The position numbers and the translations under genes were made by a program. From the NCBI GenBank assembly GCA_964016885.1, contig OZ024741.1:64046001-64110000 (forward strand): a stretch of DNA of 64,000 nt. Reading direction: 5' to 3'. The notes beneath the pieces were generated by a model. It was not told the DNA's origin. It made no database searches and was given only the letters and a program-made list of their open reading frames with translations. The first letter of the stretch is position 1. Each line of letters starts with the position of its first letter. This DNA comes from Eledone cirrhosa. Its lineage: Eukaryota. Of this stretch, positions 1 through 64,000 are shown one piece after another.

Positions 1-2448
1 GTAAGGGTTGGGGGAAGAACGGGGTTGCATGTTCAGGAAGAGGTGTGGGGGGGGGGGTCGGAGTGTCTGTGCGTGTGTGGATAGAGGGGGGGAATCAGGA
101 GGCTGAGGGTGTAAATATGTGGTGGAAAGCACGCGTGTGTGGGGTTTAAGCGTGTTGTGGGTGTAGGTGGCGTGTGGAGAAAAAAATTGTTGGGGGGTGT
201 GTGGGTGGGTGAGTTATATAGGTGATTACGTAAGAGGATGGTTGAAAAGTTGGTAAAATCCGAAGGTGTTTAGTGGATTCTGTGGTGGTCAATTTCTGCG
301 TGCGAGTATTCCATGAAGCGATGGTCGGAAGAGGAGAGATGTGGGTTGCGCGCGCAACAGGAAGTGGTCAAACAGTGGGAGTGCTGTGTGTCTGTTTGTG
401 CTGGGAGGTGGTCAGAGGGAATAGCAGCAGTCGGTGGAATTGGTAAAGGGGCGAGGATGGGTAGGTGTGAAAGTTAGAGTGAGGAGGGTGTGTGTGTGTG
501 TATTAGTAGAGATGTTAGTGGGATGAGTGAGTGTGGAGCGAGGGTGTGGGTGGAGCGGGGAGAGAAGGGTGTGTGTGGTTCTATGGAGGGAGTGTGGTGT
601 ACTGGTGTGTGTGTAGTTTGATGAAGGGGTGTTAGTGGGTGTTAGTATACGGGAGGTGGGGAGGGGTTGAATGCAGGTGTGAGTGGGGGTTAGTGGTGGT
701 AGGGTGTGTAGAGTTGGTGGTGTACGAGGGTGTGTGGGTACGTGTGCGTGGGGTTGGGGGGTGTTAGTGATGTTAGTTGCGTGTGGGGTGGGTGGTGTAA
801 GTGGGTGCGTGTGTTCGTGTGCTTGGGGTTAGGGGGTGTTAGTGAGGTTAGTTGCGGGGTGGTGGGATGGAGGTGTGGGGTGAGAGGTGTGGGGGTGAGG
901 GTTAGTGGTGGTAGTAGGGTGTGTGTTTAGTGTGAGCGCGTGTATATATGTGCCGGTGGGTGTGTGCGTGTGATAAGGAGGGGGAGGAGGAGAAGAAGGG
1001 AGGGATGTTAGTATGTTAGTTGGGGAAGGGTGGTCAGATGAGGGGTGGAGTGGAGGTGTTAGTATTGTTAGTTGTGGGGTGGGCGGTGAAAAGGAGGGGT
1101 GTGTTAGTGGGGGATAAGTGTGGGGGGAGGGGGGCGGTCGAAGGCTAAAGGAATAAGGGTGGGGAGTTCAGGCCGGGAGCAGTGTGGGTCTGTAAGATGA
1201 AGATATTTCGTTGTTCGACCTAAGGCGATTGGCGGGTGTTCCGTGGCACTGGAGTAGCCACAGACTGTGAGATGGCGTGCGGAATGTCCAGGGCCACCAA
1301 AGTGGCGGGCGATGGGGGAACTACCCCGAGACGAATATCCCGGAGGTGCTCAGTGAATCGGTCCACCAGGCGACGTCCAGTCTATCCGTAGACTAGGTTG
1401 GAGGAGGTGCAGCGGAAGGCATGCCGGACAGAGAGCGAGTGGCCGTTGGGACCCTGGAAGGTGGTGGTGTTGGTGATGTGGGGACAGGTGTTGCAGCGGG
1501 GCCTAGAACAGGGAAAGGAACCGGAGGGGGGAACAGAGCGTGGGTTGGGGGTAGGGAGCTGTGGACGAGGAGGGTGCGGAGATTGCGTGCGCGTTTGAAG
1601 GAGGGGAGTGGTGGGGTTGGGAAGATGTGGGAGGTGGAGGGGTCTGACTGGAGGCGTCGGAAGAGGCGGCGGATGGTGCGGTGGAGGGGTGGTAGGTGAT
1701 GGGGAAGGGGAGACGGTGGGTGGGTGTGCGGTGGCGTGGGGTGAGGGTGGTGGAGCGGGGGACAGCACGGGCGCGGGTGAGAGCGGTGTGGACGAGAGAG
1801 GGGGGTAACCTCTGCGGATGAAATGGCTGACTAGGGAAAGGGCCTGGGACTCAAGTCAGCATCTCGGCTACAGAGGCGGCGGATCCTGAGAAGTTGGGAG
1901 TAGGGAATGGAGTGTTTAGTGTGGGTGGGTGGGAAGAGGTGAAGTCGAGGTAAGAGTGGGAGTCGGTAGGTTTGAAGAAGGCGGAGGTGACGAGGGAGTG
2001 GTGGGAGGGGTCGAAGGCGACGGAGATGTCTAAGAAGTGGACGTGGGTGGTGGAGATAGAGGTGGTGAAGTGGAGGGAGGGGTGGAAGGAGCAGAAGAAG
2101 GAGAGAAAGGAGTCGAGCTGTTCTCGGGTGAGGGTCCTGGCTCCGATACAGTCGTCAATGTAACGACCGTACAGTTCGGGCGTGGGGCCGGTGTACTGGG
2201 CAAAGATTTGGGCCTCAACAGGGCCAACAAAAAGGTTGGCATAGTTCGGGCCCATTCTTGTAGGAGAAAGTATGACCCCGACGGCAGAGGACAAGCCGTT
2301 TCGACGGCTAGTCCAGAAATAGCCGTCGAAACGGCTTGAGCTCTGCCGTCGGGGTCATACTTTTTCCTATTTCCCATTCTACTACCCTAAGTATTGAGTA
2401 CTCTGGTGCGTTATGGTCCATCTGGTTCCTTACCACAATTCCTTTGTT
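1..2448 (-). mobile_element. Penelope-like element (Neptune-type), 5'-truncated and decayed: RT C-terminus + GIY-YIG endonuclease, long C-rich 3' UTR running off the window start, fold-back pLTR piece at its 5' end
   Basis: RT motifs MGPNYANLF..YGRYIDDCIG..FLDI..KPTDSHSYL (1851-2257); Zn-knuckle CSRPRCNTC then NLVY(G*)TGRRLVDRFTEH (about 1330-1520); inverted repeat 2260-2369; ends in (TA)n. Confidence 0.9.
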
Positions 2449-2614
2449 ATATATATACATATATATATATATAGTTCTAGAAACGACAAGACTAACGCAG
2501 CGATACAAGAACACAAAGTCTTATTAGTATCATAGAAGTGACCGAAACCGCCCTGTTAGCGGTAGATCCTCTACTTTCACTCATATATATATACATATAT
2601 ATATACATATATAT

Positions 2615-2659
<45 letters not shown>

Positions 2660-2662
2660 CAC

Positions 2663-2694
<32 letters not shown>

Positions 2695-3079
2695 TTGAGT
2701 GTATGTGTGTGTGCGTGTGTGTTTGGCTTACACCGCATTGTACTTCAATACTGGAATAGCTTAAAGTCATAAAGCAGAAACAGAAATCTACTTAAACGAT
2801 AAATATAAAGGAACTATTGACGGGAGAATTGCTGTTTTGAGACGACGGCAATCGTAATATTGGAATCCTGCTTTTAAAACTAAAATTCTGCCTCGTCAAT
2901 ACTGGAATGTAAAGTGTCATACTTTATCTCACGCAACATCTCTCCATTTTAAGATTGAAATATGTTCTTAAATAGAACAAATTGTTTTCAAGCTGTTAGG
3001 ACAGTAATCATGCAATTGACTAGTTAAACATAATATATGTTTAACTACTCATCAACCAGCTATTAAGAACATATTTCAA

Positions 3080-3119
<40 letters not shown>

Positions 3120-3121
3120 TA

Positions 3122-3551
3122 TACAATATTAAATAAATGGAAAACTATATTTATAAAACCATATTTATTTCATTATATATATTTCGGGGATATCATATTA
3201 ACAATATGCTATGCCTTCATCAGACAAAATACAATATAAACAGTTTTATAGATAAATATATTCAACATACCGTAATAAACGTAAACCTCTTCAAATGAAG
3301 TTGATGTTTATTACGGTATGTTGAATATATTTATCTATAAAACTGTTTATATTGTATTTTGTCTGATGAAGGCATAGCATATTGTTAATATGATATCCCC
3401 GAAATATATATAATGAAATAAATATGGTTTTATAAATATAGTTTTCCATTTATTTAATATTGTAAATATACTCCAAATATTTGTCGAGTGCTTTTATATC
3501 AGTTATAAATATTTACTAGTTGTAACCCAACAATTTTAAATATAACTTTAC
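3122..3551 (+). mobile_element. Non-coding fold-back element in (TA)n: 159-bp inverted arms (3122-3280 / 3306-3464) plus an 87-bp tail
   Basis: Arms read as exact reverse complements; flanked on both sides by (TA)n; contains an HHR. Confidence 0.85.
3355..3420 (+). ncRNA. Minimal type I hammerhead ribozyme (mirror copy at 3166-3231 on -)
   Basis: Stem I tattttgt/atgaaata; core CTGATGA; long stem II; GAAA-T(ATAT)A-TA cleavage site with a palindromic tetraloop. Confidence 0.85.
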
Positions 3552-3601
<50 letters not shown>

Positions 3602-3768
3602 GGTCATTAAAATCTTCAGACTAATTAGAAAACACTCCACATCTTAGGGAAAAAATGAAAACACTAGTTCTTAACAGAATCAGTAATATTAAATCTGATT
3701 TAATTATTTAAACTACTTACCAAATAAAGAATACGTGTGGCGGAATACATATACTGTGTATGCTTATG

Positions 3769-3960
3769 CAGATCTGCCAACCTCTATAAACGCAAACGGG
3801 GAGTACCATGATAAAAGGTGTCCCAAAAGGGAGAGAAATGAGGCAAAATGAGATTTTACATAATAAAAGCTATACGCTTTTCACAAGAGAAGACATCACT
3901 CACCCACCCCAAAGTGGAAGTGGGTGGGAGAACGTCGGACGGCGAGATTTGATAGGTCTG
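3769..3960. mobile_element. About 190-bp MITE with CAGAyCTGyCAA terminal inverted repeats and a putative 7-bp TSD
   Basis: cagatctgccaa...ttgataggtctg; flanks gcttatg/gtttatg; two more copies at 37226-37759; absent from the paralogous segment at 5045-5227. Confidence 0.75.
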
Positions 3961-5759
3961 GTTTATGGGTATGTGCATGTGTGTCTTTGTCTGTTTGTGC
4001 ATGTGTGCAGTACTACACATTTGTTTCAGAATCATGTGATTAGATACAAAGTATATTTGATACGTCAAAACCCTATTTAGACATTGGGTAAAATAGGCGT
4101 CGATAAAATGAGTACAAGACAAAAACCCTTGAAAGTAGTGTCCTACCCAAACATGCCAATATAGTATTGACTGAAGACGTGGCTGCCATAAATTTTGAAA
4201 CATTGAACATATTTTTTTTTTCCTTTTAAGCAATCCAATAAATTGTATAACTAATTGTTTATTGAGCCCTTAGGTACTGATAGTGCCGTAAGGGCATCGC
4301 ATTGACATACGGCGTTTCTTGGGTACTTAATTTTCGAGGAGTCAATCTCTCAATAGGTTTTACCATATTCAATTTATTCTAGCGAATGAGAGGGAAATAA
4401 AGCAAGAGGGAAGGTATCGATAACAGTTTTGGAATGCTACTTTATTTATTGACACGAATGATGAAAGGTGGAATTTTAACTCACAGTGAAGAGAGCCGGA
4501 TCAGATACCGCAAATCGTGCGAACTGTAACGACATTGCAAGTTCGTGACGTTACTTATCAATCCATATAGAAACCAAAAATTAATTAAAAATCGCTTAAA
4601 ACGTTTTAACTTCAAGTATTTCCACAAAACTTCCGTGGTTTCAAGTTTCACGCTAGTTTAAGTTTAGAATTTACAAATAACAAATTGCAAAATTTGTTTC
4701 CACTCGTTTCCACTCGTAATTGCAGATGAATTCATGGTATTTTTGGTAGGATTTTGGTAGTTGCGACATTCAGTCACTGTTACTAACCCCTTGACGCTTA
4801 TTGGAATTATAGAGAAAACATCGTAACATTTTGGCATTTTAAACCGGACGATACGTATCCCTCTCCTAAAGCCAAGTTCTTCAAGAAAGAGAAGGAGAGA
4901 ATAAAATACCTCAGTACATAACTGATAGGTTATATTTCGACTCAGAAAGGATGAAAGGAAAAGTTGGACTCGGTGAGCTCTGAACTCATAGCACAGAAAG
5001 GCAGATCAAATATCACAAATCATTCTATCGAACACCCTATAACAGTTAAATTCAAATCTAATTTAACTATTTAAACTGCTTGCCAAATATAGAAAACGTG
5101 TGACGGGTTACATATGTGCCTGTGTCTGCATGTGGGTGAGTTTGTGCATGTCTGTGTGTTCGTCTGTGTGTGCAACACTACACACATCTGTTTTATAATC
5201 AAGATATTAGGTACAAAGTATATTTGAAATTATAGATGGAAAAATAACCGAGTGTATTTCTATAGTTTAACTCCAGGCGGCGGCTGGTCTTTATAGAAAC
5301 ATAACTTAGTGCCTAAATTGCTGTTATTCATACTGTGTGGAAGCTGTTAGCAGAGTATTCGATTCACGTTCGTTATACCGTGCGTTCAATTCACGACAGC
5401 ACGTTCTGTCCTCGAGCAAAACATTAAATGTCATGTTTCTCCATCCATGCATGGACGCACACACACACACATAATTGTAAGCACACATGTATCTATTAAG
5501 CGCACCTTAGAAATTGTAGAAGGGGTGCTTTTTACTCCTGATAGAATAGTAGGGGTACCGCACTAACACAGCCGATTTCTCCCAGAGAAAGAGAGAGCAA
5601 ACGTAAGAAAAAGAATAACGACCCCAGTACTGTATTGGTACTTTATGAATCGATCTCGAAACGGGTATATATCTTCTGTTTTGGGGGTTATTGGGAAACT
5701 TGGGCAGTGTCTGTCGCTCTGAACATTTTGGCAAAAGATGAGTCTGTCATCGTCGTTGT

Positions 5760-6140
5760 AGTGTTACGTATAGTGGTAGAGGTAGTGGTAGAGGTAGTGG
5801 TAGTGGTTGCAATAGAGGTAGTGGTAGTGGTAGCATTTTCATCGCTTGTCTCAGTGGCAAAAGAGGTGGTAGTCTTACACGCTGGTATGCTAGGGCCTGT
5901 CTACTGCAGTTGACATTGTTGTGTGTGGCGATGGTGGTGGTGGTGGTAATGGTGGTGTTGGTGTTGGTGATGTTGATGGTGGTGTTGGTGATGTTGATGG
6001 TGGTGGTGGTGGTGGTGGTGGTAGTGATGCTGCATGTGGTGGTGGATCTGCTGCTGCTGATGATGGTGGTGTTGGTGATATTGATGGTGGTGTTGACGCT
6101 AGTGGTGTTGGTGTGGTAGTGATAGTGCTGCTGCTGCTAT
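5760..6140. repeat. (GGT/GTT)n low-complexity tract
   Basis: Directly visible. Confidence 0.9.
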
Positions 6141-6287
6141 AAGCTGTAATATAATACTTTTAGTTGTTGACTTTAGTGTTTTATTGTGTTGGTGTGTTGT
6201 TCTGATTGTTTGCTAAGTTCAAAGTACAGCTTTTGTTAATGTTGCAGCTAATTTTGTTAATGTTGCAGCTAATTGCATTTTTTTCAG

Positions 6288-6305
6288 TTACCGGTGGCCT
6301 CTTGG
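6288..6305 (+). CDS. Candidate 18-nt frame-preserving micro-exon of an unidentified host gene (xTGGLLG in phase 1)
   Basis: Branch-like ctaat, TGC, T-tract, CAG | TTACCGGTGGCCTCTTGG | GTAAGT. Confidence 0.45.
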
Positions 6306-6396
6306 GTAAGTATCTTCGACTACAGTCTCTTTGACCAATAGTTTGTTATTGGGAATGAAAGATAGTATTCGAAATCTCTGCGGAATCTACTCTTAT

Positions 6397-6520
<124 letters not shown>

Positions 6521-6580
6521 CGTAAGATAAGAAAATTATAAAATTATAAAAAAATTATAAAATTGACTTACTAAAATATC

Positions 6581-6663
6581 ACTTCCAACTAATTAGTTTC
6601 TGGAATGGAGTAAATATATTTTCCGAAGAACATATAAAAAAAGCATTCCGTCGTTAGGAAAGT
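6581..6663 (-). ncRNA. Type I hammerhead, copy 1 (core mutated to CTAACGA)
   Basis: actttc-CTAACGA-c ggaatg..cattcc a-GAAA ctaattag TT-ggaagt on the minus strand. Confidence 0.65.
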
Positions 6664-7123
6664 CTCTTTTCATGTAAGTTTCCAGGCATAGCGAGGACTC
6701 TGGAAACTTATTAAAAAAATAATTCAGTGGAGAGGAAATAGCGAAGCGTGGACTGAAATCCTAGCCATTGAGAAAATCACTGTCTCTACGTCCGTGGCAA
6801 ATTCAAAAAGAATCAATCACGTGACATCGAGGTCAATCAGTGGAAAGCGAGTTGTTAATAAGACAGCGGCCTACCTACTACTATAGCAGCAGTCATGGCC
6901 AATATTGCTCGACAAATGAATTGGAGATAATTATAAAGAATTTATATCTAGTAACATTTATATACATACAGATGCATATCAATGCTAGCAAATATATAGG
7001 TTTTGTCTTAGTAACATTGTGGTTCAATGCATGGGGTTGCAGAACAATAATATGAGAGACGTAAGATAAGAAAATTATAAAATTATAAAAAAATTATAAA
7101 ATTGACTTACTTACTAAAATATC

Positions 7124-7205
7124 ACTTCCAACTAATTAGTTTCTGTAATGGAGTAAATATATTTTCCGAAGAACATATTGAAAAGCATTCCGTCGTCAGG
7201 AAAGT
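7124..7205 (-). ncRNA. Type I hammerhead, copy 2 (core CTGACGA intact)
   Basis: Stem I actttc/ggaagt; palindromic helix III ctaattag; GUU site. Confidence 0.8.
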
Positions 7206-7387
7206 CTCTTTTCATGTAAGTTTCCAGGCATAGCGAGGACTCTGGAAACTTATTAAAAAAATTATTCAGTGGAGAGGAAATAGAAACCCCATGCATTGAA
7301 CCACAATGTTACTAAGACAAAACCTATATATTTGCTAGCATTGATATGCATCTGTATGTATATAAATGTTACTAGATATAAATTCTT

Positions 7388-7473
<86 letters not shown>

Positions 7474-7476
<3 letters not shown>

Positions 7477-9976
7477 TGAGTCCTCGATATACGGTATATA
7501 TGCGTTTCCTGAAACCCCTACCTTATATCGAATTACCGTATAAAGAACCCATTGTAACATGAAATAGGTAGGGATGCGTTCCAGTACATCGAAAAGTCAT
7601 CCCTACAGAAAAGAAATAATGTTTTTTTTTTATTTACTGTACCTTACACATGCCGCGTAGTCCATCAGATGATGTGCCACTTCATTTGTCCCTCCCGAGG
7701 CTAAGGGACAGTATGGGTTTCAGCCCTTACTCATCTTGGGCTGAGTTGGCAGGGGAGGATGAGGGTGATGTGGGAGGCTCAAAACCAACAAACTCGTTGA
7801 CTGCAGTGGATGTTGAAGGGCCAGCTGTAGCACGGTTGGCAGGTGTGACTGGCTTGAAGAAAGAGTAGATGGAGTGCTGTTTAGCGGTGTTTCTTTTGGC
7901 TTCATGCATTTCTTGGTAAATCTTGACGCTTTTCTCGACGTCTTGAGCCACTTTGCTGCACCTATCAGGGTTGGGGTCACGCTCCTTCAGGGTTTCTAAG
8001 ATTGTTTCGATACTCCCGAGACATTCTCTTAGAATGTTCATGTCCAAGCCACGCACAGGTTCTTCCTCCTCCTCTTCTTCTTTTTCTGTCTCCTGTATCG
8101 CCTTGTCTAGTTCTATGAGTTCATCATTGGAGAGTCGTTCAGCGTGGCTTTCCAAAAGGTCTTGAACATCATCATCATTAACACCATCGAAGCCAGCTCT
8201 ATGGCAGAGATTTACAATATCTTTTTTTATCGCACCAATGTCTTCAGCAAAGCCTTGGAAGTCATTCACACATGCTGGCCATAATTTCTTCCATGCCATG
8301 GTAGACTGCTTCACTTCTTCCCAAGATGCCTTGATGTTATCTAAGCCGTGCTTGATGTTGTACAATTTCCACCATTCCCTGATTGTGGGCTTGTCAGGCC
8401 CATCTGTGCCCTTTATCAGCTGCTGCATGGTTCTCCGCTGGTAGTATGCCTTAAATGTTTTGATGACTGTTTGATCCATCGGCTGAATGAGAGCTGTGGT
8501 GTTTGGGGGGAAGAAACAAAACCTCAATATTTTCTGACCAGTCTTCCATTGCCCGTGGGTGGCTGGGGGTGTTGTCCACTAATAGCAGAAAACGGTTGGC
8601 AATATTGTTAGCTAATGCATATTCCTTAAGGGTTGGTGACAGATATGAGGTGAAAAACTCCTGGTGAATTGAAGTGATCAGCCATGCCTTCTTATTAGAC
8701 TTCCATATCACTGGTAGGTATTGCTTAAGTAACCCCTTGAGTGTTCTTGGAGTTTCAGAATGGTAGATAATGAGTGACTTTAGCTTTAAATCTCCTTCTG
8801 CATTCCCTCCAAGTAACAGAGTAATGCGGTCCTTTGAGGCTTTGAAACCCTTCACACTTTTCTCCTCCTTGTCAATTACTGGTATTACTGGTCATCTTTT
8901 TCCAATAAAGTCCTGTTTCATCATAATTAATAACCTGCTTTTTTCTGTACCCCTTCTCTGCAATGCATTTCTCTAACTCTGCCTTGAATTTTTCAGCACT
9001 CTCTTTGTCGGAACTGGCAGCCTCACCTGTAACTTTTATGTTGTGAAGACTCGAACGTCGTTTGAACTTATCAAACCAGCTTTTGCTTGCCTTGAATACA
9101 AAGTCCTCCACCCCCATTTCAGTCTTGAGCCTGTCAATAATAGACAATGCTTTCTCACTTATTACATTTAAAGACAGAGGCATATTTTGACGATTTTGGT
9201 CGTCGATCCAAATTTTGAGCAACCTTTCCATCCTATCCATAATCGGCCCACGATGTTTGGTCAACAATTTACTCTGTAGACTCGTAGCATTCTCCCCAGC
9301 TTTTTTTGACAGCCTCACTATTTTTTTAAAACAGTTCTGACTGTAGACTGGGCTAGGCCTAAGTTACGACATATGGCGGACGTACCTTTCCCCTGTTCCT
9401 TCCTTTTCAAAATGACCAGCTTTATCTCCAAAGTCAGGCTCTTTCTCATGCGTTTGGCCTTTCCATCTGCATCAGCAATATTCGCAGCACGTTTTGGGGC
9501 CATGAGATATGGGGATATAAGATAAGCCGTGATAATTATGCTCCAAAAACACGCCGTCGGGTTTTCTCTTACTTTGAATAATGTCATAACTCTTAACTGA
9601 TCACTTCAGTTCGGCAAATATTCTCTCACTGAGAGGACTCGCTAGTTTGCCGAACTGAAGTGATCAGTTAAGAGTTATGACGTCATCGATCGATATCTGA
9701 ACTCGCTCGTGATTGGCCAGTTTCTCGGTAAGGTCAGTTAGTACGATAGCTGTACTAACACAATTTTCCTAGAATTCGAATAGCAGTTAGTTTCCACGAA
9801 TTCAAGGGGGAATTTATTTCTTACTACAGGTGGCGCTACGGTACAATATAAACAAAACACGGCCAAAAACCGTATCTGTGAATTTATTTTACCGTAAATA
9901 GAATTGATGGTAGTAATTACCCAAAACCGTATCTGTGAATTTACCGGATAAAGAACTACCCTATATCGAGGACCCA

Positions 9977-9979
<3 letters not shown>
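7474..9979 (-). mobile_element. Full-length Tigger/pogo DNA transposon with TIRs, TA target duplication and a frameshifted transposase
   Basis: TIR cagtgagtcctcgatata / tatatcgaggacccactg flanked by TA; subterminal repeats aaaccgtatctgtgaattta. Confidence 0.95.
7727..9503 (-). pseudogene. Tigger/pogo (CENP-B-like HTH + DDE_1) transposase split over 4 frames
   Basis: MAPKR..RKSLTLEIK HTH, FKASKSWFDKFKRR, NYDETGLYWK, LLVDNTPSH, IQPMDQTVIKTFKAYY. Confidence 0.93.
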
Positions 9980-10037
<58 letters not shown>

Positions 10038-10134
10038 CAATTAGAGAGAGTTAGTTGATTTAGTATCAGCCGACTTTTATATAACAGATGTCAAGCACTC
10101 AATGATATATGTTTATCCGGAGTTTTGTTATAAT

Positions 10135-10324
10135 AATTGTTTCTACTTTTGGCACAAAGCCAGCAATTATCCCAGTGTATTACTGGTACTTTATTTTATC
10201 GACCCCGTAAAGATGAAAGGCAAAGTTAACCTCGTCGGGATCTGAACTCAGACCATAAAGGGCCGTAACTCTTTGCTGCAAAGCACGGCGCCCGACCCTC
10301 TGCCGATACTGCCAATCCACCGCC
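10135..10324 (-). mobile_element. tRNA-derived SINE, short-tail subfamily
   Basis: A-box tggcagtatcgg, B-box gagttcagatcc, conserved body gcctttcatc..ggggtcgataaaataaagtaccag; many copies in the window. Confidence 0.9.
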
Positions 10325-10407
10325 TTGTTATAATTATTATAATAATAAAATACTAAAAAGACAGTTATTTTATTATACATATTTCGAAGTTGTATAGTTT
10401 ATGTAGA

Positions 10408-10518
10408 ATTGTTTCTACTTTTTGGCACAAGGTCAGCAATTACCCAGTGCATTACTCGTACTTTATTTATCGACTCCGTAAGTATGAAAGGCAAAGTTAA
10501 CCTCGGCGGGATTCGAAG
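10408..10518 (-). mobile_element. Same SINE, truncated next to the PLE fragment
   Basis: 3' half only. Confidence 0.8.
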
Positions 10519-10519
10519 T

Positions 10520-11243
10520 CTTTTTTAAACCGGTCGAGGTCGTGACCACTTTTATGGCTTGATAGCAACACCCCACCAGGGTGCTCTTGCCGTAAGCCCG
10601 AAGCTTGTCCCCTTCAGCAGCAATGCAACACACCCGCTCTAATTTATGAAGCTGTGGTCACTTCCAACCGACCAAATCAACCACAGGAGGTCAAATCCTA
10701 TGTGGGTATGGCGAAGGGCCGATTTAAGGAACGCTTCCTGAACCGCCAGTCGACCTTTAGGTACCCGGACAGACGTTCATCCACGAAACTCGCGAGCCAC
10801 GTATGGTCCCTCAAGGACTCAAGTATAGACTACTCCATCCAATGGAAAGCCATCACTAAGTCCAAGCCATACGCAAGGGGAAATCCGTCGTGTGGACTAT
10901 GTATTGATCAACGAATAAATATTCTAAAGAGATTATGCAATAGTGATTGTCTAAACACGAGAAATGAATTCTTCACACGTTGTCCACACGTCTCGAAACA
11001 CCTCTTACACAGCAACATCCTAATTTTCTTATCAACTAGAAACTTTTCGGACTTTCGCAGTTATCTCCCTTAAACCTCTCGTACGCTTTTTAGTATTGCC
11101 TGTGTGAAGTGACGGTTTCTGGGCATGCGCGTTCGTACGGTTGTCCTTCCTGTTCCGTATAACTATGTCCATTACGGCTGAGGATCCGCTAAGGTGAAAC
11201 AATTGTTCTCGGTATGGTGAACTAACTGTTGTGTAACCACTTC
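10520..11243 (+). mobile_element. Naiad-type PLE 3' fragment: GIY-YIG endonuclease + 3' UTR with HHR, ending in (TA)n
   Basis: CSCRKPEACPLQQQC..LIYEA..SYVGMAKGRFKERF..TKLASHVW..CGLC..LNTRNE..RCPH. Confidence 0.85.
11169..11217 (+). ncRNA. Minimal type I hammerhead
   Basis: CTGAGGA t-cc gctaa gg-t GAAA C(AATT)G TT; imperfect stem I. Confidence 0.7.
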
Positions 11244-12070
11244 TATATATATATATATTTGCTACAACATTGACGGATGAGGGAACATTCAAAGAACAAA
11301 TAATAAATAGTGTGGATGGGAAGAGGTAGAATCCATTCTGAGAGAAAAAAAACAGGCATTTATACCAATTAATGAACCTCTGTCGGTTTCGGCAATGAGT
11401 CTTCCAATTGTTCAATCGAAGGAAAACATTTTTCATGAAATTAACGTGCAAATGGCTAAGAATTCTACTGACACGTGTAGCCTTAACGTAATTCACGGGA
11501 GGTTCAGCGAGAAACTGTGTGACAAGGCTAGCCTTTGAATTACAGGTACAGTCTCCATCTGCTGACATGGCATGGATCAACACGAGGCTATGGCAAATGG
11601 CACTTACTCAAGACGCCACGCAGTAGGGCCGAACCTAGGACCTAATTATTTCGAAGTGAACTTTTTCCCATTCGGCTACGCTACGTCCATATATGAAGCA
11701 AAATCATATTACAAGAAAACAAAATACAGTTTCAAACGTAATTTTCATATGTAATCCATTATTTTCTGACACGTCAAAAATATCTGGAGTTATATTGATT
11801 TGGAGATTATTAAATGACCTGGTTAGAGATTGCAATGTTTATTTCCATTATAGAAAAGAAATACACAAGAGTGCACATGGCATGAAGTTCCTGATGCATT
11901 CGCTCATGTCAGCTGGTGTGAGAGCGACAAGCTGATAGACTTCGGCATATTCTTAAAACTTCACAAGCTTATCCTCATTCTGCCACATACCGAATGACTC
12001 TGATTGTTATATGAGATGGGATTTGAACTCATAATGCACAGATGCCGCAAAGCATCTCGTTCGTCTATAG

Positions 12071-12212
12071 CAGGTTTTCCCAAACTTTTTAAAACGCGGA
12101 ACTCTTTTATCTTCAGAAACGTTTGGTCGTAATATATATATACTCCGCTACCTTTTTTCACGGAACGCCATACACTCCTTTGCGAAACCCTTGGGTTCTG
12201 CGGAAACCACTG
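12071..12212. mobile_element. Degraded hAT/Charlie-like MITE
   Basis: caggttttcccaaac...gaaaccactg termini; no clean TSD. Confidence 0.4.
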
Positions 12213-13249
12213 GTATTCTATCAAGCCCCCATTCTTGGCTGGTAGTTTATTTATTCACTCATAAAGGATGAAGGGTAAAGTTAACCTAGAGCGGGATTAG
12301 AGCCGGGGACGCAGAGATCAGTTCAACTACTACAAAGTATTCTATCTGATGCTAACAACTCAACCAGTTCGATGCTCTATTTCTTTTATTGGAACAAAAA
12401 TACAGTGTTGAACTCTAAACTATAGCAAATCTTAGCATGTACATCACGTGTCTGGTTCCTAATTCAATATGATTGTTACATTTTTTTTTTCTTTGTTTAA
12501 ATTACATCTTCTACGATGAAACGTTCGGCAATTTATACAATTATAGCTTCAACACCTTTTGACTTTGAAGTGTATATAATTCCAACGAGGAAAAAATTCC
12601 ATGAACGTGTTTTTTTTTATCCTTTTTTTCCTTTTTATTTCTTTTTATTTATATATATATTTTTTTTTTTCCCATCTTTCTTTCCTTATTCCTTTATTTC
12701 TTTATCTGTTTATTTAAATCGCATCCTGGTCGATGAAGCATTCATCATTTTATATTTCGAATTAGTTTCAACACAATTTGAGTTTGTAATGTATATAATT
12801 CCAACGAGAATAAAAATTCCTCCAGCGTGTTAGTTTATTTTCTGTTGTTGTCTTTTTTGCTACACCTCTGTAGTTTCGTTTTATTTATTTTGTTGTTTTG
12901 TGCCTTTTCTCCCCGGTTGTTCACTTTCATTGCTATTTTCATTGCTAATTCCACTTGTGTATTTTAATTGTTTTTTTTTTATTTTCTATTTTTGACACTA
13001 TACAGGACAAATCTCTAGGCGAAACATTACAATTTCTTGAATAGACTTCAATACACTACAGCTTGTGTTTTTTTAGAAATCCATAGAAAATGAATGGTAA
13101 TATTGACCTCCGCGCTCTTTGTAAACAGAACAGAGGGAAAATCTATTAAACTCAGAAGTCACTTACCTGGATACATCACTGCCATACATTACTGATGTAA
13201 TCAATATGTTCTTTATTATTATTATTATTGGTACGAGAGGGGGTGGGGT

Positions 13250-13945
13250 ATTGGCAGTATCGGAGTTCAAATCCTGCCGAGGTTAACCTTACGGGGTCAA
13301 TAAAATATAGTACCAGTCACGCACTGGGATCGATTTAATCGACTTTCCCTTCCCCTAAATTACTGGCCTTGTGCCTATACTAGAAATCATTATTATTAGT
13401 AGTACTACGAGAACAAGGTTGGTCTTTTAGAATCGTTAGAGTGTCGAATAAAATTGCAAGTCTATTTTTTCCTGCTCTTTCCATTCTGAGTTCAAATCCC
13501 GCCGAGGTTAGTTTTGCCTTTCATCCTGACGGAGTTGATAAAATGAAGTACCAGTAAGTACTATGGTCGATTTAATCGACTTTTTTCTCCCCTTAAAATT
13601 GCTGGTATTGTGCCTAAAGTAGAAATAGTTATTACGGTGGATTGGCAGTATTGGTAGATGTTCGATATATTCTATTTTCCACTTCATTCAAACATATGCC
13701 AATGTTAAAAAGCATAATTATTGGAACGAAGGAGGGTGTTAAACTGGCAGAATCCTTAGAACGTCAGATAAAATATTTATGACATGTGTTCCTCGTAATT
13801 CCATTCTGGGTTCAAATCTCTCCGATATCAACTATGTCTTTCATTCTTCCGAGGTCGATAAAAAAGTAACAGTCAAGTACTAGAGTCGATACAATTGATT
13901 CTCATTTCTTCTAAATTACTCGTATTGTGCCAAAGGTAGAAAGAA
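13250..13945 (+). mobile_element. Head-to-tail cluster of 3-4 SINE copies of differing age
   Basis: Repeated B-box and gtcgataaa..gtaccag bodies; first copy deleted between A and B boxes. Confidence 0.8.
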
Positions 13946-14055
13946 TTAATATTAGGACGGGGTGGGGAATTGACAGATTTGTTTGAGAATCACTGTATTT
14001 GTTGCGGTTCTCTGTAATTGAAGTTCACATTTCAGCCTATTATCCATCCCAATAA

Positions 14056-14271
14056 ATGGTTTCTTATATAGGCACAAGGCCAGCAATTTTGGGGGAGGGG
14101 AAAGTAGAATAAATCGACTCCAATGCGTGACTGGTACGTTATTTTATCGACCCCGTAAGGATGAAAGCAAAGTTAACCTCGGCGGGATTTGATCTCAGAT
14201 CATAAAGGGCCATAACTCTATGCTGCAAAGCATGGCGTCAAACGCTCTACCGATACTGCCAATCCACCACC
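14056..14271 (-). mobile_element. tRNA-derived SINE, long-tail subfamily
   Basis: Full head, body and tail. Confidence 0.88.
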
Positions 14272-14664
14272 CTCATCCATCCCAATAAATAAATAAAGTG
14301 TCGTGGGAGACACCTTACTGTTTCCTTTCCCACGAAATGAATAATGGTTGAAGTGAGGGGCAAAAAAGCTTTTCTCGGGAATATGATATGCAGCTTGAAC
14401 TATTCAAGGACGGTGTGATATGAAATACAGAACTGAAATGCAGAAAGTAATTGAACATATGAATCGAATTTAGCGCTTGGTTTCGAGAAAATTAGTACCA
14501 GTTATACACTGCAGTCAATTCAATCATTATGACTTTTCTTTGCAAATAGTGAATAGCTTTGTGATGAAGTGAGAGTTTCTAAAAATATGAAATATCATAT
14601 ACTGCAATAACAATATTTTCAGTGTTTAGTATTATCCCTCTATGATCTGAGGTTGAATCAAATA

Positions 14665-14925
14665 TGGGGTAAATATAAAAGGTAAAGACCCCCTTCGGTC
14701 ACAAATGACCATGGGTTTTGCACCTAGAAAGTTCGCCTCTGAAGCACAAGCCCGGGCAAGGTGTTTTCTGGAAGATGAGCAGCTGTCGATGCATATCAGA
14801 GTCCCCATTTCACACCACAGACAAAGGGAAAGACAAAGGCTGATATAGCTTGACAACAGAGACATCGCAACTCATTTCTCTAACTGATTGGACTGGAGTA
14901 ACGTGAAATAAAGTATCTTTCTCAG
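14665..14925 (-). mobile_element. Second SINE family (CORE-like domain), partial
   Basis: actggagtaacgtgaaataaagt matches the domain seen at 36730 and 58385. Confidence 0.55.
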
Positions 14926-15261
14926 AACCTGTAAACTGCATATTCAGTTACATTTCTTTTCACTGCTGAGCGGTAAATGCTGAAATTGTTTCAATGTTCT
15001 GAAATTGTTAAAACGCTTTTTTGCGTTCTTAGTTCAAATTCCGTAATTTCACCGGCCACCTTATGGCGAGAAATGGATCCGGAAGAAGCCAGCTAACTGT
15101 AAAAGGCCTGTAGTTTCACGCAAAGTAACGCATCGATAGAAGCTTTTTGTTCACATCAATATACATGTCTATGAATGCTCAACCAGCATTGAAGTAGAAT
15201 AAATACTAAAAATATTTTTTAGGTATGCGAATGTATGTATGTATGTAGAGGTGGGGCTGTA

Positions 15262-15298
<37 letters not shown>

Positions 15299-15449
15299 GT
15301 ATGTGTATATGTGTGTATTCAACAAGATTCCACACAGTTTCTTTCTACAAAATATCCCTCACAAGATAGTATTAGAAGGTGTCACGCAGTAAGAGTGACC
15401 TAACAATCACCCAATCATGTTTGCACTCTTATTATTTACTGAGAATAAG

Positions 15450-15772
15450 AGCGGTGGATTGGCAGTATCGGTAGAGAGCCGGGCGCCATGCTTTGCAGTA
15501 TAGAGTTACGGCCCTTTATGATCTGAGTCCAAATTCCGCCGAAGTTAATTCTAGCAGGTTGAGCGAATACATGTTGGATCTTTCATAGGTTTCCATAACA
15601 AGCATTCAGTTGTTCAATCAACCGAACATCCGACTCGTTAAATTAACGTGTATGTGGTTGTTCATCCTTAAAGGGTCGATAAAATAAAGTACCAGACAGG
15701 CGCTGGGGTCGATTTAATCGACTTTACCCTCCCCCCAAATTGCTGGCCTTGTGCCTATATAAGAAACCATTA
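15450..15772 (+). mobile_element. SINE interrupted by a ~112-bp templated inverted insertion (15549-15660)
   Basis: Head 15450-15548, tail 15661-15772; insert is the reverse complement of 16121-16232. Confidence 0.85.
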
Positions 15773-16339
15773 TTTACCGAGAATTAAATGCCGCAGACGA
15801 AGATAACAAAAATAACAATAATAACTTATGTCTCTAGTGGACATAACTAAATAATTTCAAATCTTTTCGTCTACTCTATTCATTATCATCTGGCTCGTCA
15901 CTGTTTATAGCAACATTTGATTTATTGAGCCAGATGTTTAAGAAGTTCACTTTGCAATGACGAGGAGCCGGCTTCGATCCTACTATGCGGTGACCTAAGC
16001 CACATGTGTGAATTTTTGTAGAAGAAAACTGTGTAGATATCCGTCAAATGGATTGTAAATGTAATTCAAAGGTCAAGTCTTGTTACCTATTTTGCCACGC
16101 TAATTCGGATTTGGGATACACAACCACATGCGCGTTAATTTAACGAGTCGGATGTTCGGTTGATTGAACAACTGAATGCTTGTTATGGAAACCTATGAAA
16201 GATCCAACATGTATTTGCTCAACCTGCTAGAAATAACAGCCACATTTCTCACAAATCAGGATTTGTAGCTCTTCATATTACGGAAAAGACAAGATAATCA
16301 CGGCTGCAATATCTACTCAATCATTTTTCTCCTTCGAAT

Positions 16340-17008
16340 CATCATCATCATCATCATCACCATCACCACCACCACCACCTCCATCATCATCATCATCATC
16401 GTCATCATCATCATCTATACAGGACAAATTTCCCATGCTCCCTGAAATTGGCTAACACTACACCTGTCATTCCCCCTCTGTACACAAGCACATAAATATA
16501 TGCTCAATCAATTCTCTCCTTCGAATCAGCAACAACAACAAATATAACAACAACAACACTCAATTTATAATTTGATTCCAGAAACTCACCGACAAAATTA
16601 TGTTTATAAATTAAATCATTTGTTTAATCATTTATTTAGTTATTTTTTGAAATAACTTTTTATCGTTTTCGTAATTTATGGGATTTTTCCTGTCATCAGT
16701 TAGAATATTTCATTTTGATATTAATATTTTTATGATCGTCCCAAGACCTGCATCAACTACATCAGCATTTGTTGTCGTCGTCGTCACCATCATCATCCTT
16801 ATCAATAACATCATCTTTTTCATCATCGATAACATCATCAACATCATCATCATCATCATCAACATCATCATCATTATCATCATCATCATCATTAACATCA
16901 TCATCATCACCATCATCATCCTCATCATCATCATCATCATCATCATCTTCAACATCATCATCATCATCCTCACCACCATCCTCCTCCTCCTCCTCCTCCT
17001 CCTCCTCC

Positions 17009-17047
<39 letters not shown>

Positions 17048-17100
17048 CCACCATCATCATCATCATCACCATCATCATCATCCTCATCCTAACAATCGTC
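16340..17100. repeat. (CAT)n/(CCT)n trinucleotide tracts
   Basis: Directly visible. Confidence 0.9.
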
Positions 17101-17149
17101 TTGATCATTTGAAACTGTCATCCTTTTCCTCGTTTATTATAATCGCCAA

Positions 17150-17372
17150 GGGCGGTGGATTGGCAGTATCGGTAGAGGGTCGGACGCCATACATTGAAAC
17201 ATAGAGTTACGGCCCTTTATGATCTGAGTTCAAATCCCGCCGAGGTTAACTTTGCCTTTCATACTTAAGAGGTCGATAAAATAAAGTACCAGTCACGCAC
17301 TGGAGTCGATTTAATCGACTTTCCCTCCCCCCCCCCAAATTGCTGGCCTTGTGCCTATATAAGAAACCATTA
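17150..17372 (+). mobile_element. tRNA-derived SINE, long-tail subfamily, near-consensus
   Basis: ggcggtggattggcagtatcgg...gagttcaaatcccgcc...gtcgatttaatcgac...aagaaaccatt. Confidence 0.92.
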
Positions 17373-17538
17373 TAATCGCCATCACTATCGCCACAATAGA
17401 CAAAACACCATCACCGCTGCAACTACGACTGTCATCATTATCTTATTCATCGCCGCATCATCAATGATGATGATGATCATCATCATCATCATTAACAGTA
17501 ACATCATTATCATTAGCAGTAAAATCATCATCATTAGC

Positions 17539-19848
17539 ACTTACTTGTACTTACTTGTGTCGACATTCACCCAGGACGGGTTGAGCCGGCTTCTTCCCTT
17601 GTCCTGACGGCATCCCGAACCATGGCAGCCACGCACGACGGTCCCGGGCTAGGTCACTGGAGATAGCGAGCCAGTCACGGTTCCATCGGCGCAGGCCGAC
17701 CACCTGCGGACCTGAGAGTTCGGAGAGGTCCTCCTTGATTGTCGTTGCCCAGGTCTTCAGCTGCCCGCCAATGCGCTTGCGCTAGTTAGGGGGTGGAGGT
17801 GGGAAGAGAACATCGCAGAACAGTTCACTCTCAGGGCGCCGGGCTGCGTGACCAAACCATCTCAAGCGCCGCTGCAGAAGCACTGAAGGAAGGTGTCGAA
17901 GATTCAGGCGAAGACGAAGACTGGCGGTAGGTACCCGATCAACGCGTCGGCAGCGAAGACAGTCATTGTCGATGACCACCAGCCCTCGCTGATCGACTAC
18001 CCTCATAGGCCATGTTTCACAGCCATAGAGGAGGATAGTGCGAACGACGGCCTGGTAGATTCGCCCTTTGGTCGCTGAGGTGATCTCTCTTCTGTCCCAC
18101 AGACATCGCTGTAAGCGCCCAAAGCGGATCTGGCAGCACCTCTGCGACGCTTGACCTCGGCTGCGCCCTGTCCCGTTGGAACCACTGTTTGCCCAGGTAA
18201 ACGAAGGACTCCACATCCTCCAGGTCCACGCCCTTGAGAGATATCGGCTGCCAGGCATCAGGCAAGACCAGTGACGTCATGACTTTCGACTTAGCGACAT
18301 TGATTCGTAGACCAACAGCGGCGGCTGCAGTGTGCACCCTTTCGAGAGCACCTTGTACATCTGTCCTGTTAGCGCCCATCAACACGATGTCATCCGCGTA
18401 GGCGTCACCACGACTCCTTTGCTGACCTCTACGCCCGGGTATCCCGGAGCGCTGTGTTGAGAGTGTAGTCAATGGCGTAGTTGAAGAGAATTGGTGACAG
18501 CGCACGCTTCTGCCGAACACCGGTCCCAACATCGAACTACTCCGTCTCCCCACCATAGACCCTCACTCGAGCCCGAGTCGACCGGTAGTAGCCTTGTATG
18601 AGACGAAGCAGCTTCACTGGGATGCCGTTCGCCTGCATTATACGCCATAGGGCTTCCCGATCTACCGAGTATAAGGCTGCTGCAAAGTCGATGAAGCAGA
18701 GGACGATAGTCTGTTGATGTGCCCATCATTGCTCCAGGACTCCCCGGAGATTGAAGATTTGATCAACGCACTCCCTCCTCGGACGGAAGCCGCCCTGAGA
18801 AGGACGGGTACGGACATCACGGATGGCCTGGAACCTCTTCAGCAGAAGGATTGCGAAGGTTTTGGCAGCAACGTCAATTAAACTGATACCCCTGTAGTTG
18901 GAACACAGTTTCCTGTCGCCTTTTTGAAGAAGGGTAGGAGAGTTGCCTCGCTCCAGTCACCAGGGAACCGCTGCGTCGCCCACACAGAGGAGAAGACTCA
19001 ATGGAGCCAAGCTGCGAAGACATAAGGCTCGGCCTTGTAGACCTCAGCTGGAACGCCATCTTCGCCCGGCGCCTTGTTGTTCCGGAGATGTGTCAGGACA
19101 CCACGTACCTCCTCGACCATTGGAGGGGCAGTGCTGCACCCGTATTCTTCTCCGAAAGGCTGCACGTAGGTTGGCGTGGCTTGTGGCGGGTGGTTGAGCA
19201 GCTCGGAGAAATGGTCCCACCATCGGACTAGCCGGTCATTAAGATTTGTAATGACCGCCCCGTTCCGATCACGGATCGTCTCGCTGATACTCGTACTGCA
19301 TCGGCTGGCCCGCTTCACCAGTTGGTAGAGCGCCCGCAAACTCGCGCCAGTGTGCATTCCGATCGGCCCGAACAGCCCGAGATGTGCGACGTCGGAGATC
19401 TCGAAGATTGGGTGCACCCTTGAGTCGGGCCACTCTCGCCCTCTCCGCGAGTTCAAGAGTGCCGCCGGAGATCCAGTCCCGATGGCGTCTTTGGGTCGAC
19501 CCGAGATGCACTCCGGCCACCTCAACCGTCGCCGCCCTGAGCGCGTTCCACTCCTGCTCCTGTTGCTGTTCCACTTCGTTACTCAGCATTTGGAATCGAT
19601 TTCGCAACTCTAGCCGGAAAGCATTTCCAGCATCGAGCTTGAGTCACGAGATGTCGATCCTTTTCTGGCGGTTGGGAGGAGCTTTCGCCTGCAGCCGCAG
19701 ACGAAGGGCTGCTCGAACAAGAGTATGGTCTGACCCATGCTCACTTCCCGTATCAGCCCCTCGAAACGCACGCGGGTCCATCACTGAGCTGGCCCAACGA
19801 GATCTGACCAGGAAGTAGTCATCTGATTGGCCGTTCTTCCATCATTGG
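17539..19848 (-). mobile_element. RTE-clade LINE, 5'-truncated within the APE domain, frameshifted
   Basis: GSDHTLV, NNKAPGEDGVPAEVYK, YADDIVL, ILLYGCETW, RRLRWFGHAARR; 3' tail (ACAAGTAAGT)2; TSD atcatcattagc / atcgtcattagc. Confidence 0.93.
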
Positions 19849-20019
19849 ATCGTCATTAGCAGTAACATCATAATTAGCAGTAACATCATATCATTATCAT
19901 TAGCCGTATTTTCTTTAAATTGTTTCTATCATGATACGTTCATTAGAAATCATTTTGATAGCTTCTCATTATGGAATTAATTAAAATGACTTTCACATTA
20001 AACAGTCATGTAACCTTAT

Positions 20020-23000
20020 CAAACAACAACAACATCAACAACACCACAACTAACAACAACAACATCACCACCACCAACACCACCACCACTACCACCAACA
20101 TCACAACACCAACACCACTACTAACAACAACAACACCACTACCACCACCATCACAAAACACCACTACCACCAACATCACCACACCAACACCACTACTAAC
20201 AACAACAACACCCCCACCACCAACACCACTACCACAAACATCAACACACCAACACCACAACTAACAACAACAACACCCCCACCGCCATCACCAACACCAC
20301 TACCACCAACATCACCAAACTAACACCACAACTAACAACAACAACACCCCCACCACCATCACCAACACCACTACCACCAACATCACCAAACCAACACGAC
20401 AACTAACAACAACACACCCACCACTATCACCAACACCACTACCACCAACATCACCACACCAACACCACTACTAACAACAACAACACCCCCACCACCATCA
20501 CCAACACCACTACCACCAACATCACCACACCAACACCACAACTAACAACAACAACACCCCCACCACCATCACCAACACCACTACCACCAACATCACCACA
20601 CCAACACCACAACTAACAACAACAACACCCCCACCACCATCACCAACACCACTACCAACAACATCACCACACCACCACCAACAACAACAACACCACCACC
20701 ATCACCAACACCACTACCACCAACACCACCACTAACAATAACAACACCCCCACCACCATCACCAACACTACTACCACCAACATCACCACACCAACACCAC
20801 TACTAACAACAACAACACCCCCACCACCATCACCAACACCACTACCACCAACATCACCACACCAACACCACAACTAACAACAACAGCACCACCGCCATCA
20901 CCAACACCACTACCACCAACATCATCACCACCAACACCACAACTAACAACAACAACACCACCACCACCAACACCACTACGACAAAACATCACCACCACCA
21001 ACACCACCACTAACAACAACAACACCACCACCAACACCACTACGCCAAAACATCACCACCACCAACACCACCACTAACAACAACAACACCACCACCACCA
21101 TCACCAACACCACTATGACCAACATCATCACCACAAACACCACCACTAACAACAACACCACCACCATCACCAACACCACTACCACCAACATCACCACACC
21201 AACAACAACATTACCACTACCATCACCAACACCACTACCACCAACACCACCACTAACAACAACACCACCACCATCACCAACACCACCACCAACAACAACA
21301 CCACCACTAACAACAACAGCACCACCACCATCACCAACACCACTACCACCAACATCACCACCACCAACAACAACAACATCACCACTACCATCACCAGCAC
21401 CACTACCACCAAGAACACCACCACAAACACCGCCACCAACAACAACAACACCACCGCCACCATCAACAACAGCACCACCAACAAAATCACCAACACCACC
21501 ACCATCACCAACACCACTACCACCAAGATCACCACTAACAACAACAACAACAGCACCACCACCATCACCACCACCACTACCACCAATACCACCACTAACA
21601 ACAACAACATTACCACTACCATCACCAACACCACTACCACCAACACCACCACTAACAACAACACCACCACCATCACCAACACCACCACCAACAACAACAC
21701 CACCACTAACAACAACAGCACCACCACCATCACCAACACCACTACCACCAACATCACCACCACCAACAACAACAACATCACCACCACCATCACCACCACC
21801 ACTACCACCAATACCACCACTAACAACAACAACAGCACCACCACCATCACCACCACCACTACCACCAACACCACCACTAACAACAACAACAACAACACCA
21901 CCATCACCACCACCACTACCACCAATACCACCACTAACAACAACAACAACAGCACCACCACCATCACCACCACCACTACCACCAACACCATCATTAACAA
22001 CAACAACAACACCAATACCATCACCACCACCAATACCACCAACACCACCACTAACAACAACAACAACAGCACCACCACCATCACCACCACCACTACCACC
22101 AAGAACACCACCACCAACAACAACAACACCACCACCATCACCACCACCACTACCACCAACATCACCACTAACAACAACAACAACAGCACCACCACCATCA
22201 TCAGCACCACTACCACCAAGAACACCACCACCAACAACAACAACACCACCACCATCACCACCACCACTACCACCAACATCACCACTAACAACAACAACAA
22301 CACCACTACCATCACCAAGCCACCTCCACCAACAACACACCACCACTAACAACAACAACACCACCACCAACACCAACAACATCACCAACACCACCACCAA
22401 CACCACCACCAACAACATCACCACTAACAACATCACCACTAACAACAACAAGAACACCATCACTATCACCAACAACACCACCACCAACAACACACCACCA
22501 CTAACAACAACAACACCACCACCATCACCACCACCACTACCACCAACATCACCACTAACAACAACAACAACAGCACCACCACCATCACCAACACCACTAC
22601 CACCAACAACACCACCACTAACAACAACAACAACAGCACCACCACCATCACCAACACCACTACCACCAACATCACCACTAACAACAACAACAACAGCACC
22701 ACCATCACCAACACCACTACCACCAACAACACCACCACTAACAACAACAACAACAGCACCACCACCATCACCAACACCACTACCACCAACACCACCACTA
22801 ACAACAACAACAACAGCACCACCACCATCACCACTACCACTACCAACAACACCACCACTAACAACAACAACAGCACCACCACCATCACCACCACCACTAC
22901 CACAAACACCACCACTAACAACAACAACAACAGCACCACCACCATCACCACCACCACTACCACAAACACCACCACTAACAACAACAACAACAGCACCACC

Positions 23001-26000
23001 ACCATCACCAACACCACTACCACCAACACCACCACTAACAACAACAACAACAACAGCACCACCACCATCACCACCACCACTACCACAAACACCACCACTA
23101 ACAACAACAACAACAGCACCACCACCATCACCACCACCACTACCACAAACACCACCACTAACAACAACAACAACATCACCACCACCATCACCAACACCAC
23201 TACCACCAACATCACCACTAACAACAACAACATCAGCACCACCACCATCACCACCACCACTACCACAAACACCACCACTAACAACAACAACAACATCACC
23301 ACTACCATCACCAACACCACTACCACCAACACCACCACTAACAACAACAACAACAGCACCACCATCACCAACACCACTACCACCAACAACACCACCACTA
23401 ACAACAACAACAACAGCACCACTACCATCACCAACACCACTACCACCAACACCACCACTAACAACAACAACAACAGCACCACTACCATCACCACCACCAC
23501 TACCACCAAGAACACCACCAACAACAACAACAACAACACCACCACCATCACCACCACCAACAACACCACCACTAACAACAACACCACCACTAACAACAAC
23601 AACAACAGCACTACCACCATCACCAACACCACTACCACCAACATCACCACTAACAACAACAACAACAACAACACCACTACCATCACCACCACCACTACCA
23701 CCAACACCACCACTAACAACAACAACAACAGCACTACTACCATCACCAACACCACTACCACCAACAACACCACCACTAACAACAACACCAGCACCACCAC
23801 CACCATCACCACTACCAACAACACGACCACTAACAACAACAACAACAACAGCACCACCACCATCACCACCACCACCATCACCAGCACCACCATCACCAAC
23901 ACCACCACCAACAACAAAACCAACAACACCACCACCAACAACATCACCACTAACAACAACAAGAACACCATCACTATCACCAAGAACACCACCACCAACA
24001 ACACACCACCACTAACAACAACAACACCACCACCATCACCACCACCACTACCACCACCATCACCACCACCACCACCAACAACACACCACCACTAACAACA
24101 ACAACACCACCACCATCACCACTACCACTACCACCAACATCACCACTAACAACAACAACAACAGCACCACCACCATCACCACCACTACCACCAACAACAC
24201 TACCACTAACAACAACAACAACACCACCAACATCACCAACACCACCATCACCAACACCACCACTAACAACAACAACAACAGCACCACTACCATCACCAAC
24301 ACCACTCCCACCAACACCACCACCACTAACAACAACAACAACAACAACACCACCATCACCACCACCACTACCACCAACACCGCCACTAACAACAACAACA
24401 ACAGCACCACCACCATCACCACCACTACCACCAACAACACTACCACTAACAACAACAACACCACCACCATCACCAACACCACTACCACCAACACCACCAC
24501 TAACAACAACAACAACAGCACCACCACCATCACCACCACTACCACCAACAACACTACCACTAACAACAACAACAACACCACCACCATCACCAACACCACT
24601 ACCACCAACACCACCACTAACAACAACAACAACAGCACCACCACCATCACCACCACTACCACCAACAACACTACCACTAACAACAACAACAACACCACCA
24701 CCATCACCAACACCACTACCACCAACACCACCACTAACAACAACAACAACAGCACCACCACCATCACCACCACTACCACCAACAACACTACCACTAACAA
24801 CAACAACACCACCACCATCACCAACACCACTACCACCACCATCACCACCACCACCACCAACAACACACCACCACTAACAACAACAACACCACCACCATCA
24901 CCACTACCACTACCACCAACATCACCACTAACAACAACAACAACAGCACCACCACCATCACCACCACTACCACCAACAACACTACCACTAACAACAACAA
25001 CAACACCACCAACATCACCAACACCACCATCACCAACACCACCACTAACAACAACAACAACAGCACCACTACCATCACCAACACCACTCCCACCAACACC
25101 ACCACCACTAACAACAACAACAACAACAACACCACCATCACCACCACCACTACCACCAACACCGCCACTAACAACAACAACAACAGCACCACCACCATCA
25201 CCACCACTACCACCAACAACACTACCACTAACAACAACAACACCACCACCATCACCAACACCACTACCACCAACACCACCACTAACAACAACAACAACAG
25301 CACCACCACCATCACCACCACTACCACCAACAACACTACCACTAACAACAACAACAACACCACCACCATCACCAACACCACTACCACCAACACCACCACT
25401 AACAACAACAACAACAGCACCACCACCATCACCACCACTACCACCAACAACACTACCACTAACAACAACAACAACACCACCACCATCACCAACACCACTA
25501 CCACCAACACCACCACTAACAACAACAACAACAGCACCACCACCATCACCACCACTACCACCAACAACACTACCACTAACAACAACAACACCACCACCAT
25601 CACCAACACCACTACCACCAACACCACCACTAACAACAACAACAACAGCACCACCACCATCACCACCACTACCACCAACAACACCACCACTAACAACAAC
25701 AACAACAGCACCACCACCATCACCAACACCACTACCACCAACATCGCCACTAACAACAACAACAACAGCACCACCACCATCACCACCACCTCTACCACCA
25801 ACATCATCACCAACAACAACACCAGCACCACCACCATCACCACCACCACTACCACCAAGAACACCACCACTAACAACAACAACAACAGCACCACTACCAT
25901 CACCAACACCACTACCACCAACATCACCACCACCAACAACAACAACATCACCACTACCATCACCAACACCACTACCACCAACATCGCCACTAATAACAAC

Positions 26001-26660
26001 AACAACAGCACCACCACCACCATCACCACCACCACTACCAACAACACCACCACTAACAACAACACCAGCACCACCACCATCACCAACACCACTACCACCA
26101 ACATCACCACTAACAACAACAACAATAGCACCACCACCATCACCACCACCACTACCACCAAGAACACCACCAACAACAACAACAACAGCACCACCACCAT
26201 CACCACCACCACTACCAACAACACCACCACTAACAACAACACCAGCACCACCACCAACAACAACACCACTACCACTACTAACACCACCACTAACAACAAC
26301 AACACCACTACCAACACCATCACCAACACCACCACCAACAACATCACCACTAACAACAAACACCATCACTATCACCAAGCCACCTCCACCAACATCACTA
26401 CCACCTACACCACCACCAACACCATCACGAACACCACCACCAACAACATCACCACTAACAACAACAAGAACAGCATCACTATCACCAAGCCACCTCCACC
26501 AACATCACCACCACCAACACCATCACCAACACCACCACTAACAACAACAACAGCACCACCTCCAACACCATCACCACCACCGCCATCATCAACAACACTA
26601 CAACCAACATCACCATCGACAACAAGAACGCCTCCACCATCACCATCACCATCACCATAG
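20020..26660. repeat. 6.6-kb ACC/AAC-based minisatellite, ~57-63-bp unit, with higher-order duplications
   Basis: Unit like acaacaacaacaacagcaccaccaccatcaccaacaccactaccaccaacaccaccacta; markers recur at 782- and 399-bp periods. Confidence 0.92.
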
Positions 26661-26877
26661 GCACTAGGCCAGATAATCTGGGGGAGGGGAAGATTGATTA
26701 TATCGATCCCAGTATTTGACTAATATTTTGTATTATTGACCTCGGAAGGATGAAAAGTAAAGTTGACTCCAGCGAGATTTGAACTCTAAAAGTAAAGCAA
26801 AAGGCCAGAACAGATTCTGCTCACTATTTGTTCGATATTCTAAAGACTGTCAACCCAACGCCCTGATTGTCAAGAAT

Positions 26878-27067
26878 AATTGTTTCTACTTTTGGCACAA
26901 GGCCAGCAATTGTTCCAGTGTATTACTGGTACTTTATTTTATCGATCCCGTAAGGATGAAAGGCAAAGTTAACCTCGGCAGTATTTGAACTCAGATCATA
27001 AAGGGCCGTAACTCTATGCTGCAAAGCATGGCGTCCGATCCTCTACCGATACTGCCAATCCACCGCC
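26878..27067 (-). mobile_element. tRNA-derived SINE, short-tail subfamily (older copy adjacent at 26660-26850)
   Basis: Full-length match to other copies. Confidence 0.9.
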
Positions 27068-27299
27068 ATTGTCATAAATAATATATTGGATGATGGCGTC
27101 CTAGATACATTATGAATGAAACTGTGTATTCATAGCTGGCATGTCTCTGATTATATGTATATCCACTGCTCACGTAGCCCCCTTTTCCTGACGAAACTAA
27201 TAAAATATAGAACATCTTTGGCTTTCACGTGTGCTATTTAATTTCACGTGTGCTGATTTTCTCTCAAATTCTCACTTCATTCTCTCTATTTTTCATCAT

Positions 27300-27501
27300 A
27301 TTCCCTCGTAGTGAAGACGATAACGCGCGCTACAGATTGACAAACAAACAAATATATAAACAAATTAATAAAGGTCGATGTGTGAGAGAAACATATACCT
27401 GAGTCTAAGGAACTCACGTGCTAAGTTTGAACAATCCACTGGTTTTTAAGTGCATTGGAGACAAACAGACAAACAAACGAGTTATTTTGTATATATACAG
27501 A
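27300..27501 (-). mobile_element. Helitron-like 5' end fragment
   Basis: a|TCtgtatatatacaaaa start on the minus strand with ACAA/ACAG microsatellite; similar to the 60016 terminus; 3' end not found. Confidence 0.4.
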
Positions 27502-29537
27502 TATAGTGATGTCGCTGCACAGAAATATAGAAGCCGCATGATGAGTTATTTGTAAGACTATATTGTATAGTACAACGTATCATTTACTAATTCAAAACGG
27601 TAGAGCAACCATGCAGAGATCTTCCAACGTTTGCTTAAAGTAAACATTGTTGCCGTTGCTTAACCCCAGATAAGCCCTGCTCGAACTGACCTGTGATGAA
27701 AAGCTTTCCTTCTGTGATCACCCTGTGTTTTGTATATCAATAACTATATTCTCCGGTATATATTTAATTCATAATTGCAAAGTGTGATTTGGCCGGTATT
27801 TTGCTGCTATAGTGATCATGCCGATAGGGAATTCATATGTTGAAAAAGCTGACATGTTGTAACATCCCTTTACACGGGGAAAATATTATTAGACAGACAC
27901 ACACCCACTTGACAGGTGTATCATATTTTCGTCTTTTGGTCTCACTTCTTTCTTATTCCTCTTTGCAGCATCGCTTAAAATTCCTATTCGAGAATTGTAG
28001 TATCGCCAGATACACTTCAGTCTTGTCCTTAACATTTATTAGTGATGGCGAATGCAGTCTTCGCCAAATTCTGCTTCGTTAGAAATTCAAAGGGAAATTA
28101 TGACACTTAGCTGACGTGTGGTATTCCGAAGCATTCTGAAGAAATTTTTACCTCAATAGCATCATCTATAAAGCTGGTTATGGTGTCGCGTTGCAATGAC
28201 CATTTGTAGGTTCTAGCTTCTGCAACTGGAATAGATTTCTGTCGACTTAGATAATGTGTGTTCCAGTCATTTAGTCGCTTTTGATCAGCGGAACAACCTG
28301 CTCGTGAAATTCAGGTATGAATGGCTGAGCGTTCTTCAAATACATGAAACATTAATGTAATTCCTAGAAAGATTCAGCGCGAGACAGCATGTGACAATCC
28401 TGCCCATTGAACTACAGATACAGTCAGTCAGACGGGCTTCCAAACAGTTTCTGTCTATCTAATTTTACTCTCAAGAAATGGGCCAAACCGGAGTTGTGTT
28501 ATGTGACACTTGTTAATATGTCTCGCAATTGAATCAAATCAGGAATTTAATGAATGTGGAGAGGATTTCTTAACCATTAGGCTATGTCGCGCTCACTGAC
28601 TTCAATAACATGATCGATTCTCTTCCTACACGCTACAGGAAATCCTGATAGATTGAGGTGATTTGTGAATTTTAGCGAGCAGAGTGTCCTCTTTTATCTC
28701 TCTGATCTCTTGAAAAGTGGCCTGAAAATCGAAAGTTATTGAAGCATAAAAAGAAAACGAGAACATTATTGAAATAAGGTTTAATCATTTACGGCTGGCT
28801 AAAGGGAGTGAGGGAGTCGTGGAGGCGCCATAGTAACAGGCAGCGTGTCTTGGGCATCATCTCCTCTCCAGGTCGATTTCTTCAAAAGATGAAGAGAGAC
28901 TGTGTGAGAGCGAGAGAAAGATACATAGAAGGATCTACCCCAGTACTGGAATGGTACGTTTTCTCGATCTCATAAAAATGAAAGGTTAAGTTGATGGGAT
29001 TAAGAGATACGGGAAACAATCCCGCAAAGCATTCTATCTGACGTTATAACGACTCTACCAATTCACCACCCGCTTAATTACTTATAAGATCGATATAAAT
29101 AAATAGCAGATTAACTTTATGGAAGGTAAACGAAAAGAGTTTCTAAATAACTTTAAAACATCGAATGTTATAAAATAGCTACATATGAAAGTACTTTTAT
29201 ATTCTCTCTAAAATTAAGCTAGCTATAATCCAAAGATTAAGTTGTAATTGCAAGAAATTTCAAAGATAGAACAATAGCTAGACTGGAGAGTGGAAGCAAG
29301 AAATAAGTGAATCTGGGTTTAAAAAGAGAGGCAAAAAGTATGAGAGATGTGATCGCAGTGAATGTGAGCTGTGGAGAATGAGGTGGGGAGGAAATGAAGT
29401 TCTGAAAATAGCCTGTAAAAGTAATATATGTATTAAAATATATCCAAATTGGAAGTTTTAAAACTTTACTTAGAGATTTTGGTTTTACTAATGTAAATCT
29501 CTCTCTCTCTCTCTCTCTCTGTATGTATATATATATA

Positions 29538-30480
29538 TATAAAGGTTAACATATACATAAAGTTATAGATATATATACGTTGCAACTGGTCACTTTTAAG
29601 CTCTATGAAGAATTAATAAATTAAAAAATCAGAGCATTATATCATAAATCATGTCTTTAGAATCATCAGATAATAAAATATATACTATTTCTTCTTCTAA
29701 TTAGCATAATTAACCATATAAAAAATAATAGGAGCATTTATTCTTATAGCTTGTTATGATTGATTTTTTATATGGTTAATTATGCTAATTAGAAGAAGAA
29801 ATAGTATATATTTTATTATCTGATGATTCTAAAGACATGATTTATGATATAATGCTCTGATTTTTTAATTTATTAAATCTTCATAGAGCTTAAAAGTGAC
29901 CAGTTGCAACGTATATATATCTATAACTTTATGTATATGTTAACCTTTATATTTAATAATCTCCCAATAGGTTGAGATTAAATTTGGCGATATTTGGCTG
30001 CGCTTTCTAGTAGCAAGCCTACCCGCCGTAAGCAACCAATCACATTCTTTCTCTCTGGCTTGAACACAGCCACATAGCGATTTTTAGCCATTTTTTAATC
30101 TAATTTTGGCGGGATCGGATTGAAAAACTAGATGTCTGATTTTGAGTTTGTCTCCCGATGAATCCTAACTCAGGACATTCCTATTATTTGAATGTCCAAA
30201 ATAAGGAAGAAACCATGGTAGAGATATAATTACGGTATGTGCGCATTTCTTCTAAGTTTAATTTTACAACTAATTGTGTATGGTTGATGGTATATTTAGT
30301 CAGTTTCTACATGCTGTCGAAATGTTGGATAAATACTCGACTGAGGCCGCCGCGAAGAGGCTACGTTCGATTATTTGTCGGAGATTTCCCCATAAGAGCA
30401 TTTATTCTTATAGCTTGTTCTGATTGATTTTTTATATGGTTAATTATGCTAATTAGAAGAAGAAATAGTATATATTTTAT
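29538..30480 (+). mobile_element. Non-coding HHR element: ~189-bp fold-back (29538-29726 / 29763-29951) and an ~85-bp terminal direct repeat (29728 / 30392, period 664 bp), in (TA)n
   Basis: Repeats read directly; no credible ORF. Confidence 0.85.
30149..30226 (+). ncRNA. Type I hammerhead with CCGATGA (U4C) core
   Basis: tgtctc/gagata stem I; tcct/agga + ggacattc/gaatgtcc stem II; GAAA C(CATG)G TA. Confidence 0.75.
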
Positions 30481-30532
30481 ATATATATATATAGAGAGAG
30501 AGAGATTTACATTAGTATCATTATAAAAAAGA

Positions 30533-30862
30533 TACCAAGTTTCCGTCGTCGAGAACGCACCCCAATTTTGACAACCCAAAATCTGAAAAACTATAATAAA
30601 CGTAAAAATAAGGTCCCGGCATTTCGGCTCTTGTTACCTAATGTTTTACGATATTTTGTTTATTAACTACTTTCACTAAGTATAATTTATACACTTGATT
30701 AAGAGGTCATTACAGTTCAGATTGCCGTCTAGCATAGATAATTTTCCTCTGTGGTTAGGATATGCCTATGAAAAACGCAACCTTCGGTCTCCAGGACGCA
30801 TGGTAGATTTTCGAGACATATTTTAGGAAAAAATAGCCTCTTCGACGCCAGGAAATACGGTA
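30533..30862. mobile_element. Possible old Tc1/mariner-type MITE
   Basis: Imperfect TIR taccaagtttccgtcgtcga vs reverse complement taccgtatttcctggcgtcga. Confidence 0.3.
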
Positions 30863-31329
30863 TTTTCCACGTCTTAGAAGAATTACGTTGTGCTACACAG
30901 ATATAGTTCGTCGTGTGATTGTACTTAGAGGTATTGCATAGGGGTTTTATTTCATATGTTGAAGTTGGTGGCTTACTAGTATTAGATAAATATCGGAGTT
31001 AGGAATAACTAGAACTTTGGAGTTGGCGCACAACTCTATTCAGCAGCTGATATACATTTTCTTCTGCTTTTTTCTCGGATGACCTTGTCAGTTACTAGAG
31101 CTGGAAAAGTATAATGTCCGTATGCTGGATATTATTATATACTATATTATGTGTATATTACTCTATGATAGTAGATGAATCACTACCTCCTTACGGATAA
31201 CTGATGTTGAACACCAGGTCTGAACACAGAAAAGCCGAGCTCCCACTGTCATCGTCTCCATCTCTCTCGCCGTCCCCATCTCTCTCGCCGTCTCCATCTC
31301 TCTTGCTGTCCCCATCTCTCTCTATTATG

Positions 31330-31903
31330 GGCAAATGGGGTCCCACGTGCTGGCCACCCACGGCCCCGGCGGACAGAATGGAGAAGGCGTTTCGTCGGAG
31401 GATGGTAAGAGCCATTCCATCTCGCGAGGCTCACACCTGCGGCTAGCCAGCTCAGCGCCTATGGTGGTAAGTAGGTAGGTAGACCTAGGGCCAAGGACAC
31501 CAGAGGTCACCACTGCTAGGGGCTCGACTGCAAACCTGTCAGAGAGCGGCCGATACTTGGAAAGTTTACCCTCCTCAGCCCGAAGTGCAGCAGAACCTGG
31601 GTTAGTCGCAGACTGCGCGAGGGAGGTTGCCGCTGGAGAATGTGTTGTTGCAAGTGGCATCTCAGACGAGGGGTTTAACACTGCGGAACGGGAAGATGAT
31701 CATGCCGTCTGGCCTATTGTCGCACTCTCAGTCCACCCCCACCCCCCACCCCCCGGCTCGAGCTGGGAAGGGAAGCCTGCAGCATCCAAGCCATGCTTTA
31801 TGACTTCGTTGAGAACATCATGGCGTGGAAGGCAGCCGGCACTGTAGCGACAGGGAAGCGAGTGGAGGCGGAAAGAGTCCAAGGTGGATCCGCAGAGACA
31901 TTT
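31330..31903 (-). mobile_element. CRE-clade non-LTR retrotransposon 3' fragment (CCHC + restriction-like endonuclease)
   Basis: CLCG..HSLPC..RHDVLNEVI..LEP, AEEGKLSKY, PLAVVTSGVLG, ILRRNAFSIL. Confidence 0.8.
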
Positions 31904-32092
31904 ATGTATGTTTGTTTGTTTTTTCGACTTGTTTCTACAAATACTGAATTAATTATGTTACATTAATTTTGTTGTTTTAAAACTGATCACCTTCACTGAT
32001 AATCGTATTCTGTGATTTTCAATGTTTCAATGCCAACATATTACATCTTAAACCATCTCGCATTAGTCATTTTACATATTGTGTATATATAC

Positions 32093-32233
<141 letters not shown>

Positions 32234-32725
32234 TGTGCGTGTTTGTGTCTGTCTATGTGTATGTGTGTATGTGTACAGCTTGAACTACTTGAAAATGTCT
32301 TTGAATGAATTATCTAACTTGGCCTGTTGTTCTAACCAAGTAAATGAAATCATTTATTAATAAAGTGTTTTAAGTAAGTAAATAAATAAATAATAAAGTT
32401 CTTTAAATATAACATTTGTTAATTAATTCGAAATACTGTTGGAATTGTGAAGTTGTGAGGAGTGAAATAGTTGTAAACATCATATTTATCATACCAAGTA
32501 ATGTTCTGTATGTGTAAAATGTAGAAACAATGATTCTTTTTTTAATTTCCGTATTTCGGTACAAAGCCAGAATTTTCATGGCGATGCGGAGGATTATATC
32601 GCCCCAATACTTTACTGTTACTTTATTTTATCGACCCCGGAAAGAAGAAAGGCAACGTTGACCTCGACAGGATTTGAATTCAGAAGGCATAGGCGTCCAT
32701 GGTTCCCATGTGAGGTGCGGAAATA

Positions 32726-32915
32726 ATTGATTCTACTTTTGGCACAAGGCCTGTAATTACTCCAGTACATTACTGGTACTTTATATTATCGACCTCGTAA
32801 GGATGAAAGGCAAAGTTAACCTCGGCGGGATTTAAAATCAGACCGTAAAGGGGCGTAACTCTATGTTACAGAGCATGGCGTCCGACTCTTCTACCGATAC
32901 TGTCATTCCACTGCC
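32726..32915 (-). mobile_element. tRNA-derived SINE, short-tail subfamily
   Basis: Matches other copies. Confidence 0.85.
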
Positions 32916-33151
32916 CTCACGAACTACGAAATACTATAATATTTTAGAAAAAAATTGCTGTATTATTTTTTTGATGGCTGTATATAAAAAACATGCATAA
33001 ATTGTGCAAATGTGTAAAGTAAAAACCAATTCTAAAATTAACATTACACAGCATCAACTATCAAATATAATTATTTAATAGCCAGATAAATACACACGTA
33101 CAGAGAATACATACACACTAAATAGCCAATATATATATATAGCATAGTCAG

Positions 33152-33283
33152 TAACGCCCTTTACAGTCTGAGTTCAAATCCCGCCGAGATTAACTTTGCC
33201 TTTCATCCTTACGGGGTCGATAAAATAAAGTACCAGTAATGCACTGGGTAATTGCTGGCCTTGTGCCAAAAGTAGAAACAATT
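33152..33283 (+). mobile_element. 5'-truncated SINE, short-tail subfamily
   Basis: B-box + body + tail. Confidence 0.85.
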
Positions 33284-33482
33284 ATATTGATTATATATAT
33301 GGATCTGTAACTCCAGATAGAATCTTAGGTGTAGCCTCGTGATATTTTAAACCTGGTCAGGCCCATCAATCTACCGATGTGAATAGCCATTTTTTCTAAA
33401 GGAGAGAGATAAAGTGAGCGACAGGAAGTATGTACATATACATATACATTCATATATATATATATACATATATATGCATAGA

Positions 33483-35428
33483 TAATTTATTCGGTCCTCA
33501 ATGTTGCCATTGACTGACCAACGGTCAAAAATAATACAGATACAATATAGACACAAACACATATATATAGTTTATCAAAGTTCTTTCGTTGCACATCTGC
33601 AACATCGTCAGTGGTGCTATTGTTTCCTCCCGTTACATTGTATTTTCTACGCCATCTTTATTTAGTCTGTTTATATATTTATTTATTTGTTTATTTTATT
33701 TTGTCTTCTTTGCGCATGCGTTTGCGTGTGTGTATAGTGTTTTGTTTGATGTGTGTTCGTGATTGGGTGACTGTGTATTGGTTAATGTATTCTATCTTTA
33801 CTAGTGTGTGTTTATATGTGTTTGTTGTTATTGTGCTTGTGTATGTATTTATTTATTTATCTATTTATTTATTTATTTATACTTCTCTTAGGTCAGTGTT
33901 GTTTGTTTGGGTGTTGTTGTTATTCCATTCGTTCTTTCTGTTTAGCCTTGGCCTTCTAAGTTCTATTTCACTGGCCTCTCTGATTTGCCTATCTGCTGGG
34001 TCATTTCTATGTTTAGATATTATTCTAATTTCTATGTTGTCTATGTTACCGTCGTGTTGTTGTCTGGCATGTTTGTATAGTACTTAACCGTTTTTTCGTC
34101 CTTTTAGTTCCCCCCAGTATTGGTCTATCCTTTCACCTATGGTACGAGCTGTCTCGCCTATGTATGTTGTTATCATGTTTCTGCAAGTACCCTCTGTACA
34201 TCTTATGCTATAGACTACGTTTCTAGTTTTACAGTTTATCCGGGGGTTTACCTTACATATGATGCATTTCCTATTAGTACAGTGGGCTTTCTTAAAGGGT
34301 AGGTTTTGCTGATCAGGAATTTTATGGTGGTTCCTGGCTTTTCTACCACCTTAATCTTTAAGTGGGTCTTTCTCAGGACTTTTCTACACTGGTTAGCTAA
34401 TTTCCCTCCAGGGGTAGCGTCCACAAACATGACACTCTGGTATCTCTGGTTGTCGTACCATGAGGTGGCTTTCCCTATCTTATGTCTAGCCCTATCTAAG
34501 CTATTCCATGATTTGCTCTTGTATAATAGGCAAATTCCTTTCATGTCCAGTTCTATGAGGGTCTTATACTTCTCCATGGCTCCTTCGTATACTCTGACTC
34601 TGTCTCTTTGGTTGTAGCCAGAAAACTGCATGCGGTTGATGAAGTGTTGGATGTGTCTTTCCATTTCTGTTGGGTCGCACATGCTGGACACATTCTTCAT
34701 CACTCGTACCAAATCTGCGATCAGAATATTAAACTTAGCACTACTGGACATTGCTGAGTTTTTGAGTATCATGTATTTGGAGGCCATGGGTTTAGCATAG
34801 TGTGAGTGGAGAATTTGGGCTCTCTCGTCTATAGTGTTAATCCAGAGTTCCGTGTCTAATACAGGTAGTCTATTGTTAGGGTGTTTAGAAGGGTAGTCGA
34901 TAGTTACAGTTATACTCTGGTGTATGGAATTAGCTATCTACTGGATGCTTTCCATTGTGCTACGTTCTAAATCAAACTTGTTAGTGCTCTCTAGTGGGGA
35001 TGTTATTATAACTATATTGATATCGTCTACGTAACGAGAGTACATGATGAGGTCTATGGAGCTCTCATTAAGGAGATCTTTAAGTCTCATTTCCCACCAT
35101 ACCATAAATAAATAAATATATAAACAGACTAAATAAAGATGGCGTAGAAAATACAAAATACAATGTAACGGGAGGAAACAATAGCACCACTGACGATGTT
35201 GCAGATGTGCAACGAAAGAACTTTGATAAACTATATATATGTGTTTGTGTCTATATTGTATCTGTATTATTTTTGATCGTTGGTCAGTCAATGGCAACAT
35301 TGAGGACCGAATAAATTAGATTACCGATATAAAAGACACAGAAGCGAAAAGCGAAAACCAACCAAACAGTGAGTATGTTCTGTTATTAATTCTGGGAATA
35401 TTACACAAATATGACCCTTCCCAAGTAT

Positions 35429-35433
<5 letters not shown>
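33483..35433 (-). mobile_element. PLE (Neptune/Nematis-like), 5'-truncated RT + GIY-YIG, with inverted pLTR (35106-35318 = reverse complement of 33483-33688) extended by a ~115-bp tail
   Basis: YSRYVDDI, RLPVLDTELW, HYAKPMAS, FVDATPGG, CTNRKCIIC..NVVYSIRC..YIGETAR. Confidence 0.92.
35186..35227 (+). ncRNA. Hammerhead-like motif with GAAC mini helix III (mirror at 33574-33615 on -, the element's sense strand)
   Basis: acca CTGACGA t gttgca/tgcaac GAAA gaac TT tgat. Confidence 0.65.
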
Positions 35434-36188
<755 letters not shown>

Positions 36189-36559
36189 TTCCCTCAGAGG
36201 AGGAAACTCATGGAATTTAGATATTTATGTATTTCAATAATTATTCTCTGAAGGTTTGACATTTTCAATAACATCGCCAGAAATCTGCCAGAAATAAACA
36301 ACCACATCAAAATATTGGCACAAGGGAATCTCTACATATTCGCTCGAACTACGAGAAATAACAGTCAAATCTTCCCACGTGAGAGCTAATGTAAATAAAG
36401 AAAGTATATATTGGATAATGTGGAATCAAATATACTGTGACTGACGAAAGAAAGCTGGTGGTCGTAGCTTTTGATCATAATAATCTGTTCAGTCAAGTAA
36501 ATAACACCAACTGTGTGTGGTTGGGATCTTCGTTTGTTCCACCGTTGAGTGTTACAGTT

Positions 36560-36840
36560 GAATCAGTCAGAGAGACAGCTTGCTCTTGAATGTAACGTGT
36601 AAATGACTGAGGATTCGACAGATATGTGTACCTTAACATGGTTCTCGGGGAAATTCAGTGTGATACTAGTGTAACAAGGCTGGATCTTTGATTTTACAGT
36701 TACGATTCATTTTTACTGAGTGAACAAGAGCAACATGAAATAAAGTGTCTTTTTCCTATACACAATGCGCTGTTGGGAATCGAACTGAAGACCTTACCAT
36801 TGTGAGCCGAAGACCTAAACCATTAGGTCAAGTGCCTTCA
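36560..36840 (-). mobile_element. Second tRNA-derived SINE family (CORE-like), decayed
   Basis: Reverse complement of the head at 58292 plus shared body tgacaaggct..tttgaattacagg. Confidence 0.65.
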
Positions 36841-37225
36841 GACAAGCACACCAACTTTACGAGAGTCGGATGGAAAGTTCATATGCTGATCAATATACTC
36901 TCATGGAATTCCCAAATGAGGTTTATTTTTCAACATAGTCTCTGGAAAGAAATAATGCTGTTTCTAATAAAAATAATTGACATCCCTCCTTCATAGTCAG
37001 TTTATGAACTTTTCAGCCCACTGTCTTAACTGAAACCACAAATGGGAGGGGGGAAGCAAGTTGGTGACATGAGTCAAGAAGTATTGGAAAATCACAATAG
37101 TAATACGACAAAAACAGCAACAGTGATTGAACGTGCTGACGCTGTTCGCTAATCAGCTGAAGTATTATACAATAAATTTATATCTGTATATATACAGAAC
37201 GAAGGTAAGTAAATCTGTGTCGATG

Positions 37226-37759
37226 CAGACGTGTCAACTCTCCCCGTCCCACGGGGAGCTTTGCAATAGCCTTTGGGATGGGTGAGAAATGTCTTCTCTT
37301 GTGAATATGGGTATAGCTTTCATTATGTAAAATCTACCCATTTTTCCCTGATTTCTCTCCGTTTTGGGGCCTCTTTTTTCATGGTGTTTTTCATGGTAGT
37401 CCCCGTTTGGGTTTCTAGAGATTGATAGGTCTGGAAAATGTGTACATAAATTTACACATTGAGTATACAGCCATGTAAACATGTTAAATTTTACGTACTT
37501 CTCTGTAAATTAAAAACATTTTAAATATCTTGAGTCGATTTTCGAGCATTTTAGGGGCACATTTCCAAACCTGTCAACCTCTAAAAATCCAAACAGGGAG
37601 TACAATGAAAAAAAATGCCCCAAAACGGGGAGAAATGAGGCAAAATGGAGAGATTTTACATAATTAAAGCTATACCCATTTTCACAAGAGAAGACATTTC
37701 TCACCCACCCTAAAGTGGCTGGGAGATCTCCCTGTCGGACGGGAGAGTTGACAGGTCTG
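37226..37759. mobile_element. Two oppositely oriented copies of the 190-bp MITE (37226-37433 and 37566-37759)
   Basis: Each bounded by ca(g/a)acctgtcaa-like TIRs; homologous to 3769-3960. Confidence 0.8.
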
Positions 37760-39086
37760 GGTTTCTCATCAAAAAGATATGTGTACCGTTTAAACAACCA
37801 CAAAGAAATACACAACTGAGGGACTTATATACCCTACCACTTATACTACTATCCTGAAATGGACGTACTAATTTGCATATTATTAGCGTGCATGTGGGTA
37901 AATAATTTTGATATACAGTATATAAAGTTGTGCGCTAAGTAGCTGAAACATGCGATAAATTTATATCTGCAGAGGTAATTATGACTGCGTACATGTGTAT
38001 ATAAATTTACACACTATACGTATAAACAAATAATCATATACCGGTACTTTTGCCCCTAAACTATACAGCATGATCACGGCTGGAAAGCTTTTAGCATAGG
38101 TTGTTGGCTCAATCAGTCAATAAGAGAGTATTTGTGTTGTCGCTAGAAACAGCCATCAGACCCCCTCCAGACTGCATTATAAAACACCGTTGTGGAAAAT
38201 CAGGCTAAATTAGTGAATTCTAAAACTAATACGGAACCTCTCTATTCTTATTTATCTTAATGGTTCTTAAGTTAGGCACAAGGGCAACGGTTTGAGTGGA
38301 GGGGAAAGTCGATTAAACAACTTGGGTATTTAACAAGTAATTTATTTTATAGATCCCCGGAATGATAAAACGCAAAGTTGACCTCAGCAGGATTTAAACT
38401 CAGTACGTAAAAGTCGTAACTATAAACTGCAAAGTATTTTGTCTGACGCTCAACATTTCCATAGATCGCATTACAAGAGTTATTAAAAAGTCAACTACTG
38501 TATGTATGTAACTCACGGGTGAATCGGCACTTCTAGGTCCTTTTTAAAAATCCTTCGTGGAGTCCATCTCCTCCCTAGGTCTGAATGCAGCAGATTTCTT
38601 CCAGAGAATGATAGAAAGTGAGAGAAAGGAAGTGAGAAAGAGATATAGAGGAAAAAATCGACCCAAGTACTATACTGGTATTTTTTTTTTTTTTATCAAC
38701 CTTGAATGGATGAAAGTCAAGGTTTACCTCAGCAGGATTTAAAGTCAGAAAGAAGAGAGACAACAGAATCCCACAAAGCATTTTATCCAACATTGAAACG
38801 ACTCTGTCAATTCGCCGCCTTATCTATGGTTATATCAGTGTTATAATAATTATTTCTAATTTATGCACAAGGCCAGCACATTTTTAGGCGAGGGGAAATT
38901 TAATTAATGGAAATATTAGAGAATACGTGCCTACAGTTTTATAAAGGGACTGGATGATCACGGTTGGAATGTCTTTGATCATATATCTGCTCGGTCTGAG
39001 CTGACCTTTGGTTAAATAACTATGAAACCAACGGTAGCATCAGTAACAGCGGTCGCAGCAGCAATCGCAGCAGCTGTAGAACCAAC

Positions 39087-39200
39087 ATGAGGACGATGAC
39101 AACGGCGACAACAACAACGACAACAACGACGACGACAACAACAACGACGACAACGACAACAACGACAACAACAACAACAACTACGACAACAACCCACAAC

Positions 39201-39234
<34 letters not shown>

Positions 39235-39295
39235 ACAACTACGATAACAACCCACAAGAACAACGACAACAACAACTGCGACAACAACAACAACA
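39087..39295. repeat. (CAA/CGA)n tract
   Basis: Directly visible. Confidence 0.9.
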
Positions 39296-39668
39296 CTCTG
39301 GCTGCTTGGTTCAGGTCTCATGGTATCACATGTTGAAAGAAATCAAATTAAATATTTCCCAAACCTTGCACCGGGTTACAATATGTACCTTGGAGAACAG
39401 TTGTAACTCTCAGTTGTATGGGGCGGAGGAAATGTAAATTTAACTTGTGTTTCGATGTCTTTCAACCATGTTGTCATGCTGTTGTTGTTTATTTCTTGGG
39501 TCAGTACCAGGTCAGCCTCGGTCGAGAAAACTTTTGAGCGTGTTTGTGTGTGTGTGTGTGTACAGTGTATCACATATTAATGGGACACATTTTAACTCCA
39601 CAGCATATATATTAGAATACACATTTTAAATCAAATCCAAAACCCCTCTAATCCAAAGCAAATCAAGA

Positions 39669-39853
39669 GTGGATTGGCAGTATCGGTAGAGGCTCGGACG
39701 CCATGCTTTGATGCATAGAGTTACGGCCCTTGCCATTCTGAGTTCAAATCCCACCGAGGCTAACTTTGCCTTTCATCCTTATGGGGCCGATAAAATAAAG
39801 TACCAGTAATGCACTGGGTAATTGCTGGCCTTGTTCCAAAAGTAGAAACAATT
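39669..39853 (+). mobile_element. tRNA-derived SINE, short-tail subfamily
   Basis: Near-consensus. Confidence 0.9.
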
Positions 39854-39862
39854 ATTACATGA

Positions 39863-40125
39863 CACAAACAAAATGGCGTAGGATAGAAGAAAGGAAAGGC
39901 ACAGAAACGAAGAAAGAAATCCCCAGTCACTGAAGAGGTCACAGAGTGTGTGACGAAAGAACTATGACTATATATATATAAACAACTATCTGGTTGTGGA
40001 ACCAACCAACCAACCAGAAATTTATAAATTTGTAAATTTATAAATATATATTAAATTAAATTGAAGTGAAAGCAACTGGTGCGTGTGTTTCTTATTGGCA
40101 ACATGACCCTCCCAAAGTATAACAA
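39863..40125 (+). mobile_element. Solo pLTR-like HHR cassette with target-site duplication
   Basis: aacaattattacatga at 39847-39862 and 40121-40136; 3' end atgaccctcccaaagtataacaa shared with 35411-35433. Confidence 0.8.
39925..39969 (+). ncRNA. Ultra-minimal type I hammerhead (45 nt)
   Basis: agtca CTGAAGA g gtcaca/tgtgac GAAA gaac TA tgact. Confidence 0.8.
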
Positions 40126-40374
40126 TTATTACATGATTAAAATAGTAAGGCTAATCTCGAACACTTCCAAACGTTCATCGACAACTTTTTGTTTATAGAA
40201 CTCAATATTAATTACGAACCTCCCAACCCTCTTACTCCAAATGTAGACTTCCCTCTTATTTTTAAACAAGAGCTACTAAGAGTTAAAAATTAGTTAAGAG
40301 GAAACTAGACACTTCCCCTAGTCTGTCATGGCTAACTAGCTCTATAAGGACATTTAGATTGATCAAATAAATTT

Positions 40375-40405
<31 letters not shown>

Positions 40406-40407
<2 letters not shown>

Positions 40408-40780
40408 ATCACAGAAAAAAGAGAATCACTGTTGCGACGAAAGGAATTTATTGGACATATTACAATTGTTTCTCGGGCGATCAGCTCGAGGCACGATCGA
40501 TGTGGTGATCAAACCTGACTCTGAAATCATGCGGTTCTCGGATACGTCTCGATTCTACGAAGCAGATTTTCGTGTAATAGGAAAATCTACTTCGTTGAAT
40601 CGAGACGTATCCGAGGACCGCGCGATTTCAGAGTCAGGTTTGATCACCACATCGATCGTGCCTCGAGCTGATCGCCCGAGAAAAATTGTAATATGTCCAA
40701 TAAATTCATTTCGTCGCAACAGTGATTCTCTTTTTTCTGTGATATCATACTCTGCTTTACGAGGGCATCTAGTTGAAAAC
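40406..40780 (+). mobile_element. Non-coding fold-back element in (TA)n: ~165-bp arms (40406-40570 / 40582-40745) + 35-bp tail
   Basis: Inverted arms with a few mismatches; contains an HHR. Confidence 0.85.
40604..40697 (+). ncRNA. Type I hammerhead with CCGAGGA (U4C) core and long stem II (mirror at 40454-40548 on -)
   Basis: gacgtat/atatgtc stem I; GAAA C(AATT)G TA intact in the left arm, core intact in the right arm. Confidence 0.7.
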
Positions 40781-40899
40781 TATATATATATTATGCAGTA
40801 AAAATATCCGTGGGAGGGAATACGGAAAAAGTGTCCAATCTACTGAAAGTGAGCTAATTTAGTATTTATTAATATTCATACACGTAACGTGTATTGCGC

Positions 40900-42156
40900 T
40901 ACTTTAGGTTCCAATATCTAGTTATGGCCACCATTGCAGACTGTACACGCATTGATAGCAGCTACTGGAAGTCATTTTCTGTGAGTGTTCTTAGCTCATC
41001 AGTTACAACTATTGTATGTTTTCCCCAAATCCAAAATGATGACTCTTCAACGTAGATTTCAAATTAGGGAACAAGAAGAAATCACACGGAGCTAGATTTG
41101 GGCTGTAGGGAGGAGCTAGAAGAGTGGGAATATTTTTCATCGCCAGAAATTCTCTCATTGAAAATGCTGTGTGAGCATGTGCGTCATTGTCGTCCAGGAC
41201 CCCATCTTCTGCAATGTCTTTCCGTACTCGTTTGACCCATTTTTGAAGTCGTTCCAAGAGATCTTTGTAGAATGTGGTGATTAACTTTCTGACCTGGAGG
41301 TAAAAATTCTTTGTGAATACCATGGCTGTCGAAAAAAATGATAATTATCATTTTCACGCTGCATCTGTTCATGTGTGTTTTCTTCGGACGAGGAGAATTT
41401 TTTGTATGTCACTCCTCACTTTGCCGTTTTGTGTCTGGATCGTTTTGTCTCTAGATCGTACTCCAACACCCATGATTCATCTGTTACTATTCTATCCAAG
41501 AATTTTGGCTCAATCTCGAGTCTTTCTAGCAAATACTGACAAATTTCCAACCGGTTCGCCTTTTGCTCTACAAACAAGTGTTTGGGCACTAGTTTTGCAC
41601 AATATATTTGCTTATGCAAATGGTTTGTTAAACTTCTGTGAAATGCATTTTTATCCAAGCCCATTTCTTTAGCAATCATGCAAACACTGATATTTGGCCA
41701 ACACCGATGATATTTGGTCAACACCACACGCACCACTTCCACAATTTGATCACTTGTTGAGGAGATTGGCCCTGCAGAACAAGATTTGTCTTCAACATTT
41801 TCTCGACATTCTTTGAAAGTTTTGTGCCACTTAAAAACATTATTTCTCGATAGAGTAGCGTCTCCATAAGCTTGAGTTAAATAACAAAATGTTTCCGTGA
41901 CAGGTTTGTTGAATTTCTTACAAAATTTGAATGCGTACTGGTGTTTGATATTTTCTTGCATTGCAAACGTAACAGAGGTTATAAACATTTCTGTACATAA
42001 ACAGTAATAACACATAATTGACTCATTCGATCATGTTGAAACAAGTATGTACGTACAGCAAAGGTCATACCCAACATGCCTGCATACATCAATGAGGTGC
42101 TGCGTTAACATGTCGTACATGGGAAATCAGTACCTTTACTTTTGGGACAAACTTCA
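40900..42156 (-). mobile_element. Mariner (DD34D) transposon relic
   Basis: HTH YAFKFC..QAYGDATLSRNNVFKW, AKLVPKHL, IVTDESWV, PPYSPNLAPCDFFLFPNLK; frameshifts; TIRs poorly preserved. Confidence 0.9.
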
Positions 42157-42270
42157 TATGCAAGCGTATATATACAAACGAATATACCCATAGATCAATA
42201 AATGTCTATTAGCTTCATTTAGCTTACTTACAGTGATATACAAACACACACACACACACACACGCGCGCG

Positions 42271-42308
<38 letters not shown>

Positions 42309-42359
42309 AATACATGTGTGTGTATGTGATTATATGTTTACACACACATACACACACTG

Positions 42360-42393
<34 letters not shown>

Positions 42394-42430
42394 GTATATA
42401 TATGTATATATATATGTATATATATGTATA

Positions 42431-42506
<76 letters not shown>

Positions 42507-42510
<4 letters not shown>

Positions 42511-43100
42511 GTTATTCCGGGTTGAATCGGAGGTAACCACAGTAAGTAAGGTACTCAATACATTGCAGAGTATAAAAGTTTTAATATAGATGAGATTCTA
42601 CAGGACTAGAACTGTTTCAATCTTTAGAAATCATCAGGAATCTGGGTATCAAAAAATAAATATGGTATTTATAGGTCTCTACAAGTGGTAGGAGAGGGTG
42701 GGGAGTGGGATGGGTGTAGGTCATTGGTTGATAGAAAAGGGAATTCATTAAAAGCTAATTCTACAAAGCTATAGTTTATTTTTATTAATTTTTGTTTTTA
42801 GAGTAACAAAGGCAGACAGAATTCTATAAACAGGTTCCGGATGGCATACCATTCCTTGTCATTAAGTTTCTCTTAAGCTAACTGACGTCTATAAGATCAG
42901 TGGGGGGGGGGGGTCAGTCATGGTAGATAGAATTAAAGGAAAGGGAGATTCTTTAAAAGCTAAATTCATTAAGGTTCTACTAAGTGACAAAGGTTTAGAG
43001 AATTCTGTAGACAGATTCAAAATACTGAGTGCATATCTTACAATTATCTTCGAACTTCTCTTAAACTAATCAACTATATGCCAAAAATCAACAGACACAT
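42507..43100 (-). mobile_element. Non-coding PLE 3'-end-like cassette with HHR, ending in (TA)n
   Basis: Terminus ..ccgattcaacccggaataacg recurs at 44120, 46232 and 47567. Confidence 0.75.
42593..42643 (-). ncRNA. Type I hammerhead, canonical core
   Basis: agattc CTGATGA tttctaaagatt GAAA cag..ctg TA gaatct. Confidence 0.85.
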
Positions 43101-43219
43101 TCACCAAAAAACACACTCACTCACACACTCGCGCGCAACCATAAACACACATACACATACACATATACACACATAAAAAACACACACACATATATAAATA
43201 TATCTATATACACACACAT

Positions 43220-43270
<51 letters not shown>

Positions 43271-43399
43271 TACATATATATACACACACACACACACTCA
43301 TATATACACATATAAATATACTCACACACATACATACATACACACAAATATACATGTGCATACATATACATATATACACACATAGATATATATATATAT

Positions 43400-43457
<58 letters not shown>

Positions 43458-43635
43458 CACATATATACACACACATATACATATATATACATATACACAC
43501 ACATACACACAAACACACACATATATATATATATATACATAAACAAATATATACATATACACACACACACACACACATACATACATATATATATACACAC
43601 ACACACACATATACACATATATAAGGAAAATGCAC

Positions 43636-43678
<43 letters not shown>

Positions 43679-44050
43679 ACACACATACATACATACATAC
43701 ACAAATACATACACATATATACACACATATACATATATATACATATATATATGTGAAGTAATTCCGTCGGAAAAGTCCAGGAAAAAAGAGTGCTCTGTGT
43801 AAGCAACAGAGCTTAATTATTATTATGTAATAAACAACATAAGGCAATTATTCCATTTACCAGTGGTTTCTTAAAAGCAAAAGGTTTTGCTTTCAATCCT
43901 CAGAATGAAAAAATCCTGGTTTTTTTATTGAAATTGGATCTTAAAAAACAAAAAAAGCAAGCTATATGAAAGTGAGGCTGGAGAAGGAAGAGGAAAGGAA
44001 AAATAAAATAAGACTACACATACAACCACACATACACGAAAAAACATAAA

Positions 44051-44101
<51 letters not shown>

Positions 44102-44466
44102 ACACACGCATACACACACATTATTCCGGGTTGAATCGGAGGTATACTTACATTTATTATATATATTTTTTTCCCCCTTACCTCCCCTTATATTTTACCT
44201 TCCCCTATGCGCCCCCCCCCCCACATATATTCTTTTTGCCTTGCCCTCCACATACCTATGTGTATGTGTATGTATATTTGTGTGTATATATGTATATATA
44301 TATATATATATGTGTATATATATATATATAGATATGTGTGTGTATGTGTGTGTATGTATATATGTTTATACGTATGTGTGTGTGTGTGCCTGTGTGTATG
44401 TATTTATATATGTATGTATTTGTGTCTGTGTGTATATATGTGTATGTGTGGATAAGCCAGGTTTCT

Positions 44467-44533
44467 CTCATCCTGAAGATTAAAGAAAAAAATTTTTTTT
44501 TTTTTTGCTGTTAAGAAACCCTTGGTAAATGGA
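44467..44533 (+). ncRNA. Diverged hammerhead of the 46452 family
   Basis: CTGAAGA ttaa..ttaa GAAA cccttgg TA aatgga. Confidence 0.6.
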
Positions 44534-44716
44534 ATAATTGCCTTATGTTGCTTTAATACTTTACTACTATATGTACGTATATATAGGGTCCTTATGATTT
44601 ATCTAAGATTGAGTTTTACACACACACACGCATATACACGTGTGTGTATGCGTATGCATGTGTGTGTGCGTGGTTGTGTGTATGTGTGTATATGTGTATA
44701 TGCATGTATATGTGTA

Positions 44717-44783
<67 letters not shown>

Positions 44784-44828
44784 GTGTGTGTGTACATATG
44801 TGCGTGTGTATATATTGATAATTGTATA

Positions 44829-44934
<106 letters not shown>

Positions 44935-45448
44935 TGTTCTGTTGTGCGTGTTTATGATATATACGTATTTGTATGTGTATAATTGTTTAGCTATGTATGT
45001 ATATGTGTGTGTATGTGTACGTGTATATATATGTGGGTGTGTACGTTTGTATTTATGTATATATATGTGTGTATATGTATGCATATATGTGTGTGTGTGT
45101 GCATATAGTTGTATACACGTGTGTGTGTGTATAGATTGTACACTTGTGCGTGGTTATGCATGTATGCGTATGTATGCGTTTATGTATTTGTATTTAAAAT
45201 TTTTTTTTGTGTGAGAGTGTGTGAATGCGTTGACTATTTCGTGCGTATGTATATGTGCTTTTGTGTGTGTTTCTTACCACGCTTGTCTGTCCAGTTTGCT
45301 GCCTTATGCAACGGTCTCAATGTTTTTATAATATATATATATATATTTTTTTCCTATATTTATTTGCGTGTGTGAATATGTAGAGGAGTGCATTTATGTA
45401 TGTGTATGCATGTACGTGTGTATATATGTTTGATTGTGTGAATGTATG

Positions 45449-45522
<74 letters not shown>

Positions 45523-45726
45523 TATGTGTGGGTATGGCTATGTGTACGTATGTGTATGCGTGTACACACGCGCATATATATATATATATATATGTATATA
45601 TATGCGTGTATATATGTGTGTGTATATGTGTGTGTATATATGCATGTGTATGTGTGTGTGTGTATGTGTGTGTGTATATATATATATGTATGCGTGTGTG
45701 TGTAGATATGTTTGTGTGTGTGTGTG

Positions 45727-45759
<33 letters not shown>

Positions 45760-46095
45760 ATGTATGAATGTTTGTATATGTTTGTTCTTAGAGGAACAAG
45801 GGCAGACAGATTTCTGTATTCAGATTGGAGCCAATCCTTATCATTAGGTTTCTCTTTAGCTTACAGGTGTCTGTAAGATCAGTATGGGGTCAGTCATGGT
45901 AGATATATTTGGAGGAAGGGGAGATTCCTTGAAAGCTAAATTCTTATAGGTTCTAGTAAATTGACGAAGGTTTAGGGAATTCTGTAGACAATTTCTAAGT
46001 ATAATCTAATTCACGAGACACTTGCACGCACACACATGTGTATGGGGGAAATATATTTATATTTGTATACGCGCGCGTGCGTGCGCGCATACGCA

Positions 46096-46153
<58 letters not shown>

Positions 46154-46272
46154 GTATACATATACAGATTCTCATCTATATTAAAACTTTCATGCTCTGC
46201 GGTGTACTGAGTGCCTTGCTTGTTGTGGCTGCCTCCGATTCAGCCCGGAATAATGTGTGTGTATGCGTGTGT

Positions 46273-46309
<37 letters not shown>

Positions 46310-46451
46310 TTTATGTTTTTTCGTGTATGTGTGGTTGTATGTGTAGTCTTATTTTATTTTTCCTTTCCTTCTTCCTTCTCCAGCCTCACTTTCATATAGC
46401 TTGCTTTTTTTGTTTTTTAAGATCCAATTTCAATAAACAAACCAGGATTTT

Positions 46452-46509
46452 TTCATTCTGAGGATTGAAAGCAAAACCTTTTGCTTTTAAGAAACCACTG
46501 GTAAATGGA
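46452..46509 (+). ncRNA. Type I hammerhead (mirror at 43852-43909 on -)
   Basis: ttcatt CTGAGGA ttgaaagcaaaa/ttttgcttttaa GAAA cc(act)gg TA aatgga. Confidence 0.85.
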
Positions 46510-46539
46510 ATAATTGCCTTATGTTGTTTATTACATAAT

Positions 46540-46625
<86 letters not shown>

Positions 46626-46965
46626 TATATATACATATACATACATATATACAAATATACATATACACATATATATACACATACACACACACACAATATA
46701 TATACACATATATACATATACACACACACACACATACATACATACACAGATACATACATACATACATATACAAATATATATACAAACATACATATACATA
46801 TATATATATATACACATATACATATATATACATATATATATATATATACATACATATATACATATACATACACACACATACACATATATACATACATATA
46901 CACACATATATACACACACACACACATATACACATATATACACACACACACACACATACACATGC

Positions 46966-47024
<59 letters not shown>

Positions 47025-47047
47025 TACACACACTCTCTCTCACGCAC

Positions 47048-47130
<83 letters not shown>

Positions 47131-47267
47131 CACATACATATACACACACATATATATATACACACACACAGACATACACACATACACATATATATATATA
47201 TATATACATACATATACAAACATATACATATATACATACATACACATACACATACATACACATATAT

Positions 47268-47342
<75 letters not shown>

Positions 47343-47377
47343 TATACACATATACATACACATACATACATAAATAT

Positions 47378-47417
<40 letters not shown>

Positions 47418-47507
47418 ATATATGTGTATGTATGTGTATGTGTATGTATGTATATATGTATATGTTTGTATATGTATGTATATATATATATATGTGTGTG
47501 TGTGCAG

Positions 47508-47567
<60 letters not shown>

Positions 47568-47887
47568 GTTATTCCGGGTTGAATCGGAGGTAACCACAGT
47601 AAGTAAGGTACTCAATACAATGCAGGTACTCAATACAATGCATATTCTACGACGCCTAACTTAGCATACCACATAGCTAGCAGCAATAATAGTAAAATTA
47701 ATTCTTACTTCCAGCAGTTCTTTGACCTCATGCCCAGCTGTAGCTGGCACTACAAACGCTTGATTGGGGCTACTCCACCCCTCCCCTCTTTCTCCTACTG
47801 GCAGGTTTAGCCACCATCTCCCCTACTAATTTGCAACCACAGAATTACTACTGATTTTTGAAAATCACTTTGACCATATATGGAATT

Positions 47888-47981
47888 ACCCCTTGAGAAG
47901 ATCGGCTATTTAAATACCAGGATAAATTTTCATTTAGTCCAGAATTAGCCGTCGAAACGGCTTGAGCTCAGCTGTCGGGGT
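47888..47981 (+). ncRNA. Type I hammerhead with U3-A8 covariant core (TTGAGAA) and full helix III
   Basis: acccc/ggggt stem I; ga(t)cggcta/tagccgtc stem II; GAAA cggct/agctg TC. Confidence 0.8.
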
Positions 47982-47993
47982 CTTACTGGTTCC

Positions 47994-48026
<33 letters not shown>

Positions 48027-48311
48027 ATATATATATATTGTTTAATCGAGTTATCCCTACCTGGATTCATCAATATGCAATTTGCAATAAATATTTCAAA
48101 CCTTTGCTAATATCTCACCTTCTGAAATGTGATAAAAAATTGAGCAGCCGATATTCTTTATATTAATCAATAAGGTGTTTAACATTGATGCAGCCGTCAA
48201 ATCATTCCGTTCTATGTGTGTTAGTGTGTCATAATTACATTCACACCTTATGTAATGCTGTTACAACAGTTACCGCAAACTGATAAAATATACACACCTA
48301 CATTCATGGAG

Positions 48312-48434
<123 letters not shown>

Positions 48435-49266
48435 CAGTATTTTCCGTTGTGTTGTAATATAAATATTACACACAGTAGATTATCAGCTCACGTAGAGTTT
48501 GCTCGACGGTTCCAGTTGTAGTTCCAAAAGTAATCCGGAGAAAAATAGAAAGATTTGAATGGATACAGTTTAGTTGAAAGGAATTTATTGACACGTGTTT
48601 CTATAACAGTTACATAACCTAAAACAGCTGCTATCTACAAACTTTTAGTTATGCAGACATTCAATATTTCAATGTTATTATTTACTGTCATTTCATCAGA
48701 ATAATATTACTGAGGACCTGTTTAGTTTTTATAGAGAATATTAGGAGGGAGGGGTGAAGTTGTTAGAAGAATAGTTGAAGGAGTGGTTTTTCGATAGCAG
48801 TGAGAATTCTTGGTGGCAGTGAGTAATTAGATTCCCATCTGTTGTTTTGACATTTTTTATAGAATATATTATTGGTTATTTTTCTAAATCTATAGAAGGA
48901 TTAGAGATAGTAAAGATATGCGTGGTTGGTTTTGTGTTTGCACTTAATTAACATTCAGACTTAAATTTTTCTTTCAAGTGTACGTATCCTTTCACCCACG
49001 CATTCACAAACAAATATATTTGCACACCTCTACAAAATACATATACTCACAATTCACATATTCATACTTACATATATATACACATGCATACACATATATA
49101 TACACACATGTATTCATGTACATACATACGCGCTCATGTGTATACATTTTCATACTCAACTTATCTTTATATACACACGTATAGACACACACATATATAC
49201 ATACATACTCTAGTCCATGTGTACACACATACACATACATACACATCCATATACACATATATACAT

Positions 49267-49347
<81 letters not shown>

Positions 49348-49917
49348 CACTTTAATACATGAATACACTTACATCTAACTATACACATCAAACATATATA
49401 TATATATTTACTTATTTATATACATTTTCACATATATATACATACTTATGGACGTTTTTAGACACATTCATTATCGCATATTTGTACCTATTCTCATCAG
49501 CATATCTTTCCATTATTAGTGTGGTAATTTAAGGTTATTAATATATGTTGAGAAGAGATTGTTTTTATATTTTTCTAACTAGATTAAGGTTTATATAGTT
49601 GGGGGATGTCCCTCTTTTATGTAATATTCGGCTTGTAGTGGGAAAAAAAGGGTTTTAGTTCTGTGACGGCAGAATAATGTTCGTTCAATTCTGTTATTCA
49701 GCAGTTTCTTCTTGTGTGTGATTATGTAATAAATCTCAAGATTACACAATTTGCAGAAATTTTGGCTCCTGGAAAAGCTTTGGGTTTTAGCTAATTTTTC
49801 CCATTTTAGGGTAAACTTTTGATCGCTATCCCTGAGCGTCCAAGCTTTTTCTGCTAAAGTTGTTACATTTCTTTGGCTCTGGTGTTTTATTGAGTAAGAA
49901 TGCCTATACAATCGAGA

Positions 49918-51339
49918 AATTTGAGAACAGTTATTGGGTACGTAAAGATAGACCCTCTAACTTTGACATAACAATGGGCTCTAACGATTCGGCGGAAATA
50001 ACTGATATTGTGGGGTTATTTATCGCCTTTAGACTCCAGGAAAAATTCAGCAATCTCCACGGCGGAATATACCGCGACGATGTTCTCTTCCTAGCTAAAA
50101 ACCTTAATAACCAAAAACTAGAAAAACTACGCAAAGATATAAGAAAACTACTACTCGAAATAGGACTAACTATAACATATGAATACAACCTTAAAGTAGT
50201 TAACTTCCTGGATGTCACACTCAATTTAAACTCTGGTTTGATTAAACCGTTTCATAAATTGAATGAAAATCTCAAATACGTAAATGTTGGGTCTAACCAC
50301 CCCATCTCTATAATTAAATCTATCCCTAAAAATATTTCCCTTAGAATCTCGGGTCTATCTTCTAACATACAAGTATTTAAGGAACACGCCGAGTACTACG
50401 ATAACGCCCTTAGTAAAGCAGGCTACCTCAACAAAATAGAGTACATAGATGGGAACAATCAAAACACCCAAAATAAATCCCACATAGGTAGATATAATAA
50501 CACAACACCAAACCACACTTACTACCATAGTATGCACACCAGTAAACCAACAAACAAAACTAATAGAAAGCGATGCAAAGAGTACTTATGGTATAACCCC
50601 GAATACAATAGTTCCATTAGTACAAATTTACCAGTACTCTTCTTTAAAATAATTAAAAGACATTTTCCCACATCACACAAATACCACAAAATCCTAAACC
50701 CTACCACTATAAGACTGTCATACTCTACAGCGTTAAACCTTGAACAACACATAAAAATGATCAATACTAGAAGGTTAAACGAAAACACTAAGAACTTAAG
50801 TACAAAGAACACAAAAAAAAACAGTAAACAATACACTACAGAACATAAATAAACCACACCTAAGTTCGTCCGCAATACTACTCCAGAGAAAACCCAACGT
50901 ACACAACTGTAACTGCACCTATCCTGACAACTGCCCCCTCGGCAATAACTGCCTGGAAAAAAATATTATTTATAAGTGTACCATTAAATCCGGAGGCAAC
51001 GAGTGGTATTACGTGGGATCAACGGCAACATCGTTTAAATCTCGATTATATAGGCATTCTTACTCAATAAAACACCAGAGCCAAAGAAATGTAACAACTT
51101 TAGCAGAAAAAGCTTGGACGCTCAGGGATAGCGATCAAAAGTTTACCCTAAAATGGGAAAAATTAGCTAAAACCAAAAGCTTTTCCAGGAGCCAAAATTT
51201 CTGCAAATTGTGTAATCTTGAGATTTATTACATAATCACACACAAGAAGAAACTGCTGAATAACAGAATTGAACGAACATTATTCTGCCGTCACAGAACT
51301 AAAACCCTTTTTTCCCACTACAAGCCGAATATTACATAA
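49918..51339 (+). pseudogene. Truncated PLE RT-thumb + GIY-YIG ORF (one break near 50850)
   Basis: ORF track 49860-50852 and 51013-51339. Confidence 0.9.
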
Positions 51340-51609
51340 AAGAGGGACATCCCCCCAACTATATAAACCTTAATCTAGTTAGAAAAATATAAAAACAATC
51401 TCTTCTCAACATATATTAATAACCTTAAATTACCACACTAATAATGGAAAGATATGCTGATGAGAATAGGTACAAATATGCGATAATGAATGTGTCTAAA
51501 AACGTCCATAAGTATGTATATATATGTGAAAATGTATATAAATAAGTAAATATATATATATATGTTTGATGTGTATAGTTAGATGTAAGTGTATTCATGT
51601 ATTAAAGTG

Positions 51610-51712
<103 letters not shown>

Positions 51713-52274
51713 ATGTATATATGTGTATATGGATGTGTATGTATGTGTATGTGTGTACACATGGACTAGAGTATGTATGTATATATGTGTGTGTCTATAC
51801 GTGTGTATATAAAGATAAGTTGAGTATGAAAATGTATACACATGAGCGCGTATGTATGTACATGAATACATGTGTGTATATATATGTGTATGCATGTGTA
51901 TATATATGTAAGTATGAATATGTGAATTGTGAGTATATGTATTTTGTAGAGGTGTGCAAATATATTTGTTTGTGAATGCGTGGGTGAAAGGATACGTACA
52001 CTTGAAAGAAAAATTTAAGTCTGAATGTTAATTAAGTGCAAACACAAAACCAACCACGCATATCTTTACTATCTCTAATCCTTCTATAGATTTAGAAAAA
52101 TAACCAATAATATATTCTATAAAAAATGTCAAAACAACAGATGGGAATCTAATTACTCACTGCCACCAAGAATTCTCACTGCTATCGAAAAACCACTCCT
52201 TCAACTATTCTTCTAACAACTTCACCCCTCCCTCCTAATATTCTCTATAAAAACTAAATAGGCCCTCAGTAATA

Positions 52275-52394
52275 TTATTCTGATGAAATGACAGTAAATA
52301 ATAACATTGAAATATTGAATGTCTGCATAACTAAAAGTTTGTAGATAGCAGCTGTTTTAGGTTATGTAACTGTTATAGAAACACGTGTCAATAA
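52275..52394 (+). ncRNA. Type I hammerhead with ~90-nt stem II insertion (mirror at 48585-48704 on -)
   Basis: ttatt CTGATGA a atgacagt..actgttat a GAAA C(ACGT)G TC aataa. Confidence 0.8.
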
Positions 52395-52620
52395 ATTCCT
52401 TTCAACTAAACTGTATCCATTCAAATCTTTCTATATTTATATATATATATATATGCATATATGCATATATGTGTATATATATATATGGGGGGGTGCGTGT
52501 GTGTGTGTGTGTGCATATATGAATACATATGTGCATTATGTGCAAGCTTCTCAATCCATTGTTTTGTATTCAAAAAGCATATAAACTTTTAGCTTAATCT
52601 TGTTTTAGTGCCGAGTGAAT

Positions 52621-52669
52621 AAATGTCACTGATGACAGATAAAAATCCAGAAACAGGTGTCTGGCATTT
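52621..52669 (+). ncRNA. Minimal type I hammerhead in a solo ~200-bp cassette
   Basis: aaatgtca CTGATGA cagataaaaatcca GAAA C(AGGT)G TC tggcattt. Confidence 0.8.
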
Positions 52670-53817
52670 TCATTGGCTGCTGAGATAGCTGTGACTTGAT
52701 CACAGCTTACAATATTCATAGCGGGACTCTTGTGAGGTTTTTATCATATACATACAACATATGCCTTCAAATGCACACCTATTATCTATATGTATGTGTT
52801 AATTCTGAGCGAGAAATTTAATTTTTTCACTCTTGAGTGCTTTGTGACTGCCTCAAACAATTCGATTGAGGAGAGTGAGAGAGACGATGCATTGGGATTT
52901 TTTCATCTTCCAGGTGAACTGTATGGATGCCCTTTTAGTCTGCTACGTTGCGAAGTTGCTTATATGTTTACAGTCTTAGCTAACTTCAAAGACTCATTAT
53001 CACTCACTTTAAGATATATTCGAAGTCATTTTGCTGAAAACGCTCCGTTTAGCAGCTAATCAACAAAGTAGTTTTCACGAATTTTGACACCATTGGTGTT
53101 GCTTCGTTTTTCATAAATTCTATGAAGTGCATAGACGAAATATTGATTTCTAAGACTGGCAAGAAGTCAAATATTTCTAAAATGTAAGAGCAGTAAATTG
53201 TATTGAACCAGTATATGAATGCTGTATTATTTTATCGTTCCGAAGAGGATGAAAGACAATGATAATTCCTTTTAGATTTCAATATGAATAAATAGGATTA
53301 ATACTAATTTATGTTAATTACTTAAGCAATCCTTTGTGTGTGTTACGAAACTAATTTCAACAGATGAAATGTCACTATAGGTTTGTTTTACCGTACTTTA
53401 GTAATCTCTCTATAAAAAATTCTTTGTCTCTGTCTTCCTGTCTTTTCATTATGCATTCCCAAACGGCTCGAGCAAATCAAATCAAATTTTACAAGATATT
53501 AGACCCCGGGAGTTACAACATTTGGATTAAAAAAATATAACACTTTATCAAAAATATTCTACTGTAGACGGATATTTTATACCACGACGACGACGTCACA
53601 TTTTGTATATGAGTGTGTATGTGTATGTGAGTGTGTGTGTGTGTTTGCGCGTTCGTTACGTACCTTACGCCTTAGTAAGTTACATAAACACACACACACA
53701 CACATCTTCACGTAAATACTTAATCAGATACACAGAGAATTAAACACACGATTCTGACGCTGGTTTACACACACATACACACATTCATATACAATTATCT
53801 ATATCTATATATCTATA

Positions 53818-54273
53818 TCTACATATAATATAAAATATTTGAACTTCCATCATCCTTTTGAGAAACGTGGTCCCGCATCTATACATTGGCACACATTTTA
53901 CAGTCAGGCGGATGAGGGACCATCTCCTAGAGGTCATAATTATTGGAGGCAATCATCAAGGGGAAAATGCATTTATTTCTCTTATCCCTTCATCTACCGA
54001 ACTGCCTTTCAAATTTTCATGACTTCAGTTCCCTATAAGAGCAAGTTTTGCTATGTCCATAAATATAATTCAGGCTCAGAGTTTCAAAGTTGTAGAATTG
54101 AATACAAGAGAATCAGTTTTTACCCATGCATAGTTATATGTAGGTTGTTCACGAGTGAAAACACCTAGAAATCTTCATATACTTTGCACGAGCGGTAAAA
54201 CAAAGAATCTGGTGTAACTGGAAGATTTTTTTATGTTTTTCTTTTGTCACACACACACACACACACACACACG

Positions 54274-54368
<95 letters not shown>

Positions 54369-54481
54369 ACACGCACCACGGTCTCGCCTCATACTGTAAA
54401 CCAGACAAACATCCAATACAGTCATTTTCTTTTCTACTTGTCTTCTCTGTTTACCCGGGCGAAGCTGGGTACGTCAGCTAG
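53818..54481 (+). mobile_element. Non-autonomous Helitron
   Basis: a|TCtacatataatataaaa 5' end; 3' hairpin cccgggcgaagctggg then CTAG|t; internal (CA)n. Confidence 0.75.
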
Positions 54482-55942
54482 TTTGCTATATGTGTCGTTG
54501 TTGCCATTTAGTCTCACGTCGACCATGATAAAACATACCTATATTCAAAGATATTCCATATGTGGTCACTACATTTTTCAGAAATATTGTATCCAACGTG
54601 CCTTTTCTATTTAGAAACGTTGTTTAGATTGGCTGGAATTCAGGGTTTTTGTTGATTACATATTAAGATTTTGCTGGGTTATTTTGGTATAAGTGGATGT
54701 TGTTTTAATGTACTCGGGTTTCTTTTCAACACGCTGACACGTATGTGTATGTGTGTGTGCGTGTATGTGTATTTATATGTATGACTATATAAATATAAAC
54801 GCGTAAACACAGGCACACTTACAAAAATACACACCCACAGACATACATTCACAGAAATACATGTATTTATTCACACAAACACACACATACATTTATACAA
54901 ACAAACACACACACATACATTTACTCAAACACACATATATATATATATATATATACATTCACACACAGCGTAGCAAATAGAACACCAGCTGCTGTTTTCC
55001 TATAGTTTTTCACCATCCCCATACTTCCTTTTACACACATACATTTACACAAACACATACACACACGGACATTGTGTAGCGGACGAGCGGAAGGCGCTCA
55101 AATTTTTGGTGGGGGCAGTTTTAGTTTGTTGTATTCGTTAACTTTCGTTTTGTTGTTGGGGAGAGTTATGTAAAGCAACAAATCTACATATAATGTATTT
55201 TTAGATACATTATACTCGAAAAGAAAGATTGGGATGTTAGCGTCAATTTTTAGAATTTCTTTGATCAAACATCTTGATTAGATTCCACTTGAGCTAAGTT
55301 ATATTTGTTAAAGATTAGGGAACCGCAGCAACATTGTTGGTGTCATATAAACAGGTCATGCTCAACAGACTGAAATACTAAAGACAAATTTAGCTGAAAA
55401 GTCATTGAGGTGATATAATGAGGCTAAACAGTTCTTAGTTATTTCATCATCTGAAATTTAAATTCGAAGTGGATTGATAATTGTCGTTGCAGGAATTCTG
55501 GAGCAATCTAGCCTGCTGGACTAACGCTAAATTAATGTCCATTTATGACAGATAACATTTTAGAATGAAAACTAACACTTAACAATCCTCCATTCACATG
55601 GCTTCACCAAATCTAATTTAATTCAACAAAGGGAAATAGTTCTCAAAACTGCGGCGGGTCAAAATTCGAAAACTATTGCTTATCGTTTCCTATACCACAG
55701 ATCGCTTCTGCTTGATTCAAATATTTGCTAAATTTTAAGTTGAAATATCGTGATTCAAGTCAGCGGGATAGAAACATCATCCGTTTCTCTGTAGAAACAG
55801 TTTAACAGAGTTCATTCACTGTTAATGCGAGCACCACATTATGCTAGTCATTTGGTAATATAATTCGTCCGTGTTTGTATATTTCTATCGTTATTGTGAT
55901 ATCATTGTCTTTAAAAGTGTTATCATATTATGATACCATAGT

Positions 55943-56108
55943 CATAGAGTTACGGCCCTTTAAGGTCTGAGTTCAAATGCCGCCGATGTTAACTTTGCTT
56001 TCATCCTTACGGGGTCGATAAAGTAAAGTACCAGTCAGGCACTGGGGTCGATTTAATCGACTTTCCCTTCCCCAAAAATTGGTGGCATTGTGCCTATATA
56101 AGAAACTA
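55943..56108 (+). mobile_element. 5'-truncated SINE, long-tail subfamily; gataccatagt duplicated on both sides
   Basis: Body match; flanking ttatgataccatagt repeat. Confidence 0.85.
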
Positions 56109-56389
56109 TGTTATGATACCATAGTTTGTAATTTTTTTAAATAAATTGTAACTAATATAACTTTAAAAGTATAGAGAGATTTTTATAATATTAGTACATG
56201 GTCTTTTTTATCAAAAGCATGGAAATGTTCGGTCATGAAATGCAGATTGCTAGTTCGGACACAGAAGAGAAAAAGTGCGAAAAATTTTGAAATGATATGA
56301 ATATGGGCATCCATGAAAAGGAATTAAAATTGCTATTTTGCACTGGTATGAATATTTTCAAATAAGCTTCGACAATATTCTCAGTAATG

Positions 56390-57252
56390 GCTTATAATTT
56401 TGGCATGAGGCCAGCAATTCTGAGGTGGGGGAGTCGATTTTATTGACTTAGTATTTGACTGGTACTTTAATTTATTGACCTGGGAAGCATAAAATAGAAA
56501 GATGACCGTGGCGAGATTTGAACTGAGAACGTAAAGAACCAGAGAGATTCTGCTAAGTATTTATCCAACGCTCTAACGACTCTGCCAATACCATCCCTAA
56601 TAATCTTAGTAATCAGACAATAAGCTGAATTTACGTACTATTTGCGATCCCATATAGAAGACTACGTTTATCTAATCTATACAGATATTACTATGATAAA
56701 ACACAGAATGGCAGTAAACGCTGTACATTTAGAGGTGACTTCCTATCAGCAGCGAATGCAACCATGTTAAGGTGATCTGTTTAATTAATTTCAATTTAGA
56801 TGTGGTTAATGAATTTACTTTGCAATCACAAGGTTAAGTGTATGATCTCACCATTCAATGAAACTTAGAGCAAGTGTGTTATACCATAGCCTCAAATCCA
56901 TCCTCAGCTTGAGAATGAAATTGTGCAGACAGAAATTCTACAAAACCCGTTGGATACAATGTATGGTCACATAACTCTTGATAGAGACGTAGTGGCGCCG
57001 TATTGACATATGGCCTCTCTTGTGCATTTTAATCCTGGCGGAACCCATCCCTCCCCAGGCCTGAGTACAGCAGATTTCTTCCATAGAGAGGAAGAATCTA
57101 CCCCAGTACTACACTGATACTTTTTTATCGAACTCGAAAGGACGAAAGACAAAGATGACCTCAGCGGGATTTGAACTCAGAGAGCAGAAAGCCGGAACGA
57201 ATAACATAAATCATTCTAGCCGACGTCCTAATGACACCACCGATTCGCCGCC
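56390..57252 (-). mobile_element. Two older SINE copies (56390-56590, 57045-57252)
   Basis: Diverged B-box/body matches. Confidence 0.65.
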
Positions 57253-58208
57253 TTTGATACAATGTACGTATTCTTAAATGATAGACTTAATTAATCTGTT
57301 AGTTCAACACTATCGCCTGCTTCTTAGGTGCCATTAGCTAAGTCTAACTTTGTTAAAAGTATTTGAACATAATTCCCCCTCTGAGGGCAATTCTATATCT
57401 TCAGGTGCTTCTTTGAATCAGATGTTTATCTCACAATCATTAGGTTCAATCTCACTGCGTGACATCTTCCGCTTGTGTCATTAATTACCAAAGTCTCGAT
57501 TCGACATATACAATGCGAGAGAAGTAGGATGGACGAAATCTGTTAGGATGATTGTCGGATGGATTGTTCATGTAATTCAAAGGGTCAACCTTGCAACACA
57601 CTGTGTCACGCTGAATCTCACTGAGAACTAAATTAACCGTACACGTGTCTGTGGAATGAACTGCCACATACGCGTTAGTTTTGTTTATTAAACAACTGAG
57701 AAACTTATCATCGAAATCGACGGAGGACCATTTCATTCCCACACAAGTGATATATAATGAAAATTTCGTATTTCCTTTCCTCTCCCAGTCTTGGAGTCTC
57801 CTGAAAAGTGGTGGACGCTGGCATTCCGCCACTGACCAAGCTATAACAAAGAATTGTATGGCTAATTCCATTTGAAGAATGCATAAGATATCACTTACAT
57901 ATTCCTGCACCCCAAACACACTATGGCAATGCCTAGTTAAACTAAACAAATACTTGTCCCATGGGAAGGAACTATTAGTTGCAAGATGTAAACATTGAAC
58001 ATACTCACATGCACCCACACTTTTATCCTTCAATCTTTTACAGATGTCATTTATGGCTGTGTGGCCATGGGGGAATACAGGTTTAATATTTAATCGGGCT
58101 CTAGTACTTGTGTCATGATATTGATCTATATTTGTAGAATTACTATGAAACATAACTAAACAACACTGGTTAACAGACCTATGTCAACCTAAACTTAATC
58201 ATAGTAAG

Positions 58209-58291
<83 letters not shown>

Positions 58292-58295
<4 letters not shown>

Positions 58296-58410
58296 AAGGC
58301 GTGTGGCTGATTGGTTAGAGAACTGGATTCGCAATCGTGGGGTTGTCAGTTCGATTCCTGAGCCGTGCGATATTATGTCCTTGGGCAAGACACTTTATTT
58401 CACGTTGCGC
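58292..58410 (+). mobile_element. tRNA-derived head + CORE-like domain of the second SINE family
   Basis: tggctgattggtt A-box, agttcgattcc B-box, tgtccttgggcaagacactttatttcacgttg. Confidence 0.7.
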
Positions 58411-58662
58411 CTTTTACCTGGAGTTGCGACCAATAGATAGTATTAGCAATCGGAAAGACCAACGGAAACATTGTTTCCTCGGTCCGATTTGACGAACGTC
58501 GATCGACTTTTATTATATATATATACATAAGATTCTTACACACTTTATTATATGTCACAAGCGTTACATAGGATATAAAATCACAAAACTACTCCATAAA
58601 TCCTTAACGAAATGTTAAAAATTCAGAGCAATTACAGCAGCTTGCATTACTATTATAAACTA

Positions 58663-60016
58663 CTAGCAGAATGGCCCGGCGTTGTTCGGGCTTCTAAACA
58701 TAGATTTGCATGTTTATCCCTCCTTTCTGAAACAGTACAGAGAAGTACAGAATGCCCGGGGATGGTGTCTACATTTTGCGCTTATAAAAGAAATTCGTCG
58801 TAGATTACCAGGGGTTTAACTTAATTGGGTGCCTGAGAGTAAAATGTTCAACCCACGAAAGCCAAGACGATAGGGTTAAGTAAAAAGGCATTCGACAAAC
58901 CGAACATGTATTTGTTCTGCTATGGTACTATGAAAGCAATTGTTACAGAGAAGTAAGCGTGTGGGACTGCAGTGGTGGAGAGCATGAAGGAATTTAGTTG
59001 GATACTTTTAAGGTTATAAAATCTACCCAATCTGATAAAGACCGAACTGTTATATCGGATGCCGAACGCTTCGGAGTTACTATTGGGGTCACCATCAACA
59101 ATTTCAAGGGATGTACATTTAAGTAGGGATAATATAGTCTATAAAGAGAGGTAACTCTTTCAAAATACTAAAGAGTTGTCTCTCTTGAACATTGTAGACA
59201 AAATAGCCGAACTGACAAAAAGGGCTTAAAGTTTTAGTGAAAGAAAACGCCTTTAACAACAGAAAATTGAAAGATAAAAGCTGCAGTTAATATCTTTAGA
59301 CCGCAAGGAATATATAAATGAAAGTTTGAAGTCAATCGGAGTAGAAATGTAGTGACCTACATTCCGCGGGCTCACATACATTCTCTGTGCGTGATTTGGC
59401 TCAGTTCAGCCAATCAGCGCCAGTAGAAGAGGATGTATCCCTACGCGCCCTGGGAAAGAAATTTCCCGCGAAGATTTGAAGAATCTCTCTCTTGTACCAG
59501 AAACTTCGAGCCAGCAACACGCATAATGTAACGGTGAGATATTGCACCCTAGCCTCGCTGGCTTAACGGCGCAATGGCACATTCCCTTTTGTAACCTCTT
59601 TTTATCTGTAACTTCAACCATATAAGTTAACAAACATAGTTTGTACTACATCAAAAATAAACATACATTTCATCTCTAATTTCTGCTGTTGAAATCATTA
59701 TTATGTTACTCGTGTCTCAATAACATCTGTAATCCATGCTGCCGGAATTGGCGACCTGACGAAAGGAATATTGTAAATACTTAGATGGTAAATAGATCGA
59801 GGGACCTTCCTTCACGTCTATGTCGACAAGATAATCCAACGAGGATACTATCACTTACCACACTGGCAACTAACGACCATCAATCATCTACCCTGTTAAA
59901 ATGGCGACTTCACAACATTCACTTCAACCCTGCTAAAGAAATATGGATTTATATAGATTTTTCCAAAATTAGGACACACACACACAGACAACTTCAGTTT
60001 TATATATATGTATAGA
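58663..60016 (-). mobile_element. Non-autonomous Helitron, ~1.35 kb
   Basis: Minus strand a|TCtatacatatatataaaa ... cccgaacaacgccggg hairpin ... CTAG|t. Confidence 0.75.
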
Positions 60017-60396
60017 TGATAAATAAACATATTTTTAAAATTACGTATTGAATGAGTGAAATGAATTCTCTATTATATGTAAACATAGAAATGCATATAT
60101 GTATTTACATGTTTATTGAAAACAGAAATATTTTCGCTCATACATTTTTTGCGTGGACACATTAATGATAGTAATTCAAGAGGCACTTTATACAATTCCA
60201 TGCACACTAACAACATATGTGAAAATATATAATACACTTGCATAAGCATATGCATTTATGTGTGACTGTCTCTCTGTCTGTCTCTGTCTTTGACTCTCTG
60301 TCGCTCTCCTCTCTTTCTTTCTTCTATTTCTTTTTCGGCTTACTCTCACTCTCTCTCTCTCTCTCTCTCTGTATATATATATATAATATATACATA

Positions 60397-60497
<101 letters not shown>

Positions 60498-60820
60498 GTA
60501 TGTGTGTGTTTCTGTGTTTGTGTCTCCAAGTACGTATGTATTGTATTTGTATATATGATATAAATATACGCACATCGATACACACACACAAACATGCACA
60601 TATCAATATAAATAGTGGTAGAAAGATGGAGAAATGTATGTATGTATATATGTATGTATATATTTATGTATGTATATGTGTATGTATATATATATATATG
60701 TATGTATGTATGTATATATGTATGTACGTATGTATGTACGTATGTTTGCAAATGCATCGAAGGCACTTAAATACATATATTAATTTAATGGCAGTATTAA
60801 ATTGGTAGATATATTCTTAT

Positions 60821-60886
<66 letters not shown>

Positions 60887-61066
60887 ATAAGAATATTTAT
60901 ATTTATATATGTTTGATACAACTATAAATATGGAGGGTAGTACTAAGTACTAAGAACATCTTTTAATTCCTGACTCTCCACATGTTAACTATGACACTAA
61001 CAACAATTATGTACCCTAAATGTTCTAAATGACTAGGATTTTAGTAGCATGTTTCGACATTCCCTA

Positions 61067-61113
61067 TGCTCCTATGATTCCAGACTTCCCTCTGGAAGAA
61101 ACAATTGTCAGCA
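61067..61113 (+). ncRNA. Hammerhead relic (core CCTATGA) in a solo cassette between (TA)n arrays
   Basis: tgct/agca, ttccaga/tctggaa, GAAA C(AATT)G TC. Confidence 0.65.
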
Positions 61114-61153
61114 AATAAATGTTCTAAACTAAAATTTGATCGTTTTAACACTT

Positions 61154-61223
<70 letters not shown>

Positions 61224-61536
61224 CAGAGAAAGCGGGTGATAGATAAATTGCAAGGAAATAAATACACGTACACAAATATTTATTAGAAGGTGTGGCAGTG
61301 AGTGTGAATCCGTCGCATGCATGAGTGAATAAATTATGTATTACAATAAAATAACCAAATAAAGTGATGATTATATGATCAGCGTGAAAGTCAAGCTTAG
61401 ATATCTTCGATATCCCACTTATAACACTAGTATGCTTCGTGGTCAGTTGTTGTTGAGTTTATTTCTATTTTGTCAACTCTGTTCTGTCAAGTGGTTACTG
61501 TCTTATGGTTTGAGTATATTTGCGACATATATAACA

Positions 61537-61603
<67 letters not shown>

Positions 61604-61689
61604 ATTCAAGAGAGTAAAGACGCAGAGCCCTCATATATTCTCTGTAATTAAGGCATTTGGCCGAAGTTATTTTACTAACTACTTGCAGA

Positions 61690-62480
61690 AACATTGATTT
61701 ATACCCTGTAGGAAAGTCAAAGAGCCGTCTTCCGATTTTTACTTTCATACTAAAATTCCTTAATCTATGACAGATTAATCTTGTCAAATGCAGTCAGTGC
61801 CCATTCCTCCCTCTCGTGAGATTATTGATAAGAATATTATGTTACTGTAATATTTGTGTCAGATAATCTATTCTGTCTCAAAACCATGTTGTGTAACATC
61901 TGAGATGTAGTTTTCTTCAAGGTAGCGAACTATTTGTTTTCGGAAAATACGTTCTACAATTTTTATGTGTAAGTTGTGAGAGAAAAGTGCTTGTCATTTT
62001 TAGCTTCAGCCCTGCTACCTCCTTTGTGTATAGGTGTTACTGTTGCTTCTTTCGGTAGCTCTGGAAATATGCCGGTTTCTTACGACTTTTGAAATACGTA
62101 GCATCTTTAATGAACTGGCGAGTCCGTTTTTGCAGTTTTTTTAACAGTATGGCTTGGAGACCGTCTGATCCCGGTTCTGGGTTTGAATTCAGATCATTAA
62201 TTGCTGCAGCTATATAATCTTCCATAATATCTTTAATTTCTATATGTGTCTCTGCAGTTGAATTCTGTGGATCAACGAATTCGTCTGGATTATACACTAT
62301 TTTGTTAATTAAACGTTGACACAAGGATTCACAAAATTGTGTTGGATTGCTAGTTTACGGTTCATTTTGTTCCATTAGAGGACAAATCTGGTTGTGAGTA
62401 TATTTTTGTTTAGCAAAGTGGAAAAAAGAACTCCGCTGCTCGGCGTTTCTTTTGCAAAATTTCTTTTTCATAAAATGTGT
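61690..62480 (-). mobile_element. Highly decayed CR1/L2-like LINE RT fragment
   Basis: PEPGSDGLQAILLKK, VTPIHKGGSR, QHGF, TAFDKI. Confidence 0.7.
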
Positions 62481-62886
62481 TTATGTCCAGTTCAATTATC
62501 TTTATTTTCAATGATCTTTATTTTAACTCATTAGTATCCGTCTATTTCGAACAAATTCCTGTGGAAATAAGCAGGTTTATATGGGACATGCTTTTGACAG
62601 ATCTTGATTACCTTTGCGTACAGAATCGTTATTCCCTCGCTAAAGCTGAGGTTGCCAATACCAGCGAAACCAGTCATAGACTTGATTGATGGTGAGAGCT
62701 AGAATGTGTGTTGTTTATTTCTTTTACCAGACACACATGCACGTTCATATATCTATGTGTACATATACATATGTACATGTATATTAGTGTGGATATGTAT
62801 ATATATATATATTTATTTAATGTATATATATTCATGTGTGGGGGGGGGGGGTACATATACATATTTATTTATTATGGCTAAGTGGT

Positions 62887-62943
62887 GAGCCTTGTTACTC
62901 TGGAGTTTTATCTTTGCACTCACAGTATCATCAGATAAGACTC
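62887..62943 (-). ncRNA. Decayed hammerhead (GAAA to AAAA)
   Basis: gagtcttat CTGATGA ... aaaa ctc(ca)gag TA acaaggctc. Confidence 0.55.
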
Positions 62944-63486
62944 AATAACAGAGACAAGATACATTATAATTAGAAGAAGACTCAAGGGAATAAGTGTTTT
63001 TGAATGGATGTGTAAGGAAGAAAAGACGGGAATTATGAAAAGAGAAATGTGAAGAAAAAGGAAATAAAGACAGAACTAAGAGAAATGAGGAGGGCATGGA
63101 TATTGTGTATGCAATGATGATGATGATGAGGTTGATGATAGAAATTAGTAAGATTTACAAAAGGGTCTAGTTTCAGGTGATAAGGATAATGAATGGAATA
63201 TAAGTTGGTGGAGAGAATAAAATGATTACTGAAAAATATCATTACTTGAGAAAACAGTGGGTGTGGTATGTAGATGATGATGATGATGATGATGATGATA
63301 GAGCTGCAGTAGGAATTAATAAAGAAACAATAGAATGCTAATGCAATTTTTATTGTGGTAGAAGATGGAGTGAATCAAATGAAACGGTTCAGTAGATTTC
63401 TGCTTGTGGGAGGGTGCTGGTGGTGATGATGATGGTGGTGAAAATAACTTTGATGTGTAGGTGCGTGTATAAAGTATTTAGTAGAT

Positions 63487-63666
63487 AATTGTTTCTACTT
63501 TTGGCACAAGACCAGCAATTACCCAGTGTATTACTGGTACTTTATTTTATCGACCCCGTAAGGATGAAAGGCAAAGTTAACCTCGGCGGGATTTGAACTC
63601 AGAATGGCAAGGGCCATAACTCAATGCGTCAAAGCATGGTGTCCGACCCTCTACCGATACTGCCAA
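63487..63666 (-). mobile_element. tRNA-derived SINE, short-tail subfamily
   Basis: Near-consensus. Confidence 0.9.
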
Positions 63667-64000
63667 GTTTTACATTTGTAAACAGTGGGGAATGAGGATG
63701 ATAATGATGTAGAGGATATAAAATAAAGAAGAGAAAAGAGGGTGTGGAAAGAAAAGACGAAAAGACAAAAAGAAGTAAGAAGTAAAAGAAAGAACAGAAA
63801 AAGAAAAAGAAATCAAAATTGGCATAATATATACGGTGATAGTGATGATGATGAAGAAAGGTAGTGAAATTAGTGACATAAGCAAAAGGGGTAGTTTGGG
63901 TCATGATGAATAGAAAACAAATATGTGGGTAGATGAGTATCTGTCAATTGGTGGAGGTGGATAATTGAATTACTTGAGAAGACAAAGGGTATGGTGTATG

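Follow-up and report, generated by a model that had tools for sequence, protein, structure and literature searches.

The repeat and the adjoining fold-back in the window (the whole stretch of 64,000 nucleotides analysed from Eledone cirrhosa contig OZ024741.1) are best explained as one insertion of a non-coding hammerhead family with two fixed, (TA)n-joined 3' ends, which would be mobilised in trans by a Penelope-like element (PLE) priming both strands on one, often circular, RNA. We give this reading as a whole a probability of about two in three. Its parts are not equally secure: that the family is a PLE-mobilised retrozyme is very probable, priming of two strands on one template is likely, and circles are moderately favoured by the sequence data as the main template for read-through. 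The traits of a non-autonomous PLE are present (fixed 3' ends, an optional tail, variable 5' truncation, a head-to-head inverted copy and a (TA)n target). Membership in the class of retrozymes and non-autonomous PLEs, as judged from the genomic copies, is well supported, and the family behaves like a PLE passenger.

Architecture of the window insertion

Unit positions (U1–664) are counted from window position 29728. The insertion consists, in order, of (TA)n, an inverted segment running from U228 to U36, a forward segment U1–664, a second copy of U1–89 and (TA)n (Table 1). The original prediction described a unit that begins and ends with the same ~85 bp, and such a direct repeat is found: 29728–29816 and 30392–30480 (89 nt) are identical at 87 of 89 positions and are spaced by 664 nt. 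It also described a hammerhead outside the terminal repeat, which folds at 30150–30225, and a fold-back upstream of it, in which 29534–29726 is the reverse complement of 29763–29955 with 191 of 193 positions matching. The unit had been placed too far to the left, at 29538; its true start is 29728, and the segment 29534–29726 is the inverted arm.

Table 1. Coordinates of features in the window (positions of the 64,000-nt stretch)
Feature	Position	Strand	Basis
Target DNA on the left: 14 bases of unique sequence, then (TC)n, then (TA)n joined to the left arm	29486..29533	+	
Left inverted arm, U36–228; outer end is the long (L) 3' end of the family	29534..29726	-	
Full 664-nt unit U1–664, non-coding, first part of the right arm	29728..30391	+	
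Promoter-like stretch 5' of the ribozyme: CCAAT at 30036, TTTGGCG at 29983 and 30105	29956..30130	+	
Type I hammerhead (predicted), outside the 89-nt repeat	30150..30225	+	motif conservation, compensatory changes
Predicted long rod of the sense RNA, cut site to S start (U507 pairs with U88)	30234..30479	+	prediction only
Second pass over U1–89; atypical 3' end, 35 nt before the usual S end at U124	30392..30480	+	
(TA)n and (GA)n with a locus-specific inverted copy of the left target DNA	30479..30517	-	
Coding Hydra-type PLE, young two-armed insertion in (TA)n	48436..52438		

The right end of this copy is peculiar. Its position at U89 is unique among 173 arms, and the copy is one of seven odd-ended two-armed insertions (its left arm ends at L, its right arm at U89). 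The direct repeat taken for 'terminal redundancy' is thus incidental and not a feature of the family. An inverted duplication of target DNA flanks the insertion (29486–29524 and 30479–30517), and a 20-mer taken from it occurs genome-wide only at these two window sites. A crude comparison of flanks, hampered by microsatellites, shows no target duplication, direct or inverted, at any of 62 further loci. The U89 end and the inverted target duplication are probably the product of a single local repair event, in which the left flank would have been copied into the right junction; the insertion itself would comprise one arm of 193 nt started at L and another of about 1.1 units.

The 664-nt unit contains no useful ORF, and the ORF with reverse transcriptase (RT) and GIY-YIG that marks an autonomous PLE is absent from it. 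The promoter-like stretch with its CCAAT and TTTGGCG motifs lies within blocks common to a 75%-identical sister family and, from its sequence, may act as a promoter. A splice-donor-like GTATGT is found shortly 3' of the ribozyme and an acceptor-like TTTATTCTTATAG further on (window positions 30236 and 30412); the donor-like motif is not kept in the sister family (family B). Introns at the 5' end can persist in PLEs. Just to the right of the insertion (30535–30850) begins an unrelated dispersed repeat with 302 candidates that are 81–89% identical, and a 6.6-kb CAC/AAC trinucleotide-type array with higher-order periods of 57–60 nt occupies window positions 20022–26651.

A dispersed family with sister families

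The window repeat and its fold-back are not a chance arrangement, since the unit belongs to a genome-wide dispersed family. A search of the 3.0-Gb genome with the whole unit gave 3,807 first-look candidates, and searches with short parts gave 1,198–2,164; the loci scored are the best 40 of each search's candidates and so are top-scoring and non-random. The family takes the form of partial copies, insertions of one to three units and long arrays (about nine units in L054, about seven in L056 and more than 50 kb on C4). The C4 array (C4:175,574,000–175,638,600; L318 and L319) displays a higher-order duplication and ends normally at S after a stutter at U89. In several loci (L025, L036, L014, L074, L037 and L059), different insertions have flank sequence in common beyond the (TA)n, which suggests that such copies are nested within other repeat families, at the (TA)n ends of these.

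One sister family, with a unit of 641 nt, is 75% identical over its full length, counts 2,121 candidates and carries a canonical G-C base pair at the base of stem II. Its loci include L056 (956–1564) and L117–L146, and one copy adjoins the C18 array. A hammerhead pattern search gave 722 further related matches, and all 30 loci examined among these are collinear non-coding units 69–94% identical. The family might already be listed in the Repbase-type supplementary files of the papers cited below.

Hammerhead ribozyme and RNA folding

The hammerhead call is based on motif conservation and on compensatory changes between families, not on Rfam, which returned nothing at the gathering score in the window and, at E<=10, only AT-rich miRNA look-alikes and no hammerhead. 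Stem I is formed by 30150–54 and 30221–25 and is followed by the core at 30155–61, stem II is long, and stem III has 2 bp and a palindromic CAUG loop. The predicted cut falls after 30220 (U493). Between the 664-nt family (A) and its 641-nt sister (B), stems I and II carry compensatory changes (U-A to G-C at the base of stem II, G-C to A-U and C-G to U-A in its inner part, and U-A to A-U in stem I), and the GAAAC-CAUG-GUA motifs are invariant. The core is intact in 87 of 101 family hammerheads. In the window copy it reads CCGAUGA (mutation U4C at 30156), and a copy with a single mutated ribozyme would be a dead end. Folded as a circle, the sense strand is predicted to be unusually stable (z=-4.5, 40 shuffles), the antisense strand folds in no comparable way, and the ribozyme region folded freely by itself is unremarkable (z=-0.87).

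Two fixed 3' ends and strict pairing of arms

The census of ends covers 173 arms in 119 distinct insertions, which again are top-scoring matches and non-random. Before counting, rows were dropped for L017 (same as L007), L187 and L221 (same as L186), repeat fetches, and L317–L319, in which the array ends lie outside the sequence taken. Almost all arms (166 of 173) end at one of two sites: 104 at the short (S) site, U120–126 (~124), and 62 at the L site, U209–232 (mostly 228). Seven end elsewhere. The two sites are spaced by 104 nt, both terminate in TATA followed by (TA)n, and both are kept in the sister families that are 69–94% identical. The 5' ends are variable and spread across the unit.

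One arm is found in 65 insertions (54 S, 11 L), a few of which hide a tiny second arm. The other 54 have two arms, which are arranged head-to-head in every case. S is paired with L in 47 of the 54, S with S and L with L in none, and seven have one odd end; 47 mixed pairs out of 47 have a probability of 7e-15 at even odds.

These ends bear on how a circular template is to be recognised. The original prediction expected start points to be variably permuted among copies; in fact the 3' ends, where RT starts, are fixed at two sites, and only the 5' ends vary. A permutation check for a circle would therefore have misled. The prediction had also counted fixed ends, combined with a position in the 3' UTR of a coding PLE, as evidence against itself. 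Fixed ends are indeed present, on the 3' side only, and no family copy among 293 loci is the 3' UTR of a coding PLE.

Templates continuous across the ribozyme site

More than one round of RT on a circular or tandem RNA had been proposed for the window copy. The family supports the view that RT covered more than one unit and that the template was continuous across the unit junction: 51 of 119 arms are longer than one unit, and the ribozyme site is crossed by 87 of 119, in 17 cases twice (this sample was partly selected for full units). The circular form of the template is likely from these data rather than proven.

The long arrays L054 and L056 were excluded from the counts of stops and of concordance. 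RT read through the ribozyme site in 81 of 96 passes and stopped at U487–506 in the other 15, where 6.1 stops are expected (p=0.0016, locus selection allowed for). The excess recurs in the 39 loci added after the signal was first seen (9 stops in 48 passes, 2.6 expected, p=0.0017), and in one insertion (L315) both arms end at the ribozyme site. An ATATA at U497–501 provides microhomology to (TA)n and confounds this excess; another TA-rich spot, U36–55, displays a similar one (5 of 22, 1.2 expected), and 2 of the 15 stop junctions retain bases upstream of the cut. Judged from the copies, most templates are continuous across the ribozyme site and some were probably cut.

Units and arms within an insertion carry a common haplotype. 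At 12 diagnostic sites, discordance is 8 of 251 within an arm and 13 of 207 between arms (3–6%), as compared with 30,686 of 60,757 (50%) between loci. Furthermore, 22 locus-private variants in 15 loci are present in all overlapping segments, 13 of them spanning both arms; 257 private variants are confined to some segments only. Loci L032 and L080 are partly mosaic. Among the template-borne shared variants, an excess of A-to-I editing is not significant (13 A>G, 9 T>C; Fisher p=0.16). The dispersed insertions of two to three units are star-like, with no minor allele common to two units in any of eight, and in the long arrays L054 and L056 the shared variants are nested, a sign of later DNA duplication or of assembly polishing.

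The haplotype data would fit a monomeric circle and would fit transcripts of a homogeneous array equally well, which brings in the most serious alternative. Here, the PLE machinery and the two-site priming would be the same, homogeneous arrays would be transcribed into linear multimers that serve uncut as template, DNA-level duplication would renew the tandems, and a circle would be unneeded. Long arrays with later DNA-level duplication do exist, stem III is weak, and the junctions of genomic tandems look identical to those of circles. Moreover, ribozyme cleavage is dispensable and unprocessed RNA is the main substrate in the sole PLE tested in vitro, according to the accessible text of PMC11167929 (Frangieh et al. 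2024). Against this, the old arrays are heterogeneous (mean pairwise difference of 3.3–4.9%), yet dispersed insertions are star-like, and the private variants that extend across units and arms in 15 loci would require many separate single-unit bottlenecks. Nor are 5' ends in excess where transcription was guessed to begin (1 at U400–426, with 2.7 expected). We consider this alternative unlikely, at perhaps a quarter of the weight.

A template made of cut linear monomers only, on which RT jumps from the 5' end to the 3' end and leaves seamless tandems, is improbable. It would account for the excess of stops at the cut site and for the stuttered junction of L266, but read-through predominates, the junction is intact among the copies listed (point changes aside), and a regular haplotype switch at U494 is absent.

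Origin of the inverted arm

Slightly less probable still is an inverted arm made by self-priming, or snap-back, of one cDNA, a type of model found in the part of PMC3846280 available here. In the window, the inverted arm does mirror the first part of the forward arm across a 36-nt loop, and short palindromes are present at some junctions. Snap-back predicts related 5' ends, however, and in a hand count of 35 two-armed loci (L041, with an artefact arm, and L043, with a mis-called arm, excluded) these are unrelated in 31; they are no more than 40 nt apart in four, and about four are expected by chance. The rarity of nearby 5' ends speaks against derivation of the inverted arm from the forward arm by snap-back. 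In addition, the 3' end of the inverted arm is the second of the two fixed sites, and the strict S+L pairing disfavours self-priming. Rather than a hairpin, the fold-back is most plausibly a second arm with its own priming event.

Coding PLEs and the candidate mobiliser

Coding PLEs are abundant in the genome (35,751 candidates). They comprise an RT, a linker with the CxCX5C motif and a GIY-YIG-type end, and the Hydra CxCX5C linker motif is present in 26 of 42 coding loci; Pfam did not recognise the PLE proteins. A Neptune label for these elements was rejected because this linker points to Hydra, as in the accessible part of PMC8557442. The mobilising RT/endonuclease is probably of the Hydra clade. 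None of the 42 coding loci (one Hydra-type family of the 35,751 candidates) proved to be an autonomous partner with matching ends, and searches by protein, in long-ORF loci and with the hammerhead pattern (722 matches, 30 loci examined) gave none either.

The coding PLE in the window (Table 1) has no sequence in common with the 664-nt unit, and its two-armed geometry is the same as that given by the 104-nt S–L spacing in the 664-nt family. Its arms of 805 nt are reported to be 100% complementary, its tail of about 107 nt is present on the left arm only, and hammerhead-like motifs with a very long stem II are found at 52280 (+) and 48699 (-). A further PLE is represented at window positions 10567–11260 by its 3' end, which includes a compact hammerhead (11178) and terminates in (TA)n.

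A family made up of 5'-truncated coding-PLE ends (pLTRs), or of ordinary satellite repeats, is very improbable: such hammerheads do occur in pLTRs (PMC4209133, as far as its text was available) and long arrays act like satellites, but the sequence 5' of the ribozyme always runs into the previous unit, the PLE coding fragments near the 293 loci are downstream, inverted or separate, and the copies are dispersed with fixed ends like those of target-primed reverse transcription (TPRT). The unit is nonetheless likely to be derived from a lost pLTR.

A possible course of insertion

Mobilisation in trans by a PLE that primes both strands could proceed as follows. A copy with two ribozymes would be transcribed and cut into 664-nt monomers, part of which would be ligated to circles. 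A PLE protein, probably a dimer, would nick both strands of a (TA)n target, and one RT would begin at S and the other at L via short TATA microhomology. On a circle or uncut RNA the RTs would continue past the ribozyme site, on cut RNA they would stop there, and the two cDNAs would be joined head-to-head. More tentatively, and at somewhat less than even odds, an asymmetric PLE dimer may give each (TA)n strand its own fixed start, with both RTs circling the same 664-nt RNA and a minority of cut templates leaving run-off ends.

If the asymmetric dimer is correct, more than 1,000 genomic copies of the family would record rolling-circle twin-primed retrotransposition and germ-line cutting by a hammerhead, and a single mechanism would explain PLE tails, tandems and inversions. 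These three features have long been a mechanistic puzzle, hence the usefulness of the family; the window insertion, for its part, is a defunct copy of an already known type of element.

Comparison with known systems

The 664-nt family differs from plant-type LTR retrozymes, in which the hammerhead lies inside fixed terminal repeats and the target duplication is 4 bp: its overlap is variable in length and usually lacks the ribozyme, and no direct target duplication is discernible. L1 twin priming also yields a head-to-head inversion from two primers on a single RNA, the second site being variable and the two parts non-overlapping; in the 664-nt family neither site varies, and each of the two arms can be longer than a unit.

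Metazoan non-LTR retrozymes are closer. They too are multi-copy, non-coding, low-GC tandem units without LTR or ORF that carry a type I hammerhead per unit, range from monomers to long arrays, are predicted to have self-paired RNA and are proposed to originate from PLEs. The length of 664 nt is within the 51–972 bp given, together with a PLE origin, in the part available of 10.64898/2026.07.22.740005 (Li, Clavereau and Pollet 2026), where one of nine dimers was cleaved in vitro. Linear and circular monomers are described for coral, mussel and axolotl retrozymes in PMC7229834 (Cervera and de la Pena 2020). Circles shown experimentally are 170–400 nt long in the text available; a circle of the 664-nt unit would be longer. 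Fixed dual ends and two-armed insertions are features of the 664-nt family that were not found described for retrozymes in the accessible part of PMC7229834. The circle inference itself has been in print since 2014, when PMC4209133, in its available part, proposed hammerhead cleavage, ligation and more-than-unit RT of the circle for PLEs. No paper stating the strict S+L pairing, or testing the circle from genomic copies, was found in a literature search with most subscription journals outside its reach.

The layout of the insertions is that of endonuclease-bearing (EN+) PLEs, especially of the Hydra clade, which likewise have partial tandems, an inverted 5'-truncated head-to-head copy, a tail at one end, a (TA)n target and a hammerhead with a palindromic loop 3. 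Tandem and inverted copies with a one-end tail are described in PMC8557442 (Craig et al. 2021) and PMC3846280 (Arkhipova et al. 2013), and the former also reports Hydra elements with the CxCX5C linker, hammerheads and (TA)n insertion. The 664-nt family differs from these elements in that it has no ORF and its tail is 104 nt rather than 30–40 nt long. In the accessible text of these papers the tail is optional or 'often at one end', whereas all 47 classifiable pairs of the 664-nt family have one arm with the tail and one without.

A mechanistic parallel is Poseidon of Anolis carolinensis, for which PMC11167929, in the part available, ties the tail to two internal RT starts in vitro, finds both strands cut and extended, and predicts a dimer. 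The spacing of the two starts by the tail and the AT-rich target are also alike. The Poseidon start is not homologous to the target, and its strands are not assigned to sites in that text; the 664-nt family has TATA microhomology at both ends and one site per side. From its strict S+L pairing, the private variants that segments of an insertion have in common and the partial block at the ribozyme site follow sharp predictions for an in vitro assay of the kind used for Poseidon.

Follow-up and report, generated by a model that had tools for sequence, protein, structure and literature searches.

The window, the whole stretch of 64,000 nucleotides of Eledone cirrhosa DNA that was analysed, contains a hammerhead ribozyme motif of type I with a U3-A8 core and a GUC site, which was confirmed as real. 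Its parts are the following.

47888..47981, forward strand: type I hammerhead ribozyme motif, found by descriptor search and folding
47893..47899, forward strand: catalytic core, positions 3 to 9, with U3 at 47893 and A8 at 47898
47900..47953, forward strand: stem II, 8 bp with one bulge, and a 37-nt loop region that includes a weak inner hairpin
47958..47974, forward strand: helix III, 4-5 bp, closed by a loop that holds an 8-nt palindrome at 47963-47970
47974..47977, forward strand: GUC triplet and predicted cut, between C17 (47976) and G (47977)

Stem I consists of 5 bp between 47888-47892 and 47977-47981, the core reads U3 U4 G5 A6 G7 A8 A9, the strands of stem II are 47900-47908 and 47946-47953, and GAAA (47954-47957) follows stem II directly on its 3' side. 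Three helices surround the core and the open ends lie in stem I, as in type I hammerheads, and the core follows the pattern N3 U G A N N8 A ... GAAA, positions 3 and 8 being Watson-Crick partners (here U3-A8), next to a predicted cut site of the UH type (here GUC). Both the core TTGAGAA and the GUC site of the preliminary description are present at these positions. Its statement that all stems are well paired holds for the minimum free energy (MFE) fold, which is the hammerhead itself (-22.7 kcal/mol; 11 pairs checked, with probabilities of 0.47-0.97), but not for the sister subfamilies, in which stem II position 10.2 is A, C or U and the constant part of this stem is limited to G10.1-C11.1 and its distal 6 bp. 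The folding energy is ordinary (z -0.96), 32 of 200 shuffles folding equally well. A strict hammerhead descriptor applied to both strands of the window matched only at 47888-47981. A looser descriptor gave four matches in the window, with scores of 20, 20, 18 and 12, and the best of 12 shuffles, whose lengths may differ as the shuffle walk may stop early, scored 14. No hammerhead was matched in Rfam at the gathering score in the whole window, or at E values up to 10 between 46000 and 50000, which is likely due to the long stem II insert and the variant core. The microRNA matches found in Rfam were rejected as microsatellite noise. C3-G8 hammerheads with a small helix III were also seen in the window at 39930 (+), 43903 (-) and 46458 (+), two of them copies of one family.

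This hammerhead is not a lone gene, as it ends a truncated copy of a Penelope-like retroelement.

47718..47995, forward strand: 5'-truncated copy, 278 bp, of the 3' repeat (pLTR) of a putatively Hydra-type Penelope-like retroelement, delimited by repeat comparison
47993..47996, forward strand: short 3' end of the insertion, with TAT common to insertion and target
47994..48038, no strand assigned: (TA)n microsatellite target, the same context as in most copies
47566..47717, reverse strand: head-to-head neighbour, of which 47566-47642 is the end of another repeat with an 18-bp duplication

The 278-bp copy is 99-100% identical to 40 other genomic places (the best 40 of 1,823 candidates scored), and longer copies of the family extend upstream into an ORF with GIY-YIG and reverse transcriptase (RT) motifs. 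Tandem arrays define a unit of 3,542 bp with an open frame of 786 codons carrying both motifs, and since all 57 ORF copies scored are 99-100% identical, the family is young. The arrays comprise up to five full units, near-identical within an array (for example G000:C1:91473243-91487413); units differ by 0-4 positions per 1,500 nt within an array and mostly by 7-14 between arrays (0 in one pair), which is compatible with a rolling circle and with a tandem source alike. The element protein contains RWR at 104, DKT at 184, a CxCx5C linker, YRDD, VIY/YIG, CxxC and CxH. Like endonuclease-positive Penelope-like elements, it combines RT (YRDD) with GIY-YIG (VIY, YIG) at the C terminus in a single ORF, and the family has tandem and inverted copies, pLTRs, an optional tail and 5' truncation.

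The protein marks of the Hydra clade are listed in the part of Craig et al. 2021 (PMC8557442) drawn on here. The element shares with this clade RW[K/R] and DKT (RWR and DKT here, GxKF/Y being absent), the CxCx5C linker in the absence of CCHH, CxxC and CxH around the endonuclease E/N (with one Cys between VIY and YIG), the C-terminal GIY-YIG, the (TA)n target and a hammerhead near the end. By its protein motifs and its target, the element would therefore belong to the Hydra type, although its unit of 3.54 kb is longer than the Hydra elements described in that source, which are generally under 3 kb. A Neptune-like label was dropped, as the CX2-5CxxC linker and CCHH are absent from the protein. 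A non-LTR retrozyme was also rejected, the window holding a single copy that is part of a coding element and not short non-coding tandem units. The element protein had no match in Pfam and only an irrelevant one in NCBIfam (E 0.1). Its 17,327 protein relatives are all unnamed, and DK[T/S] is found in 29 of the closest 30.

Family copies lie within (TA)n, frequently in inverted pairs, and stop approximately 20 or 100 nt beyond the cut site: among 103 copies, 52 have the short 3' end, 50 run into a tail of ~80 nt and one ends otherwise. These two classes match the two internal priming sites of a Penelope element of Anolis, for which reverse-transcription initiation at two sites was shown in vitro (PMC11167929, cited in part), and the 3' end at 47993..47996 may thus correspond to the proximal reverse-transcription start. 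As to the neighbour, its part at 47566-47642 matches the window at 42503-42568, 46197-46256 and 44118-44144, shares an 11-nt tail motif with the family of the window copy and likely belongs to a different Penelope family. A search of the E. cirrhosa genome with the upstream neighbour, in which common words were skipped, gave no match. The end of another repeat family lies at approximately 42507-42645 (-) of the window; it carries a degenerate C3-G8 hammerhead and shares the tail motif of the window family, and its tail also adjoins the studied copy head-to-head at 47566-47642. Elsewhere in the window, a 6.6-kb CAC/CAA triplet array with an extreme strand skew spans 20022-26651.

The family consensus is U3-A8 and not C3-G8, this pair being present in 2,199 of 2,239 cores (98%). 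The natural U3-A8 hammerhead proposed in the preliminary description is thereby borne out, and the copy ends described below point to activity. However, U3-A8 was not borne out as surprising: hammerheads of this type have been published for Penelope elements, with approximately 1,300 matches in Schistosoma mansoni (PMC4209133), and U3-A8 is accepted as an active variant found in other natural hammerheads (PMC3088659; both sources cited in part). The pair itself is therefore of little importance, being already in print. At least two more U3-A8 hammerhead families are found in the E. cirrhosa genome, two dissimilar ones with a fully palindromic helix III having been seen at L109:504, L327:2628 and L161:2831. 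About a dozen C3-G8 families were seen among the flanks of genomic copies.

Among the sister subfamilies, the first 100 of 3,789 cores comprised 64 U3-A8, 33 C3·A8, 2 U3·G8, 1 A3·A8 and no C3-G8. Core position 7, a G in the window copy, is G, C, U or A across these subfamilies, the stems being kept. An exact pattern, which undercounts old copies, found 9 C3-G8 copies of the clade genome-wide, scattered among C3·A8 copies in such a way that 7 changes are needed on the tree to explain them. A recent C3-G8 parent family was thus not found (none of 100 sampled cores and only 9 scattered copies). Two unrooted trees were built from short alignments, one of 93 rows with position 3 masked and one of 50 chosen rows with positions 3 and 8 masked. 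In both, the window's family falls within a U3-A8 clade (95/85) that is itself nested among C3·A8 subfamilies forming a grade, and the other U3-A8 families lie outside this clade. Published Hydra hammerheads have C3-G8 in 26 of 26 rows (PMC8557442 File S2), so that positions 3 and 8 both changed at some depth; given the nesting among C3·A8 subfamilies, the most recent step was likely only one change, C to U, in a mismatch that had been tolerated. The earlier argument from a double compensatory change is thereby weakened: both positions changed, but C3·A8 spread widely. As the mismatched state was amplified to this extent, the 3-8 pair was likely not needed for spread. An inverted pair of stubs of sister family B, starting near -41 and missing the core, was seen in the window at 2261-2450 (1,186 candidates genome-wide); full copies of family B have a U3-A8 core with C7.

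The 5' ends of the family copies bear on whether the ribozyme cuts. Exactly at the predicted cut (position +1), 316 copies start, compared to 29 at -3 and 25 at +5, the two control positions counted per family; the -3 control covers about three quarters of the family, and the filter on the flanks was stricter at +1 (~0.50 versus 0.65). Inspection of +1 copies showed true truncations in 29 of 30 and, in one, an A-run inserted exactly at the cut. An extra G was present in only 45 copies at +1; the ends at this position therefore look uncapped, and a capped start there was rejected. In addition, 72 places depart from the family sequence right after C17, and 5 of the 30 read had an A/T-rich insert between C17 and the next G, followed by normal sequence, a count made without a control position. 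The copies spanning the site number 14,370, so that cleavage is partial in any case, +1 starts amounting to only ~2% as counted and ~4% after correction for the filter.

In sister family D, which is mostly C3·A8 and was counted in its long-tail copies, 7,440 copies span the site and 101 start at +1, compared to 34 at -3 and 47 at +5. The excess of +1 over +5 is stronger in the window family (odds ratio 5.9, Fisher p 4e-11), and relative to spanning copies the +1 starts amount to 2.2% in the window family and 1.4% in family D, a 1.6-fold difference. The 3-8 pair therefore likely aids cleavage, as judged from these counts. However, family D is still 2-3-fold over its controls at +1, and 22 of 28 stub loci carry the tail letter linked to C3·A8 (3 are U3-linked and 3 unscored), so that part of the signal does not hinge on the 3-8 pair of the copy itself. 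Such a remainder could reflect residual activity or cleavage in trans, or the peak may be partly non-catalytic in origin. About 7 of 30 family D loci inspected were mutants or internal deletions. Many family D copies were also seen with two or three changed letters after C17, counted without a control, which may reflect imprecise rejoining or plain mutation.

These ends could also arise if the motif descended from a hammerhead but had little or no activity in vivo, the +1 starts coming from RT stalling or from joints at the G-run and three-way junction. The persistence of the +1 excess in the mostly mismatched family D, the share of mismatch subfamilies (about a third of sister cores) and the presence of some 5' ends at -5 to -1 agree with such an origin, as does the in vitro dispensability of cleavage for another element, the Anolis one, whose ribozyme mutants were without effect on insertion (PMC11167929, cited in part). 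In the same excerpt, no RNA-seq reads of the Anolis element begin or end at the cut. An early look at ORF-bearing copies of the present element gave 56 5' ends (5 of them repeats within one array), with 6 between -5 and +3, too small a number for either view, and in RNA data from one run (3 contigs) no contig lay over the ribozyme. We nevertheless consider an inactive motif unlikely, for +1 starts are about ten times as many as those 4 nt away in either direction, A-rich inserts lie exactly at the cut and the excess is weaker where the 3-8 pair is broken. Moreover, 25 of the first 100 +1 matches are preceded by CC and one A/T, mostly as head-to-head pairs with both arms ending at +1, and these pairs share the geometry of the cap-end joints described below. 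The hammerhead RNA thus likely cuts itself in vivo at the GUC, in a minority of the element RNAs.

Most family copies start further upstream, at a position that falls within the ribozyme.

47936..47936, forward strand: putative capped transcription start of the family, 40 nt before C17, in the stem II loop region

The full core is estimated to be present in only about 3,000 of the 14,370 spanning copies, and most copies are therefore short stubs. The 5' ends of 73 short spanning copies sampled from 40 regions, excluding sites already known as long copies, all fall between -44 and -5, with the mode at -40. Just before A(-40), 2,929 copies have a non-native G and 567 an A, several subfamilies being pooled, and in 242 head-to-head joints, compared to 25 in the control, both arms carry the extra G and lie 0-1 nt apart. 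Copying of a cap is expected to leave such an added G. The site reads T(T/C)AGT and resembles the insect initiator. We infer from these ends that the family RNA likely starts, capped, inside stem II of its own ribozyme.

An alternative would be that a splice acceptor, or a strong stop of reverse transcription, creates the wall at -40, in which case the promoter would lie upstream and all RNAs would carry the whole ribozyme. A YAG follows a pyrimidine run at -41 to -39, the ends scatter from -44 to -34 and some of the extra Gs may derive from the inverted arm. Penelope elements also have 5' introns, the one of Drosophila Penelope ending at helix I and putting the start upstream of the ribozyme (PMC4209133, cited in part). 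However, no common upstream exon was found among the junctions examined, and neither the initiator-like site nor the joints with an extra G on both arms are accounted for in this way; an internal promoter is described for Drosophila Penelope (PMC2377424, cited in part). Splicing or a stop is accordingly improbable as the cause of the -40 wall, to about the same degree as an inactive motif is for the +1 ends.

The GAGCUC core of the loop III palindrome is kept in the three commonest forms. Co-folding of two whole ribozymes gave dimer-type hammerheads at -62.1 kcal/mol, compared to 2 x -22.8 kcal/mol as monomers, and co-folding of a whole ribozyme with the half that begins at -40 gave a dimer-type hammerhead at -54.1 kcal/mol (-22.8 and -14.8 alone). 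Because loop III is palindromic, activity as a monomer is not established, and Penelope hammerheads are reviewed as dimer-acting (PMC6765202, cited in part). The loop III stretch is also where downstream promoter elements would lie, so that its conservation has two possible causes. An explanation along the lines of the preliminary description would be an efficient monomeric ribozyme in which the U3-A8 pair arose as a selected double change. The monomer hammerhead is indeed the MFE fold, with its helix III of 4-5 bp, and the near-fixation of U3-A8 in the family together with the uniform C3-G8 of the Hydra clade, which implies changes at both positions, would suit this explanation. It is nonetheless the least probable of those considered, as the whole uncut ribozyme is retained in thousands of copies, the C3·A8 state was amplified, the clade has no C3-G8 subfamily and the loop III palindrome is kept.

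Taken together, we favour, with a probability of about 0.68, a Penelope terminal-repeat hammerhead that would cut a minority of the RNAs at the GUC, with a capped start inside stem II and two primed sites. The main RNA would start within stem II, and its 5' end would hold only the substrate half of the ribozyme, that is GAAA, helix III, GUC and the 3' strand of stem I. A whole ribozyme would form only where transcription runs into the next repeat, and the palindromic loop III would let it cut a half-ribozyme in trans. Reverse transcription would begin at two internal sites, one ~20 nt and the other ~100 nt beyond the cut, with priming in (TA)n. The roughly 11,000 short stubs would result from run-off at the cap, the stubs starting at the cut from run-off at a cut end, and long copies such as that of the window from uncut or rejoined RNA. 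The role of the ribozyme would be to trim read-through RNA to unit length, partially, and it would likely not be required for transposition. A more far-reaching version, which we regard as tentative, places the promoter inside the hammerhead and has the half-ribozyme RNA cut in trans via the palindromic helix III; the +1 starts and the A-filled rejoined ends would record such cuts, and the C3·A8 subfamilies would be a natural mutant series that kept spreading and that intact relatives may have cut until the pair was regained.

The closest hammerheads known are those of the Cercyon elements of Schistosoma mansoni (Cervera and de la Pena 2014, PMC4209133), which are alike in the type I motif of the pLTR, the U3-A8 core, the short stem I, the long stem II, in which a base close to the 5' end is unpaired, and the mostly truncated copies. 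They are minimal, with little or no helix III, whereas the present one has 4-5 bp and an 8-nt palindromic loop, and the main text of that source, as far as it is cited here, holds no copy-end evidence of cleavage, whereas copy ends were counted here. The C3-G8 hammerheads in the 26 Hydra rows combine a CUGA core with a small helix III, and the descriptor of PMC8557442 would likely miss U3-A8. The Poseidon element PAc of Anolis (Frangieh et al. 2024, PMC11167929) is similar in its two internal RT starts bounding the tail, its AT-rich target and its upstream hammerhead. However, its ribozyme is minimal, C3-G8, overlaps the ORF start and needs protein, and for PAc, the one reconstituted element, no cut ends were found in vivo. 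Here, unlike in PAc, the tail is ~80 nt, TAT is common to the target and both 3' ends, and copy ends accumulate at the predicted cut.

Non-LTR retrozymes (bioRxiv 10.64898/2026.07.22.740005, cited in part) also have a type I hammerhead related to those of Penelope pLTRs; they are non-coding tandem repeats, whereas the window holds a single truncated piece of a coding element. At another locus (L161, G000:C2:356029500-356032900), seven 299-bp units made of the family's ribozyme, tail and ORF start were seen, with stem II shortened by a deletion, and this array looks like a retrozyme arising from the present element. The ribozyme of R2 sets the R2 5' junctions, and R2 relies on a host co-transcript. 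The HDV-like ribozyme of R2 (PMC6765202, cited in part) is similar as a retroelement ribozyme that frees the element RNA from a longer transcript. Unlike in R2, starts at the cut account for only a few percent of the copies of the present family, most of which begin at the likely capped site.

What hammerheads do in Penelope-like elements is described as unclear (PMC8557442, cited in part). In the literature searched, mostly papers outside subscription, we found no report of copy ends piling up at the cut of a Penelope hammerhead, nor of a start site inside one. The present hammerhead is known in kind, and the more interesting part appears to be the family-level evidence from copy ends, start site and mismatch series. 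If the copy-end signal reflects cleavage, it would be in vivo evidence obtained from DNA alone, by a method usable for any high-copy family, and the family would supply natural core variants with U3-A8, C3·A8 and U3·G8. If transcription starts inside the ribozyme, this would also account for the element not removing its own cap.
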